From positions 576,001-640,000 of the forward strand of contig OZ244717.1 in NCBI GenBank assembly GCA_965218975.1: 64,000 nucleotides of DNA. Direction: 5' to 3'. Made by a program: the position numbers and the translations under genes. How positions within the stretch are numbered: the first letter of the stretch is position 1; each line of letters begins with the position of its first letter. A model generated the notes under the pieces. It did not search any database. It was not told the DNA's origin and worked only from the letters and a program-made list of their open reading frames with translations. The DNA comes from Candidatus Oxydemutatoraceae bacterium. GTDB lineage: Bacteria; Pseudomonadota; Gammaproteobacteria; Poriferisulfidales; Oxydemutatoraceae. Shown one piece after another: positions 1-64,000 of the stretch.

Positions 1-1
1 T

Positions 2-769
2 GATCTGAAGAAATTATCCGAACGCGGAGTTGAAATTTTCTTTACTCAGGTATTTGAACACAATTTTTTTCATGCCGATATGCATCCTGGCAACCTCTTT
101 ATAGAGATGAGCAATCCACAAAACCCAAAGTATTTAGGGGTTGATTTCGGTATTATGGGGACTTTGTCGGTTGATGATCAGCGATATTTGGCGGAGAATT
201 TTTTAGCTTTCTTTCAAAGTAACTATCACCGGGTTGCCGAATTACATATTGAATCTGGATGGGTGCCTGAGGATACCCGTATGGATGAGCTTGAATCTGC
301 GATCCGCACAGTTTGTGAACCGATCTTTCAGCGTCCTTTGAATGAAGTTTCGTTTGGTCAATTACTGGTTCGTTTATTTCGCATCGCCCGCGGGTTTAAT
401 ATGCAAGTGCAACCCCAGCTGATTTTATTGCAAAAAACTTTGCTGAATATTGAAGGATTAGGACGGGAACTTTATCCCGATCTTGATTTATGGGAAACAG
501 CGAAGCCGTTTTTGGAAAAATGGGTGTCGCAACGAACGGGACCGAAGTTTATTCTCTCCGAGTTACGGCAGTATCTGCCTCAGGCGTTGACGCAATTACC
601 GCTTCTGCCGAAAATCCTAGTAGATCATTTTGAGCATTCGCATGAGATGCAACGCCGGACTGAAGCAAGCAATCGTGAGCTGTGTCAAACAATTAAACGT
701 GCGCACCGCAATTTAATCATTGTTTTGCTATTTTTAGCTGCAGTCATTGTCGTCGTTTTTGTACTGTAG
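2..769 (+). CDS. ubiB: Ubiquinone biosynthesis regulatory kinase UbiB (5' partial)
   Basis: Frame open from base 2: GVEIFFTQVF..FFHADMHPGN, DFGI, QPQLILLQKTLLNIEGLGRELYP; C-terminal membrane anchor. Confidence 0.95.
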   Translation, partial: DLKKLSERGVEIFFTQVFEHNFFHADMHPGNLFIEMSNPQNPKYLGVDFGIMGTLSVDDQRYLAENFLAFFQSNYHRVAELHIESGWVPEDTRMDELESAIRTVCEPIFQRPLNEVSFGQLLVRLFRIARGFNMQVQPQLILLQKTLLNIEGLGRELYPDLDLWETAKPFLEKWVSQRTGPKFILSELRQYLPQALTQLPLLPKILVDHFEHSHEMQRRTEASNRELCQTIKRAHRNLIIVLLFLAAVIVVVFVL

Positions 770-778
770 CAGTGAACA

Positions 779-2941
779 ATGGATGTCTCGCCGATACTGG
801 ATGCGTTAAATTGCGAACAACGTGATGCTGTCACTGCCTCAGCGCAACATGCACTGGTGCTTGCCGGTGCAGGCAGCGGCAAAACTCGCGTTTTGACGCA
901 CCGCATTGCTTGGTTAGTTGAAACTCAGAAAGTTTCTCCTTTTGGGATTGTTGCCGTGACCTTTACCAATAAGGCGGCGAATGAGATGCGCATGCGTCTT
1001 GAATCTCTGCTTGAAACTCCGGTGCAAGGCATGTGGTTTGGTACTTTTCATGGACTGTGTTATCGCTTACTGCGCCGGCATTGGCAAGAAGCCGGTCTGA
1101 TGCAGAATTTTCAGATTATGGATACCCAAGACCAGCGTCGTCTCATCAAACGGATTCTGAAGAACTTGAATCTGGATGAAACGCAGTGGCAACCTAAGCA
1201 TGTGCAATGGTTTATTGAACAGTACAAGGATCAGGGAATACGGTCGCGGAATATACAAGAAAACGATGATATGGTGCAGCGCCAAATGATGAAAATTTAT
1301 GCGGAATACGAAAAAGTTTGTACGCAGTCGAGTTTAGTTGATTTTTCAGAGCTGTTGTTGCGCACAGTGGAATTATTGCGTGACAATAGCACATTGCAGC
1401 GGCTGTATCATGAACGATTCCGCTCTATTCTGGTTGATGAATTTCAAGATACGAACCGATTGCAATATGCTTGGATACGCAATCTTGCCGGCTGCGACAC
1501 TTCAATATTCGTTGTCGGGGACGACGATCAATCAATTTATAGTTGGCGTGGCGCATGTGCCGAAAATGTAAACAACTTCAACCGGGATTTTCCCACCGCA
1601 AAAATATACCGCTTAGAGCGTAATTATCGTTCAACACAAATAATTCTGTCTGTGGCTAATGCATTGATCCGACATAATCAAGGACGTCTTGGTAAGAATT
1701 TGTGGACGGATGAAAAGCAAGGAAATCCGATTCTATTTTTTGCGGCACATGATGAGCGAGAGGAAGCGAAGTTTACGGTCGCAAGAATTCAAGCGTGGAT
1801 TGAGTCGGGGAAACCAGGGAACCAAGCGGCAATTTTATATCGCTCCAATGCGCAATCGCGGGTTTTTGAAGAACAGCTGGGTGCGGAAAAAATTCCTTAC
1901 CGTGTTTATGGGGGAGTGCGCTTTTTTGAGCGTCTAGTCGTCAAAGATGTGTTGGCCTACTTACGGCTTGCGCAAAACTTCGCGGATGATCCGTCGTTTG
2001 AACGGATCATTAATATGCCGCCGCGAGGAATCGGGAACCGCACGATTGAGACTTTGCGCATGACCGCAAGGGAGCAAAACATCAGTTTATGGGCAGCAGG
2101 GTTACATTTGCAGAAAACGAACCAGCTATCCGCGCGAGCAACCAATGCGCTGGCAGACTTTTATCATTTAATAAACAAACTGAAAAGTAATACGGCTTTG
2201 TTGCTTGCCGAACAAATCGAGAATGTGATTGCTTGGTCGGGGTTGAGAGATCATTATGCTCGATTAAAAGATGAAAAATCTCAATCTAATATTGAAAATC
2301 TTGGTGAATTGGTTATCGCCGCCGAATCGTTTGAAAAAAATCAATTGGCGGATGAAGATTTGACTCCGCTTGAGGCATTTCTGATTTATACTGCCTTGGA
2401 GGCGGGAGAGCGATGGAGCGGATCACCGGATGATTGCGTGCAGTTAATGACTTTACATTCAGCAAAAGGGTTGGAATTTTCGTTAGTTTTTATGGTGGGT
2501 CTTGAAGAAGGACTATTCCCCCATGCTATGTCAATTGAAAATCCGGCCGGTTTGGAAGAAGAACGACGGCTATGTTATGTGGGGATTACACGTGCAAAGG
2601 AACAGCTAGTTATTAGTTACGCACAAACGCGACGACGTTATGGCGCTAAAGAAGTGCATAATCTGTCGTCACGATTCGTTTATGAGTTACCTTTGAAATT
2701 GATTAAAGAAGTCAGGCCGGAGTTACGTACAAGTCAAGCGATTTCATCAAAGAAAGTTACGCAAACATTTAGTACCAATAATGCGATTCATGTTGGTCAA
2801 ACAGTAAAACATAGCAAGTTCGGTCAAGGAATTGTCCTAGCATGTGAGGGCTCGGATGTCGGCGCACGCGCACAAGTGCGGTTTAAAAATGTCGGAACCA
2901 AATGGTTGGTTGTCGCTTATGCCAATTTGCGCGTCTGCTAA
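779..2941 (+). CDS. uvrD: DNA helicase II UvrD
   Basis: LAGAGSGKT, VDEFQD, VGDDDQSIY, LERNYRS, TLHSAKGLEF, EERRLCYVGITRA; C-terminal Tudor-like HSKFGQG..KWLV. Confidence 0.96.
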   Translation: MDVSPILDALNCEQRDAVTASAQHALVLAGAGSGKTRVLTHRIAWLVETQKVSPFGIVAVTFTNKAANEMRMRLESLLETPVQGMWFGTFHGLCYRLLRRHWQEAGLMQNFQIMDTQDQRRLIKRILKNLNLDETQWQPKHVQWFIEQYKDQGIRSRNIQENDDMVQRQMMKIYAEYEKVCTQSSLVDFSELLLRTVELLRDNSTLQRLYHERFRSILVDEFQDTNRLQYAWIRNLAGCDTSIFVVGDDDQSIYSWRGACAENVNNFNRDFPTAKIYRLERNYRSTQIILSVANALIRHNQGRLGKNLWTDEKQGNPILFFAAHDEREEAKFTVARIQAWIESGKPGNQAAILYRSNAQSRVFEEQLGAEKIPYRVYGGVRFFERLVVKDVLAYLRLAQNFADDPSFERIINMPPRGIGNRTIETLRMTAREQNISLWAAGLHLQKTNQLSARATNALADFYHLINKLKSNTALLLAEQIENVIAWSGLRDHYARLKDEKSQSNIENLGELVIAAESFEKNQLADEDLTPLEAFLIYTALEAGERWSGSPDDCVQLMTLHSAKGLEFSLVFMVGLEEGLFPHAMSIENPAGLEEERRLCYVGITRAKEQLVISYAQTRRRYGAKEVHNLSSRFVYELPLKLIKEVRPELRTSQAISSKKVTQTFSTNNAIHVGQTVKHSKFGQGIVLACEGSDVGARAQVRFKNVGTKWLVVAYANLRVC

Positions 2942-2976
2942 TATTTTCTTTGCATAAAACGGTTACTTGGTCAATT

Positions 2977-2985
2977 TGCTATAAT
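2977..2985 (+). promoter_or_regulatory. Extended -10 element (TGCTATAAT) upstream of the TRAP binding-protein gene
   Basis: Consensus TGnTATAAT about 30 bp before ATG 3015. Confidence 0.55.
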
Positions 2986-3014
2986 ACCGTCATCCGTAAT
3001 AACATGTAGTCGTT

Positions 3015-4124
3015 ATGCGCCGCAGAGAGTTTTTCACTAAATTAGGTTCAGGTGTATTGGCGGGCGGCGCTTTGAGCGCGTGCGATCAGTCCCAGCCAAC
3101 TCGACCGAATCATCAGTCGAAAGCCGCTACGCATGTTTTCCAATGGAAGATGGTAACGACTTGGCCTAAGAATTTTCCGGTCATCGGCACGGGCGTTGAG
3201 CAATTTGCGCAATGGGTTGACGAGATGTCAGGCGGACGGTTAAAGATTAAAGTGTATGCGAGCGGTGAATTAGTTCCGGCATTTGAGTGTTTGGATGCGG
3301 TATCCGATGGTGCGGTGCAAATGGGGCATGGCGCATCTTATTATTGGCAAGGGAAAAATCCCGCACTACAGTTTTTTTCTTCGGTTCCGTTCGGAATGAA
3401 TCCTTTGCAGATGAATGCTTGGCTATATTATGGCGGGGGGCTCCGTTTGTGGACGGAAGCCTATACGCCTTTTGATGTCATTCCGATACCGGCAGGAAAT
3501 ACCGGAGTGCAAATGGCGGGATGGTTTAATCGCGAGATTAATGGGGTTGATGATTTCAAAGGCTTGAAAATGCGCATTCCCGGATTGGGGGGCAAAGTGT
3601 TAAAGCGTATGGGAGGCACTCCTGTTACCTTACCGGGTGGCGAATTATTGACTGCCATGCAAACGCGAGTAATCGATGCGGTTGAATGGATTAATCCTTA
3701 TTCGGACTTTGCTTTTGGTCTGCATAAAGTTGCAAAATATTATTATTATCCGGGTTGGCACGAGCCCGGTACCACATTGGAATGTATTGTCAATCGTAAG
3801 GCGATGGAGTCTTTACCTAGAGATTTGCGGCGGATTATTTTGACTGCGACGAGAATGATGAACACTGGGATGGTTGCCGAATATGTGGCAAAAAACAAAG
3901 ACGCGATCAGGAGAATAAAAAATTTACCCGAAGTCCGACTGCGACGCTTATCCGACGAAATTTTGGCTGAATTACGTGATATTTCCGAGCAAGTAGTTGA
4001 GGAGCTGGCGCAGGATAGCGATTTTTCTCGCAGAATTTATGATTCTTATGTACAATTTATGCAGCAAACACAAGTTTGGCTTGATGTTTCAGACCATGCA
4101 TATTATTCAATATCAATGTCATAA
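3015..4124 (+). CDS. dctP: TRAP transporter substrate-binding protein (DctP/TakP type), Tat-exported lipoprotein
   Basis: MRRREF Tat motif, LSAC lipobox, WKMVTTWP, GLKMRIPG, YYYPGWHEP. Confidence 0.9.
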   Translation: MRRREFFTKLGSGVLAGGALSACDQSQPTRPNHQSKAATHVFQWKMVTTWPKNFPVIGTGVEQFAQWVDEMSGGRLKIKVYASGELVPAFECLDAVSDGAVQMGHGASYYWQGKNPALQFFSSVPFGMNPLQMNAWLYYGGGLRLWTEAYTPFDVIPIPAGNTGVQMAGWFNREINGVDDFKGLKMRIPGLGGKVLKRMGGTPVTLPGGELLTAMQTRVIDAVEWINPYSDFAFGLHKVAKYYYYPGWHEPGTTLECIVNRKAMESLPRDLRRIILTATRMMNTGMVAEYVAKNKDAIRRIKNLPEVRLRRLSDEILAELRDISEQVVEELAQDSDFSRRIYDSYVQFMQQTQVWLDVSDHAYYSISMS

Positions 4125-4157
4125 CATCAATGCGCTAAACGAAGGAAGGGAAACTCA

Positions 4158-4370
4158 ATGAGTATAATTTTTGATCTTGATATCGGCACACTGGCATTTT
4201 TCGTGTTTAGTTTTTTAGTCGGCATTATCGTTGCGATTCAAGCAATCTTTTTTAGTCGCAAAGAAACTAAAATGCACCGATTAGTACGCGGCGTTGTCGG
4301 TGTTGCCTATCTTGTCATCACAACGGCTGCGTTTCAACAGCTGCAAGTCGTTGATGTGATGGCAAAGTAG
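4158..4370 (+). CDS. Small two-TM membrane protein, unknown function
   Basis: 70-aa ORF, purine-rich RBS (GAAGGAAGGG), two hydrophobic segments, fills the intergenic gap. Confidence 0.55.
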   Translation: MSIIFDLDIGTLAFFVFSFLVGIIVAIQAIFFSRKETKMHRLVRGVVGVAYLVITTAAFQQLQVVDVMAK

Positions 4371-4376
4371 CAAATA

Positions 4377-5741
4377 CTACTCCGAGAAAAGTAAGTTCGG
4401 TAACCAAGTTGCTGTCATGGGGAACAGCGCGAGTAGTGTCAGCATTAACAACTGCAGAGCGATGAACGGTGTTACACCGGCATAGATTTGACCGGTTGTA
4501 ATTGACTTGGGTGCAATACCGCGCAGATAGAAGAGAGAAAAGCCGAACGGAGGGGTAAGAAAAGAAGTCTGCAAATTAATTGCAATCATAATTCCTAACC
4601 AAATGGGGTCAAGTCCGAGCATTAGCAATATTGGCGCGACAATCGGGACGATAATCAAGGTAATTTCAATAAAATCCAAGAAAAATCCCATAGCGAATAT
4701 TACTAGCATCACAACAATGACTTTAGCTCCGGTTCCGCCCGGAAGTTGGGATAATGCCTGATGTACAAGTTCATCACCGCCAAAACCTCGAAAGCTCATA
4801 GAGAAAAGTGATGCGCCTATCAAAATCATAAAAACCATACAGGTAATACGGGTTGAAGAAATGACGATTTTACGTAAATTTACTAGATTCATACTGCGGT
4901 TTAATGCGCTAAGGATTAGGACGCCGACTGCGCCGATTGCTGCCGCTTCCGTCGGTGTCGCCACCCCGAAGAGGATGGCCCCCAACACTGCCGCCATCAG
5001 AAATAGAGGCGCGAACAAGGCCTTGCTTAAATTTTTCCAATCAATCGTTTGCCGAGGTGCAATTCGTGATGCGGGGACCCATTGTGGCTGAAAAATAGCG
5101 ACGGCAATTAGGTAAGTTGAATATAACACGACAAGTAGCAGCCCCGGAATCAGCGCACCGGCAAAAAGATCAATCACTGAAACCGATTTCGGAGAAAAAA
5201 TGCCTTGACTGGTTTGAGCAATTTGATAGGAAGATGAAATTACATCGCCGAGTAACACTAGTATGATCGAAGGCGGGATAATTTGCCCTAGAGTGCCTGT
5301 GGCACAAATTGTGCCGCAGGCAATGCGCGGATCGTAATTATTTTTTAGCATGGACGGTAGTGCGATTAATCCCATTGATACTACAGTTGCGCCGACAATC
5401 CCGGTGCTTGCGGCAAGCAGTGTTCCGATAAGCACTACAGCGAAACCAAGATTTCCACGAACTTTAGGGAATAGATAAGAGATTTGGCTGAGCAAGTTTT
5501 CAGCGATACGGCTATGCTGCAACGTAACACCCATAAATATAAATAATGGGACTGCAATCAATGTGCCGTTCGTCATAATTCCGTACAAACGTCCGCTGAT
5601 AAGGTGCAAAAATGACGCATCGATTGTACCGCTTAGTATTCCGACAAAAGCAAACAGTAAAGCGGTGCCTGCCAGCACAAAGGCGACGGGAAATCCGCTG
5701 AGGATCAAACCGATAGCAACGATAAATAAAATGACCGCCAT
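4377..5741 (-). CDS. dctM: TRAP transporter large permease DctM
   Basis: AASTGIVGATV, GTLGQIIPPS, GVATPTEAAA, LQTSFLTPPFG; start taken at ATG 5741. Confidence 0.92.
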   Translation of the reverse strand: MAVILFIVAIGLILSGFPVAFVLAGTALLFAFVGILSGTIDASFLHLISGRLYGIMTNGTLIAVPLFIFMGVTLQHSRIAENLLSQISYLFPKVRGNLGFAVVLIGTLLAASTGIVGATVVSMGLIALPSMLKNNYDPRIACGTICATGTLGQIIPPSIILVLLGDVISSSYQIAQTSQGIFSPKSVSVIDLFAGALIPGLLLVVLYSTYLIAVAIFQPQWVPASRIAPRQTIDWKNLSKALFAPLFLMAAVLGAILFGVATPTEAAAIGAVGVLILSALNRSMNLVNLRKIVISSTRITCMVFMILIGASLFSMSFRGFGGDELVHQALSQLPGGTGAKVIVVMLVIFAMGFFLDFIEITLIIVPIVAPILLMLGLDPIWLGIMIAINLQTSFLTPPFGFSLFYLRGIAPKSITTGQIYAGVTPFIALQLLMLTLLALFPMTATWLPNLLFSE

Positions 5742-5743
5742 GC

Positions 5744-6289
5744 TTAATTTACATGGTTTGAAGAAGGACCGCGGTAGCAAAGAGTGCGAAGATTGTGCGC
5801 AATGTCGGCGATACTTTGTGTTAGTAACAATATTGCCATCAAAGGAATAAAGGTCTTTAAGATAAATACGAATGGCAGGCCGCCTGCCTCAAGAGATTTT
5901 TCCATCAACTGCCATGAACGTAGCGTATAATTGGCGCTGATGATAATGATCGTTATGCTAAAAGGCAGCACTAAAAATATATGGCCTAATAAATTGACCT
6001 TGGCGCGCGTTACCTCTGAAAACTTTGCATAGAAAATATCAATGCGCACGTGCTGTTCGCAGCGCAAGGTATATCCCATGCAGGCCATTACAATTATTGC
6101 GTGCAAATAGGTGGTGATTTCCTGCATCCAGATTACGCCGAAGTTTAGGCTATAGCGCAAAGCTGCCACGATGAATGTGACAATGATCAACGGCAGAAAT
6201 AGCCATGAGATGATATGACCGATATAGTCGGATACCCGACCCAATTTTTTTTCAAGGTTTATTAGAAATGTCGTTATTGATTTTGACAT
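5744..6289 (-). CDS. dctQ: TRAP transporter small permease DctQ
   Basis: Four TM segments, HVRIDIFY motif, adjacent to dctM. Confidence 0.9.
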   Translation of the reverse strand: MSKSITTFLINLEKKLGRVSDYIGHIISWLFLPLIIVTFIVAALRYSLNFGVIWMQEITTYLHAIIVMACMGYTLRCEQHVRIDIFYAKFSEVTRAKVNLLGHIFLVLPFSITIIIISANYTLRSWQLMEKSLEAGGLPFVFILKTFIPLMAILLLTQSIADIAHNLRTLCYRGPSSNHVN

Positions 6290-7221
6290 AAAGAAGGTGC
6301 TTCCCGGATACGTTGATACAAGATGTTTTTAATAAAATTCGGGTCTTTGGTATGAGTGATGTGTCCGCGTCGCGGAAAATGTTTGTCGTACAGGCGGGAC
6401 AGCCAGAAACGTAACGCAGCGTGACGTAATGCATTTTGCCATTGTAACTGCTCATTTTTGTTGAAAGTGCGGAGTTGTTGATATGCAGCTATAAACGCAT
6501 GATATTTTTTTAAATCAAATCTTCCATCAGGTTTGACACACCAGTCGTTGACAGTAATTGCGATGTCATAGATAAATTTATCGTTACAGGCATAATAAAA
6601 ATCAATTAACCCGGTTAATCGACCATGCTCGAATAACACATTATCGCGGAATAAATCGGCATGGATTGTACCCGCGGGAATGTCTGTCAAAGGATAATCA
6701 TTATGGTGCCGGAGCTCTCTATCAAGCAAGTCTGCGTCTTCCAAATTCAAGCATGATCGCACTCGTGCGTTAATGTCGCGACACCAAGCGAGCCCGCGCT
6801 GATTGGCACGTTGATGCTTGAAATTGCTAGCGGTAAGATGTACCGTTGCCAACATGCGGCCAAGCATATAGCATTGCTCAACAGTTGCTGTGCGGATAGT
6901 TTGTCCGCTTAACCGGGTGATTAAAACCGAAGGTTTGCCGCGCAGTTCTTGCAAGTAATTTCTTTGCTTGTCGGGGACCGGGGTCGGGACCGGAAGATTG
7001 GCATCCGAGATGTACGCCATGAGCTTTAGAAAATAAGGAAGATTATCGGAACTTTGCTGCTCAAAAATCGTTAGGACGAATTGTCCTTTGGTTGTATCTA
7101 CGAAGTAATTGGTATTCTCAATACCCTCATTGATACCGTGATAGGCAAGCAGGGCGCCGACCGAGTAACATTCCAAAAAATCATGCATTTCTGCTTCCTC
7201 AATTGAAGTATAGACGGACAT
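6274..7221 (-). CDS. thrB: Homoserine kinase type II (APH-like)
   Basis: MSVYT start, GIENTNYF, IHADLFRDNVLF, IDFYYAC, LRFWLSRL. Confidence 0.93.
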   Translation of the reverse strand: MSVYTSIEEAEMHDFLECYSVGALLAYHGINEGIENTNYFVDTTKGQFVLTIFEQQSSDNLPYFLKLMAYISDANLPVPTPVPDKQRNYLQELRGKPSVLITRLSGQTIRTATVEQCYMLGRMLATVHLTASNFKHQRANQRGLAWCRDINARVRSCLNLEDADLLDRELRHHNDYPLTDIPAGTIHADLFRDNVLFEHGRLTGLIDFYYACNDKFIYDIAITVNDWCVKPDGRFDLKKYHAFIAAYQQLRTFNKNEQLQWQNALRHAALRFWLSRLYDKHFPRRGHITHTKDPNFIKNILYQRIREAPSLCQNQ

Positions 7222-7289
7222 GTGAATATCAAGAGTTTAAGAAATGTGCAATACTAACAAACTTTGCGCGGACTATAGTGTTTTTTGAT

Positions 7290-9986
7290 ATGGCTGAGAA
7301 GAAAAAATTAGTTTTAGTGGATGGTTCAGGCTATTTGTTCAGAGCATTTTACGCCGTTCCGCCGCTAACTGCCCCTGACGGTCGACCGACCGGAGTAATT
7401 TATGGCGTAATTAACATGTTGCGCCGGTTATTAAAAGAAGAGAAACCGGATAATTTTCTGGTAGTTTTTGATGCAAAAGGCGAAACATTCCGACATCGAA
7501 TGTATCCTCAATATAAAGCAAATCGTCCGCCGAATCCGAAAGAATTGCAGGTGCAAGTTCAGCCCTTGCTTGAATTGGTCATGAAATTAGGTTATCCGAT
7601 GCTGCAAGTTGAGGATTTTGAAGCGGATGATGTGATAGGCACTTTGGCGGTATCCGCGCCGGAAAAAAATTATAAAGTTATTGTTGCGACATGCGACAAA
7701 GATTTCGCGCAAATCGTAACGGAGGACATCATTTTATTTGACCCGATGAAAAGGCAGTTTTTGCGTCGTGAGTCAGTTAAAGAAAAAATGGGCATATTTC
7801 CCGAACAAGTGGTTGATTACCTCGCTTTGATGGGGGATAAGTCTGATAATGTTCCCGGAGTAGAGGGTGTCGGACCGAAAACTGCGATACGTTGGCTGAA
7901 GGAGTACTCAACACTTGAACAGCTTTTGGAGCATGCGGAGAAAATCAAAGGAAAAGTGGGTGAAAAGTTACGCGCGAGCCGAAAAGATTTGGCCTTGTAT
8001 CGCAAACTAGTGACAATTAACCGCGCAGTGCCTTTGAATGTTGGGATTAGTGATTTAAAAATGAGCGCACCGGATTTGCCGGCGTTACATGAGATATATG
8101 CGGCACTTGGTTTCCGGAGTTTGCTCAACGAAATTGAAAACTTATCTGCCGAAGGAGAGAGTGCTCCGCAGCAGCCGGAAGGAGCGGACTATCAACTTAT
8201 TTTAGACGATAAAGTTTTCCGGGAATGGTTAGACCGTTTAAAAGCAACCGAACTATTTGCTTTTGATATTGAAACCGTCGGTGATAATTATATGCAAGCT
8301 GAAATTGTCGGCATGGCTTTTGCAACCACGCCGAAGGTGGCGGCTTACTTGCCGGTCGCGCATGATTATGGCGGGATGCCCGTACAATTATCGCGTGAAA
8401 AAACCTTGGATGCGCTACGTGATTTATTACAAGATGAACAAGCAAAAAAAGTGGGCCATCATCTGCAATATGCTCGTAATGTGCTGTTTCATCACGGTAT
8501 AAACCTGCGCGGCGTTGTACATGATATAATGCTGCAGTCTTATGTGCTGAATTCAGCGACAGGCAATCACGATTTAATCTCATTATGTCGGCAGCATCTT
8601 TCCTGCTATCCACCTGTATGGGAAGAGATTGAGAAGAGTATGAAGAAGCAGCCGATCAGTCAAATGGATGTTGCGGCAATATGTCGGTATTCTGCCGGGA
8701 AAACAAGTGTTTATATAAGTTTGTATCAAACGCTGAATAAGAAGTTGAAACTTTGCGAGCGCTTATTAAAGTTTTATCAAGAAACCGAGTTGCCGATGCT
8801 GTACGTGCTTTCGGATATAGAGCGGAAAGGAGTTTGTTTGGACACTAATCTCTTAACTAAGCAAGATAAACATTTGACCGAACGAATCCGTCAAATTAAG
8901 CGGCAGATTTACGCTGTATCCGGTTATGAATTTAATCTTGATTCGCCGACGCAAATACGACAAATATTATTTATTGATCAGGGTTTACCCGTGATTAAAA
9001 AGACTAAGAAAGGCGAGCCGTCGACCGACGAGGAAGTGTTAAATCAGCTGGCTGAAACATATCGTTTCCCGCAATTAATTTTACGGTATAGGTCGCTGAG
9101 TAAGCTGCAATCTACTTACACGCGGAAATTACCTCAGGCGGTGAATCCAATAACACAGCGTATTCATACCTCGTATCACCAAGCGGTAACTGTCACCGGT
9201 CGACTTTCTTCATCAAGCCCGAATCTACAAAATATTCCGATTCGTACTGTGGAAGGAAGGCAAATACGTAAAGCTTTTGTCGCAGCTGAAGGTTATAGCC
9301 AAATTGCGGCGGATTATTCCCAAATTGAACTGCGTTTGATGGCACATATTTCTCAAGATAAGAATTTATGTGCGGCTTTTCATCATGGGGATGATGTGCA
9401 TAAACTTACCGCCTCTGAAGTGTTTGGGATACCTATTCAACAAGTGACAGAAACGGAGCGACGTGATGCAAAGGCAATTAATTTTGGTTTGATTTATGGA
9501 ATGCAGGCTTTTGGGCTTGCCAAACAACTTGGGGTTAGCAGGGTGCAGGCAAAAGAATATTTGGAGGCGTATTTTGAGCGCTATCCTAAGGTGCGGCAAT
9601 ACATGTCCGATATAAAAGAGTCGGCACGCCGGAAAGGGTATGTTGAGACTTTATTCGGTAGACGCCTGTATTTACCCGCAATGAAGTCACGTCATGCGCC
9701 GACGCGTCAATATGCCGAACGGACTGCAATCAATGCACCGATGCAAGGCAGCGCTGCGGATATCATAAAACGTGCGATGGTCGGTTTATATCGAAGATTT
9801 GACGAAATGCGAATTGATGCTGCAATAATTATGCAGGTGCATGATGAATTGATTATTGAAGCCAAAGAATCCGATGCCGATGATATCGTGATGGAGTGCC
9901 GGCGTATTATGTCTACCGCCGCTCATTTGATAGTACCGCTTGAAGTGGATATTGGTGTTGGGGCAAATTGGGACGAGGCACATTGA
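7290..9986 (+). CDS. polA: DNA polymerase I
   Basis: LVDGSGYLFRAF, EADDVIGTLA, GDKSDNVPGV, GRLSSSSPNLQNIP, ADYSQIELR, KAINFGLIYG, QVHDEL; start at ATG 7290. Confidence 0.97.
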   Translation: MAEKKKLVLVDGSGYLFRAFYAVPPLTAPDGRPTGVIYGVINMLRRLLKEEKPDNFLVVFDAKGETFRHRMYPQYKANRPPNPKELQVQVQPLLELVMKLGYPMLQVEDFEADDVIGTLAVSAPEKNYKVIVATCDKDFAQIVTEDIILFDPMKRQFLRRESVKEKMGIFPEQVVDYLALMGDKSDNVPGVEGVGPKTAIRWLKEYSTLEQLLEHAEKIKGKVGEKLRASRKDLALYRKLVTINRAVPLNVGISDLKMSAPDLPALHEIYAALGFRSLLNEIENLSAEGESAPQQPEGADYQLILDDKVFREWLDRLKATELFAFDIETVGDNYMQAEIVGMAFATTPKVAAYLPVAHDYGGMPVQLSREKTLDALRDLLQDEQAKKVGHHLQYARNVLFHHGINLRGVVHDIMLQSYVLNSATGNHDLISLCRQHLSCYPPVWEEIEKSMKKQPISQMDVAAICRYSAGKTSVYISLYQTLNKKLKLCERLLKFYQETELPMLYVLSDIERKGVCLDTNLLTKQDKHLTERIRQIKRQIYAVSGYEFNLDSPTQIRQILFIDQGLPVIKKTKKGEPSTDEEVLNQLAETYRFPQLILRYRSLSKLQSTYTRKLPQAVNPITQRIHTSYHQAVTVTGRLSSSSPNLQNIPIRTVEGRQIRKAFVAAEGYSQIAADYSQIELRLMAHISQDKNLCAAFHHGDDVHKLTASEVFGIPIQQVTETERRDAKAINFGLIYGMQAFGLAKQLGVSRVQAKEYLEAYFERYPKVRQYMSDIKESARRKGYVETLFGRRLYLPAMKSRHAPTRQYAERTAINAPMQGSAADIIKRAMVGLYRRFDEMRIDAAIIMQVHDELIIEAKESDADDIVMECRRIMSTAAHLIVPLEVDIGVGANWDEAH

Positions 9987-10019
9987 TTGTCGGGTATTGC
10001 AAGCTAAGATCTTTTACAG

Positions 10020-11963
10020 ATGATTCAGTTCATACGAAAAATTCTAACAAATCTCGGCAATAATCCTTTCTGCCGAAAAATTCTAACAAAGCTTGGCGAT
10101 AATCCTTTCTACGAAATTTTTCAACGTTTAAGAAAAGTTTATCGTGTTGGGGATACGGCGACGCGCCGGCGTATTATCTTTCTTCATGTATTTCGCGTGC
10201 TACAAGGTTTACTCCAAACATTTCTCGTTGCCAGCGTGGTAATAATGATATTGCTACTGAAATCTTCCGCAGCGATTCAGGATAATCGTTACGTTGCGTT
10301 AATCTATAACGGGTTAGGTTTTACGGATACTGATGTTTTTGTTTTAGCGTTCACTTTTTTAGTAATCCTTGCTTTTATAATCGGGGGAGTTTTAAATTTT
10401 TTTATGCGCGTTTATTTAATGCGCTTTAACCAGCTAGTCGTTCAATTTTATATGCAAAGGACTCTCAGGCTTAATTTTAGCCGGAGTTATGAAGAAAACT
10501 TGATCATCAGTACCGATGAAATGCTGCACAAATCAATGGGTGTAGTCCAACAAGTTATTTCACAATCCATTTCGATGGCAGCCCGATTGGTTTCAATAAT
10601 CATCAACTTGTTCGTAATCAGTCTGGCGCTTTTCGTATTGAACTTTATTTTTGCGGTCGTTATGTTTCTCACCCTAATACTTTACTACGTCACAATTTAT
10701 AACTTCTCCAAGCGAAAGCTTGTTATTTACAGCAAGCAGATGTATGAGTTGCGGCGACAAAAGATTAAGGTGTTGCGAGAGGGGTTTTCCGGCTATCTGG
10801 AAGTGTTTTTGCTCGGCAAAAGAGAAGAATACCTTTGCTTCTTCCGGCGTAATTTTGTTAAGCAGTTCACGATTCAATTAAAGACTTTTTTCCTTAACCA
10901 GATTCCCTCAACCGGCATCAAGATGTTAGTTGTTCTTATATTGTTTACAGTAGCGGCATTTGTAATTTTGGGAGGAGGCGAGGGGCAGGATTTAACGGGG
11001 TTTATTATTTCTATAGGGGCAGCTTATCGAATGCTTCCGCTAGTAGCGCAACTTTACAATGTTTCTACTGGGGTTAAGAAAACGAGCTTCCAGTACCAAA
11101 AAGTAAATGAGGATTTAGAGGAACGCGTGGACACAGAAACTTTACCGCAGCAACCGGATGAAAAAGTATTTGGCGCTTCCATGCACGTGAGGCTTGATCA
11201 TGTTGATTACTCATATATTAAAGATCCCGATCAGCCTCTAATCATCAAAGATTTGTCGCTTTCAATAGAACCTGGTGAGGTGGTTGTTTTGTGCGGTCGC
11301 TCCGGAGCAGGAAAAACAACAGTTGCCAGACTAGTTAGCGGTTTAGTGCAACCCGACCGCGGCAAGATGACAGTCAACGGATTATCCTTAAAAGATAAGA
11401 GAATTAGGCAGCAATGGTATTATTCGCTCGGGTATATTGTCCAAAAGCCATTTTTTTCCGATGATACTCTCGCCGCAAATATCGCGTTTGAATTAGACTA
11501 TAAAAAAATAGATTTTCAAAAAGTGGAAGATGTTGTAAAGAAGGCATGCCTTAATGACTTTGTCGCATCATTACCCGAAGGTCTGAATACGCCTATTGGT
11601 AAAAGTGCTGTTACAATCAGCGGCGGTCAAGCGCAAAGGTTAGCGATCGCACGTACGCTTTATTGCGGTGCAAAGATGTTAATTATGGATGAGGCGACTA
11701 ATGCTTTGGATTCAATGACCGCAAAAGAAGTAATCCGATCGCTTTTAGCAATCACACCGCGAAAATCGTTTCTGATAATTTCTCACGGCATGGAAAGTCT
11801 CAGCTGCGCCGATCGGATTATGGTTATTGATGATGGACGCATAGGGGTGCAAGGGACATACGATGAGTTGCTGGACCGTAGCGATTTATTTTTATCCCTC
11901 GTCCGGCAGTACAGTAAAAATATTGCTTCTACGCCAAAGCCAGCTATAGATTTGCCGCAATAG
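10020..11963 (+). CDS. ABC exporter, fused permease/ATPase (glycan/polysaccharide-associated type)
   Basis: N-terminal TM helices, GRSGAGKT, ISGGQAQR, MDEATNALD; adjacent glycosyltransferase. Confidence 0.88.
   Translation: MIQFIRKILTNLGNNPFCRKILTKLGDNPFYEIFQRLRKVYRVGDTATRRRIIFLHVFRVLQGLLQTFLVASVVIMILLLKSSAAIQDNRYVALIYNGLGFTDTDVFVLAFTFLVILAFIIGGVLNFFMRVYLMRFNQLVVQFYMQRTLRLNFSRSYEENLIISTDEMLHKSMGVVQQVISQSISMAARLVSIIINLFVISLALFVLNFIFAVVMFLTLILYYVTIYNFSKRKLVIYSKQMYELRRQKIKVLREGFSGYLEVFLLGKREEYLCFFRRNFVKQFTIQLKTFFLNQIPSTGIKMLVVLILFTVAAFVILGGGEGQDLTGFIISIGAAYRMLPLVAQLYNVSTGVKKTSFQYQKVNEDLEERVDTETLPQQPDEKVFGASMHVRLDHVDYSYIKDPDQPLIIKDLSLSIEPGEVVVLCGRSGAGKTTVARLVSGLVQPDRGKMTVNGLSLKDKRIRQQWYYSLGYIVQKPFFSDDTLAANIAFELDYKKIDFQKVEDVVKKACLNDFVASLPEGLNTPIGKSAVTISGGQAQRLAIARTLYCGAKMLIMDEATNALDSMTAKEVIRSLLAITPRKSFLIISHGMESLSCADRIMVIDDGRIGVQGTYDELLDRSDLFLSLVRQYSKNIASTPKPAIDLPQ
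10035..10112 (+). repeat. 39-bp in-frame tandem duplication at the ABC exporter N-terminus
   Basis: RKILTNLGNNPFC / RKILTKLGDNPFY, units 10035-10073 and 10074-10112. Confidence 0.9.
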
Positions 11964-11964
11964 G

Positions 11965-12798
11965 ATGAAAATCATTTATCCTGAATTTTCTTTGCGCGAG
12001 CAGTATCAGTTTGGTGTGGCGATTATGGTACGTGACCGACCTTATTATGTGAAACGCTGTTTCAACAGTTTGAAGAAGAGCGATTTAACAGATACATTGA
12101 TCATTGTGCTTGACGATGCCAGCGAAAATACTGAAACGTTTGAATTTGTTAAGAATTTTTCCATACCGGATGTCCCAATCATCAAGATTTTGCTTTCAAA
12201 GCACATTAACTTTAATCTTCATAACCATCTGAAGCTAATGTGGGATATGCTATCTGAAAAATATGATTGTCAATACCTTTGCGTTTTAGATTCGGATATG
12301 ATTGTAAAACAACATTGGCTAAAAGCGCTTTACACGTTGCATGAAAAGGGTAAGCAAAAACACGGTAAGTGTATTGTTAGCGGTTTTAACAATTGTTCAC
12401 GTCGTGTAATATCATGCTCTAAAGAATATCGTGTTACGCCTGTACTTGGCGGCGCAAATATGTTTTTCGGTGCGCTGCTATACCACCAAATGGTCAGATA
12501 TTGTTTATGCAATTTTTGGGATGAACATTTGTGTAAAGCGGTTCAGTCTAGCGTTAAACTGCTTATTACTCACCCTTCTGTCTGCCAGCATATCGGGAAA
12601 CAAGGTTTGTTTTCCGGAGGAAATTTCAAATTCGACTTTGCGTTAGATTACTCATGGGCCGACACTATTTGCTACTCTCCGTTCTATCTGTGTAGGGGGT
12701 ATTGGCCTATGCCGTTAAGTTTTTATAAAAGTAAATTTTTTAGCTGGTTGTATAGTGCCGGATACATATGGGACTCACGGCACGATTCGAAAAGGTGA
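11965..12798 (+). CDS. Glycosyltransferase family 2-like protein; C-terminus supplied by an IS end
   Basis: IIVLDDAS, LDSD (DxD) and QHIG motifs; last ~16 codons lie within the IS end starting at 12749. Confidence 0.75.
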   Translation: MKIIYPEFSLREQYQFGVAIMVRDRPYYVKRCFNSLKKSDLTDTLIIVLDDASENTETFEFVKNFSIPDVPIIKILLSKHINFNLHNHLKLMWDMLSEKYDCQYLCVLDSDMIVKQHWLKALYTLHEKGKQKHGKCIVSGFNNCSRRVISCSKEYRVTPVLGGANMFFGALLYHQMVRYCLCNFWDEHLCKAVQSSVKLLITHPSVCQHIGKQGLFSGGNFKFDFALDYSWADTICYSPFYLCRGYWPMPLSFYKSKFFSWLYSAGYIWDSRHDSKR

Positions 12799-12885
12799 CC
12801 GATATGCAATATCAGCACATTGGCCACCGCATCAAAGGTTTCTATATGAGCCTGTTTAACCTCAAAGATAGAGGCTCATGAGCAC
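12749..12885 (+). mobile_element. Left end of IS481-like element type A (relic)
   Basis: TGTATAGTGCCGGATACATATGGGACTC..., near-identical over ~100 bp to the reverse complement of 51137-51239; contains transposase start MQYQHIGHRIKGFY. Confidence 0.8.
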
Positions 12886-12934
12886 TGCATAAGCTCAGAA
12901 ACATTTGGCACTCCTGCCGACAGGAGGAGAAGCC

Positions 12935-14160
12935 TTGCAGGTCCGACATATAGGTTACCGAATCCGGGGGTTTCCCCGGGTCGCTAAAATCGGGCATAGT
13001 TGGGATACTATGACTTACGATGCAAAACAACGACTCAAAATTCTCACCTTCCAGGAAAACCATGGCATGGCCGCTGCCTGCGATGCATTCAAGATCGGTT
13101 GCCGTACCTTGTATCGGTGGCGGCAGACCTTGAGGGAAGCCGGACACAACGCAGCGGCACTGGCGCCGCGTTCGACCCGCACCGCATCGCCGACGGCAGA
13201 CGCGGCGCCCGCCCGGTTTGATGCAAGCAATCCGTCGTCTGCGCGAGCAGTATCCGAACTTAGGTAAACAGCCGGTGCAGAAGTTGCTTGAGCTGTAGTG
13301 CGAGCGCCACGGCCTAGCCAACCCCAGCGTCTCGACTATCGGGCGCATCATCGCCGCAGCCCCGATAAGATGCGTCGTATCCCGCAGCACCTCAATGCCC
13401 GCGGCCGGCGCCGACCGTACCGCTGGGTCAACAGGTAAAGTCTTTGAGCTGATGAAACCGTTTTGTGTTTGTTGGTGGATTGTCGGCAAGGTGCCTGTCA
13501 TCCATGACGCGACTGGGTTCTGTCAACAAGCCCCAGCCCCGACATCCTTGTCGGGTCGTTCACCGCTGAAAACCAATTGGTTTTCCGAGCGCGTCTCACC
13601 CATGACGAGACTTGGTTCTGTCAATGAGCGCCAGCCCCGACGTCCTTGTCGGATCGTTCGCCGCTGAAAACCGATCGGTTTTCCGGGCGCGTCTCACCCA
13701 CCGCTACGTGTTCACCTTCATTGACCCGCGCTCGCGCGTTGCGTTTGCGTGGGCTTCCACTACCCGCAGCAGTCGGCGCAGCGCACACGCCCTGCGGCTG
13801 TTGTGTGAACTGGTGCCGAAACCGATCAACTATATTTTGTCCGACAACGGCTCGGAGTTTATGAAGGACTTCGAGACCGAGTTGAAACAGCGCCGGACCA
13901 CCCACTGGTGGACCTATCCGAAGTCACCAAAGATGAACGCGCACGTCGAGCGCTTCAACCGCAGCTTGCAGGAATCATTCACGGACTACCGCGCAGCTTC
14001 TTTGCGAGAAGCTCCTGTTCATTGATATGGCCCCTGCTTTAACCGGGAATTGGTGCAATGGCTGGTGTTTTACAACACCCAACGCCCCACCATTCACTGG
14101 GGTTGCAATCCCCGATACAATCGCTCCTGACTCACCACCCGGAGTGCCAAATGTTATGGA
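12935..14160 (+). pseudogene. IS481-family transposase pseudogene
   Basis: HTH AACDAFKIGCRTLYRW, YPNLGK, rve motifs RYVFTFID, LSDNGSEF, PKMNAHVERFNRS spread over several frames, with a stop and a repeat insertion. Confidence 0.85.
13436..13699 (+). repeat. B-A-A' repeat cassette (partial B spacer plus two 98-bp units)
   Basis: 13504-13601 and 13602-13699 are reverse-complement copies of the unit arrayed at 49469-50907; 13436-13503 matches part of the B spacer. Confidence 0.93.
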
Positions 14161-14195
14161 CCTATACAGCATCGTACACGCTGAATCAATGTGCT

Positions 14196-15062
14196 CTATA
14201 ATACCGTAGGCAGCTTCTCCAGAAAGATTCCAAGAAACACAATCAATCCGAGCCAAGCGTTATTAGTAAAGGCGCTAAGGCATGCAGTCGCTTCGCGCTC
14301 GCGGATTTCCCATAACTGATACAGCGCAAGAACGGCAGCGATAGCGATGCCGGCATAAAACCATAGGCCAAGTCCGAATAATTTTCCGGCAAATAAAAGT
14401 AGTGTCAATCCTGCGGTGTGAAACAGGCCGATAAATACTCTGTCATAGCGTCCGAATAAGATAGCGGTTGATTTAATTCCCGCTTCGAAATCATCGTCGC
14501 GATCAATTAACGCATAAATGGTGTCGTACGCAACCGTCCAACAAATATTCGCCGCATACAGTAGCCAGATGGCGGTAACTGGAAAGGTGTTGTTTTGTGC
14601 GACCCATGCCATTGGAATCGCCCAGCCGAATGTGACCCCAAGATATACTTGCGGTAGGTGATGCCAGCGTTTCATGAGCGGGTAGCTAATAATGAATGTA
14701 AGTGCGACAAGCGACATTAGAATCGTCGCAATATTCATTATTAACACCAATGTGAATGCAATCAACAATAAAATGGCGGCGAGCAGGCGCGCTTCAAAGA
14801 CGCTGACTGCACCGGTTGCAAGCGGTCGGTCGCGGGTGCGCTTCACTTGCGCATCAAATTCGCGATCGACATCATCGTTAATAACACAGCCGGCTGAACG
14901 CAATAGGATGACACCGAGCACAAAGACAACGAAAACGGTACGGCTCGGCTGTTCGTCGCCCGCCAGCCATAGCGACCATAATGTCGGGGCCAACAACAGA
15001 TAAATGCCGACCGGACGGTTCAATCGCATCAGTGCGATGTAGTTGCAAATTTTATCAAGCAT
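14196..15062 (-). CDS. ubiA: 4-hydroxybenzoate octaprenyltransferase
   Basis: MRLNRPVG, AGCVINDDVDREFD..RTRDRPL, YDTIYA..DRDDD..GIKSTA. Confidence 0.95.
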   Translation of the reverse strand: MLDKICNYIALMRLNRPVGIYLLLAPTLWSLWLAGDEQPSRTVFVVFVLGVILLRSAGCVINDDVDREFDAQVKRTRDRPLATGAVSVFEARLLAAILLLIAFTLVLIMNIATILMSLVALTFIISYPLMKRWHHLPQVYLGVTFGWAIPMAWVAQNNTFPVTAIWLLYAANICWTVAYDTIYALIDRDDDFEAGIKSTAILFGRYDRVFIGLFHTAGLTLLLFAGKLFGLGLWFYAGIAIAAVLALYQLWEIREREATACLSAFTNNAWLGLIVFLGIFLEKLPTVL

Positions 15063-15454
15063 TATTTATGATGAGTATAATGTCATAGAGATTAATCTTA
15101 TGGCAATTCGCGATTATTGTGGTAGGCAGCCCCAAATTGCCCCTAGTGCTTTTGTCGACGAGATGGCGCTAGTGATCGGTGACGTCGTAATCGGCACCGA
15201 TAGTTCGGTTTGGCCGATGAGCGTTATCCGCGGCGATGTGCAGCCGATTCGAATTGGTGCACGCACCAACATTCAAGATGGTAGTGTTTTGCATGTTACC
15301 GGCAACGATAAGATTCCCTCCGATGTTTTCCCGCTGCAAATTGGTAATGCGGTTACGATCGGACACGGTGCGATATTGCACGCATGCACGATCGGAGACA
15401 TGAGTTTAATCGGTATCGGAGCAATTGTTTTGGACGGTGCAATCGTAAGTGGCG
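15022..15454. repeat. 433-bp direct repeat, copy 1 (target duplication of the IS1634 element)
   Basis: Matches 17367-17799; abuts the IS terminal IR. Confidence 0.95.
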
Positions 15455-15459
15455 CTTGA
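15100..15459 (+). pseudogene. Truncated duplicate of the gamma-carbonic anhydrase-family gene
   Basis: Same as the 5' part of 17445-17972; stops at TGA inside the IS end. Confidence 0.9.
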
Positions 15460-17366
15460 CTTCGTAGGTTTTGTCTCGTAAGTGATTGATATTATTGCCT
15501 TCAGGATTCTCAAGGGCACTACATTACGGTGTTGTTTGTAGCCCTCCGCGCTCAGCTTCCCCCAGGGCGTGACTTGTCGGGAAGCGGGAACGGAGCTTCG
15601 TTCCATTTCAGGCCGACACTACGGTAGATCCTGTTGGCGTCTGCGCTCGCGCGGCTCGGCATCGCATACCGCTTCTGTGTGTCGGTATGTGCCAAGATGC
15701 TCAACTGCAAGGTGTCGAGCTCGCGCCGGATCCGCTCCGCGCTCATCGGGAAGCCCAGCGCTTTGAGCCGCCGGCGCAGCTGCTGCAAGCAGCAGAAGGC
15801 CATATAGCAGATCGCAATGTGCGCCTGGATACGCCGCGGCTTCCAGTGAAAGATCGGGCGGATGCAAAGGTCATGCTTGTTAGTGCGAAAGCAATGTTCT
15901 ACTTCCCACAACCGACGGTACTGCGACAGCAATTCCTTTGGCGCCATCTCCTCGTTGCCGTGTGCGATGATTGCGCGCAGGCCGTCCCAACGCGCCGCAT
16001 CGGCCACCTTGGCCGCATCAATCTTAACCCGGCCCTTTGCGGGGAAGCTTAAGTAACAGGCATAGCCGCGCGCCACGAAACCTGCCGGGCGCTCGCTGCG
16101 TTGATACTTCCGGCGCAACTGTGACAATATGCGTTCCCGAACTTCTTGATCCTTGCGCGCGCGCCGGCGTGAATAGGTGACTATGATCCGCCGGCCTTCG
16201 TGGCGAATCATCCGGTAACGCAGGTCCTGCGTTTTGAGCCAGCCTTGATCGTCTGCTGCACTGAGGGCCTGCAGCTTGATCTTGGCCGGGGCCGACTTGA
16301 GACGATAGCCGAGCACATAGGCCAAGCCCTGCTCCTGCAGGAATGTCTGGTTCTCACGGCTCAGCATCGCCGCATCGGCCACTACTGTAAATACAGCACC
16401 CGGATGTCGCTGTTGCAGGGTTGTCACTGCCTGCATCAAGGTTTTGCCCTCAAAGGTGTTGCCCGGCAACAGTGCGTAGTCCACCGGCAGACCGTCGCAG
16501 GTCGTCATCAGTGCCAGCAACACCTGGCAGCGGTGCGGCTTGCCGTCCTTACTATAACCTTTCGCGCGCAACGGGTCCTCTTGCTCGCTCTCGAAGTACA
16601 GGGTCGTGCAATCAAAGAAGAACACCTTGAGGGGCTGATCATACAACTTCTGTGCCGCTTGATGAGACTGTTCCCGGATGTGCGCAATCACCGCCTCCTC
16701 AAGGTGATCCATAGTCTGGTAAACCCGGTCGAGATTGAGCGAAACGCCGCTTCGTTCGAGCTCGCACACCGTAGCGCGCTTGCTCTGCGGCTGCGCGATA
16801 CGCGCCAGTACCAGCTCGCGCAGGATGCGGTTCGCTACTGTGCGCCGCGCCCCCAACACCTGGTTCCAACCCAAGTGCGAATAAATCTGCGTGAACGCCT
16901 CGCGCACCCCAAGTATCAGCCGCATCTCCTCACGGCATTCGGCAAGATCTACCCCGAAGCGCGCCAAACGCGGTGCGTGCCGTGCCTCAGCTGCGAGATC
17001 CGCGTACTGCTTCGGTGTGAACAGCGACTGTTGTGCTGTACCGGCTTGGCGCAGCTCTTCCAAGGTGACCTCGCCGAGCTTGCGCAAAGATGCAAGCTGC
17101 TCGGGACTGTCGGCAGCGCCGATATGCCGAACCACACGCTGACGCGGACCATCGGCAGTGCGCACGGAGCGCACGATCTGCAAGCGAGTGCGGCCACGTT
17201 CGGGATCATATTTTTCACGCAAGTACATAGACCCGAATGATAACCCAAAATCCAAGTGAAAACAAGCCTGGGGGCACTACAATAGGGTTTTTCGGCAGCG
17301 TCCGGGTAACCCTATGATAATAAAAGATTTATTTTTTGCCCAAAGGTCAAAACCTACGAAGTCAAG
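15455..17366 (-). mobile_element. IS1634-family insertion sequence (1912 bp)
   Basis: Perfect 19-bp terminal IRs CTTGACTTCGTAGGTTTTG; single transposase; long flanking direct repeats; subterminal GGGCACTACA at 15514 and 17272; GC-richer than host. Confidence 0.93.
15552..17228 (-). CDS. IS1634-family DDE transposase
   Basis: FFDCTTLYFE, GYSKDGK, VVADAAM, YRRLWEVEHCFR..K, RPIFHW..RIQAHI; start taken at ATG 17228. Confidence 0.93.
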   Translation of the reverse strand: MYLREKYDPERGRTRLQIVRSVRTADGPRQRVVRHIGAADSPEQLASLRKLGEVTLEELRQAGTAQQSLFTPKQYADLAAEARHAPRLARFGVDLAECREEMRLILGVREAFTQIYSHLGWNQVLGARRTVANRILRELVLARIAQPQSKRATVCELERSGVSLNLDRVYQTMDHLEEAVIAHIREQSHQAAQKLYDQPLKVFFFDCTTLYFESEQEDPLRAKGYSKDGKPHRCQVLLALMTTCDGLPVDYALLPGNTFEGKTLMQAVTTLQQRHPGAVFTVVADAAMLSRENQTFLQEQGLAYVLGYRLKSAPAKIKLQALSAADDQGWLKTQDLRYRMIRHEGRRIIVTYSRRRARKDQEVRERILSQLRRKYQRSERPAGFVARGYACYLSFPAKGRVKIDAAKVADAARWDGLRAIIAHGNEEMAPKELLSQYRRLWEVEHCFRTNKHDLCIRPIFHWKPRRIQAHIAICYMAFCCLQQLRRRLKALGFPMSAERIRRELDTLQLSILAHTDTQKRYAMPSRASADANRIYRSVGLKWNEAPFPLPDKSRPGGS

Positions 17367-17799
17367 AATCGCATCAGTGCGATGTAGTTGCAAATTTTAT
17401 CAAGCATTATTTATGATGAGTATAATGTCATAGAGATTAATCTTATGGCAATTCGCGATTATTGTGGTAGGCAGCCCCAAATTGCCCCTAGTGCTTTTGT
17501 CGACGAGATGGCGCTAGTGATCGGTGACGTCGTAATCGGCACCGATAGTTCGGTTTGGCCGATGAGCGTTATCCGCGGCGATGTGCAGCCGATTCGAATT
17601 GGTGCACGCACCAACATTCAAGATGGTAGTGTTTTGCATGTTACCGGCAACGATAAGATTCCCTCCGATGTTTTCCCGCTGCAAATTGGTAATGCGGTTA
17701 CGATCGGACACGGTGCGATATTGCACGCATGCACGATCGGAGACATGAGTTTAATCGGTATCGGAGCAATTGTTTTGGACGGTGCAATCGTAAGTGGCG
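17367..17799. repeat. 433-bp direct repeat, copy 2
   Basis: Matches 15022-15454. Confidence 0.95.
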
Positions 17800-17972
17800 G
17801 CACAATGGTCGGAGCAAATAGTTTGGTGCCGCCGGGCAAACAATTGGAAGGCGGATTTTTGTGGTTAGGTTCGCCGGTGAAAAAGATCCGTGAACTCAAT
17901 GAAAATGAAAAACGATTTTTAAAATTTTCTGCCGAACATTATGTAGAATTGAAGAACAAACACCGTACATAA
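17445..17972 (+). CDS. Gamma-class carbonic anhydrase family protein (YrdA-like)
   Basis: Hexapeptide repeats, IRGDV, TNIQDGSVLH, GHGAILHAC; yrdA/aroE/tsaC neighbourhood. Confidence 0.92.
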   Translation: MAIRDYCGRQPQIAPSAFVDEMALVIGDVVIGTDSSVWPMSVIRGDVQPIRIGARTNIQDGSVLHVTGNDKIPSDVFPLQIGNAVTIGHGAILHACTIGDMSLIGIGAIVLDGAIVSGGTMVGANSLVPPGKQLEGGFLWLGSPVKKIRELNENEKRFLKFSAEHYVELKNKHRT

Positions 17973-18001
17973 TAACAACAAGTTCGTATCTCAGTAGTGC
18001 T

Positions 18002-18832
18002 TTATTTTCTTAGCTCTGCAATTACCGGTTCGGTTTCAGGACGGGTATTACGCCATAAAGTAAAAGATTCCGCAGCCTGATGCACTAGCATTCCCAACCC
18101 GTCATGGGTTTCGGATACGCCATGTTGATTTAACCAGCGGGTGAAAGCGGTTTCATTCTGCTTGACGGTTTTGTAGGCAAGATCATATCCCCATTGTACG
18201 CGATTGGTGATGGCGGTCGGTACATCAGGTACGACATTTGTCAGGCTAGTTGAAGTTGCGTTAATGACGCAGTCAAAAAATTGGTCGCCGAGTGTGGCAA
18301 AGCTTACTGCGTTGACAATGCCGTAGCTGGAAAATTCTGCGGCAATTTGTTCGGCACGTTTCAATGTGCGGTTTGCAATAGTAATGCTTTGTAAACCGGT
18401 CTTAAGCAAGTCATATAAAATGCCGCGGCAAGCTCCGCCAGCACCGATGATGAGTAGTCTATATCCCTCCGGAGACAGTTGTAATCTCTGCAAGTCGCGA
18501 ATTAAACCGACCCCGTCGGTATTATCGGCAAGGATAACTTGTCCCTGATTCATAACCAGTGTGTTTGCGGCATTTGCAATTCGTGCTCGCGATGTCGCCT
18601 CTTCCGCCAGATTTAGTGTTTGTTCTTTAAACGGTAGTGTTACGTTCGCACCGCAACCGCCCGCTTGCGCGAAATCGGCAACGGCTTTCGCGAAGCCGTC
18701 TACCGGAGCCTCAATAATCTCATACCGAATCGCCTCGTCGGTTTGTTCACCGAATATAGTATGGATCTTCGGCGATAAGCTATGTATCGCAGGATTCCCC
18801 AAGATGGCATAGCGATCGAACTTACGCATCAT
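18002..18832 (-). CDS. aroE: Shikimate dehydrogenase
   Basis: HSLSPKIH, GANVTLPFK, NTDGVG, GAGGA, DGLGMLVHQA. Confidence 0.95.
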   Translation of the reverse strand: MMRKFDRYAILGNPAIHSLSPKIHTIFGEQTDEAIRYEIIEAPVDGFAKAVADFAQAGGCGANVTLPFKEQTLNLAEEATSRARIANAANTLVMNQGQVILADNTDGVGLIRDLQRLQLSPEGYRLLIIGAGGACRGILYDLLKTGLQSITIANRTLKRAEQIAAEFSSYGIVNAVSFATLGDQFFDCVINATSTSLTNVVPDVPTAITNRVQWGYDLAYKTVKQNETAFTRWLNQHGVSETHDGLGMLVHQAAESFTLWRNTRPETEPVIAELRK

Positions 18833-19829
18833 CCTTTAGCCATTCGGCGGTTGCAAGCGCGTAATAAGTCATAATTGCACTTGCACCGGCACGTTTGATT
18901 CCGCTCAATGTTTCCAACACGCAGGGTTTCTCCGCCAACAAGTTTTTCTGTACTGCCGCCTTCAACATTGCATATTCTCCGCTGACGTGATAGGCGAATA
19001 CCGGAATGTCAAAACGTCTATGAATTTGATGAATCACATCCAGATACGGTGTTGCAGGTTTAACCATAATAATATCAGCACCTTCTTTAATATCCAATTC
19101 TGCTTCGGCAAGTGCTTCGCGTGAGTTGGCATAGTCCATTTGATAATTGTCTTTTCCCGTATCGCCGAGCGCGGCGCTAGATCGCACTGCGTCGCGAAAC
19201 GGCGCATAAAAATTTGACGCATATTTTGCTGTGTAAGCGAGGATACGTGTGTTGTGGAAGCGTTGTGCTTCAAGCGCTTGGCGTATGGCTCCGATCCGTC
19301 CGTCCATCATGTCGGAAGGCGCAACGATGTCGGCGCCGGCTTCGGCGTGAGTCAAAGCTTGGCGGCACAGTATTGCGACTGTTTCATCATTTAGTACGTA
19401 GCCGTCGTTGTCTACTATTCCATCTTGTCCGTGTGTCGTGTAAGGGTCCAATGCGACATCGGTAATAACACCGAGTTCAGGCAGCTCTCGTTTCAAAAGG
19501 CGCACTATTGACGGAATCAGTCCGTCGGAGTTATAGGCTTCTGCGGCGCAAGCGCTTTTTTTGTCGGCGGCAATTACCGGAAAGATCGCAATGGCCGAAA
19601 TGTTTAGTTGGTGTACCGTTTGAGCTTCTTTTAGCAGTAAGTCGGGAGTCAGACGTAAGCTGCCCGGCATTGAGTGAATTGCTTCCGACCGATTTTTCCC
19701 TTCCATCACAAACATCGGATAGATTAAATCACTCACATTGAGTGTGTGTTCGCGCATCAGGCGCCGACTAAAATTGTTACGGCGCATTCTGCGCATTCGA
19801 GTCGTCGGGTAATTACGGTGCATCAACAT
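18822..19829 (-). CDS. hemB: Porphobilinogen synthase
   Basis: [38 protein letters not shown]. Confidence 0.96.
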
Positions 19830-20757
19830 TTTCCGTTTTTAGCCAATCGCGAGGCTGTAAATAGTTTAAGTATAAGCTTTCTTCGGCGCTTCCCGGCGCC
19901 GGCTTCCAATCATAGTGCCAAATCGCTTGCGGTGGTAGAGACATCAACATCGATTCGCTGCGCCCGCCGGATTGTAATCCGAACAAAGTGCCCCGATCAT
20001 AAATGAGGTTAAATTCGACATATCTGCCGCGACGGTATCGCTGGAACCATCGTTCGTGTTCGGTGTAGGGATGTGCTATGTGCCGTTTGACGATGGCAAG
20101 ATAGGCTGGAAGAAAACTGCCGCCTACGCTTTGTATAAACTTAAAACAAACAGGAAAGCCCCATGCATTGAGTTCGTCAAAAAATAATCCGCCGATACCG
20201 CGGGTTTCGTTGCGGTGCTTCAAAAAGAAATAATCGTCGCACCATTTTTTATAGCGCGGATACACTTCCGTGCCGAACGGCTGACATGCTGCATATGCGG
20301 CACGATGCCAAGTAATCGCATCTTCAAAAAACGGGTAGTAGGGTGTCAAATCGTAACCGCCGCCGAACCACCAAACCGGCGGGTCGGTTTGTGTAAGAAA
20401 AAATCGGATATTGCAATGCGTTGTCGGCACATAAGGATTAAGCGGGTGTGCAACAACCGACACACCCAATGCTTCAAAACCGCAATTGCGCTCGGCAATG
20501 TTAATATGCCGGCCCCTTGCAGCCGGCGGTAATTGATTGCCGTAGATATGCGAAAAATTAACTCCCGCTTTCTCAAACACATTGCCGTCCGACAAAGTAC
20601 GGGTGATGCCGCCGCCACCTTCCGTTCTTTGCCAGCGGTCGGTCGCAAAGTTTTGTTTGCCGTCGCTTTCGGATAAGGCGGCGCATAAATGTTTTTGCAG
20701 TTTGAGCAAGTACGTTTTCACTTCATCAATGCGAGGTATGATATTACGTGTATTCAC
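19813..20757 (-). CDS. hemF: Oxygen-dependent coproporphyrinogen III oxidase
   Basis: [47 protein letters not shown]. Confidence 0.96.
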
Positions 20758-20810
20758 GACAATATTCTACAGTGTTATATTTTCGGTGAGCGTCTCGCTT
20801 CAGGCTAAAC

Positions 20811-21359
20811 TCAGGTGCGGATATATGTACCGCTAATCGCATCGGCGATCGGCGTCGGTTTGCTTGCGCCGGCAACTTTACCGGTAACGATGCCGTCGAT
20901 TCCTAACGGAAAAATGCGCGCAACTTCTGCAGCGGTAGTCGCCGGCGGTTCGCCGTGCCGATTAGCGCTAGTAGACACCAATGCACACCCGGCGCTACGA
21001 CACAAAGCGGCGGCAATAGGGTGGGCGGTTACTCGCACGGCAATACTATCGTGCCCGCCGGTTAGCCATTTCGGACAACTGTCGGTTATCGGAAACAACC
21101 AAGTATGTGCTCCCGGCCAACTTGCGGCAACTATCTGTCTGCGATTCTCCGGAATCGCTTTGCAGTAGGAAGTGATTTGGTCGATATTCTCTGCAATTAA
21201 AATCATGCCGCAATGATGCGGACGTTTTTTTAGCCGATATATGCGTTTGACCGCAGCCTCAATATTCGGATCGCAACCAAGCCCAAATACCGCTTCGGTC
21301 GGATAAGCAACAATACCTCCGCGGCGGATGATGTTTGCCGCCTCGCTAATCTTTAGCAT
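20811..21359 (-). CDS. tsaC: L-threonylcarbamoyladenylate synthase (TsaC/YrdC)
   Basis: AYPTEAVFGLGCD, LKKR, STSAN. Confidence 0.93.
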   Translation of the reverse strand: MLKISEAANIIRRGGIVAYPTEAVFGLGCDPNIEAAVKRIYRLKKRPHHCGMILIAENIDQITSYCKAIPENRRQIVAASWPGAHTWLFPITDSCPKWLTGGHDSIAVRVTAHPIAAALCRSAGCALVSTSANRHGEPPATTAAEVARIFPLGIDGIVTGKVAGASKPTPIADAISGTYIRT

Positions 21360-23697
21360 TACCGAATTTCTTCTTCGCCGGTACGGCGCGTTTCTTTTTC
21401 AGAGGCGCTGCCTCCAGCAGGCTTTGACATTCTTCCAAACTTAATGTCGCAGCATCGGTGTCTTTGCCTATGCGCACGTTGTTACTGCCGTCGGTGATAA
21501 ACGGTCCCCATCGCCCTTTGAGGATTCGAACATTGCAGCCGGGGAAATCTCTAATGACTTTTTTGGCATCCGCTTGTTTCTTTGCTGCAATCACTTCCAA
21601 CGCGCGTTCCAAAGTAATGGTGTACGGGTCGTCTTCTTTGAGCGAGGCAAACTTGTTCCCGTATCTGAGATAAGGACCATATTTGCCGATATTCGCTTGC
21701 ACCGGTTCTCCTTCATGTGTTTCGCCGATTTCTCGCGGTAGATTAAACAATTCCAGCGCCTCTTCCAATATGATTTGACTGATCTTTTGGTGGGGACGCA
21801 ATGATGAAAATTGCGGTTTCTCGTCGTCTTCACGAGTGCCGATTTGCGCGTAAGGACCGTATCGTCCGAGCCGAACACTGACTGTTCTGCCGCTTTTCGG
21901 ATCAGTACCCAATTCGCGTATCGGACTGGCGTCGGCGCGGGTAACGTTTTTCTCCGTCGAGTCGACCATTTGCTTAAAAGGTTTCCAGAATTCACGCATT
22001 ACCGGAATCCAATCGCGTTCACCGCGCGAGATATTATCCAACTCGTCCTCCAAATCGGCGGTAAATTCGTAGTCGACATAGCGATTAAAATATTTGGTTA
22101 GGAAACAGTTTACAGTACGTCCGGTGTCGGTCGGGTGAAAACGTTTTTTTAGCAACTCGGCATAGCCGCGATTCTGTAATGTTGCAATAATTGACGCATA
22201 AGTTGACGGACGACCGATACCGTGCCCTTCAAGCGCTTTGACCAAGCTGGCTTCCGAATAGCGCGGCGGTGGTTCGGTGAAGTGCTGTTCGGCATTAATT
22301 TTCTCTAAAGCGACACGTTCCTTTTCGCTTAAAGGCGGTAATTTTTGTTCGTCCGAGTTTCCCTCTTTCTTTATTCTGCAACTGCTTGATTCCCTTTCTT
22401 CATGCGCTTCGGTATAGGCTAGCATAAAACCGGGTTCTATGACGGTCGAGCCGGTCGCGCGCAATGTGTAATCGCCACATTGAAAATCGACGCTTACCGT
22501 ATCTAAGGTTGCATGAATCATCTGACATGCAACGGTACGTTTCCAAATTAATTCGTACAAACGGTACTGGTCGGCCTGCAAATAATTTTTAGTCGATCGG
22601 GGAGTGTGCATCATTGAAGTCGGGCGTATGGCTTCGTGCGCTTCTTGAGCATTTTTAGATTTGGTTTTATACAAACGCGGTTTGTCGGGGACACGTTCCT
22701 TTCCATACTCCCGCCCTATGTAATTACGGATTTCTTTGATTGCGTCATTGGCAAGTGTGACCGAATCGGTCCGCATGTAAGTGATCAAGCCGACCGGGCC
22801 GGAACCCAAATCAATTCCTTCGTACAATTGTTGTGCAATGCGCATCGCTTTGCTTGCTGAGAACCCGAGCTTACGTACCGCATCTTGTTGTAAGGTTGAT
22901 GTGGTGAACGGCGGCTGAGGATGACGCTTACGTTGTTTCTTTTCAATTTTTGCGACAGACACTCCGTCTGCGGCAACAGTTCGGATTGCATCACGTATTT
23001 GAAAAGCGTGCTTTTCATCAGCGATATCAAACTGATTGACTTTTTTCCCATTGATCGCATACAGACGCGCAGGGAATCGGCTTTCCTCTTTGTTTAGCAA
23101 AGCATCAATCGTCCAGTATTCGCGCGGTTTGAATGCTTCGATTTCGAGTTCTCTTTCGACGATCATGCGCAATGCCGGACTCTGCACGCGCCCCGCTGAT
23201 AACCCACTTTTGATTTTGCGCCATAATAACGGCGACAGATTAAATCCGACCAGATGATCCAATGCTCGACGCGCTTGTTGCGCATTAATTAAATCGTTCG
23301 ATAAGTTGCGCGGATTTTCAAATGCTTTGAGAATTGCGCTTTCGGTTATTTCGTGAAAGACGATGCGGTAGATGTTTTTTTTGCCCAAGAGTTTCTTTTC
23401 TTTAAGCAGTTCGCACAGATGCCATGAGATCGCTTCACCCTCACGATCGGGGTCGGTGGCAAGATACAGGTTGTCCGCTTTTTTCAAGGAGGTAACAATT
23501 TGCCCGATTTGTTTTCCGCTGTTTTTTAATGCCTCGTACTTCATTTCAAAATCATTGTCAGGATCAACCGCGCCTTTTTTCGGAATGAGGTCGCGGATAT
23601 GTCCGTACGAGGCAAGGATATCATAATCCTCACCTAGAAATTTCTTGAGCGTTCTAGATTTTGCCGGTGACTCGACGACAACTAAATTCATGAGCAA
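21346..23697 (-). CDS. topA: DNA topoisomerase I
   Basis: VVESPAK, ATDPDREGEAI, SAGRVQS, ITYMRTDS, AQEAHEAIRP; C-terminal GRYGPY repeats. Confidence 0.97.
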   Translation of the reverse strand: MLMNLVVVESPAKSRTLKKFLGEDYDILASYGHIRDLIPKKGAVDPDNDFEMKYEALKNSGKQIGQIVTSLKKADNLYLATDPDREGEAISWHLCELLKEKKLLGKKNIYRIVFHEITESAILKAFENPRNLSNDLINAQQARRALDHLVGFNLSPLLWRKIKSGLSAGRVQSPALRMIVERELEIEAFKPREYWTIDALLNKEESRFPARLYAINGKKVNQFDIADEKHAFQIRDAIRTVAADGVSVAKIEKKQRKRHPQPPFTTSTLQQDAVRKLGFSASKAMRIAQQLYEGIDLGSGPVGLITYMRTDSVTLANDAIKEIRNYIGREYGKERVPDKPRLYKTKSKNAQEAHEAIRPTSMMHTPRSTKNYLQADQYRLYELIWKRTVACQMIHATLDTVSVDFQCGDYTLRATGSTVIEPGFMLAYTEAHEERESSSCRIKKEGNSDEQKLPPLSEKERVALEKINAEQHFTEPPPRYSEASLVKALEGHGIGRPSTYASIIATLQNRGYAELLKKRFHPTDTGRTVNCFLTKYFNRYVDYEFTADLEDELDNISRGERDWIPVMREFWKPFKQMVDSTEKNVTRADASPIRELGTDPKSGRTVSVRLGRYGPYAQIGTREDDEKPQFSSLRPHQKISQIILEEALELFNLPREIGETHEGEPVQANIGKYGPYLRYGNKFASLKEDDPYTITLERALEVIAAKKQADAKKVIRDFPGCNVRILKGRWGPFITDGSNNVRIGKDTDAATLSLEECQSLLEAAPLKKKRAVPAKKKFGNAKD

Positions 23698-23727
23698 ACC
23701 TCTTTCAAAATAATGAATCGATATAGT

Positions 23728-24840
23728 TTATAACAAACGGATGTAAACGCTATTTTGTACGCTAATATACCCTTTTAATTCCAATGCGGATAAGGTGGAT
23801 AAAATTTCAGAAATAGGTAAATTACACCGCGTTACAAGATCATCCGCCGTTGTGGGCGAATCATACTCCATCTTTATCAACACTTCTTGTTGGTGAGGAT
23901 TTAAGTCTGCTTCGGGTGTCGCAACCGTTGTTGCGGAATCCATCTGCGATGTTGCTGATATATCAAGCATCGGTGCCAATTCGGCAATGATATCTTCCGG
24001 GGTATGTACTAATTTTGCGCCCTGTTGAATCAAACGATGACAACCAGCAACCATCGGATTGCTCACCGAACCCGGGAGAGCCAAAACTTCGCGATTTTGT
24101 TCGCATGCAAAACTTGCAGTAATTAACGAGCCGCTGCGTCGTGCGGCTTCCACCACTAAAACACCGAGAGATAATCCGCTGATAAGCCGATTACGCTGTG
24201 GGAAGTGCTGTGACTTTGCTCGTATGCCGCAGGAAAATTCCGACACGATCACACCATCTTCCGCAATACGTTCGGCAAGTTTCTTATTTTGTGTCGGATA
24301 CACCAAATCAGATCCGGTTGCAATGACTGCAACAGTGGGTGCGTTGTAATCTAAGGCAGCCCGATGTGCGGCTGTATCGATACCCAATGCAAGACCGCTG
24401 GTAATTGTCAAGCCGTAGTTTACAAGTGCGCCGACAAAGTTATGTGTATGACGTAATCCGGCAGCAGTCGGACGACGGGAGCCGACGACAGCAATTTGAG
24501 GCAGTTTCAATAAATCGATGACACCGGTAGCAAATAATACGACCGGCGCGGCGCTAATTTCACGTAATTGCGGTGGGTATGCCGCATCGGTATAAATGAG
24601 AATATGATGGTCGGTTTGTTGTCCCCATGCCAAGTCACGCTCAATTAATGGCTCGCATGGCTGCTGTAAAAATTGGATGGTTACTTGATGCATGCCGTTA
24701 GCTTTAAGCTCCGCTGCCGACGTCGAACGCAGTGTGACAATATCGCCATAGTGCTGTAAATATTTTAATGCACGGCGCGCGCCCAACTTAGGCGCATGAT
24801 GTAAAGTCAGCCAATCGTGTAGCGATATTGATCCGTGCAT
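23728..24840 (-). CDS. dprA: DNA processing protein DprA (Smf)
   Basis: AVVGSR, SGLALGID..AH, FPQRNRLISG, VEAARRSGSLIT; C-terminal winged helix. Confidence 0.95.
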   Translation of the reverse strand: MHGSISLHDWLTLHHAPKLGARRALKYLQHYGDIVTLRSTSAAELKANGMHQVTIQFLQQPCEPLIERDLAWGQQTDHHILIYTDAAYPPQLREISAAPVVLFATGVIDLLKLPQIAVVGSRRPTAAGLRHTHNFVGALVNYGLTITSGLALGIDTAAHRAALDYNAPTVAVIATGSDLVYPTQNKKLAERIAEDGVIVSEFSCGIRAKSQHFPQRNRLISGLSLGVLVVEAARRSGSLITASFACEQNREVLALPGSVSNPMVAGCHRLIQQGAKLVHTPEDIIAELAPMLDISATSQMDSATTVATPEADLNPHQQEVLIKMEYDSPTTADDLVTRCNLPISEILSTLSALELKGYISVQNSVYIRLL

Positions 24841-25066
24841 CCGTCTATTGAAAGAGACCTTTTGCGCTCGCTGAAAGACTTCCCGATGAATGGCAGTGTT
24901 TGAGAGATAGATGGTTGTGGTCTAAAGTTTGTAAAAACCCTTTCCGTCCCGCAGTTATAGGATCTTCTTGAAGAGAAGCTCAAGGATAATGCTATTGCCG
25001 AATGCTTCCCTTGAAGATCTTCAAGAATCCCATTTAGGGTGGCATCGTACAACTGAGGCGTAAATT

Positions 25067-25075
25067 TGCTATAAT
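25067..25075 (+). promoter_or_regulatory. Extended -10 element (TGCTATAAT) upstream of def
   Basis: Consensus TGnTATAAT 33 bp before ATG 25109. Confidence 0.55.
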
Positions 25076-25108
25076 ATCCATTATAGCGATGACCGAAGCG
25101 GTGATGAG

Positions 25109-25627
25109 ATGGCGATATTAAATATTCTAAAATTTCCTGATAAACGCCTTAGGAATAAAGCGGAGTCTGTTTTGCAAGTGGATAATAAAGTGCGTCAGAT
25201 AGTGGATGATATGTTGGAGACCATGTACGAAGCGGCAGGTATCGGCTTGGCGGCAATTCAAGTTGACATCAAACAGAAAATTATTGTGATTGATATTTCC
25301 GAAGATCGCGATATACCTCTGTGTTTGATCAATCCTGAAATTCTCGAACAAGAAGGCCGCGCTGAAATTGAGGAAGGATGCCTATCGGTACCGGATTATT
25401 CGGCGAAAGTACAACGTGCCACGAAGTTAAAAGCGCATGCGCTCAACCGTGACGGCAAGTCGTTCGAGCTTAACGCGGACGGATTGTTGGCAATCTGTAT
25501 TCAACATGAAATGGATCATTTGGACGGTAAATTATTTATCGATTATTTGTCGCCGCTGAAACGTGAGTATCTGACGCGCCGGATTAGGAAAAAGCATACG
25601 AGCAAAATTCAAGCCGTCGCCATTTAG
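25109..25627 (+). CDS. def: Peptide deformylase
   Basis: [19 protein letters not shown]. Confidence 0.97.
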
Positions 25628-25666
25628 CAATATCTCTTTCTCTTTGTTTCTTTACTACTGCGGTGA

Positions 25667-26641
25667 TTGACTATGCGTGTTGTCTTTGCCGGCACGCTGG
25701 CTTCTACCATCCCTATCATCGAGACGATTGCACGAAACACACAGAAATGTTCACTTGTTGCAATCTACACCCAACCCGATCGTAAAGCCGGACGCGGGCG
25801 CAAACCGAGAGCAAGCGCGGTCAAGCAATGGGCGTTGGCGCGCGGGTATTCATTGGAGCAACCCGCGCAGTGGGATGAAGCGGCAATAGTGCAGTTGCGG
25901 CAATATCGGCCGGATTTACTGATTGTCGCTGCGTATGGTGTGCTGCTTCCGCAAGCGGTTATCAATTTGCCGTCACTTGCGTGCATGAATATTCACACAT
26001 CTTTATTGCCTAGGTGGCGCGGCGCCGCGCCGGTGGTACGTGCCATTCAACACGGCGATACGGTTACCGGCGTGAGCTTGATGCGGATGCGTTTGGCGCT
26101 TGATACCGGGGAGATTATTAGTCAGAATAAATGCCCGATTTCTGAGGTTGACACTGCCGGTACATTGTGTCAAAAACTCATGGCATCGGTGAGTACGATG
26201 CTTGAGGATTTTCTAAAGGATGCCGCAAGTAAAATTGCTGAAGCTAAGCCGCAATCTGATGCGGGAGTATGCTATGCGCAAAAAATCACTAAACAGGAGG
26301 CGTGGATTGACTGGAATCAATCGGCACGGCAGATTGTTCGACAAGTTCGCGCATTCAATCCGATACCGGTTGCTCAGACGTACTGTCAAGACAGTAGTTT
26401 AAGGGTGTGGCGTGCTGCGGTTTTTGATTCGGTATCCGCCGCAACTCCGAGTGCAGAAAATGTGCCGGGAGAGATTATTGCAGTTCAACCTGCAGGCATC
26501 GCCGTTCGCTGCGGTAAAGGGATAGTGTCTTTGACCGAAGTGCAGCTTGCCGGGAGAAAAGTTTTGCCGGCATTTTCTTTTGCTCAAGGGTATGATTTGG
26601 CTGGGGTTGTGCTAGGCAAGTCGCTGCAAGACGAAGAATAG
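25667..26641 (+). CDS. fmt: Methionyl-tRNA formyltransferase
   Basis: TQPDR..GRG, NIHTSLLPRWRGAAP, LDTG, RAFNP; follows def. Confidence 0.95.
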   Translation: MTMRVVFAGTLASTIPIIETIARNTQKCSLVAIYTQPDRKAGRGRKPRASAVKQWALARGYSLEQPAQWDEAAIVQLRQYRPDLLIVAAYGVLLPQAVINLPSLACMNIHTSLLPRWRGAAPVVRAIQHGDTVTGVSLMRMRLALDTGEIISQNKCPISEVDTAGTLCQKLMASVSTMLEDFLKDAASKIAEAKPQSDAGVCYAQKITKQEAWIDWNQSARQIVRQVRAFNPIPVAQTYCQDSSLRVWRAAVFDSVSAATPSAENVPGEIIAVQPAGIAVRCGKGIVSLTEVQLAGRKVLPAFSFAQGYDLAGVVLGKSLQDEE

Positions 26642-26679
26642 TAAAGGGCCGGGCACATACCGTGAAATACTTCTCAATC

Positions 26680-27055
26680 AGTGGCGAAAAGCCCCGGCAT
26701 GGCCTCTAGGTATTGAAGTAGAAAAGGGTATTTTCCGCAGAGGAAATGATGAAGAAATCCGGACCGGAAGGTTGACATGCGCGACATAGAAACGAAGCTT
26801 GCGAGCGGATAACGTAGTAGAATCAAGGATTACAAAGCAATCGTTCGAGACTCCGATAACAAAGTACTGGGGTTGTGGGTACAAACCGGAAGCCTGCGCA
26901 GAACGGGCAGGTATTTAAGTTCCTAGATCCGTTTGTTAATGCGGGCAGCATTTAGCTTGAAACAGCAGGCAGCCTAAAGGACGGACGTAACGTCTGGGTG
27001 CTTGCAAGTCTAGGCTCCGGTTTTACCCCGGCAAAGGGTGATGAAATGAGGTTGA
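26680..27055 (+). pseudogene. DUF932 (TIGR03299-like phage/plasmid protein) pseudogene
   Basis: Fragments across frames: KDYKAIVRDSDNKVLG and FLDPFVNAGSI*LETAGSLKDGRNVWVLA..GDEM; frameshifts and in-frame stop. Confidence 0.65.
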
Positions 27056-27128
27056 TTTTTCAGCAGGCGAAAGCGCGTCCGTAGCAATGGCAAATGCGCT
27101 AATGTGTGTAAATACAAAACTGTGCATA

Positions 27129-30100
27129 TCAGGCCCAGAGCCAATCCAGTTCCGAGAACGCGAGCTTGCGGTCAAAGTTCTCGATGTTGTCTCGGACATT
27201 CAGGATCAGGCAGCGGTCGCCGCCGCCATTCTTCGGTCCCCGCAAGCCCCTGCCGATCATTTGGAAGTAAAGGTTCGGGCTATACACCGGCCGTGCCACG
27301 ATGATGGCGCGGGTCTTGGGCGCGTCGAATCCCTCCCGGAACACGGCGTAGTTCACGAGCGCTTTGATCTCGCCGCGACGGAACTCCTCGACCACGCGGC
27401 GGCGGGTCGCCGTTTCCGTCTCTGCACTCACGGCGCGCGACCGGATGCCCCTCCGATTGAGGAGAGCCGCCACCGTCTGCGCATGCTCGACGGATGTCGC
27501 GAAGATGAGGGTGGGCCAATCCGGATCGACATGCTGTCCATAGGCTTCGATAATGCGCCTCGTCTGTTCGGCGCTCCGGGCGATCCGGTCCTCGACACTC
27601 GGCGGCAACCAAGGCAGCGACAGCCACTTTTCCAGTTCCCGCTCCCGATCATCGGAGTCGAGGGAGTTTTCCAAGATATCGTCGAGCGAGAATGTTTCGC
27701 CCTCGATGGTTTTGTGATCCGCTTGGGCCAGCACATCCTTAGCCTGTAGCTCCTGAATAACGTCTTGGGCGTTGTCGCTCTCGAATGCTCCGGCATCGAG
27801 CCGGTTGCCACCGTAACGATTGGCCAGCCACTTTGTTTCTTCCTCGTTGTATCCACGATAGGGAGTAGCGGTGAGGCCGAGCATGAATGGCTCGTCGGCC
27901 CTTTGGAAGCGCGTCAAGCCGATTTCGTCCATAACCGAAGTGAAGGTCGGGGCAATCGACCGATGCGCCTCGTCGAAGACGACCAGCTTGAAATTGGCCA
28001 GAAATTCGTATTCGCCGGGCTGCTTGGATAGCTTGGCATTGAGCGTCTGGATCGTCGCGACGACGACATGAAGGTCGCTTGTGGGGAGCGGTTTCGGTTG
28101 TCCGTCCCACATTCTGGAAACGCGAAGATGCGATTCATGAGGACCGATACTCGACCAGACTTGGCGCCAAGCCTCCATAGCCTGCTCGCAAAGCTCGCTC
28201 CGGTCAGCGACCCATAGGATGCCACCTTTGAAGCCGCCATCGCGCATCGCTTCGACGATCGCCTGAACGGCAACCCGCGTTTTACCCGATCCGGTCGGCA
28301 TGCTGATCATCCCGCGTCGTTCGGCACCGCCCCCGTGCTCGTTATCCAGCATGTTTCGGACGTTATCGGCGATAGTCTTCTGGTAGTCATGGAGGAGCGA
28401 AAGGGAGCAGGGACCTTCGACTTCCAAGAAGGGATCACGTTTCTTCTTTCGCTCTCCGGCCCATTCAGTGGAGAACCCGAGCGAATGCACGAACTCGATG
28501 GCCCGAGGCGACCCGGCCCATTGCGACGGCGGATCGAGACGGTCCAGCGCTTGCTTGTATCGCTTGAGCGCATCGGTGTGATACATCGCGATGGCCGCTC
28601 CCGTGATCTTGACGCCCGTCAGCGTGATGCTGTCCTTCTCGAGCTTGAGCACGTCCAAAAGCGAAGCAGGAAGTTCTGTGTGTAGCTGTTGTTCTCCCAC
28701 CGCAGCCAAGAGACGTTCGGCATCGGTCAAGTGCTGCCGTATTGCGGCGCGTTGTTCCTCGATCTCCTGCGGCGTCTTGCGCTGCACAATTGCCAAAATC
28801 TGCGTGGGACTCAGTTTAAGTTCCAATTCGCCTGCAACGACCTTCAGTTTACGTTGCTCGTCATCGTCAACAGTGCCTTCGAGATAGATGTCGGGGGAGA
28901 GAAAGACACACTCGCGTGATTCATCCATGACCAGGATTCGTTCGCAGGGGACGATACGGCATCGCTTCTGATGATCCTGAAGGTGTTCCTCCAATCCGGG
29001 CCAAACATCGGTCAGTGGGATTGGGTCTCCTTCGCTGAATAACTTCGGGGTTGGTTCGGTCAGATCGAACGCCGCCTTGATTTCTTCGGCTTTCGGATGG
29101 TTCAGTAGCACGTGCAGAGCTTCCGGGTTCGCCGGGTGAGGCCCAAGTGCGTCCTTCAGCGACACAATGCCAGTGGACGTTCGGATTCGTCCGTGCTCGT
29201 GGAGCATCCAGACTGCTGGCGATTTACACTCTAACGGTAGGTAGGTACAGGTCAGATCCCTTGTGCCGCATCGTCCATGGGCCGTACACGGCATTGTTTG
29301 ACAATAGAGCATTCGTAAATTGTGCACGACCTTCATCGGAGAGATGACGAAGAACTTCCAATGGTCCACAACCGACGCTCGTCTCGAAACCTAGAAGATA
29401 GGAATGTGGATTCTTTTCTAAAGAGCGACTAGCGAACCGCTTGCGCCAGTAGCCCAGGAACTCTTCAAACGACGGCTCCGCCGACAGATCGCAGTCGTCG
29501 TGTGGCACTTCCGTCGCATCAAGAGCGCGCAGCAACTTTTTGTCCGGTTCGTGGAAGTGCATATCCACAGTCGCATCATCGTCCCGACTTCCATCGCCCG
29601 GCACGATGTCGCCCGGCAGCAGCACGGAGTGCAAAGGCTGCCAAGTACCCGCACGCATCCGCACTCAGAGTTTCATGGGCCATAGTTCTCGCCCTTTCTG
29701 ATCCTTTGGCCCCCGAACAATGGCATCAGCGTCTTCCACCGACAGCTTGCGCGAAGCGGTCCAGAACTCCTGATGAAGGTTCTCGCTTGCTTCTTGACCG
29801 GCGCCGCTTCCGAGGATGTGTTTTGCTACAACGTTGAACCTGTTCTCTGGCGACGGCAGCTTGAGGCCCAGCTTCTTCAACGCCGAAAGTGTGTCGGGGT
29901 CCGACGCCAGTTTCGGATGGACGCAAGACTTCGGGTCCGCGGGATCGTCTCCGTTCAGCGCATTGTCAGGCAGGAAGAGGCGTTCGGAATCGGGCGACCG
30001 CCAATCGCTGTTTGCTGTCAGGACGATATCGCCAAGTCCTTCGTCCGACCTTGCTTCGGACGGTATCGCTGCAGCCGTCTGTATCGCCGCCATGGACGCC

Positions 30101-31593
30101 CGAATCGCCTCGTCTCCTTCCTTGCCCTCCACGAGCGCCCGCAGCCACACCGCGATCGGGGCCCTGGGCGCGGGCTCGCTATCGTGGGATCCATAATCTG
30201 ACCGCTTCCGTTTCGGAGGAAACAACCGGTCAATGGTAGCAAGCCGATTGCGTGTGAGTGCTTTATGATGAAGCCAATTGCGCGGACGGTCCGGGTATGC
30301 CGCCCAGCGCTCAAGCGGCTCTAGCTTTGAGGTTAACTCTTTCGGTGGGTACAAGAGGTTATTGTAAACACATAAGTTCCTACCTTGATCGGGGATAATT
30401 TCGCATTTGTGAAGATTAGTGAACAGGAGATCGCGAAGAAGATCGACCTGTTTGGAATCGCCTCCCCCGTGTCGGCGCGGCAACGCATCCAAATGCTGGG
30501 CAGGGTCGTCATGAGTCGTGAGTTCCGGGAGCGCTTCGGCAATCATCGCCGCCGCCGCTTTGATCAGCTCCTCATTGTACGCTCCCGGCAACAGATTCTG
30601 TCGATCCTCGTTGGTCTTCCATGGCGCATTAAGGATACCTGCGACGAGGCTCGCGGTGTCGGTCGGAAAGAATGCCCAGAATTGGCCCGGATCGGGCAAC
30701 CTATTGAGCGGTACTGCCCACTGGATGCGCACCTTCTTGTCGCTGCCGTCCCCGGATCGCTGGTTGTCGTCGTCACGAGCATCACTCGACAGCGGGTGGG
30801 TGCACTCGAACAGTTTCCATTCATTGATCGTATCCTTGTTAGCTAGCGTATCCTTGTCAGCTAGGAGGTACTTGTCGTTGTCCCTCTCTAGCTCCAGCAC
30901 GCGGTTCAACTTCTTTGAATTGTCGGTGAGCGTGATCTTCTTGACGTGTGCAACGAAAAGGAGAAACATCGGCGGGAAGCCCTGAATCTGCTGGGCAAGC
31001 TCCCCGTGCGCTCCCATCCTGAGGGGCAGGCGAACAATGTTCGTCGCCCAACTCATCAGTTCCCGCAATTCTTCATCCGTTTTCTTTGCGTCCTCGGGAT
31101 CAACGGGCTCGGGTAGACGCAGCACCGGGTAGTGATCGGCCGGTGCGACCTTTGCTATGCGCTCCGCCGCGCGCCTCTTGTCGAAACGGAACGAACCTGA
31201 GCGGCTGTAGAACTCGGGCGCGTCGGTCACGCGCAAGACAGACTTGAAGCCGCGCCCGAATCTGCCGATCGCGGCGGTGTTCCGCTTGCTCGACATTCGG
31301 TCGAACATCAGCCCCTTAACACCGTCTTTATCTATGGGAGTTCCGTCATCGGCGCAGTAGAGGAATCCTTTCGTCAGGCAGATCAGGATGCGCTTCCCTT
31401 TCGGCGCATCAAGCAAGGCATCGGCACTGTTCTGGACGAGTTCGAACAATTGGCGGTGGGCATATCCGCCCTGAGCTGTATCTTGTTCCAACCGGGCGTG
31501 TTCCGTTATCAGATTCGGTTGCTCGCGGTATACATTGAAGCTCTTTTTCGCTTCCTTGACGATGAACGCGCCCAACGGATCTTCAAGGACCAA
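27129..31593 (-). pseudogene. Large sacsin-like HATPase plus SF2 (DEAH) helicase gene, split by an in-frame TGA (29665-29667) and a frameshift near 29250
   Basis: ELVQNSAD, DDG, IGRFGRGFKSV (HATPase); MPTGSGKT, FDEAH, GLTATP, EGFDAP, QMIGRGLR (helicase); ORF 29224-29664 continues in frame after the stop; GC-richer than host. Confidence 0.8.
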
Positions 31594-32121
31594 CCCAATC
31601 CGATTTTCTGCCGGAAGCGGAATCGTATGCGCGCTTCATTCGCCTGATCCGTATTGACGTTGATCAGAGTCATGCGCACGATACCAAAATAAGTCGGGGC
31701 ATCTCAGCACTGCAGGATGTCTGAGTCTCATGGATGGCTTACGCATACTTAATCCTATCATAGCCCGACATGCTTTCGGAATGATGTGTACGGGGTCATC
31801 GCATAATTGCACAATTTGTGGCGGGCTTACACATGCTATTGCTTATTCGAAAGAAGGAGATACACTGAATGGAGAAGGAGAATTGTAACTAACATAAAAG
31901 CATTGTAGAGGGCCGTGTGTGCGCTATTGCAGATGTATGATGCGTTTGGATGCCTTGCCGAATGTGCCGTTGATACGGCGGCATATACGCCTGTCGTTAC
32001 CGACAAAATGAAATTTGCAGGGAAATTCGTGATGCATGTCGACTGTAAGGGCAGCGATTAATCCGGGAAGTTTGCTCACGGCTTTTTCAACTCTCCTGTT
32101 ACGATACCAGGAATTTTTCAT

Positions 32122-32826
32122 TTGACTCAAGCTTTTAACTACACGCGTATTTCCGCAATCTGCCGGCCGCAAGCAGCATTGATTCTACTACATGGCCTTG
32201 GCGCCAATGCCGAAGATTTAAGAGAAGTGGTTGATGCGCTTGAGCTTCCGGCTAAGGATGCAACTGAGTTTATTTTGCCGCATGCCACTTTGCGTCCGGT
32301 TACTATTGCCGACGGGATGAACCTTTCGGCATGGTTTGACATTTATGATAGACATCGAAATTCACCGGAGGATACAGTAGGTATCAACCAAAGCGTGCGG
32401 AAACTTGCCTGCGTCATTGATGAAACCCGGCAACGCGGCATTTCAGCCCAAAGAATTTTTATCGGCGGTTTTTCGCAAGGCGGCGCACTTGCTCTGCGTT
32501 ATGCCTATTGTAGCGCTATACCTTTGGGCGGAGTTATCGGTCTGTCTTGCTACTTACCGTTACGCCACACCCGACCGGCGTTAGCCGATACGGATACCGG
32601 CAGAAACAACCCCCCGGTTTTCTTGTCCCATGGTGTCGCAGACGATGTGATTCCCCTTGATTTCGCCGAAACCGCGCGTGATATTCTGCGCCGGCATCAC
32701 TTTGACGTAACGTGGCGAACTTATCCTGTCGGACATCACTTGTATGCTCAAGTTATCAGCGATCTTAGCCGGTGGCTAGCAAAGAGATACAAAGTATTAG
32801 ACACGTCTTTAACAAATACCGTTTAA
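32122..32826 (+). CDS. Phospholipase/carboxylesterase (alpha/beta hydrolase)
   Basis: LHGLG, AWFDI, GGFSQGG, HG..DDVIP, YPVGH; start uncertain. Confidence 0.88.
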   Translation: MTQAFNYTRISAICRPQAALILLHGLGANAEDLREVVDALELPAKDATEFILPHATLRPVTIADGMNLSAWFDIYDRHRNSPEDTVGINQSVRKLACVIDETRQRGISAQRIFIGGFSQGGALALRYAYCSAIPLGGVIGLSCYLPLRHTRPALADTDTGRNNPPVFLSHGVADDVIPLDFAETARDILRRHHFDVTWRTYPVGHHLYAQVISDLSRWLAKRYKVLDTSLTNTV

Positions 32827-32899
32827 TGGAGAAATTTTTCGTCCTTGGGAGTAGTTTTCAAAGTGGCTTGCCTCTCTTGCGGCAGGATGCCCTCGCCAT

Positions 32900-34312
32900 T
32901 TAGTGCGGCGAAGACTCCAAATACTCTCGCGCACGTGCTAACTGAATGCGCACTTGCTTCGGTGACGTTCCCCCATAACTATTGCGTGCGTCAAGCGCAT
33001 GGCGTTCCGACAGCACCGTGAAGACATCGTCGGTAATCGCGGGACAAATCTTTTGCATGGCAGCAAGGTCTAATTCAACCAGTGCGCATTTCTTTTCAAT
33101 CGCCAGCCGCACTAGCCGCCCAGCCGCAGTATGGGCGTCCCGAAACGGGACTGATTTGCCAACCAGATAGTCGGCCAGATCGGTCGCTGTTGTGTAGCCG
33201 GACTTGACCGCCCAAGCCATCCGCTTAGGGTGAATTTGTAGCCCGCCGATGATTGCATCCAACATTAATACACAGCTGTGCACCGTGTCCGCCGCATCAA
33301 AAACCGGTTCCTTGTCCTCCTGATTGTCACGGTTATATGCTAACGGCTGCGCTTTCATAATTGTTAGCAGGGAAATCAAGCTGCCGTAGACTCTGCCGCT
33401 TTTGCCGCGAATTAGTTCCGCACTATCCGGGTTCTTTTTCTGCGGCATAATAGATGACCCAGTGCAATGCGCATCGGACATTTCTATAAAATCAAAAGGT
33501 TGTGAACTCCATAAAACCAACTCTTCGCCTATCCGCGATAAATGCATCATCAAAATTGCACCTGCGGCGCAAAACTCTATCGCAAAATCGCGATCGCTGA
33601 CCGCATCCAACGAATTATCGCTCACTTCATCAAATCCCAATAGAGCGGCGGTATATTCGCGATCCGGCGCAAAGCCGGTTCCTGCCAATGCTGCTGACCC
33701 CAAAGGTAGAATATTTGTTCGCTGACGGACATCTGCCAGCCGTGCCCGGTCGCGTTTCAACATCTCAAACCATGCCAGCAAATGATGCCCGAAACTTACC
33801 GGTTGTGCCGCTTGCAGGTGAGTATAGCCCGGTAGCATTGTTTCAATCTGCCGATCGGCGAGTGCAATAATACTACTTTGTAAATTCATTAACGCCACTT
33901 GTAGCCTGTCGATCACCTCGCGCAAGTAAAGCCGTAAGTCGGTTGCGACCTGATCGTTTCTTGAGCGTGCGGTATGTAGCTTTTTCCCTGTATCACCGAT
34001 TAACGCGATTAATCTCGCCTCAATATTCATATGAATGTCTTCCAATGCCGTTGACCACCGGAATTTCCCTCGTTCAATTTCCTCGCGGATTTGCTCCAAA
34101 CCGCGCACGATTTGCGTCGCTTCCTCGTTGTTTAAAACCATCGCTTTTTCCAGTGTCCGGGCGTGTGCGATGGATACTTCAATATCCTGACGGTACAGCC
34201 TCCTATCAAATTGTACCGATGCGGAAAAAGTTTCCAGCACGGCACTGCTGTCTGCGTTGAAACGACCCTGCCATGGTTTTATCGGTTGGTTTGCTTTCTT
34301 TTTACTTTTCAT
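32900..34312 (-). CDS. argH: Argininosuccinate lyase
   Basis: WQGRF, EDIHMNIE, RSRNDQV, GYTHLQ, GSSIMPQKKNPD. Confidence 0.97.
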   Translation of the reverse strand: MKSKKKANQPIKPWQGRFNADSSAVLETFSASVQFDRRLYRQDIEVSIAHARTLEKAMVLNNEEATQIVRGLEQIREEIERGKFRWSTALEDIHMNIEARLIALIGDTGKKLHTARSRNDQVATDLRLYLREVIDRLQVALMNLQSSIIALADRQIETMLPGYTHLQAAQPVSFGHHLLAWFEMLKRDRARLADVRQRTNILPLGSAALAGTGFAPDREYTAALLGFDEVSDNSLDAVSDRDFAIEFCAAGAILMMHLSRIGEELVLWSSQPFDFIEMSDAHCTGSSIMPQKKNPDSAELIRGKSGRVYGSLISLLTIMKAQPLAYNRDNQEDKEPVFDAADTVHSCVLMLDAIIGGLQIHPKRMAWAVKSGYTTATDLADYLVGKSVPFRDAHTAAGRLVRLAIEKKCALVELDLAAMQKICPAITDDVFTVLSERHALDARNSYGGTSPKQVRIQLARAREYLESSPH

Positions 34313-34384
34313 AGATTATTATTATATCGTTAGCATATAAGCGGGCATCTTCTGTTTGGAAACCATGTGCGCAGCAACAAAAAA

Positions 34385-34512
34385 GTTACATCGCGCCGGG
34401 CACATACCAGACCGACAATTCCCAATAAAAAAAGTGACCAGCATGCAATATCGGCATATCAGGCACCTTTTACTAGTCAGGCATTTATCCCGTATGTATC
34501 CGGTACTATACA
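34385..34512. mobile_element. MITE-like element made of two inverted IS481-type-A left ends
   Basis: Left half resembles 12749-12820 forward; right half ends TATGTATCCGGTACTATACA, matching the reverse complement of the IS terminus. Confidence 0.6.
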
Positions 34513-34616
34513 CCTATGCGCAAAGTTAGCATTGTAGGTATAATGCAAGAAGTGGTGCGGGGTGGAGGGCTAAGCTTGTTCTGCGTTGCTTCGGCAGGCG
34601 CGGGCGCAAAATAATT

Positions 34617-35525
34617 ATGCCTACAATGGATGCTATTAGCGAAGTTACGGTTGCTTCAAAACCAGCCAGAAAAGGTATCCGCGAAGGCCGGGGTTGGCGT
34701 TTCTATTGCCAGTCTTCGGAGAAAATGCGGCAGGTCGGCGATGGCAGTATTGCTCTGACCATTACTTCGCCGCCCTATTGGAATGCCATAGACTACGACC
34801 TACACACGAGCGGCGGCGATGAAATATGGCACAGGCAAAGGGAGTATTCGCAGTTCGGTAAGACCTACGGGGAATGGCTGGAGCGAGTGCGTCAAGTCTT
34901 TCAGGAAGTTCATAGGGCGACAATGGATGGCGGCTTTTGTGCCGTGGTCATCGGCACGATCCTCAAAGACCGGAAACATTATCCCGCCCCCTTTGATTTC
35001 ACAGATCGGATGTTGAAAATCGGTTGGAAATTCCACCAGGACATAATCTGGAATAAGGTAACGGGCGGCGTAAAACGAGCCGGCGTGTTTATCCAACATC
35101 CCCAACCGGGGTACTACTACCCAAACATCATGACCGAATACATACTGATTTTCCGCAAAAGCGAAACAATGCGCAGAGGTGCGGAACAAGCATTGCCGAT
35201 AGATGAAGTCTTTAAGCGAGATATTGCCAACAATATTTGGCACGTTGCGCCGGTGCCACCGCGCACGATAGCGCACCCATGCCCCTACCCCGACGAGATC
35301 GTGCGTCGGCTTACCCTGCTCTACTCGCAACCTGGGGATGAAATACTAGACCCATTCTTAGGCAGCGGTCAGACTGCAAAAGTAGCCCTCCGAAATAAGC
35401 GGCGTGTCGTGGGTTATGATATCGAGCAGCGATACATAGACTTGTCTGCCGCTCGTCTGAACGATACTAGTAGGCGAGAGTATCAGTTACTGCCGTCTTT
35501 TGAAAAGGTGAAGGCTGCGGTTTGA
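34617..35525 (+). CDS. Site-specific DNA methyltransferase, beta class (probably N4-cytosine)
   Basis: Motif IV TSPPY precedes motif I LDPFLGSG; IIWNK, HPCPYP. Confidence 0.9.
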   Translation: MPTMDAISEVTVASKPARKGIREGRGWRFYCQSSEKMRQVGDGSIALTITSPPYWNAIDYDLHTSGGDEIWHRQREYSQFGKTYGEWLERVRQVFQEVHRATMDGGFCAVVIGTILKDRKHYPAPFDFTDRMLKIGWKFHQDIIWNKVTGGVKRAGVFIQHPQPGYYYPNIMTEYILIFRKSETMRRGAEQALPIDEVFKRDIANNIWHVAPVPPRTIAHPCPYPDEIVRRLTLLYSQPGDEILDPFLGSGQTAKVALRNKRRVVGYDIEQRYIDLSAARLNDTSRREYQLLPSFEKVKAAV

Positions 35526-36187
35526 TGGCGATGCCGGATGGCGGGAGAGGGCGCCCCGCGAGCTATAACAAGGAACGAGGTTATTTCCGTAGCCTCAAAG
35601 AAAATGTCTCGTGGCAGGCATTAGCGAAATATGAGCAGGCAATCAAAACCCTTTTAGAGAGATACAACACCACCATATACGAAAATCGCTTTATCGCCGG
35701 CGGGGCAGTAGAAGTCTTTACGCTGATGCTACTGTGTTCTGCGGGTATTCCGGCGCAGAGCTACGGCGATGAAACTGCTGCCGGTGACGTTATCCTGCCT
35801 AATAAGCGGATGCTGTCCATAAAGGGAAGCTTTACGGGTTCGAAGGATAGTATCCGACTAATTAACACAATGGGCGAAACGAAAGCGGTATGGTGCACTG
35901 CAACGTTATTCATAATCACAGGCTTGGGCATTGTGTATGGCGACCCTGTTATGTTGGAAGATGGTGATTTGTCCCGTGCCAAAGATGCTCTAATGCTTCG
36001 GCGGGCAGCGATAGATAGGTTCGCGTCAGATCCGGCTAATTTGATTGCGATAGATATTGCCCAAAAGCCGTCCAAGCAAATGACACGTTTTAGCCATAAG
36101 GCAAGCACTGCGGTTGCTCGTCAGATCATGTATGAGCAGCAGCTGAAGACGCTATTGTCGCAAGTCAATGGGCAACATAGTATGTAG
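35522..36187 (+). CDS. Putative type II restriction endonuclease
   Basis: Overlaps the methyltransferase stop; possible PD-(D/E)xK-like core GD..LSIK; no other family recognised. Confidence 0.55.
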   Translation: MMAMPDGGRGRPASYNKERGYFRSLKENVSWQALAKYEQAIKTLLERYNTTIYENRFIAGGAVEVFTLMLLCSAGIPAQSYGDETAAGDVILPNKRMLSIKGSFTGSKDSIRLINTMGETKAVWCTATLFIITGLGIVYGDPVMLEDGDLSRAKDALMLRRAAIDRFASDPANLIAIDIAQKPSKQMTRFSHKASTAVARQIMYEQQLKTLLSQVNGQHSM

Positions 36188-36250
36188 GTCCCTTCTGTTT
36201 CTATGCCCCTTGTGTCGGATATATAATAACCGGGGCAGATAAGATAATAC

Positions 36251-37255
36251 TTGCTCTTCCATTACCTCTTGACAGATATGAAGTCATTACGCTTGGAATT
36301 GCTCGCCGTAAAATATTGGCTCCTTGCCTGCTTGTGGGTCACAGCGATGGCACTAGGATTCGGTTTGGCAACAACTTCCTCGCTTGCGCTTGAAGCCTAC
36401 TGGTCCAACACTCTCGGGTTTTTTCTATTATTCCTAAGCGGATTGGGTGTTTGCTACGGTTGCTGTATAGCATATCGCCATCTGATGCAGGCCTCATCGC
36501 ATTTCCTCCTCCTGGTCAGCGTATCTCTGATATTGCTGACGATTATTGCTTACAATTTCGGGCACCTCTTGCCAGGAGTCCCCAGTCGTTACCCGCCCAT
36601 CATCTTGGTTATCCTGACAAGCATTAGCGGAATACCATTATTGGGGATAATGGCATATTATCATTGCCTTATCGAAACCACTCAAATCAGCGCGTTATAT
36701 CATCAAATCCGTCTACATTTTCTGTTTAATACTCTAAATACTGCCGTTTGTCTGATTTCTTCACATCCGCGGGACGCAGAAAATACACTACTCGGTTTGA
36801 CAAGTTTGTACCGCTTAATGCTAAGACAGGAGCCTTTTGTAAAACTCTACGAGGAAATTAACGTTGCTAAAGACTATATCCGAATAGAACGGATCCGTCT
36901 TGGCGCCCGTTTGGGAGTAAAGTGGAAAATACCCGCTCTATCGACTCTTCAGACGCAAGTCCCCGTTTTGCTCCTTCAACCGCTGGTTGAAAATGCGATT
37001 TATCATGGAATCGAAACAAATGCGCAGGGCGGCATTGTAACCATTACTATCACCGAAGAGGAACGCTTCATCTTTTTCGAGATAAGCAACTCCGTTGATG
37101 CATCAGCCGGTCAATCAAAAGGCGGCCATATTGCCCAAGACAACATCCGCCGCAGACTACTTCATGTCTATGGATCGGAATGTGGCTTTAGTTCAAACCA
37201 TAACTCGAGTCAATACTGTGTGAAATTCTCAGTACCTCGGAGGAGGAATAGATGA
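36251..37255 (+). CDS. LytS/AlgZ(FimS)-family sensor histidine kinase
   Basis: TM N-terminus, QIRLHFLFNTLN, LQPLVENAIYHG; argH-algZ-algR-hemC-hemD synteny. Confidence 0.88.
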   Translation: MLFHYLLTDMKSLRLELLAVKYWLLACLWVTAMALGFGLATTSSLALEAYWSNTLGFFLLFLSGLGVCYGCCIAYRHLMQASSHFLLLVSVSLILLTIIAYNFGHLLPGVPSRYPPIILVILTSISGIPLLGIMAYYHCLIETTQISALYHQIRLHFLFNTLNTAVCLISSHPRDAENTLLGLTSLYRLMLRQEPFVKLYEEINVAKDYIRIERIRLGARLGVKWKIPALSTLQTQVPVLLLQPLVENAIYHGIETNAQGGIVTITITEEERFIFFEISNSVDASAGQSKGGHIAQDNIRRRLLHVYGSECGFSSNHNSSQYCVKFSVPRRRNR

Positions 37256-38031
37256 TGAATATTTTAATTGTCGACGATGAACCATTGGCCGTGAAACGCC
37301 TGCATCAATTTATTGACAATACACCTGGCTACAATTGTGCCGGATGTGCTTTTGATGGAGTTGAGGCAGTACAAAAAGCGCATCAATTAAATGTTGACAT
37401 TGTATTGATGGATATACGCATGCCGAAGATGGACGGTTTAACTGCCGCCCGACACATTCGCGATATGGAAAATCCGCCGGCGATTATTTTCACTACTGCG
37501 TTTGCCGAATATTCGCTTCATGCTTTTTCAATTCCCGCATCGGGCTATTTACTTAAACCCATCATTCAACCCAAGTTGATCGCGGCAATTGAAAACATTA
37601 AAAGCATGACCCCACGCGCTATCAGCGAATCTCTACAGATTCCGCATGAAAAAGAGGAGTATATTTGCTGTCGGCACTACGGAGAATTTTTGCTGATTGC
37701 ATTTCGTCGCATCTACTACCTAAAATCCTCAACGAAGTATACACAGATATACTACCATAACAGTTCGTCTTTAACGGAAAGGTCACTCAAGTCGTTTCTT
37801 GAGTACTATCCCGACAGACTGATCCGGATCAATCGGGGAATAGCCGTCAATCGAGCTTATTTGAGAGGATTACGACGAATAAACAATGATCAGTATGAAG
37901 CCATACTTTCGAAAGTGGGGAAGGGATTATTGGTTAGCCGGCGCAATTTGCCGCATATACGCGCTCACTTGAATCAGATTGGGCACTCATTTCCGTTAGT
38001 GACCGAGTTGCCGGACGAGACCGATAGATAA
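37252..38031 (+). CDS. LytTR-family response regulator (AlgR-like)
   Basis: IVDDEPLA, MDIRMP, FTTA, YLLKP; C-terminal LytTR (RINRG, VSRR). Confidence 0.9.
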   Translation: MMNILIVDDEPLAVKRLHQFIDNTPGYNCAGCAFDGVEAVQKAHQLNVDIVLMDIRMPKMDGLTAARHIRDMENPPAIIFTTAFAEYSLHAFSIPASGYLLKPIIQPKLIAAIENIKSMTPRAISESLQIPHEKEEYICCRHYGEFLLIAFRRIYYLKSSTKYTQIYYHNSSSLTERSLKSFLEYYPDRLIRINRGIAVNRAYLRGLRRINNDQYEAILSKVGKGLLVSRRNLPHIRAHLNQIGHSFPLVTELPDETDR

Positions 38032-38064
38032 ACAAACACGGCTGACGGATGTGGGTATCGTTTT

Positions 38065-38991
38065 ATGACTCTTGCAGTTTTACGTATCGCATCGCGTAAA
38101 AGCCCGCTTGCATTATGGCAAGCACGTTATGTTGCTTCGGTACTTTGCCGGCACTATCCCGAATGGAGTGTCGAAGTCATTCCTTTACTTACCAGCGGCG
38201 ATACTCTGCTTGATCAACCGCTATCACAAAGCGGTGGGAAGGGTTTGTTTATTAAAGAGTTAGAGCAAGCATTGCTCGATCGTCGTGCGGATATTGCAGT
38301 ACACTCCATGAAAGATGTACCGGTAACATTACCGATGGATTTGATTATTACCGCGACCATGCAACGTGAAGACCCTGCCGACGCGTTTGTCTCGAATCGC
38401 TTCGTCGGATTGGAACAATTACCTGCCGGCACGACAGTCGGGACTTCAAGCCTCAGACGGCATTGTCAATTAGCGCACCGCTACCCCAATTTGATGATTC
38501 AGCCTTTGCGCGGTAATATCAATACACGACTTAAGCGATTGGATGAAGGGAAGTTTGACGCCGTTATATTGGCATGTGCGGGACTGAAACGACTGGGTTA
38601 CGTGCATCGTATCAGTGAAAGAATTACTTTTGAAACTTGTTTGCCGGCAATCGGACAAGGAGCGCTCGGTATTGAGTGTTGTGCCGAAAATGTTAGCCTG
38701 CGCAAACGGCTGGAAGTTTTACACGACCAAACAACCGGGAATTGTGTAGCGGCCGAACGCGCAGTCAGTCAAGCGCTTAACGGGGATTGTCGTCTGCCGA
38801 TTGCAGCGTATGCCGAACAACGCGAAACTCGGTTGCATTTGCAGGCGTGTGTCGGAAACCTGAATGGCACCATATTGCTTACGGCGCAGGCCATGGGCAA
38901 CGACCCGCATATCACCGGAACTGAAGTTGCGCAAAATCTAATCGCGCAGGGTGCCGACCGGATACTTGCAGCGTGCCGTCATCAAACATAA
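38065..38991 (+). CDS. hemC: Hydroxymethylbilane synthase
   Basis: ASRKSPLALWQA, GGKGLFIKELE, VHSMKDVP, GTSSLRR, RGNINTRL. Confidence 0.97.
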   Translation: MTLAVLRIASRKSPLALWQARYVASVLCRHYPEWSVEVIPLLTSGDTLLDQPLSQSGGKGLFIKELEQALLDRRADIAVHSMKDVPVTLPMDLIITATMQREDPADAFVSNRFVGLEQLPAGTTVGTSSLRRHCQLAHRYPNLMIQPLRGNINTRLKRLDEGKFDAVILACAGLKRLGYVHRISERITFETCLPAIGQGALGIECCAENVSLRKRLEVLHDQTTGNCVAAERAVSQALNGDCRLPIAAYAEQRETRLHLQACVGNLNGTILLTAQAMGNDPHITGTEVAQNLIAQGADRILAACRHQT

Positions 38992-39796
38992 AATTCGTCC
39001 GTTGACACAACCATTAACCGGTGCCTGTATTCTAGTTACTCGCCCGCGGGGGCAAAGTGACGCATTGCTGGTAAAACTGCGTTCTGCCGGAGCACAAGTA
39101 CTGCACTGCCCGGTGATAGAGATTCTTGACCAACATCAGACTCGAGAAAATTTAGCAAAAGCAACACAGCTATCACGCTACCAAGCAGTTATTTTCATCA
39201 GTCGGAATGCCGTTAAGTACGGATTACATTTGATGTATGCCGCCGATACTGCCGCTGCTGATCTGCCTCCGGTTGGCGCCATCGGACGCAGTACCGCCGC
39301 TTTATTGCAGCAGCATCAAGTCCGGGTCGCAGCATGCCCAAACGTCCCCGATAGCGCTGCATTGGCGGAAACTCCGGTGATGCGAGGGTTAAATGCCGGA
39401 AGTCGCGTGCTAATTTTTCGTGGGAAAGGTGGTAGAGAAACACTTGCTAAGATATTTGCCGCGCGCAGAATTGAAACCGATTATGCGGAAGTGTATCAAC
39501 GCATCCGACCCACCAATCAAACAGTACCCGTTACAACACCTGCCGGTAGAAAGATTGATCTGATTATGCTCAGCAGCCGCGATAGCCTACAAAACCTGCA
39601 TATAATGACACCGCTAAAAGACCGTCGCAAGTTACTCGAAACACCGCTGCTGCTTGGCAGTCCAACAATGCTTGATCTGGTTGATAAACTGGGTTTTCAG
39701 TCTCCTCCCATTATTGCACCTAGCCCTCTTGACGACGATATGCTGGCCCAAGCAATTGATTGGTGGCAACACCAAAATTCATTGTCCGCACAATGA
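38951..39796 (+). CDS. hemD: Uroporphyrinogen-III synthase
   Basis: LVTRP, FISRNAV, GKGGRETL, AEVYQR; follows hemC; start uncertain. Confidence 0.88.
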   Translation: MPTGYLQRAVIKHKIRPLTQPLTGACILVTRPRGQSDALLVKLRSAGAQVLHCPVIEILDQHQTRENLAKATQLSRYQAVIFISRNAVKYGLHLMYAADTAAADLPPVGAIGRSTAALLQQHQVRVAACPNVPDSAALAETPVMRGLNAGSRVLIFRGKGGRETLAKIFAARRIETDYAEVYQRIRPTNQTVPVTTPAGRKIDLIMLSSRDSLQNLHIMTPLKDRRKLLETPLLLGSPTMLDLVDKLGFQSPPIIAPSPLDDDMLAQAIDWWQHQNSLSAQ

Positions 39797-39885
39797 TAAG
39801 AAAATAAAAATTGCGTAAGCAACGCATGTAAATAAGCCGCGAATGCATCATTTTGTTATGATACGGATAAACACAAGGAGCGATT

Positions 39886-40515
39886 TTGATTCTAAAACTT
39901 GAACTGGCAATTTTGCTCATCGGCGGACTAATAATTGTCGGCTTGATAACAATTGATTCGCCGGACTGGCATATATTCGGCGTGAACATCGCAGTGCTTG
40001 GCGCCATTCTGATATTTATCATCAAGGTTTTGTATTGGGTAGGGCAAATCAGCCGACTGCCGGCAAAGCCTTTGCACCATTGGCAAAGACGTAAAGACGC
40101 ACAAGCGCACGCGGCGTTTCACCGTGGGATTGCACTCTTTCTTGACAACCAGTCTAAATCGGCGCGAACCGCACTGCGCACATCTGCCGATCATCCGGCT
40201 TATTCCCGTTCGGCAAACCTATTGATTGCAAAGTGCGCGCTTGATGAAAAGCGATTTCGTGCCGCGCATGAAGCGTTAGAAAAAGCCCGGGAAGCCGGCG
40301 CTGAAACATTGACAACTGATTTACTCGAGGCGCAAGCGCATGGCGATGAAGGGCAACATCAGCGAGCACGGGCGTGTTTGAAGAGGCTGCGTTTGGCGCA
40401 CCCGCACCATCCGAAAGTAACGGCATTATATAAAAAATATTTCGATTCAATCGTTGCGACATCATCCTCGATGACGTTCGGTAATGCAACGAATCATACT
40501 AAATTGGGAACATGA
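39886..40515 (+). CDS. Short HemY-like membrane-anchored TPR protein
   Basis: Two N-terminal TMs then TPR-like helices, in the hemX/hemY position after hemD. Confidence 0.55.
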   Translation: MILKLELAILLIGGLIIVGLITIDSPDWHIFGVNIAVLGAILIFIIKVLYWVGQISRLPAKPLHHWQRRKDAQAHAAFHRGIALFLDNQSKSARTALRTSADHPAYSRSANLLIAKCALDEKRFRAAHEALEKAREAGAETLTTDLLEAQAHGDEGQHQRARACLKRLRLAHPHHPKVTALYKKYFDSIVATSSSMTFGNATNHTKLGT

Positions 40516-40689
40516 ACAAACCGACGTCCTAGCTAAGCACACCGAAACATAACACATGCCTTTCTGCGCATTAAGATTTTCACGCGCGAACCTGTTTGCA
40601 ATAAAAAATGAGATTGCTTGTGGAAATTCTGTTGCAGCTAATAAATATAGTTTAATTGACTTATAATCCGATTTTCTCGGAGACAAATA

Positions 40690-41172
40690 TTGTTTGTAAT
40701 TTTTGCTGTGATCCTATTGGGTGTTTGGCTGCAGCTGTCAGGACACTACGACACCTTTACTATATTGCTCGGCATGATAAGTATTGCTACGGTTATTTTT
40801 TTGGCGAAACGCATGGGCTTATTGAAGCAAGGACAGCATACATTGCATTTTTATAGCCACCTCCCCGCTTACGGTATCTGGCTATTGCCGCGTATTATCG
40901 TGGCAAACTTTGATGTGGCGTGGCGCATTTTGCATCCGAAATTGCCAATCAATCCGGGCTTTATTCGCACGCCGATGACACAAAAAAAAGAGTTGGCAAA
41001 ACTCACCCACGCAAATTCAATCACTTTGACGCCTGGGACAATTAGCACTGACATAGATACGGATAGTATCGAAGTACATGTGCTAACACGTTGCCCGACC
41101 GACGAAATATCCTTGCTCGAATTTGACCGGCGCGCATCCATGCTTGAAGGAGATAAGAAAAGTAATGCTTGA
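40690..41172 (+). CDS. mrpE: Mrp Na+/H+ antiporter subunit E
   Basis: ANSITLTPGT, VHVL. Confidence 0.9.
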   Translation: MFVIFAVILLGVWLQLSGHYDTFTILLGMISIATVIFLAKRMGLLKQGQHTLHFYSHLPAYGIWLLPRIIVANFDVAWRILHPKLPINPGFIRTPMTQKKELAKLTHANSITLTPGTISTDIDTDSIEVHVLTRCPTDEISLLEFDRRASMLEGDKKSNA

Positions 41173-41473
41173 ATTCCTTCTCGCCGCATTGGCGATTACC
41201 ATGACTCTGGCGTTGGTCCGCGCCGCTATAGGTCCTGGTTGGTTTGATCGTGTGTTGGCGCTAAATGTGCTCGGCACTTTAACCATTATACTGTTAGTGC
41301 TCATCAGCACTTTTACCGAGCTGTACGCGCTGATTGACATCGCGCTGCTTTATGGGTTGATTAACTTTGTGAGCACCATCGCCATCTTGCGTTTTTTTAA
41401 CGATCGCCTCTTACCGCTGCCGCGGTTTAAGCTTCATTTGAAGCGAATGAAAAAAGAGGAGGCCGATGATTGA
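41165..41473 (+). CDS. mrpF: Mrp antiporter subunit F
   Basis: GP..FDRVLA, DIALLY..INF. Confidence 0.88.
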   Translation: MLEFLLAALAITMTLALVRAAIGPGWFDRVLALNVLGTLTIILLVLISTFTELYALIDIALLYGLINFVSTIAILRFFNDRLLPLPRFKLHLKRMKKEEADD

Positions 41474-41783
41474 CTTACTGACTACGTCACTCACCTGGAT
41501 TCTTCTGTTTGTAGGCAGTTTCTTTCTAGTTACCGGCGGCTTTGGCTTGCTCCGAATGCCCGACTTTTTTACTCGGATACACGCAGCGGGGCTGATCGAT
41601 ACACTCGGTGCGATACTTGTCCTAAGCGGGTTAATGTTTTATATAGGATGGGAGAAAGAGCTCTTTAAAATTATCTTGATTATCATTTTATTGTTGGTAA
41701 CAGGTCCGGCGACCATGCACGCGATGTGCAAAACCATCCGCGATCAAGAGAAAAGATATAACCAAGAAAAGCTGTCGGATTGA
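41466..41783 (+). CDS. mrpG: Mrp antiporter subunit G
   Basis: RMPDFFTRIHAAG..DTLG. Confidence 0.9.
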   Translation: MIDLLTTSLTWILLFVGSFFLVTGGFGLLRMPDFFTRIHAAGLIDTLGAILVLSGLMFYIGWEKELFKIILIIILLLVTGPATMHAMCKTIRDQEKRYNQEKLSD

Positions 41784-42301
41784 TGGAACTACAACTTGAA
41801 TTGCTGCTACTGGCAATGCTTGCTGCAACCGCTGTATTGGTCGCCTTGAGCACCAATCTGTTTGTTGCAACAATGTTGGCAGGCATTTTTAGCTTGCTGA
41901 TTGCGCTGTTATTTGCAATCTTAGACGCCCCTGATGTTGCCTTTACCGAAGCCGCTGTAGGCGCCGGCGCTTCAACACTTTTATTTCTCGCAACACTGTC
42001 AAATACCGGACATTTCCATTCATACCGCAAACAGAGACATTTACCGGCAATCATTCTTGCGCTGACACTCGGGGCGCTGTTTATTTATTCAACCGTCGGA
42101 TTGCCGCCGTATGCCGATCCGTCGGCTCCCGCCCACCAGCATTTGGCACAGTATTTTTTAACTTGGACACCGGCGGAAATTGGCGTATCAAATGTCGTTA
42201 CCGCAGTGCTTGCCAGCTATCGCGGCTTTGATACGCTCGGTGAACTATTTATTATCTTCACTGCCGGTATCGCCACAATCGGTGTTTTTAGCGCACGATG
42301 A
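41780..42301 (+). CDS. Mrp subunit B-related protein (DUF4040)
   Basis: APDVAFTEAAVG, NVVTAVLASYRGFDTLGE. Confidence 0.88.
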   Translation: MMELQLELLLLAMLAATAVLVALSTNLFVATMLAGIFSLLIALLFAILDAPDVAFTEAAVGAGASTLLFLATLSNTGHFHSYRKQRHLPAIILALTLGALFIYSTVGLPPYADPSAPAHQHLAQYFLTWTPAEIGVSNVVTAVLASYRGFDTLGELFIIFTAGIATIGVFSAR

Positions 42302-42311
42302 AAAGACTAAT

Positions 42312-42734
42312 ATGATTATTCAAAAAAACCCTGTCCTGCGTGAAACCGCACATGCGCTTATCCCTCTGATCTTACTGTATGCGTTTTATGTGCAGTTTCA
42401 TGGTCACTTCGGACCGGGCGGCGGATTTCAGGCAGGTGTAATCTTTTCTGTCGGGTTGATCATTTACAAATTGATTTATGGTTTCGACCACACTCATTCA
42501 ATTGTCACTCCGCGCATTGCCGAAATTCTTGCCTGCGCAGGCGTTTTGTTATATTGCGGTGTTGGTTTTATCACCATGTTGCTGGGCGGAAGTTTCCTAG
42601 ACTATAACCTGCTTGCCTTCCAACCTTTGCTCGGTCAACACATCGGTATTTTTCTAGTTGAATTGGGTGTCGGCATCACCATCGTCGGTACTATTGTCGG
42701 TGTATTTCTTCTTGTTACCGAAACGCAATCATGA
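42312..42734 (+). CDS. mrpB: Mrp antiporter subunit B
   Basis: HGHFGPGGGFQAG; start at ATG 42312. Confidence 0.88.
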   Translation: MIIQKNPVLRETAHALIPLILLYAFYVQFHGHFGPGGGFQAGVIFSVGLIIYKLIYGFDHTHSIVTPRIAEILACAGVLLYCGVGFITMLLGGSFLDYNLLAFQPLLGQHIGIFLVELGVGITIVGTIVGVFLLVTETQS

Positions 42735-43081
42735 GTATGCATGAATGGTTTGAGAGTTACTACAGTTATTGGCTAACCATGCTACTGATGGTGATCGGTT
42801 TGTATATTGTGATTGCGTACGGCAATTTGGCAAAAAAATTGATCGGGTTGAATTTATTTCAAGGATCCGTCTTCGTTTTATTTATATTACTCGGCAAAAT
42901 TGACAACGGCAGCGCGCCGATTCTAACCGAAACAGCCGAAGCGTACGCCAACCCTCTACCGCATGTGTTGATACTGACCGCTATTGTCGTCGCTATTTCA
43001 TCAACTGCTTTGGGTCTGGCATTGATCATCCGCATTCATCGCGCATGGCACACTTTAGAGGAGAAAGACTTAGGTCGTTAA
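42731..43081 (+). CDS. mrpC: Mrp antiporter subunit C
   Basis: NPLPHVLILTAIVV. Confidence 0.92.
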   Translation: MSMHEWFESYYSYWLTMLLMVIGLYIVIAYGNLAKKLIGLNLFQGSVFVLFILLGKIDNGSAPILTETAEAYANPLPHVLILTAIVVAISSTALGLALIIRIHRAWHTLEEKDLGR

Positions 43082-43092
43082 TCGTACTGCCT

Positions 43093-44565
43093 ATGTTTGC
43101 TTATCTTCCGATACTGATCGTTGCTGTGCCGCTGTTTGCCGCACCGCTTTGTATATTGGCTCGTCGCACTGTTCTCGCCTGGATACTGGCGGTCGGTTGT
43201 GCAATCTTTACGCTGACCGCAGCCACGCAGATGCTAGCCGTCAGTTTGGATGGCACGGTTCTAATTCATCACTTAGGCGGCTGGGAGCCTCCGTGGGGAA
43301 TTGCTTATCGGGTTGCCACGAGCAACGCATTCATTGCATTGCTAATCGCATTCGTATTTAGCATCGTTCTGCTCTATGCAAAATGCAGTGTTTTGCAAGA
43401 GTTACGCGGCGGGCGGCCGGATATTTTCTTTGCAATCTGTCTGTTATTGCTAAGCGGATTGATGGGCGTGGTAATATCGCATGATTTATTTAACATTTTC
43501 ATTTTTCTTGAAATCGCCTCGTTATCGGGATATGCCTTAGTTGCATTTAAACCCGGCGGGCGCGCACCGCTTGCAGCATTTCGCTATCTGGTGATCGGCA
43601 CCCTTGGGGCAACATTGTTTTTAATCGGAATCGGCTACATCTACGCTTTGACCGGCACTTTAAATTTAAGCGATATCGCCCAGCGATTAACTGACGTTGC
43701 CGAAACCCGCCCGGCATTGGCGGCATTTGCGTTTATCGGGGTCGGGCTGATGCTGAAAATGGCATTATTTCCACTACACCAATGGTTGCCGGATGTTTAT
43801 ACTCAGGCCCCGGCGACGATATCCGCATTACTTAGTGCTGTTTCGGCAAAGGTTTCGTTGTATTTATTTATGACGTTATTCTTTCAGGTGTTTCAAATTC
43901 ATACTTCCGAAGGAGCCGGGCATTTTGATACCATCCTGTTATCACTTTCGATGGCGGCAATTCTATTCGGCGCAATCGCCGCAATCGGACAAACCAATGT
44001 GAAGCGGATGATGGCATACTCAAGCGTGTCACAAATTGGCTATCTAACTCTGAGCTTAGGGCTTGCTTCGATTGCCGGAATGACCGCATCTTTAATTCAC
44101 ATGTTCAATCATGCTTTCATCAAAGGCGGGTTATTTCTTGCGTTGGGAGGAGTCATTTATCGTTGTGGCAATGCGGACTTGTCCTCGTTTGCCGGGTTAG
44201 GCAAACGAATGCCGTATACTGCGGCGGCAATTGTCGTCGGTGGCCTGAGCCTGATCGGTATTCCTTTGACAAACGGCTTTATTAGCAAATGGTTTTTAAT
44301 CAGCGCACTATGGGAACAAGGCTTTTGGTTTTTTATCGCGCTAGTATTGCTTGGTTCTCTGCTAAGCGTCGTCTATGTTTGGCAGGTAATCGAACAAATG
44401 TACGCCCGCCCGCCCGCTGATAGGGCAAGCGATACAATTGAAGCGCCGTTTATATTGCTCGGCCCCATCTGGGTTTTCGCCGGACTCAATGTGTATCTTG
44501 GAATACATGCGAGCGGCTTGGTGCAAGTTGCTCAAATCTCCGCCCGAATACTGTTGAAGCAATAG
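43093..44565 (+). CDS. mrpD: Mrp antiporter subunit D (first paralogue)
   Basis: DLFNIFIFLE, KMALFPLHQWLP, KRMMAYSS; start at ATG 43093. Confidence 0.9.
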   Translation: MFAYLPILIVAVPLFAAPLCILARRTVLAWILAVGCAIFTLTAATQMLAVSLDGTVLIHHLGGWEPPWGIAYRVATSNAFIALLIAFVFSIVLLYAKCSVLQELRGGRPDIFFAICLLLLSGLMGVVISHDLFNIFIFLEIASLSGYALVAFKPGGRAPLAAFRYLVIGTLGATLFLIGIGYIYALTGTLNLSDIAQRLTDVAETRPALAAFAFIGVGLMLKMALFPLHQWLPDVYTQAPATISALLSAVSAKVSLYLFMTLFFQVFQIHTSEGAGHFDTILLSLSMAAILFGAIAAIGQTNVKRMMAYSSVSQIGYLTLSLGLASIAGMTASLIHMFNHAFIKGGLFLALGGVIYRCGNADLSSFAGLGKRMPYTAAAIVVGGLSLIGIPLTNGFISKWFLISALWEQGFWFFIALVLLGSLLSVVYVWQVIEQMYARPPADRASDTIEAPFILLGPIWVFAGLNVYLGIHASGLVQVAQISARILLKQ

Positions 44566-44572
44566 TATAGCG

Positions 44573-46009
44573 ATGAGCACTCTCCAGAATCTATTATTAT
44601 GGACAATTGCGTTGCCATTTATCGGGGCTTTGTCAATTGCATTTGCCGGACGCCGTCGTGATGTACCGGCGCTGACGATTCCTTTTGCCACACTGATTCT
44701 CCTTCTTTTGCTGGCGTATTCGTTTATGCAGGTATCTACCGAGCAAACAGTCGGTTTTGTACTTGGCGAACTGGCGCCGGGTTTGCCAATCAGCTTTGCG
44801 ATTGAACCCCTCGGCATGATTTTTGCCTGCGTCGTCGGTATTTTGTGGACGGTTAGTATGCTGTATTCGCTTGATTACCTATATGCAAATGGCCTGCAAA
44901 GCAAAACCCGATTTTGTGTTTGTTTTTTTCTCGCCATCGGCAGTACTTTAGGAATCGCATTTGCCGGTGATTTGTTAACACTGCTAATTTTTTACGAACT
45001 GCTGACTTTGGTGACATATCCTTTGGTAACACATAGTGGAAGCGATGCGGCCAAACGTGCCGGGCGGATTTATCTTGCCTTCTTGCTTGGTTCTTCATTT
45101 TTGTTGTTCTTGCCGGGCATTGTCTGGCTCTGGCTAAATTACGGCACTTTAACATTTACTTCCGGGGGGATTGTTGGCGCGCAACCGCCGCATGCGATAT
45201 GGTTATTGATACTTGCTTTTGGCGTTGGCAAAGCGGCATTGATGCCATTTCACCGCTGGTTACCCGAAGCGATGGTCGCACCGGCGCCGGTAAGCGCACT
45301 CCTGCATGCTGTTGCCGTTGTTAAAGCCGGTGTGTTTACAATCGCAAAAATTGTTATTTATATCTTCGGGCCGGATTTTCTAGCGGCAAACGGCGGAAAC
45401 TGGTTAGTTTATATTGCCGGCATTAGTATCTTAATCGCATCGTTGCTCGCACTGCATCAAGACAGCTTAAAGAAACGGCTTGCTTATTCAACCGTCAGTC
45501 AACTGTCCTACATTACGATGGGCGCAGCGCTGCTAAATCCGGCGGTCAGCGGAGCAGTTTTTCATTTGGCAGCGCACGCTTTTGCAAAGATCACGCTGTT
45601 TTTTGTTGCCGGAGCTATTCAAACCGTGACCGGGAAAGAAAAGATCAGCGAGCTTCGCGGCATCGGACAGGCAATGCCGTGGACAATGACATGCTTTACG
45701 ATAGCCGCTGTCTCTTTAATTGGTTTGCCCCCCACCGCCGGCTTTGTCAGCAAATGGTACTTACTTGACGGCGCAATTCATTCGGCACATTATTTTGCCA
45801 TCGGTGTATGGATCGTCAGCACTTTGCTGAACATTGCATATTTCGCACCGATCATTTGTCGCGCATTTACCCCCGACTCACAAATCAACCCCTATGATTC
45901 ACGCGAGGCGCCGTTCGGAATGTTGATTGCAATGCTTCTAACCACATTGGCTGTTTTATTGTTATTCCTTTTCCCCGAATGGGTACTGAATCCGGCGCGG
46001 AAGATTTGA
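44573..46009 (+). CDS. Mrp subunit D/A-family protein (second paralogue)
   Basis: KAALMPFHRWLPEAMVAP, LLHAVAVVKAG, RLAYSTVSQL. Confidence 0.9.
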   Translation: MSTLQNLLLWTIALPFIGALSIAFAGRRRDVPALTIPFATLILLLLLAYSFMQVSTEQTVGFVLGELAPGLPISFAIEPLGMIFACVVGILWTVSMLYSLDYLYANGLQSKTRFCVCFFLAIGSTLGIAFAGDLLTLLIFYELLTLVTYPLVTHSGSDAAKRAGRIYLAFLLGSSFLLFLPGIVWLWLNYGTLTFTSGGIVGAQPPHAIWLLILAFGVGKAALMPFHRWLPEAMVAPAPVSALLHAVAVVKAGVFTIAKIVIYIFGPDFLAANGGNWLVYIAGISILIASLLALHQDSLKKRLAYSTVSQLSYITMGAALLNPAVSGAVFHLAAHAFAKITLFFVAGAIQTVTGKEKISELRGIGQAMPWTMTCFTIAAVSLIGLPPTAGFVSKWYLLDGAIHSAHYFAIGVWIVSTLLNIAYFAPIICRAFTPDSQINPYDSREAPFGMLIAMLLTTLAVLLLFLFPEWVLNPARKI

Positions 46010-46242
46010 TGCGGAAAATACATTTTGGGGTCTATTTGGCAATAATGCTATTTGCCTCAGTGTTGGCAGAAACCTTGATTGTACGTAAAGAGTATTTTGC
46101 TTCGGACAGCCTTGGCTTTTTTGCTTGGTACGGATTTTTAAGTTCTCTGGGATTAATTGGTGTGACAAAGCTCTTCGCATCATTGATTAAACGCGATGAC
46201 AGCTACTACTTGAATCGGGAACGAGATGCCGATAATGATTGA
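46009..46242 (+). CDS. Small membrane protein of Mrp operons
   Basis: Two TMs, GFFAWYGF..KRDDSYY; translationally coupled on both sides. Confidence 0.75.
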   Translation: MRKIHFGVYLAIMLFASVLAETLIVRKEYFASDSLGFFAWYGFLSSLGLIGVTKLFASLIKRDDSYYLNRERDADND

Positions 46243-47914
46243 AACTGCCTTCAATCCCGGATGGCTGCCGATTGCCGTAGCGTTCTTGATCCCAATATTG
46301 AGTAGACCCGCACGTGGTCTAGTGTTGCTGGTTACACCGCTTATAGTCTTAGCACTCGTTTGGTTAACTGTTACCGCACCCTCCGGCAGCGGGTTTCTCA
46401 AGCTAACGCCGCATGCGTCTGTGGCACACGCTTTCGGGCATTTCTTTGCGATCGTTTTCGCCATCGCATTATTTGCCGGAAATCTGTTTGCTTTGAAGCA
46501 AGCAAACACGCTGGAATTAAGCGCTGCGTCTTTTTATGCCGGCAGTGCTATTTATGCTGTGCTATGTAACGACCTTTTGTCATTCGTCATTTTTTGGGAA
46601 TTGATGATGTTGGGGTCGGCCGGGATTATTTTTGCGGCGGGAACCTCAACGGCTCGACAAGCGGGTATTCGTTATTTATTAGTCCACGGTTTATCCGGTG
46701 TGCTGTTGTTGATAGGGGTGCTGGGGGTCATCGGTCACACCGATGATGCGGCTTTGCGCACTTTGTCATTGGAACATTGGTATCACTGGTTGATTTTGTT
46801 TGGCTTATTAATCAATGCAGGCGCACCGCCATTGTCCGCATGGGTGAGCGATGCCTATCCCGAAGCGAGTCCTAGCGGCAGCGTTTACTTATCAGCTTTT
46901 ACAACCAAAACCGCAGTGTTCGGACTGCTGATCTTATTCCCCGGCGAGGCGGTCTTGATTCCTGTCGGATTGTATATGGTTTTCTACGGCATCATTTATG
47001 CGCTAGGTGAAAACGACATGCGGCGGATTCTTTCTTACAGCATCGTTAATCAAGTCGGCTTCATGATAGCCGGCATCGGTATCGGTACGACATTAGCGTT
47101 AAACGGCGCGGCGATGCATGCTTTTACACACATTATTTATAAAGCGCTGTTGATGATGTCTGCCGGTAGTGTTTTGTTGATGACCCAGCAACGAAAGTGC
47201 ACGCAACTCGGCGGACTTTATCACAGTATGCGGCTGACAACCGTTTGCGGCATCATCGGGGCATTGGCAATTTCCGCTTTCCCGCTCACTTCCGGTTTCG
47301 TATCAAAACCTATGATAGGGCAAGCAGCGCTAGATCAACACCTGCTGTGGTTATGGTTGGCGCTGACCGCCGGTTCTGCCGGTGTGTTTCTTCATGCCGG
47401 AATTAAATTCCCATGGTTCGTATTTTTTCAGAAAGATTCCGGGCTGAGACCAAAGGACCCGCCGACTAATATGTGTAGTGCGATGGTTTTATCTGCACTG
47501 CTATGTATATTTCTAGGTGTTTTCCCAACGGTTTTATATAGTATCCAACCCTTAGCAGTTGCATACGTTCCATACACCGCCGAGCACCTAGTTACAAAAT
47601 TTCAATTGCTGCTGTTTGCTGGGACGGCATTCTTTATTTGTTTACCATGGCTAAAACGCGAGCAGGTCATTAGTTTGGATACCGACTGGTTATACCGCAG
47701 AGCTTTGCCGGTCGTCGCGCGGCAGATCAGTTTATGGCTTGTAATCGGTTCAAAAATATTAGATAAACCCGGCTGTCAAATCGTGCAACAGACACTGCAG
47801 CAAATCCGGAAATATCAAACAAGTGATCCGTTACTTGCTCAAAACGCCCAATCTGCCGTCATGGTCATTTGGTTAGCGACGTTACTTGCGCTGGTGCTAT
47901 TTATTTATTACTAA
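46226..47914 (+). CDS. Mrp subunit D-family protein (third paralogue)
   Basis: DAYPEAS, LSAFTTKT, YSIVNQVG, HIIYKALL. Confidence 0.9.
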   Translation: MPIMIETAFNPGWLPIAVAFLIPILSRPARGLVLLVTPLIVLALVWLTVTAPSGSGFLKLTPHASVAHAFGHFFAIVFAIALFAGNLFALKQANTLELSAASFYAGSAIYAVLCNDLLSFVIFWELMMLGSAGIIFAAGTSTARQAGIRYLLVHGLSGVLLLIGVLGVIGHTDDAALRTLSLEHWYHWLILFGLLINAGAPPLSAWVSDAYPEASPSGSVYLSAFTTKTAVFGLLILFPGEAVLIPVGLYMVFYGIIYALGENDMRRILSYSIVNQVGFMIAGIGIGTTLALNGAAMHAFTHIIYKALLMMSAGSVLLMTQQRKCTQLGGLYHSMRLTTVCGIIGALAISAFPLTSGFVSKPMIGQAALDQHLLWLWLALTAGSAGVFLHAGIKFPWFVFFQKDSGLRPKDPPTNMCSAMVLSALLCIFLGVFPTVLYSIQPLAVAYVPYTAEHLVTKFQLLLFAGTAFFICLPWLKREQVISLDTDWLYRRALPVVARQISLWLVIGSKILDKPGCQIVQQTLQQIRKYQTSDPLLAQNAQSAVMVIWLATLLALVLFIYY

Positions 47915-48101
47915 GTATGATTGGCTGAGGCTTTTATTTTTTCTTTACTGCCGAAAAAAGCAGCGGGCAAATAAGCGCTCCGCGCATAGGCAAATTTCAG
48001 TTTGAACCTGCAATATCCCGTGAATAGAAGTAATAAATAGTCGATAGGCTCTATTTAGTTTCGTAAATCCACGTTATATGGTGAGAAAAGCGAGTATAAA
48101 T

Positions 48102-48959
48102 TTACCTTCCCGGAAAATTTCCAATGGCGATAGAAGAACGCCAAAGTCCGAATAAAAGGATGCTGATCCAAACAGTGGCGACCCAACCGCCCAAGACATC
48201 GGTACCGAGCCACGCGGATGCCGAATCGCCCGGAGACGTGAGATACTGAAACAGCTTGAGGCTGAACACCATGGCTGCATGTGCGCCGATGCAAAGTGCC
48301 AAACAATTAAAACGCAGCCGCAACATACCGAGGCCGAGACCGACTAAAAACAACAGACAAAGGCGCGGCATCTGCTCAGCCCACTGAGTAGGCATTTCAA
48401 GCACAGCATCAATCAGCAGTACCCATCCTCCGTCCCATTGGCCGTTCAACATCGGCCCGGGCGCGGGGTTGAGGAAATGTATCCCCGCGTAGAACAGAGC
48501 CGAAGCCACCAGCGGCGCCCGGGACCGGGATGTCCGGGACAGTAGCAGACCACGAAAATATAGTTCCTCCACTGCGGCCACAATCATTGCGCTCGTCAGG
48601 TATGTCGCGATTCGGTAGCCTAGTTCGGAATTCCGTTCCCACGGATCAACCATCATGCGCGCATCCAGTATCAGCAAAAAAATCCACCAGGGTGTCAACA
48701 GTGCAACCGTAACCGCAAAGGTCGATAGTGTTTGCACCAGAAAAGATCCGACATTGGTTTGCAGACCGAGGGCACTACGGCTGACCCGCCGGCGTGCCCA
48801 GAATGCGAGGACTATTACAGCGGTCAGTAATGCGCCGTATCTGACGAATTTATGATGCGGAACCGGCGGCAGCCACAACGCGTATATTAAACCCCATAGA
48901 AAGGCCCCGCCTGCCAACGCAACGAGAAAGAGCAAAGAGTAAACCCAAAAATTGCGCAT
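48102..48959 (-). CDS. CPBP (CAAX/Abi) intramembrane glutamic endopeptidase
   Basis: EELYFRG, FYAGIH, IGAHA; multiple TMs. Confidence 0.85.
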   Translation of the reverse strand: MRNFWVYSLLFLVALAGGAFLWGLIYALWLPPVPHHKFVRYGALLTAVIVLAFWARRRVSRSALGLQTNVGSFLVQTLSTFAVTVALLTPWWIFLLILDARMMVDPWERNSELGYRIATYLTSAMIVAAVEELYFRGLLLSRTSRSRAPLVASALFYAGIHFLNPAPGPMLNGQWDGGWVLLIDAVLEMPTQWAEQMPRLCLLFLVGLGLGMLRLRFNCLALCIGAHAAMVFSLKLFQYLTSPGDSASAWLGTDVLGGWVATVWISILLFGLWRSSIAIGNFPGR

Positions 48960-49468
48960 GAGCGGCTAACTCACTTTATTCTATCCGGGCATGCAACAGC
49001 GAAAAGCAATAGAGTTGATAGAGCATGCCGGTTTAAATGTCAATGAGATCATCTTGCGCAAGTTTGAGTTTCTTTGCTCGCGCTTAAAGATATTAGAAGG
49101 GCACACTCTTTGTCGACCCGGTAGCTGTTTGTGATGATGCGCCATAGATAAGTTTCTGTTATACGTGCCCGGATACCATACCGGATTTTGGACCTAAGAA
49201 AGTAACATTAATAATCTAGTCTACTCCAAAGACGGCAGACGTCACATTCTATTTGATGCGAGCCGTATGGAAGCAAAAGCCGGAGGTGATGTCTTGGATG
49301 GGAAACCAATCTTGTCAGGCAACACAACATTAAGCGAGCTTAAATTACTTGCGCTAGAAACTGTACGATGCCACCCTAAATGGGATTTTTGAAGGGCTTC
49401 GGGGGAAGCGTTCGGCAGTAACATTCGGATCGGTGCTTTCTGTCCGTTGCCGGCATGAGGACGGTGCA

Positions 49469-50931
49469 GGGTGAGACGCGCCCGGAAAACCAATTGGTTT
49501 TCAGCGGTGAACGACCCGACAAGGATGTCGGGGCTGGGGCTTGTTGACAGAACCCAGTCGCGTCATGGGTGAGACGCGCCCGGAAAACCAATTGGTTTTC
49601 AGCGGTGAACGACCCGACAAGGATGTCGGGGCTGGGGCTTGTTGACAGAACCCAGTCGCGTCATGGATGACAGGCACTTTGCCGACAATCCGGCACAATC
49701 CGCCGAAAATCCACCAACAAACACAAAACGGTTTCATCAGCTCAAAGATTTTATTGCTGCCGAGATTCGGATAAGCTTGGCGCAGGGTGAGACGCGCCCG
49801 GAAAACCGATCGGTTTTCAGCGGCGAACGACCCGACAAGGACGTCGGGGCTGGCGTTCATTAACAGAACCAAGTCTCGTCATGGGTGAGACGCGCCCGGA
49901 AAACCAATTGGTTTTCAGCGGTGAACGACCCGACAAGGATGTCGGGGCTGGGGCTTGTTGACAGAACCCAGTCGCGTCATGGATGACAGGCACTTTGCCG
50001 ACAATCCGGCACAATCCGCCGAAAATCCGCCAACAAACACAAAACGGTTTCATCAGCTCAAAGATTTTATTGCTGCCGAGATTCGGATAAGCCTGGCGCA
50101 GGGTGAGACGCGCCCGGAAAACCAATTGGTTTTCAGCGGTGAACGACCCGACACGGACGTCGGGGCTGGGGCTTGTTGACAGAACCCAGTCGCGTCATGG
50201 GTGAGACGCGCCCGGAAAACCAATTGGTTTTCAGCGGTGAACGACCCGACAAGGACGTCGGGGCTGGGGCTTGTTGACAGAACCCAGTCGCGTCATGGAT
50301 GACAGGCACTTTGCCGACAATCCGGCACAATCCGCCGAAAATCCGGCAACAAACACAAAACGGTTTCATCAGCTCAAAGATTTTATTGCTGCCGAGATTC
50401 GGATAAGCCTGGCGCAGGGTGAGACGCGCCTGGAAAACCGATCGGTTTTCAGCGGCGAACGACCCGACAAGGACGTCGGGGCTGGCGTTCATTAACAGAA
50501 CCAAGTCTCGTCATGGGTGAGACGCGCCCGGAAAACCAATTGGTTTTCAGCGGTGAACGACCCGACAAGGACGTCGGGGCTGGGGCTTGTTGACAGAACC
50601 CAGTCGCGTCATGGGTGAGACGCGCCCGGAAAACCGATCGGTTTTCAGCGGTGAACGACCCGACAAGGACGTCGGGGCTGGGGCTTGTTGACAGAACCCA
50701 GTCGCGTCATGGACGACAGGCACTTTGCTGAAAATCCACCAACAAACACAAAACGGTTTCATCAGCTCAAAGATTTTATTGCTGCCGAGATTCGGATAAG
50801 CCTGGCGCAGGGTGAGACGCGCCTGGAAAACCGATCGGTTTTCAGCGGCGAACGACCCGACACGGACGTCGGGGCTGGCACTCATTAATAGAACCAAGTT
50901 TCGTCATGGACGACAGGCACTTTGCTGACAA
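49469..50931 (-). repeat. Higher-order tandem array: ten 98-bp structured A units with four 120/99-bp B spacers
   Basis: A units start at 49469, 49567, 49785, 49883, 50101, 50199, 50417, 50515, 50613, 50810; B at 49665, 49981, 50297 (120 bp) and 50711 (99 bp); partial B at 50908. Confidence 0.97.
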
Positions 50932-51239
50932 CCCGCTGGCGCCTCTTACGCGGCGCTTTGCCGCGATCATGTAAGGCGCTGAGGCCAATGCGGCGATAAC
51001 GCCGACGCCAGCGGTACAAAGTACTGCGACCGATCTTAAATGCGTTCGGGAGTTACAACCCTCCCAAAATAATAGGGCATCATATTTCTGTTGAGCCGTT
51101 GTGTTCATAATAGCCTCTATTTTTGAAGCAAAATTGGCTCATATAGAAACCTTTGATGCGGTGGCCGATGTGCTGATATTGCATATCGGTTACCTTTTCG
51201 AGTCGTGCCGTGAGTCCCATATGTATCTGGCACTATACA
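50932..51239 (-). mobile_element. IS481-like type A left end with frameshifted transposase N-terminus
   Basis: Ends ...CACTATACA at 51239; minus-strand fragments MQYQHIGHRIKGFY, MNTTAQQKYDALLFWE, AFKIGRSTLYRWRRRY. Confidence 0.85.
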
Positions 51240-51268
51240 TGATACGCTTGTAAAATGGAGGTGTTTTT

Positions 51269-52213
51269 ATGAAAAAAAGCAAATACAGTAACACGTTGAG
51301 CCTGTTTAATGCTATGAAAAAGTTTCCAACAAATGAGCAGGCTACCAAACATTTGGAAATAGTGCGTTGGGGAGGCAAGGCAAAGTGCCTATATTGTTTA
51401 ACGCGCAATAAAATATCAGCGCGTAAAACCATAGGTCGCACGGCTGGACAATATCGTTGTAATTGTTGCCACAAAGAATTTACGGTGCGGACTGGCACTA
51501 TCTTTGAAAAATCTCATTTACCATTGAATAAATGGATGTTTGCTATTTACTTAGTACAAACTGCACGCAAGGGCATATCATCGTTACAATTAAGTAAAGA
51601 ATTAGGCATTACTCAAAAGACAGCGTGGTTTATGCTTCACCGTATCCGCGAGGCGTGTAAAGGTGATTTGACCAAACTAACCGGCATTGTAGAGATAGAC
51701 GAAACCTATATTGGCGGGAAAGAAAAAAACAAACATAAAAACAAGCGATTAAAGGCTGCCCGTGGAGCAGTTGGTAAAACTGCTATAGATGGTATGCGTG
51801 AACGCAAAGGCAAGGTTGAAGCAATGCTGATTGATAACACAGACCAACATACACTACAAACGGCGATTCACCGCAATATCAATGTCGGTAGTCAGTTATA
51901 CACCGATGATCATCGCGGTTATGCTGGATTGGATGGCGTGCTATATCAGCATAAAAGTGTTAAGCATTCCGCTAACGAATATGTAAATGGTATGGCGCAT
52001 ACCAACGGCATAGAAAGTGTGTGGGCGGTGTTAAAGCGCGGCGTTAATGGGACCTATCACAACATTACCACCAAACATTTACAGCGTTATGTTGGTGAAT
52101 TTACGTTTCGGTTGAATGAGGGCAACGTTGAGCGACACACAAAACGACGCATAGACAGTGTGCTTGCGGGGGCGATAGACAAACGATTAACATACAAAAG
52201 GCTAATATCATAA
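51269..52213 (+). CDS. IS1595-family transposase
   Basis: Zn ribbon CLYC..CNCC, GTIFEKSHLPL, KGISSLQL, EIDETYIGG, YTDD, HTNGIESVW, RLTYKRL. Confidence 0.93.
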   Translation: MKKSKYSNTLSLFNAMKKFPTNEQATKHLEIVRWGGKAKCLYCLTRNKISARKTIGRTAGQYRCNCCHKEFTVRTGTIFEKSHLPLNKWMFAIYLVQTARKGISSLQLSKELGITQKTAWFMLHRIREACKGDLTKLTGIVEIDETYIGGKEKNKHKNKRLKAARGAVGKTAIDGMRERKGKVEAMLIDNTDQHTLQTAIHRNINVGSQLYTDDHRGYAGLDGVLYQHKSVKHSANEYVNGMAHTNGIESVWAVLKRGVNGTYHNITTKHLQRYVGEFTFRLNEGNVERHTKRRIDSVLAGAIDKRLTYKRLIS

Positions 52214-52854
52214 TGCCTTCTATTACCGCACAACAGTTTAATACTGCATTGCAGATTATATTGGATGTAAAACCTATTACCCCGATAGGGCGTATCGCTA
52301 ATTATATGAAAGAAACCAAGTATCCCAATGGGTTACATGCAGGTGATGATGGCCGGATACTTGGTATATGGGTTATGGGCAATAACTATAAAGTTAAATC
52401 AGACTATTATGGTGGTTATCCTGCTGGTTATCTGAGGCGCATTAAAGCATTATTCCCTGACAAGCATAATCCCTTGCATTTATTTTCCGGTAAAGTTGAG
52501 TTGGATATTTTGGGGGGGGATACAGTAGATATGGATGAGGAATTAGAGCCAACATTTATTGATGATGCGCAAACATTAGTAAATGTACCGATAGAAGAAT
52601 ACGATTTGATATTGGCTGATCCGCCATACTCGGTTGAAGACGCAGACCATTATAAACCGACAATGGTTAAGCGAAATAAAGTTATGAGTTCATTGGGCAA
52701 ACGGGCAGTAAAAGGAACTCATGTGGTATGGTTAGACCAAGTGTTACCGATGTATCGTAAAGATCAATGGGATATGATTGGACTGATAGGAATGGTTAAA
52801 AGCACTAATCACAGATTTAGAGTTATAAGCATTTTTGAGAAATGCGCAAGTTAG
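52213..52854 (+). CDS. Compact amino (probably N6-adenine) DNA methyltransferase
   Basis: Motif I-like LHLFSG, TVD, DDAQ, motif IV ADPPY; 213 aa. Confidence 0.75.
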   Translation: MPSITAQQFNTALQIILDVKPITPIGRIANYMKETKYPNGLHAGDDGRILGIWVMGNNYKVKSDYYGGYPAGYLRRIKALFPDKHNPLHLFSGKVELDILGGDTVDMDEELEPTFIDDAQTLVNVPIEEYDLILADPPYSVEDADHYKPTMVKRNKVMSSLGKRAVKGTHVVWLDQVLPMYRKDQWDMIGLIGMVKSTNHRFRVISIFEKCAS

Positions 52855-53312
52855 AGTTAGAGCATAAATACGTGCTTGATTTAACCGATAAAATTCAGTT
52901 GGGGCCGATAAAAAGGCAGGTATTATATGAGCGTTTAACAGACGCACGCATATCTGGTTTGTTAGTTGAGGATTTGGCTGATGCTATCTATAACAACGTT
53001 ACCAAATCACCATCCCCAGCGTCCTCGTATGATCTAATGGATGATGATGGCAATAAGTACGAAAGCAGGATTGTAAATATGAGGGGTGCTTCTTTAATCC
53101 CTGCAAATCAGGTCGGGAGTGGTCGCCGCTATAATCGCGAAAATCATTTAGCGAAATTGGCAAGTTTATACGCATATTTGTTTGTAGATGTAAGAAGTTC
53201 GCCAGTGTTTAGTATAGTGGCATTCCCCGTAGGGATTTTGGGGGAGCGTAAAAGAATAACGACTATCCGGTTTGATGAACTAGTGAAGCCTATTCCAGTT
53301 ACTAATATATGA
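52842..53312 (+). CDS. Putative small restriction endonuclease (PD-(D/E)xK-like)
   Basis: E..SYDL..DGNKYESR resembles a PD-(D/E)xK core; overlaps the methyltransferase. Confidence 0.5.
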   Translation: MRKLELEHKYVLDLTDKIQLGPIKRQVLYERLTDARISGLLVEDLADAIYNNVTKSPSPASSYDLMDDDGNKYESRIVNMRGASLIPANQVGSGRRYNRENHLAKLASLYAYLFVDVRSSPVFSIVAFPVGILGERKRITTIRFDELVKPIPVTNI

Positions 53313-53496
53313 ATAGGAGTAAAGTATATAATTCCCATTTAAATCAACCCGATTTTTAAGGTCTTTATAGCCGCGTTCTTTACTAAAAATTGCGGCAAAC
53401 ATCAATTTCCCCATTGGCCAATCTCAAATCTCAAGAGTATCATACTTACTTTCATTTTCTTCAGTTACAACCCTGCCAAAATGAGGGCATCATATT

Positions 53497-54246
53497 TCAG
53501 CCGAGCACATCGGGAAACTTTTGCAGTATTTCCTTATGCAGGGACTCAATTGCATCTGAAGTACGTTTCTCCTCAGTGAAAAGCGGCAAGTCGGCAACGA
53601 GCGTTGCCGGCCGTTGCGCCACAATCAACAAGCGATTGCCAAGGAGTAAGGCTTCGCGCAGATTATGTGTGACAAATAACACTTTGCGCGGTGCAATTTC
53701 CAGTTGCGATTGCAACAGTTTGCGCAATTGCATTGCGGTGAGCTCGTCAATGGATGAGAAAGGCTCGTCCATCAACAGCAAAGGGGCATTCACGGCGAAT
53801 GCACGCGCTAAAGCAACGCGACGACACATCCCTAGAGACAGGGTTGCGGGATACTGATCAACCGCGTGTTGCAGCTTCATTCTTTCAAGCAGCCAGTCGA
53901 CGTTATCTTGTTGCTGCGGGTTTTGTAATACCAGAGTGATATTTTCTCTGACCGTGCGCCACGGCAATAAACGGGATTCCTGAAATACATAGGATAGCGG
54001 CAGACTGTCTTTATCGAACGGCGGCAAAGTGATGTTGCCGCAATAGTCACGATCAAGATTGGCAACGAGGTTAAGCAGAGTTGTTTTGCCGCAGCCTGAC
54101 GGGCCTGTGATCATCACCACTTCGGTATTGCGAACCTGAAATTCTATATCACGCAGGATGGTCGTCTGTTCACCGTTGTAGCCAATAAATTTCTTATGCT
54201 TGATATTGACACGTAGAGGCGAGAAATGAATGTCTAAATCCGCCAT
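53497..54246 (-). CDS. NitT/TauT-family ABC transporter ATPase
   Basis: GPSGCGKT, LSLGMCRR, MDEPFSSID, VTH. Confidence 0.9.
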   Translation of the reverse strand: MADLDIHFSPLRVNIKHKKFIGYNGEQTTILRDIEFQVRNTEVVMITGPSGCGKTTLLNLVANLDRDYCGNITLPPFDKDSLPLSYVFQESRLLPWRTVRENITLVLQNPQQQDNVDWLLERMKLQHAVDQYPATLSLGMCRRVALARAFAVNAPLLLMDEPFSSIDELTAMQLRKLLQSQLEIAPRKVLFVTHNLREALLLGNRLLIVAQRPATLVADLPLFTEEKRTSDAIESLHKEILQKFPDVLG

Positions 54247-55010
54247 CTATTAACATGCCTCTCGAAAGGCTGAATGAATAACAATTCAACAACCTGCATA
54301 ATAATAATGAATGTCAATCCCCATGCCATGATCGCGGCAATATCGAATAGCTGAAAATATAGGTACAGCTGGAACCCGACACCGTCGCTGCGCCCCAATA
54401 GTTCGACCACTAGTACGATCTTCCAGATCAGCGCAATGCCGGAACGGGTTGCGACAGCGATATACGGTGCTAGCTCAGGCAATATGAGGTGACGCAACTT
54501 TTTCTGCCACCCAAAGCGAAAGATCGTTGCCATTTGTTGTAAATTAGAGTCCATCGCCCTGACCCCCTCACGTATAGTAACCACGACATTCGGTATCTTA
54601 TTGACCGCGACCGCGGTGACTGCCGCAACCTCGGTCAGTCCCATCCAGATATAAGCTAGGATGATAACGATCAAGGCCGGTAAATTCAGGAAAAATAGCA
54701 ACCAGGGATCCAATATGTTATTGGTCTTTTTGTTTCTCCCCATTAAAAAGCCGATGATGATACCGATCACCATCGACAGGATAAAACTTGCGATAACGCG
54801 CCATAAGGTAATCCCCGTATGCACAAACAACTCTCCGTTTTCCGCTTCACGGGCGATGATATTGAAAACAGTCAGCGGTGAGGGCAGTAGTTTTTCGCCT
54901 ACGAACAGCGCCCCGGTCCACCACAACAGAATAAGTACACCAAGCGATGCGATAGGTGTAATGCGCAGTCGCTTTCCTACGGGATTGCTTTCAAAGTATC
55001 TAATCCGCAT
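54234..55010 (-). CDS. NitT/TauT-family ABC permease
   Basis: LPSP, WKIVLVVELLG..GVG; multiple TMs. Confidence 0.9.
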   Translation of the reverse strand: MRIRYFESNPVGKRLRITPIASLGVLILLWWTGALFVGEKLLPSPLTVFNIIAREAENGELFVHTGITLWRVIASFILSMVIGIIIGFLMGRNKKTNNILDPWLLFFLNLPALIVIILAYIWMGLTEVAAVTAVAVNKIPNVVVTIREGVRAMDSNLQQMATIFRFGWQKKLRHLILPELAPYIAVATRSGIALIWKIVLVVELLGRSDGVGFQLYLYFQLFDIAAIMAWGLTFIIIMQVVELLFIQPFERHVNRWRI

Positions 55011-55107
55011 CTCTCATACAGGATTGCTCGTTTATCTCCACACTGATTGGGCAGTATTGATCCGGCATATCTCAGGCGTCGCCTACCTTTGGGCATTTAT
55101 TATGTAA

Positions 55108-56073
55108 CTAGAAACGGACCCCGTCCCAGAAAGTTCCGTCGGCAAGATTTTTGTGCATTCCGACCATGGTTTTGCCGGCAAGAGACGCGAGCACATTGAA
55201 CAACTGTGTTGCCCCGATGCGTTCTGAATCGCCCCAGCGTTGCGGGACACCGGCGCGATAGCGGTTGCGTAACGTGCGGAAGCCAGCTTCGTCCTTGGCC
55301 TGCATTAACGGGCGCAGCCTTTCCCATTCGGCATCGCTGGTGAGCAATATCTGTCGCGCTTTACGCACTGCCGCATTGAATTTTTCGATGGCGCCGTTAC
55401 GTGCCCATGTCGTCCTGAAAATATAACCGACCATCGGCAATGTTGTATTCTGTGTGAATTCTTTGACTATATCCTGCATTTCTACCAGCCTGCGGTAGCC
55501 TTGCGCTTCAAGACGCGCGCAATAATGCCAGAAGTTAAGCACGGCATCCAGATTGCCGTGTTCAATCTGACCGTTTAATAGCGGAGGCGCTGCATATTGT
55601 GTATCAAACATACTTAACGGATCAAAGTTGTAATGTTTTTGTGCCCAAGCGCGCAACAGTAGCCATGATTTGTCATAAGCTCCGCCCGCAATGCCAACAC
55701 GCTGCCCGCGCAAATCCGCGAGCTGTTGCGCTTTGGACCCGGGAGGCACCATTATTGCGCCGAGTGCACCGGAGTAAGGAATAAAACTGAAATCTTCTCC
55801 ATTATGGCGTTCGCGCGATACCCACAACCAATCACCGACAATGAGGTCCGCTTGCTTGCTCTGGAAGGCTATTTTTGTCGCTTGACTGTTTGAAAATGGA
55901 ATTATTTCAAGCGCGATACCCTGCGCGCGGTCCAGCTTATGATGGCGAACTACATCCAGCTCCCAGTTGACGGTGCCGAATTTTAATGTTCCGGCCCGTA
56001 TCAATTCAATCGCCTGTACCGAACCGACGAGTAGACCAAGCAGTATGAACAATCCTGTTTTTATCAATGTCAT
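55108..56073 (-). CDS. NitT/TauT-family ABC substrate-binding protein (PQQ-cluster type)
   Basis: Signal peptide, GTVNWELDV, DWLWVSR, DKSWLLL, LNFWHY. Confidence 0.85.
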   Translation of the reverse strand: MTLIKTGLFILLGLLVGSVQAIELIRAGTLKFGTVNWELDVVRHHKLDRAQGIALEIIPFSNSQATKIAFQSKQADLIVGDWLWVSRERHNGEDFSFIPYSGALGAIMVPPGSKAQQLADLRGQRVGIAGGAYDKSWLLLRAWAQKHYNFDPLSMFDTQYAAPPLLNGQIEHGNLDAVLNFWHYCARLEAQGYRRLVEMQDIVKEFTQNTTLPMVGYIFRTTWARNGAIEKFNAAVRKARQILLTSDAEWERLRPLMQAKDEAGFRTLRNRYRAGVPQRWGDSERIGATQLFNVLASLAGKTMVGMHKNLADGTFWDGVRF

Positions 56074-56119
56074 TGCAATACCGATTAGTTAAAAAGCAGG
56101 ACTTTGCAAATCTGCTATT

Positions 56120-56482
56120 TCAGTGGCGGAAACCATACTCAAGAACAAAGAACTGAGGTTTCAAATGGGCGAGCGGCTGCCGAAGTTTTTCCAGCTCTTC
56201 TTTCACGCCATGGATTTCCAAACGGCTGAGATCGGAGATTTTGAGGATTTCATCAAGCAGCGAAGCAATGTTTTCAAGATGCGCCAATACACCTGAAGCA
56301 TCCGCATAGCCTTCCCGACAATACGCCAGCTCGCCGTTAAAGCTGAAACCATAATAAAGACATTTTGGTTCGTCGTTGGTTTTTGCCACGAGCTTTTGGC
56401 ATAACTGCTTAAAATTTTCCATCTCGCCGGGCGCAATTTTGAAGTAGGGTACGAGCGTACAACATTTGTCTTGAGTTGCCAC
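56120..56482 (-). CDS. ABM-like (dimeric alpha-beta barrel) protein
   Basis: EPKCLYYGF, CREGYADA..VLAHL; AGGAG RBS before GTG. Confidence 0.7.
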   Translation of the reverse strand: MATQDKCCTLVPYFKIAPGEMENFKQLCQKLVAKTNDEPKCLYYGFSFNGELAYCREGYADASGVLAHLENIASLLDEILKISDLSRLEIHGVKEELEKLRQPLAHLKPQFFVLEYGFRH

Positions 56483-56492
56483 AATATTCTCC

Positions 56493-56508
56493 TTTAGTCT
56501 AGACTAAA
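56493..56508. promoter_or_regulatory. Perfect 16-bp palindrome, probable operator
   Basis: TTTAGTCTAGACTAAA abutting the RBS of the gene starting at 56482. Confidence 0.55.
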
Positions 56509-56731
56509 CTATACCGCATAAACGCACTCTATGCACATTGGTTTTAGCGACGCAATGGGGCAATCCCTCAAGTGCCCTTACGGGTTCGGGGGGATTCGAA
56601 ATTCGTGTGTGCCGTAATGATCTATGAAAATATGTTGGAATTTGAGGATTTTTCTGGTAGGTTAAATACCTAATTTCCTAATGTCGGATGTATGCTGAAT
56701 ATTGGGAGATGGTTTTCAGATTGATGTATAG

Positions 56732-57373
56732 ATGTGTAGAGCAAACGCAATTATTTTTATCGTAGCGCTTATGGTGTGCATGAACGGGCCCGCCCAAGCG
56801 CAGTATCCGGGGGCTGCGCCCGAGTGGTGGCCCTGTGCCCAACGTTATGTGCCCGAGCTTTCTGCCGGTGTGTTTTGGACCGGAGCATTGCCCAAAGACG
56901 GTGCATGGCAGAGCTATCAAAACATTGTAGAATTAGCCGCTGTAGTAACCGATCGCAATTTACCGCTCGCGCAAGCAGTGGCAATGCTCAAAGAATTTTT
57001 CGGCGAACGGAACGGCGCTAAACCCGAGGCGGCGCAACTGCTTGCCGGCGCAATGACCGAAGCCGCCAATATGCGACGTGACCGAGTGATGGCAGGGATT
57101 CGGCGTTTCGGCGAACGACAGCAGATGATGGTCATGCGCATAGAAAAGCAGGCTAATAAAATTGGCGATATTGAACAAGGCAAGGAACCGGCGGCGACGC
57201 TTAACGATCTGCGAGCACGCCAAAAGTGGGATATTCGGGTGTTTGAGGAGCGTGAAAAGCTGACTGCTGCTTTATGCGAGCAGCCTGTGCTTTTAGAGCA
57301 GCGGCTTTTTAGCTTGGGCAGGAATCTCGCAACGTATTCGGAAAACGCGGTTCAATCTTCTCCTTCCGAGTAA
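56732..57373 (+). CDS. Exported protein of PQQ-dehydrogenase clusters (hypothetical)
   Basis: Signal peptide, WPCAQRYVPELS, WDIRVFEER..LCEQPVLLEQRLF. Confidence 0.7.
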   Translation: MCRANAIIFIVALMVCMNGPAQAQYPGAAPEWWPCAQRYVPELSAGVFWTGALPKDGAWQSYQNIVELAAVVTDRNLPLAQAVAMLKEFFGERNGAKPEAAQLLAGAMTEAANMRRDRVMAGIRRFGERQQMMVMRIEKQANKIGDIEQGKEPAATLNDLRARQKWDIRVFEEREKLTAALCEQPVLLEQRLFSLGRNLATYSENAVQSSPSE

Positions 57374-57401
57374 GATTCGGGGAATGAAGTTTGGGGCCTT
57401 G

Positions 57402-57839
57402 TTAGCAACGTATGCTGTCAAAATTGACCAACGGCAGATTAAACATTGGGGTTTTGACCCGCACATGGTTTTCATACAGCCATTGAAATTGGATTTTATG
57501 CGCTTCTATCTCGCGCGCTTTCCAGGTTGAACAGGCGTTCCCAAGTTGCGGCAAACGTATCTGTTCCTGCACGTAATGGACAATTTCATGCAGCAAAATA
57601 CTACGCGCGTGCATATCGGACCGGATATCCCGGTCGTCTCTTAGATAAATGACTTTGTCTTGATACGAGAACCATGCCTCAACATCGCATTGAGGGATAT
57701 CACAGGCTTTTGCCGCGATATTTTCTTGTGTGGTGAAACGGACTTCGGGAGGCGGAAAAGGGACTTCAATTAGGTGCATTGCTTGTTGAGTGTACAGTAA
57801 CAGCGCAGATATGATTCCGGTTATGGCTGCTGTTTCCAT
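57402..57839 (-). CDS. Hypothetical HExxH-motif protein
   Basis: LLHEIVHYVQ plus downstream EIEA. Confidence 0.65.
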   Translation of the reverse strand: METAAITGIISALLLYTQQAMHLIEVPFPPPEVRFTTQENIAAKACDIPQCDVEAWFSYQDKVIYLRDDRDIRSDMHARSILLHEIVHYVQEQIRLPQLGNACSTWKAREIEAHKIQFQWLYENHVRVKTPMFNLPLVNFDSIRC

Positions 57840-57885
57840 GTACGGGCTATCCGGGCTTATCGCGCAAAATTACGTGTCGATATAT

Positions 57886-58704
57886 TCAGCTTTGTGTCAA
57901 AGGCCACTGCGACGCGAATATTTTCTTGCGCGAGTCAACGACTTGAACCGATAGCGCTTGAGTTTTATCGGTCGGCATATATGCGAAGTCAAAACTGGGA
58001 TTTTCGCTGAACGAAATATCTCCCTTGACCGCAAAGATTACATCACCGACCTCGTTCTTAACCTCAACGGTTTCTATATAGTGCGGAGGAATAAAGTAAG
58101 TTGTGATCTGATCCTTTTGCAGACCCGAATAATTCGGATGCATGATTGAGAGGTGGAAACTGTAAGCGTTGCCAGGTGCAACAGGTTTCTCCTGCGTTAA
58201 GCTGGTTTTGCCCATCATCAGTTTGGCCATGGCATCATCACCCATAGGCGGCGCCGAACATCCGCCTGAAGCCTTAACAAAAACGGTGCTCATATACAGT
58301 TCGCCTTTGTTGGTTTGCGCGATAGCGCGCACGGTGCTGTACTCGTTGACTCGAATGCGCGTGCCGATGCTTGCCGACGTTTGCGGCGATAAGCTAAAAT
58401 GGGCTGCTATAGGCGAAGGGTTTTTATCGACAACTAGATAGTGGTCGGTAATAAACTCTGTGCCGTTTTGCGGGTAAGAGGAAAGAATCTTGACGGTGAC
58501 GTCACCGCCGTTGGCCGGACGGGCGGGCACATCCAAACTAATCACTCCGGCGCCGTCTCGGACCGGCCGGTCCTTAAACAGGTAATGCCGGATGTCTTTC
58601 CAGGCGCGCTCATCTTTTTGTTCTACGGACCAGACCGTTCCGATCGCCAGTGTTGTGCCTGCCGCCACAGTTGAGATTAGAAATTTACGTCGAGCTAATT
58701 CCAT
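57886..58704 (-). CDS. Quinoprotein dehydrogenase-associated fused SoxYZ-like carrier
   Basis: Tat motif RRKFL, VDKNPSP, VKASGGCSAPP, HPNYSGLQ, SENP. Confidence 0.88.
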   Translation of the reverse strand: MELARRKFLISTVAAGTTLAIGTVWSVEQKDERAWKDIRHYLFKDRPVRDGAGVISLDVPARPANGGDVTVKILSSYPQNGTEFITDHYLVVDKNPSPIAAHFSLSPQTSASIGTRIRVNEYSTVRAIAQTNKGELYMSTVFVKASGGCSAPPMGDDAMAKLMMGKTSLTQEKPVAPGNAYSFHLSIMHPNYSGLQKDQITTYFIPPHYIETVEVKNEVGDVIFAVKGDISFSENPSFDFAYMPTDKTQALSVQVVDSRKKIFASQWPLTQS

Positions 58705-58771
58705 GACAACCCCCTGTTTTTTTTTTAGCCTGTCGGGATTATATCATCGGATGGGCGTTACATAGTGAAAT

Positions 58772-58846
58772 TGTTATGCACTAACTTAAGAGGGTGTAAG
58801 CGGACACGCGAAATGAGGGAAAGGGACACAACTTGAGGGGAAATTA
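58772..58846 (+). mobile_element. Putative transposon/Mu-like terminus with repeated binding sites
   Basis: TGT followed by three CAC..GAGGG motifs; 58814-58846 recurs as a direct repeat at 60603-60636. Confidence 0.5.
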
Positions 58847-58888
58847 GTCCGGATGCAGGATTACCAGGGCTCTGATCGTTCAATTTAC

Positions 58889-59013
58889 AATAGAAACCTT
58901 TCTGCCTATGCGTTCCACGCAGACAGGTGATGCGATGACCGATGTGCTGATATTGCATGTCGGACACTTTTTTGAGTCGTGCCATAAGTCCTGTATGTAT
59001 CCGGACACGCACA
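58889..59013 (-). mobile_element. Diverged IS481 type A left-end relic with a 27-bp palindromic insertion
   Basis: Minus strand TGTGCGTGTCCGGATACATAC.. encoding MQYQHIGHRI[TCLRGTHRQ]KGFY. Confidence 0.75.
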
Positions 59014-59023
59014 AGTTAATGCC

Positions 59024-59680
59024 CTAGGCAATACTTCCATTCAAATCATACAGTTCACACATTTGCGCTAAAAATTGCGTTTGTCCACCATAACTAGGAT
59101 GACGTACTTGAATAACTTTGTCTCGTTTATCTCGAGCGCATAAGCGGAGCGCTGTTTGCATTGCATCATTGCCTATTGCAATCAACCGACCCGGCTTCAA
59201 CAGCCGAATAAGTTGGGAGAGAAATTCCTCACCGGATCGTTGCTCGAAAGAATTATGAGGGCGGTTACTGAAAGGGCTGTGAGGCTCGTGAGGGTGTAGT
59301 GGAAAAACATTCCAAAGAAAGACAGATGCGTCAACTCGTGAAAGAACCTGCCAGATGACAGCCGCAGTTCGCTCAATAACCACTTTCCCCCTCGTTGGCC
59401 GATTTATAGATAAACCCCACCGCTGAGCGTGAGCATGAATATGAACATCATCTGTTAAGGCAAGCCCTGTTCTCCTGCCGCCACGATAGCCCAGATCGCG
59501 TCCAATCCAGAGAGAATCAATTTCCTGTTCTGTTGCTACCTCAAGCATGGATTGCAACATCTGTGCTCTACTACGCGGTGCGTCATCCAAGTCGTGAACA
59601 GCACAACGGTTTGAATAAGGATTAAACGTATTTTCAAAATTCAACCCACACAATTCTCCCACATATTGGGCCGGCCTCAT
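59024..59680 (-). CDS. Uracil-DNA glycosylase superfamily protein (divergent)
   Basis: GRDLGYRGGRRTG..LTD, LWNVFPLHPH, SNRP, VRHPSYGG. Confidence 0.8.
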   Translation of the reverse strand: MRPAQYVGELCGLNFENTFNPYSNRCAVHDLDDAPRSRAQMLQSMLEVATEQEIDSLWIGRDLGYRGGRRTGLALTDDVHIHAHAQRWGLSINRPTRGKVVIERTAAVIWQVLSRVDASVFLWNVFPLHPHEPHSPFSNRPHNSFEQRSGEEFLSQLIRLLKPGRLIAIGNDAMQTALRLCARDKRDKVIQVRHPSYGGQTQFLAQMCELYDLNGSIA

Positions 59681-59697
59681 GTCTTACCCTTTCTCAT

Positions 59698-60453
59698 CTA
59701 TTGACTTGTACTTAATAGTACGGGTTCCTCTCTGTTTGTTTTTGGCCCTGCCGGAATTTCATCGTATGTGCGATTATTAAGTATTCGACCATTTCGGTGC
59801 TTTTGAACGCCACCCCATTGTTTGAAAAAGAACGATGCGCCAAACGTTCTGCACTGATCCTTGATTGACAGAACCCAATCTTCTTTCATTGGTCTTGCGC
59901 CGGGCCCGGACTCTCCGCCGACAATAACCCAGTGAATACCTCTTAACGGCAGATCATCGACAGGACCAATCAGTGGTTCACAAGAGAGAAAACGTGTATG
60001 AGAAGGAACTTCCCGCAAATCATGGATACGCTGATAAACCCGATCGTCTTCTACACTAACACCCATCCAGATATTTGGTGTCCACTTGAGCTTGTTCGCC
60101 AGGGATTTCAGGCGCCCGCTGCGTTTGGTGAGAATCTGGAAAATGTGTTGGGAACAATCGTTCATCGTTTTGAATGCTTGCTCGATAAATCCGGTTGGTA
60201 CGTTTTGGTGGAAAATATCGCTCATGGAGTTGACGAATATCATGCGGGGTGAGCGCCATTTGCGGGGCGCATCCAATAAATCTTCGTGCAACGTTAGTTT
60301 GAAACCGTTTCGGTAGCGCTTATTTCCCATCAATTTGAGGCGACGGGACATACGTTCCGCATAGCAGTGCTTGCAGCCGGCACTGACCTTCGTGCAGCCC
60401 GTGACGGGGTTCCAAGTCATTTCAGTCCATTCAATTTTGGAGCGGGATGTCAT
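59698..60453 (-). CDS. DUF5131 (phage Gp37/Gp68) family protein
   Basis: IEWT..TWNPVTGCTKVSAGCKHCYA, FVNSMSD, LTKR, SCEPL, WVIVGGESG, FFKQWGG. Confidence 0.93.
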   Translation of the reverse strand: MTSRSKIEWTEMTWNPVTGCTKVSAGCKHCYAERMSRRLKLMGNKRYRNGFKLTLHEDLLDAPRKWRSPRMIFVNSMSDIFHQNVPTGFIEQAFKTMNDCSQHIFQILTKRSGRLKSLANKLKWTPNIWMGVSVEDDRVYQRIHDLREVPSHTRFLSCEPLIGPVDDLPLRGIHWVIVGGESGPGARPMKEDWVLSIKDQCRTFGASFFFKQWGGVQKHRNGRILNNRTYDEIPAGPKTNREEPVLLSTSQ

Positions 60454-60458
60454 CTTAA

Positions 60459-60600
60459 TTATCTACTCGCGTTTAGAATATAGCCGGCACACTTCTTTGC
60501 CAAAGCGATTGCGTTTGGTGAATCATTTCCAACACAGAATATGAACTCATAGAGCGGCGACTTTCTCGAGTTTACCAATGTCTTTGATTTTTCCATTAAT
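60459..60600 (-). pseudogene. 3' remnant of a three-Cys-motif partner protein (TcmP-like)
   Basis: LVNSRKSPLYEFIFCVGN..AIALAKKCAGYIL* resembles TcmP C-termini; directly upstream of DUF5131 and cut at the 60601 repeat. Confidence 0.6.
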
Positions 60601-60636
60601 CTTGAGGGAAAGGGGCACAACTTGAGGGAAAAATTA
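60601..60636 (+). repeat. Second copy of the TGAGGGAAA..CACAACTTGAGGG..AAATTA repeat
   Basis: Imperfect direct repeat of 58814-58846; CTTGAGGGAAA recurs at 20-bp spacing. Confidence 0.8.
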
Positions 60637-60650
60637 AAGCCGATTACCCA

Positions 60651-61352
60651 TTACAACGCAATGCCTGTCTCATATACGTGCACCTCTAGCGCAGTGCGAC
60701 GTCCAGGTACCTGCTGTGTTCCTAGGAGTGTTTCGGTCGCGAGAGTGATGAGTTCGCCGCCCAGGAAAGAATAATTATGTACTATTCGGTAAGAAAATGA
60801 ATCTTGCCCTACACTCGGGAGCACCTCCCATTGTGTCGTCCCCCTGTTATGGGTCTGCAAACGGTATAGGAACCATTGATGCAGCCTGTTTACGTCATTG
60901 ACTTCTGGGCGGCTGTCCGGCTCAAATTCGGCGAAAGCGCCAAAGAATAAAGACAATTTCCCCCTTTGGCCGGCAAGTGATCTTGGAACTTCGAGCACAA
61001 AATATTCGGTGTATTCCGTAGTGCCCGCGGATGACCTAGCACCATTAGGGGCGGGGGCTATTGTGGTACTGAACCCATAGCGCGGATTGGAAAACTGTAA
61101 TTCTCCATCCCAAATCATACTGGGGAGATCGGGGTCATACTCGCCTACTGAAATCTCTGATGCAGTGTGGATAGCGGCGAGAGCCAAATAGGTTGTTTTG
61201 GCGGCATCGGAACTGACGATGTTTTCTAGCGCGTTGACTCGCCGCGTAAGCTCCTCCACCCGCTCATCTTGAGTGAACACCGACACTGACCGCGCGATAC
61301 TCAAGCTGATAGGCTTCTGAGGTGTAATTTTAAGCGAGATAGATTGCGTCAT
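60651..61352 (-). CDS. Prophage tail-region hypothetical protein
   Basis: Last gene of a tightly packed minus-strand operon; short coiled coil VEELTRRVNALE then beta-rich domain. Confidence 0.6.
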   Translation of the reverse strand: MTQSISLKITPQKPISLSIARSVSVFTQDERVEELTRRVNALENIVSSDAAKTTYLALAAIHTASEISVGEYDPDLPSMIWDGELQFSNPRYGFSTTIAPAPNGARSSAGTTEYTEYFVLEVPRSLAGQRGKLSLFFGAFAEFEPDSRPEVNDVNRLHQWFLYRLQTHNRGTTQWEVLPSVGQDSFSYRIVHNYSFLGGELITLATETLLGTQQVPGRRTALEVHVYETGIAL

Positions 61353-61355
61353 GAT

Positions 61356-61775
61356 CTACTGAGTAATATCTCCAACCACCTCAAACACCAACGGCGGTTC
61401 ATCTGCTCCGGGCACTGTATACGGTCCGTCGTCGGCGATTCTAACTTCTATATCCGCCAAGAATCGACCCGCTGGCCACTGGCGCGTCTCCTCCGCGGCG
61501 GCGGCAATGATCAGGTTGTTGCCAGCGGCGTCAAGCTCCGACAACCGTGTGATTATGCCATCTGCCGAGAAGTCAAAAATCAAGTCTTTGTTGACCCCCT
61601 TACGCACCTGCATCCGAATCTCGTATGTTTCGTCCAGCACTGCGACCTCGCCACTCAACCCTGACAGTTTAACACGTAGCTCGAACTTGTCGCCCCGCTT
61701 GACGCGGATCACCGGATTACTCATCTTGCTCATCCGTTGGCTCCGCGAACTCAAAACTGCCGTCGGCATACTCAT
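61356..61775 (-). CDS. Prophage tail-region protein (IRVKRGD..ADIEV type)
   Basis: Coupled in the operon; start uncertain. Confidence 0.6.
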   Translation of the reverse strand: MSMPTAVLSSRSQRMSKMSNPVIRVKRGDKFELRVKLSGLSGEVAVLDETYEIRMQVRKGVNKDLIFDFSADGIITRLSELDAAGNNLIIAAAAEETRQWPAGRFLADIEVRIADDGPYTVPGADEPPLVFEVVGDITQ

Positions 61776-61974
61776 GCAGATAATAGCCTCGCCGTGCTAG
61801 TTCTCCCTCCGCCCACGGAAAAGGCGCAGGCAATCGCGCAATCGCCTGAATAACATCTTCTTTGCGCAGATTCACCAACCGTGCGGCGCCAACTTGCTCT
61901 GCTGTCAAAATAGGCTTCTTGGCTTGGTCGCGGCAAATCGCGCCGTCAGCGTGGAGATAAAGGTAAATTTTCAT
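61717..61974 (-). CDS. Prophage hypothetical protein
   Basis: 85-aa ORF coupled to neighbours. Confidence 0.5.
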   Translation of the reverse strand: MKIYLYLHADGAICRDQAKKPILTAEQVGAARLVNLRKEDVIQAIARLPAPFPWAEGELARRGYYLHEYADGSFEFAEPTDEQDE

Positions 61975-62612
61975 GTTACTAAGTAGTAAATGAGCCGTCC
62001 CTCAAATGCCGCTAATTCGGTGTCGCTGGCGCCGGTGATGCTGTCAGGTTGATTGCGTGTCTCTACATTACCCAATGCGTTAGTCGGTAGACTGTACTTC
62101 AATGTCAGATAGTCATCGGTCTCCAGTACTGTCGTCACACTTCTGTAGTCGGTATTGGCCGGACGCCCGAAAGCAAAATAGGCATCGTCGCCAGTGAATC
62201 GGCGCGCGTATAACTGCACCCAGCGAGTATAAAAAGGTCCCTCTAATTGTGATATCGCGCCTTTCGAGACTCTCCGCACATGTCCTTTGCTGTCAACCTC
62301 CACATGCGTAATCGCCTCCCCGGTCGCTGCCACAACGTTGGCAGGTGTCAGCAGTTGATTCGTGTGCTCCAATGTTCGCTCGCCGGCGCTATTGCTAAAA
62401 AGACGCAACGCGGCATCCAAGCCGAACAATTGATCTGCTTTGATTTTGGCGTCGGCATTTAGCGTAGGTATCCCGCTTGCTTGATTCAGCGCCTCAAGCA
62501 ACTCAATGAATCGGTTGGCTAAGTTGAGGAGTTCCGCTCTCGCCAAAGACGGATTATCGCTGGCGGCGTCTAGGTGCCGCTTGAGTATGTCCGCTGGATT
62601 AGGTATCGGCAT
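61971..62612 (-). CDS. Prophage tail fibre-like protein
   Basis: HLDAASDNPSLARAEL, GIPTLNADAKI, VEVDSKGHV fibre-type motifs. Confidence 0.65.
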   Translation of the reverse strand: MPIPNPADILKRHLDAASDNPSLARAELLNLANRFIELLEALNQASGIPTLNADAKIKADQLFGLDAALRLFSNSAGERTLEHTNQLLTPANVVAATGEAITHVEVDSKGHVRRVSKGAISQLEGPFYTRWVQLYARRFTGDDAYFAFGRPANTDYRSVTTVLETDDYLTLKYSLPTNALGNVETRNQPDSITGASDTELAAFEGRLIYYLVT

Positions 62613-64000
62613 CTATGCTTCCTCTTCCAATAGGATAATTTGCAACGACGATAGTACGGCGGGCGATATTCCGTTCGTCATAATTCTCACTTGGAATTGG
62701 AATAGCCGTCCGGTAATTCGTTGATCTTCAGGTATCAATGTCCATTGATTGAAACCGCCCGAGTCGGGGTCAATCACACTGTACTCTAACGTGTAGCCGG
62801 ATTCGCCCGTGATACCGGCCGACAGCAATGCTCTCACTGTTTTCTCAGTGAATACATCAATTAAATTTGTTTCGTATGTAGCTTCTTGCACCGGACTCTG
62901 TCCCCATATTGTCCAGTCAGCCCACGTCTGCGGCGCGGTGCTCCACGTTAGAGATGAGGCGGTATGCAGATCACTGCCGCTGCGCACCAAGTTACCTATG
63001 AAGCCCGGCCATCTCTGCAAATGCTCGTTCGCGAAATAGATCGCCTGCCCGGGCGCGTTTACATTGAGATTAACTGTCTTATAAACGGCGTTTAATGATT
63101 CATTACCCGCGCGATTAACAGCTTTGACTCCAGCCGTATATGTGCCCGGAGGCAGGTGAAATGTTTCATGAGGGCTGGCGGTAATGAGCCCTTGATGCAG
63201 CGGCGTCATTGATTCCCACACACCGTCCAAGCCGATGGCCAACCGTATCTGATAGCCTGCAACATCACCATCGTCTACCTCTCGCCATGAAATTGACGTG
63301 AGTCCTCCCGGGTCTTGGGTGATCATCAGCCCGAACACGTCATCGGGCACAATATCGTTATCTCGGAGCGTAATATTCTGACGCCACGCATGACCTGTAT
63401 TTACGCCTCGTGCCCCCGGTATGATAATAACTGGATATCTACCGGTCTCTTGCGCCGGCACGGTCCACGAGGCACGTGTCGAATTCTCGATGTAGGTGAC
63501 TTGCTCATGAGGGTCACCAACGAACACAGCGGCGGAAAAATAATCGCCACTCACGTCGAAAGCCAACGACAATACACGTTCATACACTCCATTACGGTAT
63601 CGCCATAATTGCGTAACCGAGGTGCCGGTGATTATCGGCGCCTCAAACCGCCGCCGCGCCTGTGCCACAACTGCCGGATTATTTTCTGCCTCATAGTATT
63701 CCGGCAGATAGTCAATACCGGTTAAAGTCGCTTGTCGCTCCTGCGTCCATTGCACACCGGTGATTTTGACTTGTCGGTGCCGGCCGCCCAGCCCAAAGTG
63801 AAAGTGTATATCGTCCGTCTGCCAATCATCGCTGATGCCGACATCAGCCGTATCACCATCTGTAGCGGAGACGGCGGGGGTAATCAGGATCACCTTCGCC
63901 GCATCGCTGCCGGGTCTGGCTTTAAACACCTTGACCGCGCCATTCGGATAAAACAGCGTGAGATACGCTTCTGCTCTGCCGCGAAAATCAACTGTCGCAG
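62613..64000 (-). CDS. Phage host-specificity/central tail fibre protein (lambda J-like, FN3 domains); 5' end outside the window
   Basis: Frame open to the window edge; FN3-like WREVDDGDVAGYQIR, GTYTAGVKAVNRAGNES; GRLFQFQVR. Confidence 0.78.
   Translation of the reverse strand, partial: ATVDFRGRAEAYLTLFYPNGAVKVFKARPGSDAAKVILITPAVSATDGDTADVGISDDWQTDDIHFHFGLGGRHRQVKITGVQWTQERQATLTGIDYLPEYYEAENNPAVVAQARRRFEAPIITGTSVTQLWRYRNGVYERVLSLAFDVSGDYFSAAVFVGDPHEQVTYIENSTRASWTVPAQETGRYPVIIIPGARGVNTGHAWRQNITLRDNDIVPDDVFGLMITQDPGGLTSISWREVDDGDVAGYQIRLAIGLDGVWESMTPLHQGLITASPHETFHLPPGTYTAGVKAVNRAGNESLNAVYKTVNLNVNAPGQAIYFANEHLQRWPGFIGNLVRSGSDLHTASSLTWSTAPQTWADWTIWGQSPVQEATYETNLIDVFTEKTVRALLSAGITGESGYTLEYSVIDPDSGGFNQWTLIPEDQRITGRLFQFQVRIMTNGISPAVLSSLQIILLEEEA

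Follow-up and report, generated by a model that had tools for sequence, protein, structure and literature searches.

What does a tandem array of a 98-bp, hairpin-rich unit represent in the genome of Candidatus Oxydemutatoraceae bacterium: an undescribed mobile or RNA system, or the rearranged remnant of a family that is already known? The question is raised by positions 49469-50931 of a stretch of 64,000 nucleotides (hereafter the window; coordinates refer to it unless given as genome positions or in kb along the genome). The sequence-only reading of this locus had proposed a REPIN/MITE-like repeat or an ncRNA concatemer that parasitises IS481-like elements and amplifies together with a captured piece of transposase, possibly by rolling-circle or reiterative copying. 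In our analysis the link to IS481 and the captured gene piece stand, and the REPIN, RNA and rolling-circle readings are not supported.

The array and its IS481-family carrier

The array is far above chance expectation. In the BLAST-based unit map of the assembly it consists of ten A units of exactly 98 bp each (49469..50907, minus strand; six of the A type, one mixed and three of a type designated A'), with four B linkers of 120, 120, 120 and 99 bp between them and a partial B-like stub after the last unit. Tandem Repeats Finder reported a 98-bp period at 49469-49670 (99% matches), a higher-order period of 316 bp at 49466-50618 (3.6 copies, 95% matches) and an 11-bp period within a B linker (49997-50036). 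The first three 316-bp periods have 303-310 of their 316 bases in common. The unit order that had been read by eye, A A B A' A B A A B A' A A B(-21) A' b, was reproduced by the unit map, and the 316-bp A-A-B period was found by the map and by Tandem Repeats Finder alike.

The first B linker (49665..49784, minus strand) contains natural transposase codons (LRQAYPNLGSNKIFELMKPFC), followed by a foreign stretch, pre-A, which contains 10-11-nt repeats and ends in ..GTGCCTGTCATCC. The other three linkers are located at 49981-50100, 50297-50416 and 50711-50809 on the same strand. All four are copies of one another (97.5-100% identity), and unique spacers of the CRISPR type are absent, in agreement with the earlier statement that this is not a CRISPR array. 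The stub (50908..50931, minus strand) is a piece of pre-A, the reverse complement of GGACGACAGGCACTTTGCTGACAA, which in transposase sense forms the connection between the N-terminal gene part and the first A; the same joint is present in other relics.

It seems extremely improbable that the array, or its copy number, is an artefact of assembly. Near-identical repeats easily collapse or expand, and the contigs of four sequencing runs, from four studies, are all short, with none of them spanning the array, such that its copy number is given here as assembled. The same architecture nevertheless recurs at 96 loci of a single-contig genome, with a 316-bp period again at 1056 kb, and the runs of the four studies contain both the units and the relic ends, the word depth in run X1 being tens to hundreds of times that of the flanks. 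Parts of the stretch were contained in 14 sequencing-run rows from nine studies, with no RNA run among them.

The whole array is enclosed by a relic of an IS481-family element, type A (49362..51239, transposase sense on the minus strand), as delimited by a motif search for terminal repeats, contig breaks and tblastn. Its right end (49362..49468, minus strand) holds the final codons of the transposase (HRPHAGNGQKAPI...HLGWHRT), which read into a terminal inverted repeat starting with TGTACGATGCC at 49362; this tail aligns in tblastn with residues 291-345 of homolog P0015 and has 95 blastn copies in the genome. The left end (50932..51239, minus strand) comprises a terminal inverted repeat ending in ..GGCACTATACA at 51239, a leader, N-terminal helix-turn-helix (HTH) codons and a frameshift. 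A 44-aa frame in it matches NF033577 (positions 30-61) and HTH_32, and 117 blastn copies were found in the genome.

In four runs, each from a different study, the contigs break off or diverge at 49361/2 and 51239/40, so that positions 49362 and 51239 can be taken as the ends of a repeated element. Only residues 1-91 and ~291-345 of a 350-aa homolog align with the relic, so the catalytic core has been lost, and the array starts where the N-terminal part of the transposase breaks off, as had been noticed from the letters. The relic is bounded by terminal inverted repeats at both ends, as expected for an IS481 element, and it combines both ends of the parent IS with the lack of a working transposase and a high copy number, as is characteristic of non-autonomous IS derivatives and MITEs. 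The focal element is an IS481 relic and not an active member of the family. No flanking target duplication was seen at this relic.

The left end of the relic adjoins a transposase-like open frame of 314 codons (51269-52213, plus strand), putatively of the ISXO2/IS1595 type. This frame is abutted by one of 213 codons (52213-52854, plus strand) that contains a DPPY motif typical of DNA methyltransferases. The frames 11965-12798 (plus strand) and 51190-51498 (minus strand) have the terminal peptide ..YIWDSRHDSKR in common, because each of them extends into the left terminal repeat belonging to an IS481 relic. The insertion has thus provided the host gene at 11965-12798 with a new 3' end.

Beyond the window, the genome (a single contig of 2,081,000 bp, 47.7% G+C, 99.4% complete) contains 326 BLAST matches to A, 305 of which are near full length. 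They are distributed over 96 loci of 1-12 units, spanning 54,504 bp in total (2.6% of the genome), and in 94 of the 96 arrays the units have a single orientation. A segment of an IS481 relic lies within 500 bp of 93 arrays; two of the remaining three are accompanied by right-end remnants and the third by pre-A only. The proposal that the repeat inhabits IS481-like elements thus holds for the genome at large. The transposase sense is on the leading strand for 60 arrays and on the lagging strand for 36, a weak bias (p 0.018).

The carriers themselves are dead. Among the 128 fragments in the genome that match NF033577 the best scored 90.1 bits, against a cut-off of 224, which means that no intact copy is present, and an intact type-A transposase was not seen anywhere. 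Terminal repeats could be paired into 35 repeat-bounded relics of 378-2012 bp, and five of these 35 are flanked by exact 5-bp duplications, against 0.01 expected per pair. Enclosing 1 to 12 A units at each locus, the IS ends give the elements the layout of a leader and a tail around a variable tandem core. The genome is one in which an IS bloom was followed by complete decay of the IS481 family.

Either flank is identical over 12 nt in two relics about 38 kb apart (genome positions 841276-842098 and 879555-880374), suggesting that a relic was included in a segmental duplication.

Intact IS481-type genes of 350-390 codons do occur in 10 of 18 genomes of the same family, and are at most 54% identical to the type-A core. 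The A unit itself gave no BLAST match in 40 relatives, and its covariance model none in 52 other genomes of the order. Exact-pattern scans of genome contigs (two patterns) and metagenome contigs (one pattern), collections from which records of the genome itself were possibly excluded, returned no match, and blastn of A plus B against plasmid and phage sequences also gave no match.

These observations argue against the self-moving, REPIN/MITE-like element that had been proposed: 95 of the 96 arrays reside in IS481 remnants, the units are direct repeats and not inverted pairs, and a RAYT/Y1 gene is lacking. The RAYT/Y1 HUH model PF01797 (Y1_Tnp) had no match in the genome at E<=0.01, with a positive control in 6 of 14 genomes. 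Reverse transcriptase PF00078 (RVT_1) likewise had none at that threshold, the control being positive in 3 of 14 genomes, and the absence of both RVT_1 and Y1 matches speaks against the suggested rolling-circle or reverse-transcriptase copying. The Y2 HUH model PF04986 gave no match, and its control was silent in all genomes.

A foreign block at fixed places in the transposase gene

What was inserted, and where, could be read from empty sites, i.e. relics that lack A at a given place and show the natural gene sequence. Such sites were found after B (at 211 kb), between the two core parts (279.7 kb and 1500.9 kb) and ahead of the tail (450.5 kb and 1500.8 kb). At the filled sites compared, A is always preceded by a pre-A stretch ending in ..GTGCCTGTCRTCC. 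Since none of these places has pre-A in its natural sequence, the insert comprises both pre-A (37+ nt) and the 98-bp A, a foreign block of ~135 bp or more (hereafter pre-A plus A). It occupies four or five fixed places in the type-A IS481 transposase gene.

One A-less relic (genome positions 1500778-1501395) has its N-terminal part joined directly to the end of core part 1 at the short shared run CCGCAACCG; this is an internal deletion by which the natural, unfilled junctions were preserved.

The arrangement is most complete in a fuller relic at genome positions 1,997,073-1,998,767. In transposase sense it starts with the left repeat, N-terminus, A, B, A and core part 1, and continues with A, core part 2, A, 9 bp, A, the C-terminal tail and the right repeat. 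Genome-wide, the A-to-A spacings fall into the classes 0, 9, 65, 99, 109-134, 254-256, 265-277, 361 and 391-395 bp, the long classes being successive segments of the transposase in their natural order. Given these discrete linker classes only six contexts are usual downstream of A, and indeed on its 3' side there is almost always another A, the 9-bp linker or the beginning of a gene segment, of which there are four.

B finds its place in this series as the stretch of gene that naturally links the HTH to the core, with pre-A added to it, by which B as an independent repeat was ruled out. In an uninterrupted relic (~211.2-211.35 kb) the B region reads ANLGSNKVFELMKPFCHRHQLLCPSVRTIARL, and the B stretch, which reads ANLGSNKVFELMKPFC there, is collinear with full-length IS481-family proteins. 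This alignment upholds the earlier claim that B encodes transposase sequence. The idea of a captured transposase piece likewise survives, in the form of a piece that was copied along with A to new places, in variable lengths. One such place lies in the window itself, in a second IS481-family relic of another type (type B; 12850..14190, plus strand; NF033577 positions 146-246, E 9e-22), the transposase gene of which is interrupted at 13436-13699 by a B tail and two A units. About 35 natural codons are missing at this insert in comparison with homologs.

The comparison of filled and empty sites defines the joints. Per filled site, 13 to ~55 nt of the gene have been replaced. Secondary copies bring an upstream donor flank of 7 to ~120 nt, natural B sequence included, and the 3' end of A is exact to the base in every one of them. 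Microhomology is found at the joints, with CGGAT, ATG and CTGCGCC at the left-hand ones and CC|TG at the right-hand ones. Of 225 non-tandem copies of A, 177 have TG immediately downstream (140 have TGC), and head-to-tail joints of A are likewise exact to the base (89 linkers of 0 bp). No target duplication was observed at the filled sites, and with 13-55 nt of the gene lost, simple cut-and-paste by a MITE with target duplication was ruled out. The joints are better explained by microhomology-mediated copying and unequal exchange than by reverse transcription or rolling-circle transfer.

A different view of the same joints is that pre-A plus A acts, or acted until recently, as a mobile hyperparasite living on IS481 transposase genes; it would copy itself from its fixed 3' end by target-primed reverse transcription or by rolling-circle/one-ended transposition, take along a variable upstream flank, insert before C|TG and kill the host IS. 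We regard this as unlikely, although the combination of a fixed 3' boundary, a 5' extent ranging from 7 to ~120 nt and small target deletions is what it would predict, as are the TG that comes next in 177 of the 225 non-tandem copies, the presence of a type-A-derived B tail inside a different IS481 type and the 89 base-exact head-to-tail linkers of 0 bp. Moreover, the end of pre-A resembles the end of A, and A therefore recreates its own preferred flank. The 99.4% complete, single-contig genome, however, lacks any RVT_1 or Y1_Tnp match, the arrays are confined to IS481 relics save for the one of 96 with pre-A only, and no copy was found in the other genomes or collections searched. The microhomology at both joints of an event is, in addition, what template switching predicts.

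Fold, spread and proposed history of the units

On the transposase strand the A unit had been proposed to contain three hairpins that a GACGCG/CGCGTC stem closes into a four-way junction. This structure is predicted for the A-type unit but not for A'. Folded as RNA, the A-type unit reaches -40.1 kcal/mol (z -3.8), with none of 200 shuffles as good, and as DNA it has a z of -3.9 on either strand; both strands of the unit fold equally well. The DNA fold of the A' unit is at z -1.4 to -1.5 and the four-way junction is not formed. In the majority A' type three pairs are broken. Among the 180 distinct units of the genome the pairs 7-88, 12-31 and 14-29 are formed in 30%, 29% and 49%, respectively, and hairpins 2 and 3 are retained in 96-100%.

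That the units form a concatemer of a structured ncRNA, processed to pieces of ~98 nt, had been one of the earlier suggestions, and the A-type fold, far better than its shuffles (z -3.8), is in its favour. We nevertheless consider it highly implausible. The covariance models of Rfam 15 gave no match at E<=1 in 48500-52000, and compensatory change, i.e. a pair with both sides changed, was found in none of 30 pairs (36 distinct units), with all five measures equal to those of shuffled controls. The majority A' type, with its three broken pairs, folds no better than shuffles, the two strands fold equally, and the covariance model detected no homolog in the 52 genomes of the order. Among the 180 distinct units a helix has changed on both sides at a single pair, 70-77, from CG to GC in three units.

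The differences between A' and A create the pairs 7-88, 12-31 and 14-29 or strengthen 41-46; the remaining ones leave the symmetry of the 18-bp palindrome intact (72/75) or fall on unpaired positions. That these changes all improve pairing or are neutral hints at selection or at a structure-dependent mechanism. Furthermore, the A type, with its closing stem and first hairpin intact, accounts for 34 of 77 units that directly precede another unit, and for only 8 of 112 units in other classified contexts. In the reading preferred below, the A type, which forms the four-way junction, is the variant that expands best.

Positions 72/75 (e.g. window 49490-49493) form the centre of the palindrome, and combine as G..C in 122, as A..T in 47 and otherwise in 11 of the 180 units. 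The centre is thus CGATCG or CAATTG, a symmetric double change that a hairpin with a loop of 2 or 4 nt does not need.

It could be argued from this centre that the palindromes of A are functional DNA sites, for instance for a dimeric nucleoid protein or one related to restriction-modification, and that the arrays are kept for that purpose. Within the loop 72/75 change together such that symmetry is kept, and the high retention of hairpins 2 and 3 (96-100%) would fit as well. We think this very unlikely, however, as the two states of 72/75 mark two sub-families, and maybe reflect one historical double change that was spread by copying. All copies lie in dead mobile elements, a partner protein was not identified, and the orientation bias is weak (60 versus 36 arrays, p 0.018).

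The relationships between units bear on how they spread. The nearest relative of a unit is in another array for 132 of 209 units, identical units are found in up to eight arrays, and the arrays at 1056 kb and in the window have the same 316-bp period, with units that are 94.6-96.8% identical. Together with the 5-bp duplications, these cross-array relatives and the shared period lead us to infer that composites already bearing A moved as units. Mosaic A/A' units are present and indicate conversion between copies; recA is intact.

Our preferred reading, to which we assign a probability of roughly 60%, is that the array represents non-coding material filling a dead, non-autonomous IS481 element, which carries a hairpin minisatellite and was spread in trans and reshaped afterwards. 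The block of pre-A and A would have entered once and then have been copied again, both inside single IS481 elements and from one to another, through template switching at microhomologies or through repair synthesis, each copy keeping the 3' end of A, carrying a variable upstream flank and replacing 13-55 nt of the gene. The crippled composite would presumably have been spread to ~100 loci by transposase acting in trans, supplied by copies that were still intact at the time and decayed later. Direct A copies may next have undergone RecA-dependent unequal exchange, gene conversion and slippage, by which gene segments may have been deleted and the tandem and higher-order arrays produced. In the window the catalytic core would have been lost and the string A - gene piece E2 (B) - A multiplied ~3.6-fold, yielding the 316-bp period, whose unit would consist of A (first junction), B and A (second junction). 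No cellular function would be needed.

Three observations are at odds with this minisatellite reading. Random template switching does not predict the fixed 3' boundary of A in secondary copies, and a site-specific step may be involved. Duplications flank only 5 of 35 relics, the focal one not being among them, and every A'/A difference is either favourable to pairing or neutral to it. As a minority reading, a mechanism that is site-specific or depends on structure is kept alive because the reuse of the A 3' end, the source of the block, the pairing-improving changes and the orientation bias remain odd. In its strongest form, which appears doubtful to us, pre-A plus A would be a parasite of a parasite, a small structured element specialised on IS481 transposase genes, that copied from a fixed 3' end before C|TG, took pieces of the host gene with it and silenced every IS481 copy of this genome, and the four-way junction of the derived A type would drive tandem amplification. 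A real mechanism might still lie behind two of these points, namely that one boundary was reused exactly and that the amplified sub-family changed in ways that improve its structure.

Relation to known systems

If the minisatellite reading holds, what appeared to be an undescribed system becomes a documented case of a dead IS turned minisatellite carrier. For annotation this implies that the ~100 repeat arrays of this genome should be regarded as IS481 relics instead of RNA genes or CRISPR-like arrays. The relics are also of use to the study of genome evolution, as a natural series of empty and filled sites in which hairpin-driven template switching can be followed in bacteria.

The elements share with the IS481-family IS and their MITE-like derivatives the terminal inverted repeats and a gene with HTH and DDE (rve) parts that reads into the right repeat, and also the short flanking duplications at some copies and the many decayed copies in a small genome. 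They differ in that no intact copy is present here, and in that one foreign hairpin block breaks up the gene at several fixed places. Typical MITEs are smaller than the relics described here, which at 378-2012 bp are above typical MITE size.

REP/BIME sequences and the REPIN-RAYT system are likewise short palindromic units that are clustered, of high copy number and restricted to one lineage. REPINs, however, are inverted pairs between host genes, whereas here direct repeats occur in IS relics and a Y1 (RAYT) gene is lacking.

Microhomology-mediated template switching has reportedly been reviewed as a process acting at hairpin-forming DNA. The 3-7 shared bases at its joints, its templated insertions with small deletions and the tandem duplications beside structure-forming DNA agree well with what is found here, whereas it would not lead one to expect that the same exact boundary, the 3' end of A, is used in many events.

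No bacterial IS481 derivative with internal tandem repeats was found in the literature. Among bacteria, the closest precedent to emerge was BrickBuilt, a MITE of Porphyromonas gingivalis that carries a minisatellite (Klein et al. 2015; PMC4596501). According to the passages of that report drawn on here, BrickBuilt is also species-limited, has a leader and a tail with inverted-repeat ends around a variable tandem core, and is present in many genomic copies (PMC4596501). The same passages describe a 23-nt unit without spacers, in 19 intergenic copies, whereas the present unit is 98 bp long, has three hairpins and occurs at 96 loci (PMC4596501). Unlike in BrickBuilt, as characterised there, pieces of transposase are interleaved with the units, giving rise to higher-order periods, and the parent IS family can be identified (PMC4596501).

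A parallel outside the bacteria is provided by the non-autonomous Helentrons of the Pacific oyster (Cg_HINE), which carry satellite-like central repeats, as far as the sections of the source considered here describe them (PMC7492417). In these, as in the present case, arrays were dispersed by riding on non-autonomous transposons (PMC7492417). Cg_HINE are eukaryotic rolling-circle elements in the same account, whereas the host described here is a bacterium in which no HUH gene was found, and the carrier is an IS of the DDE type (PMC7492417).
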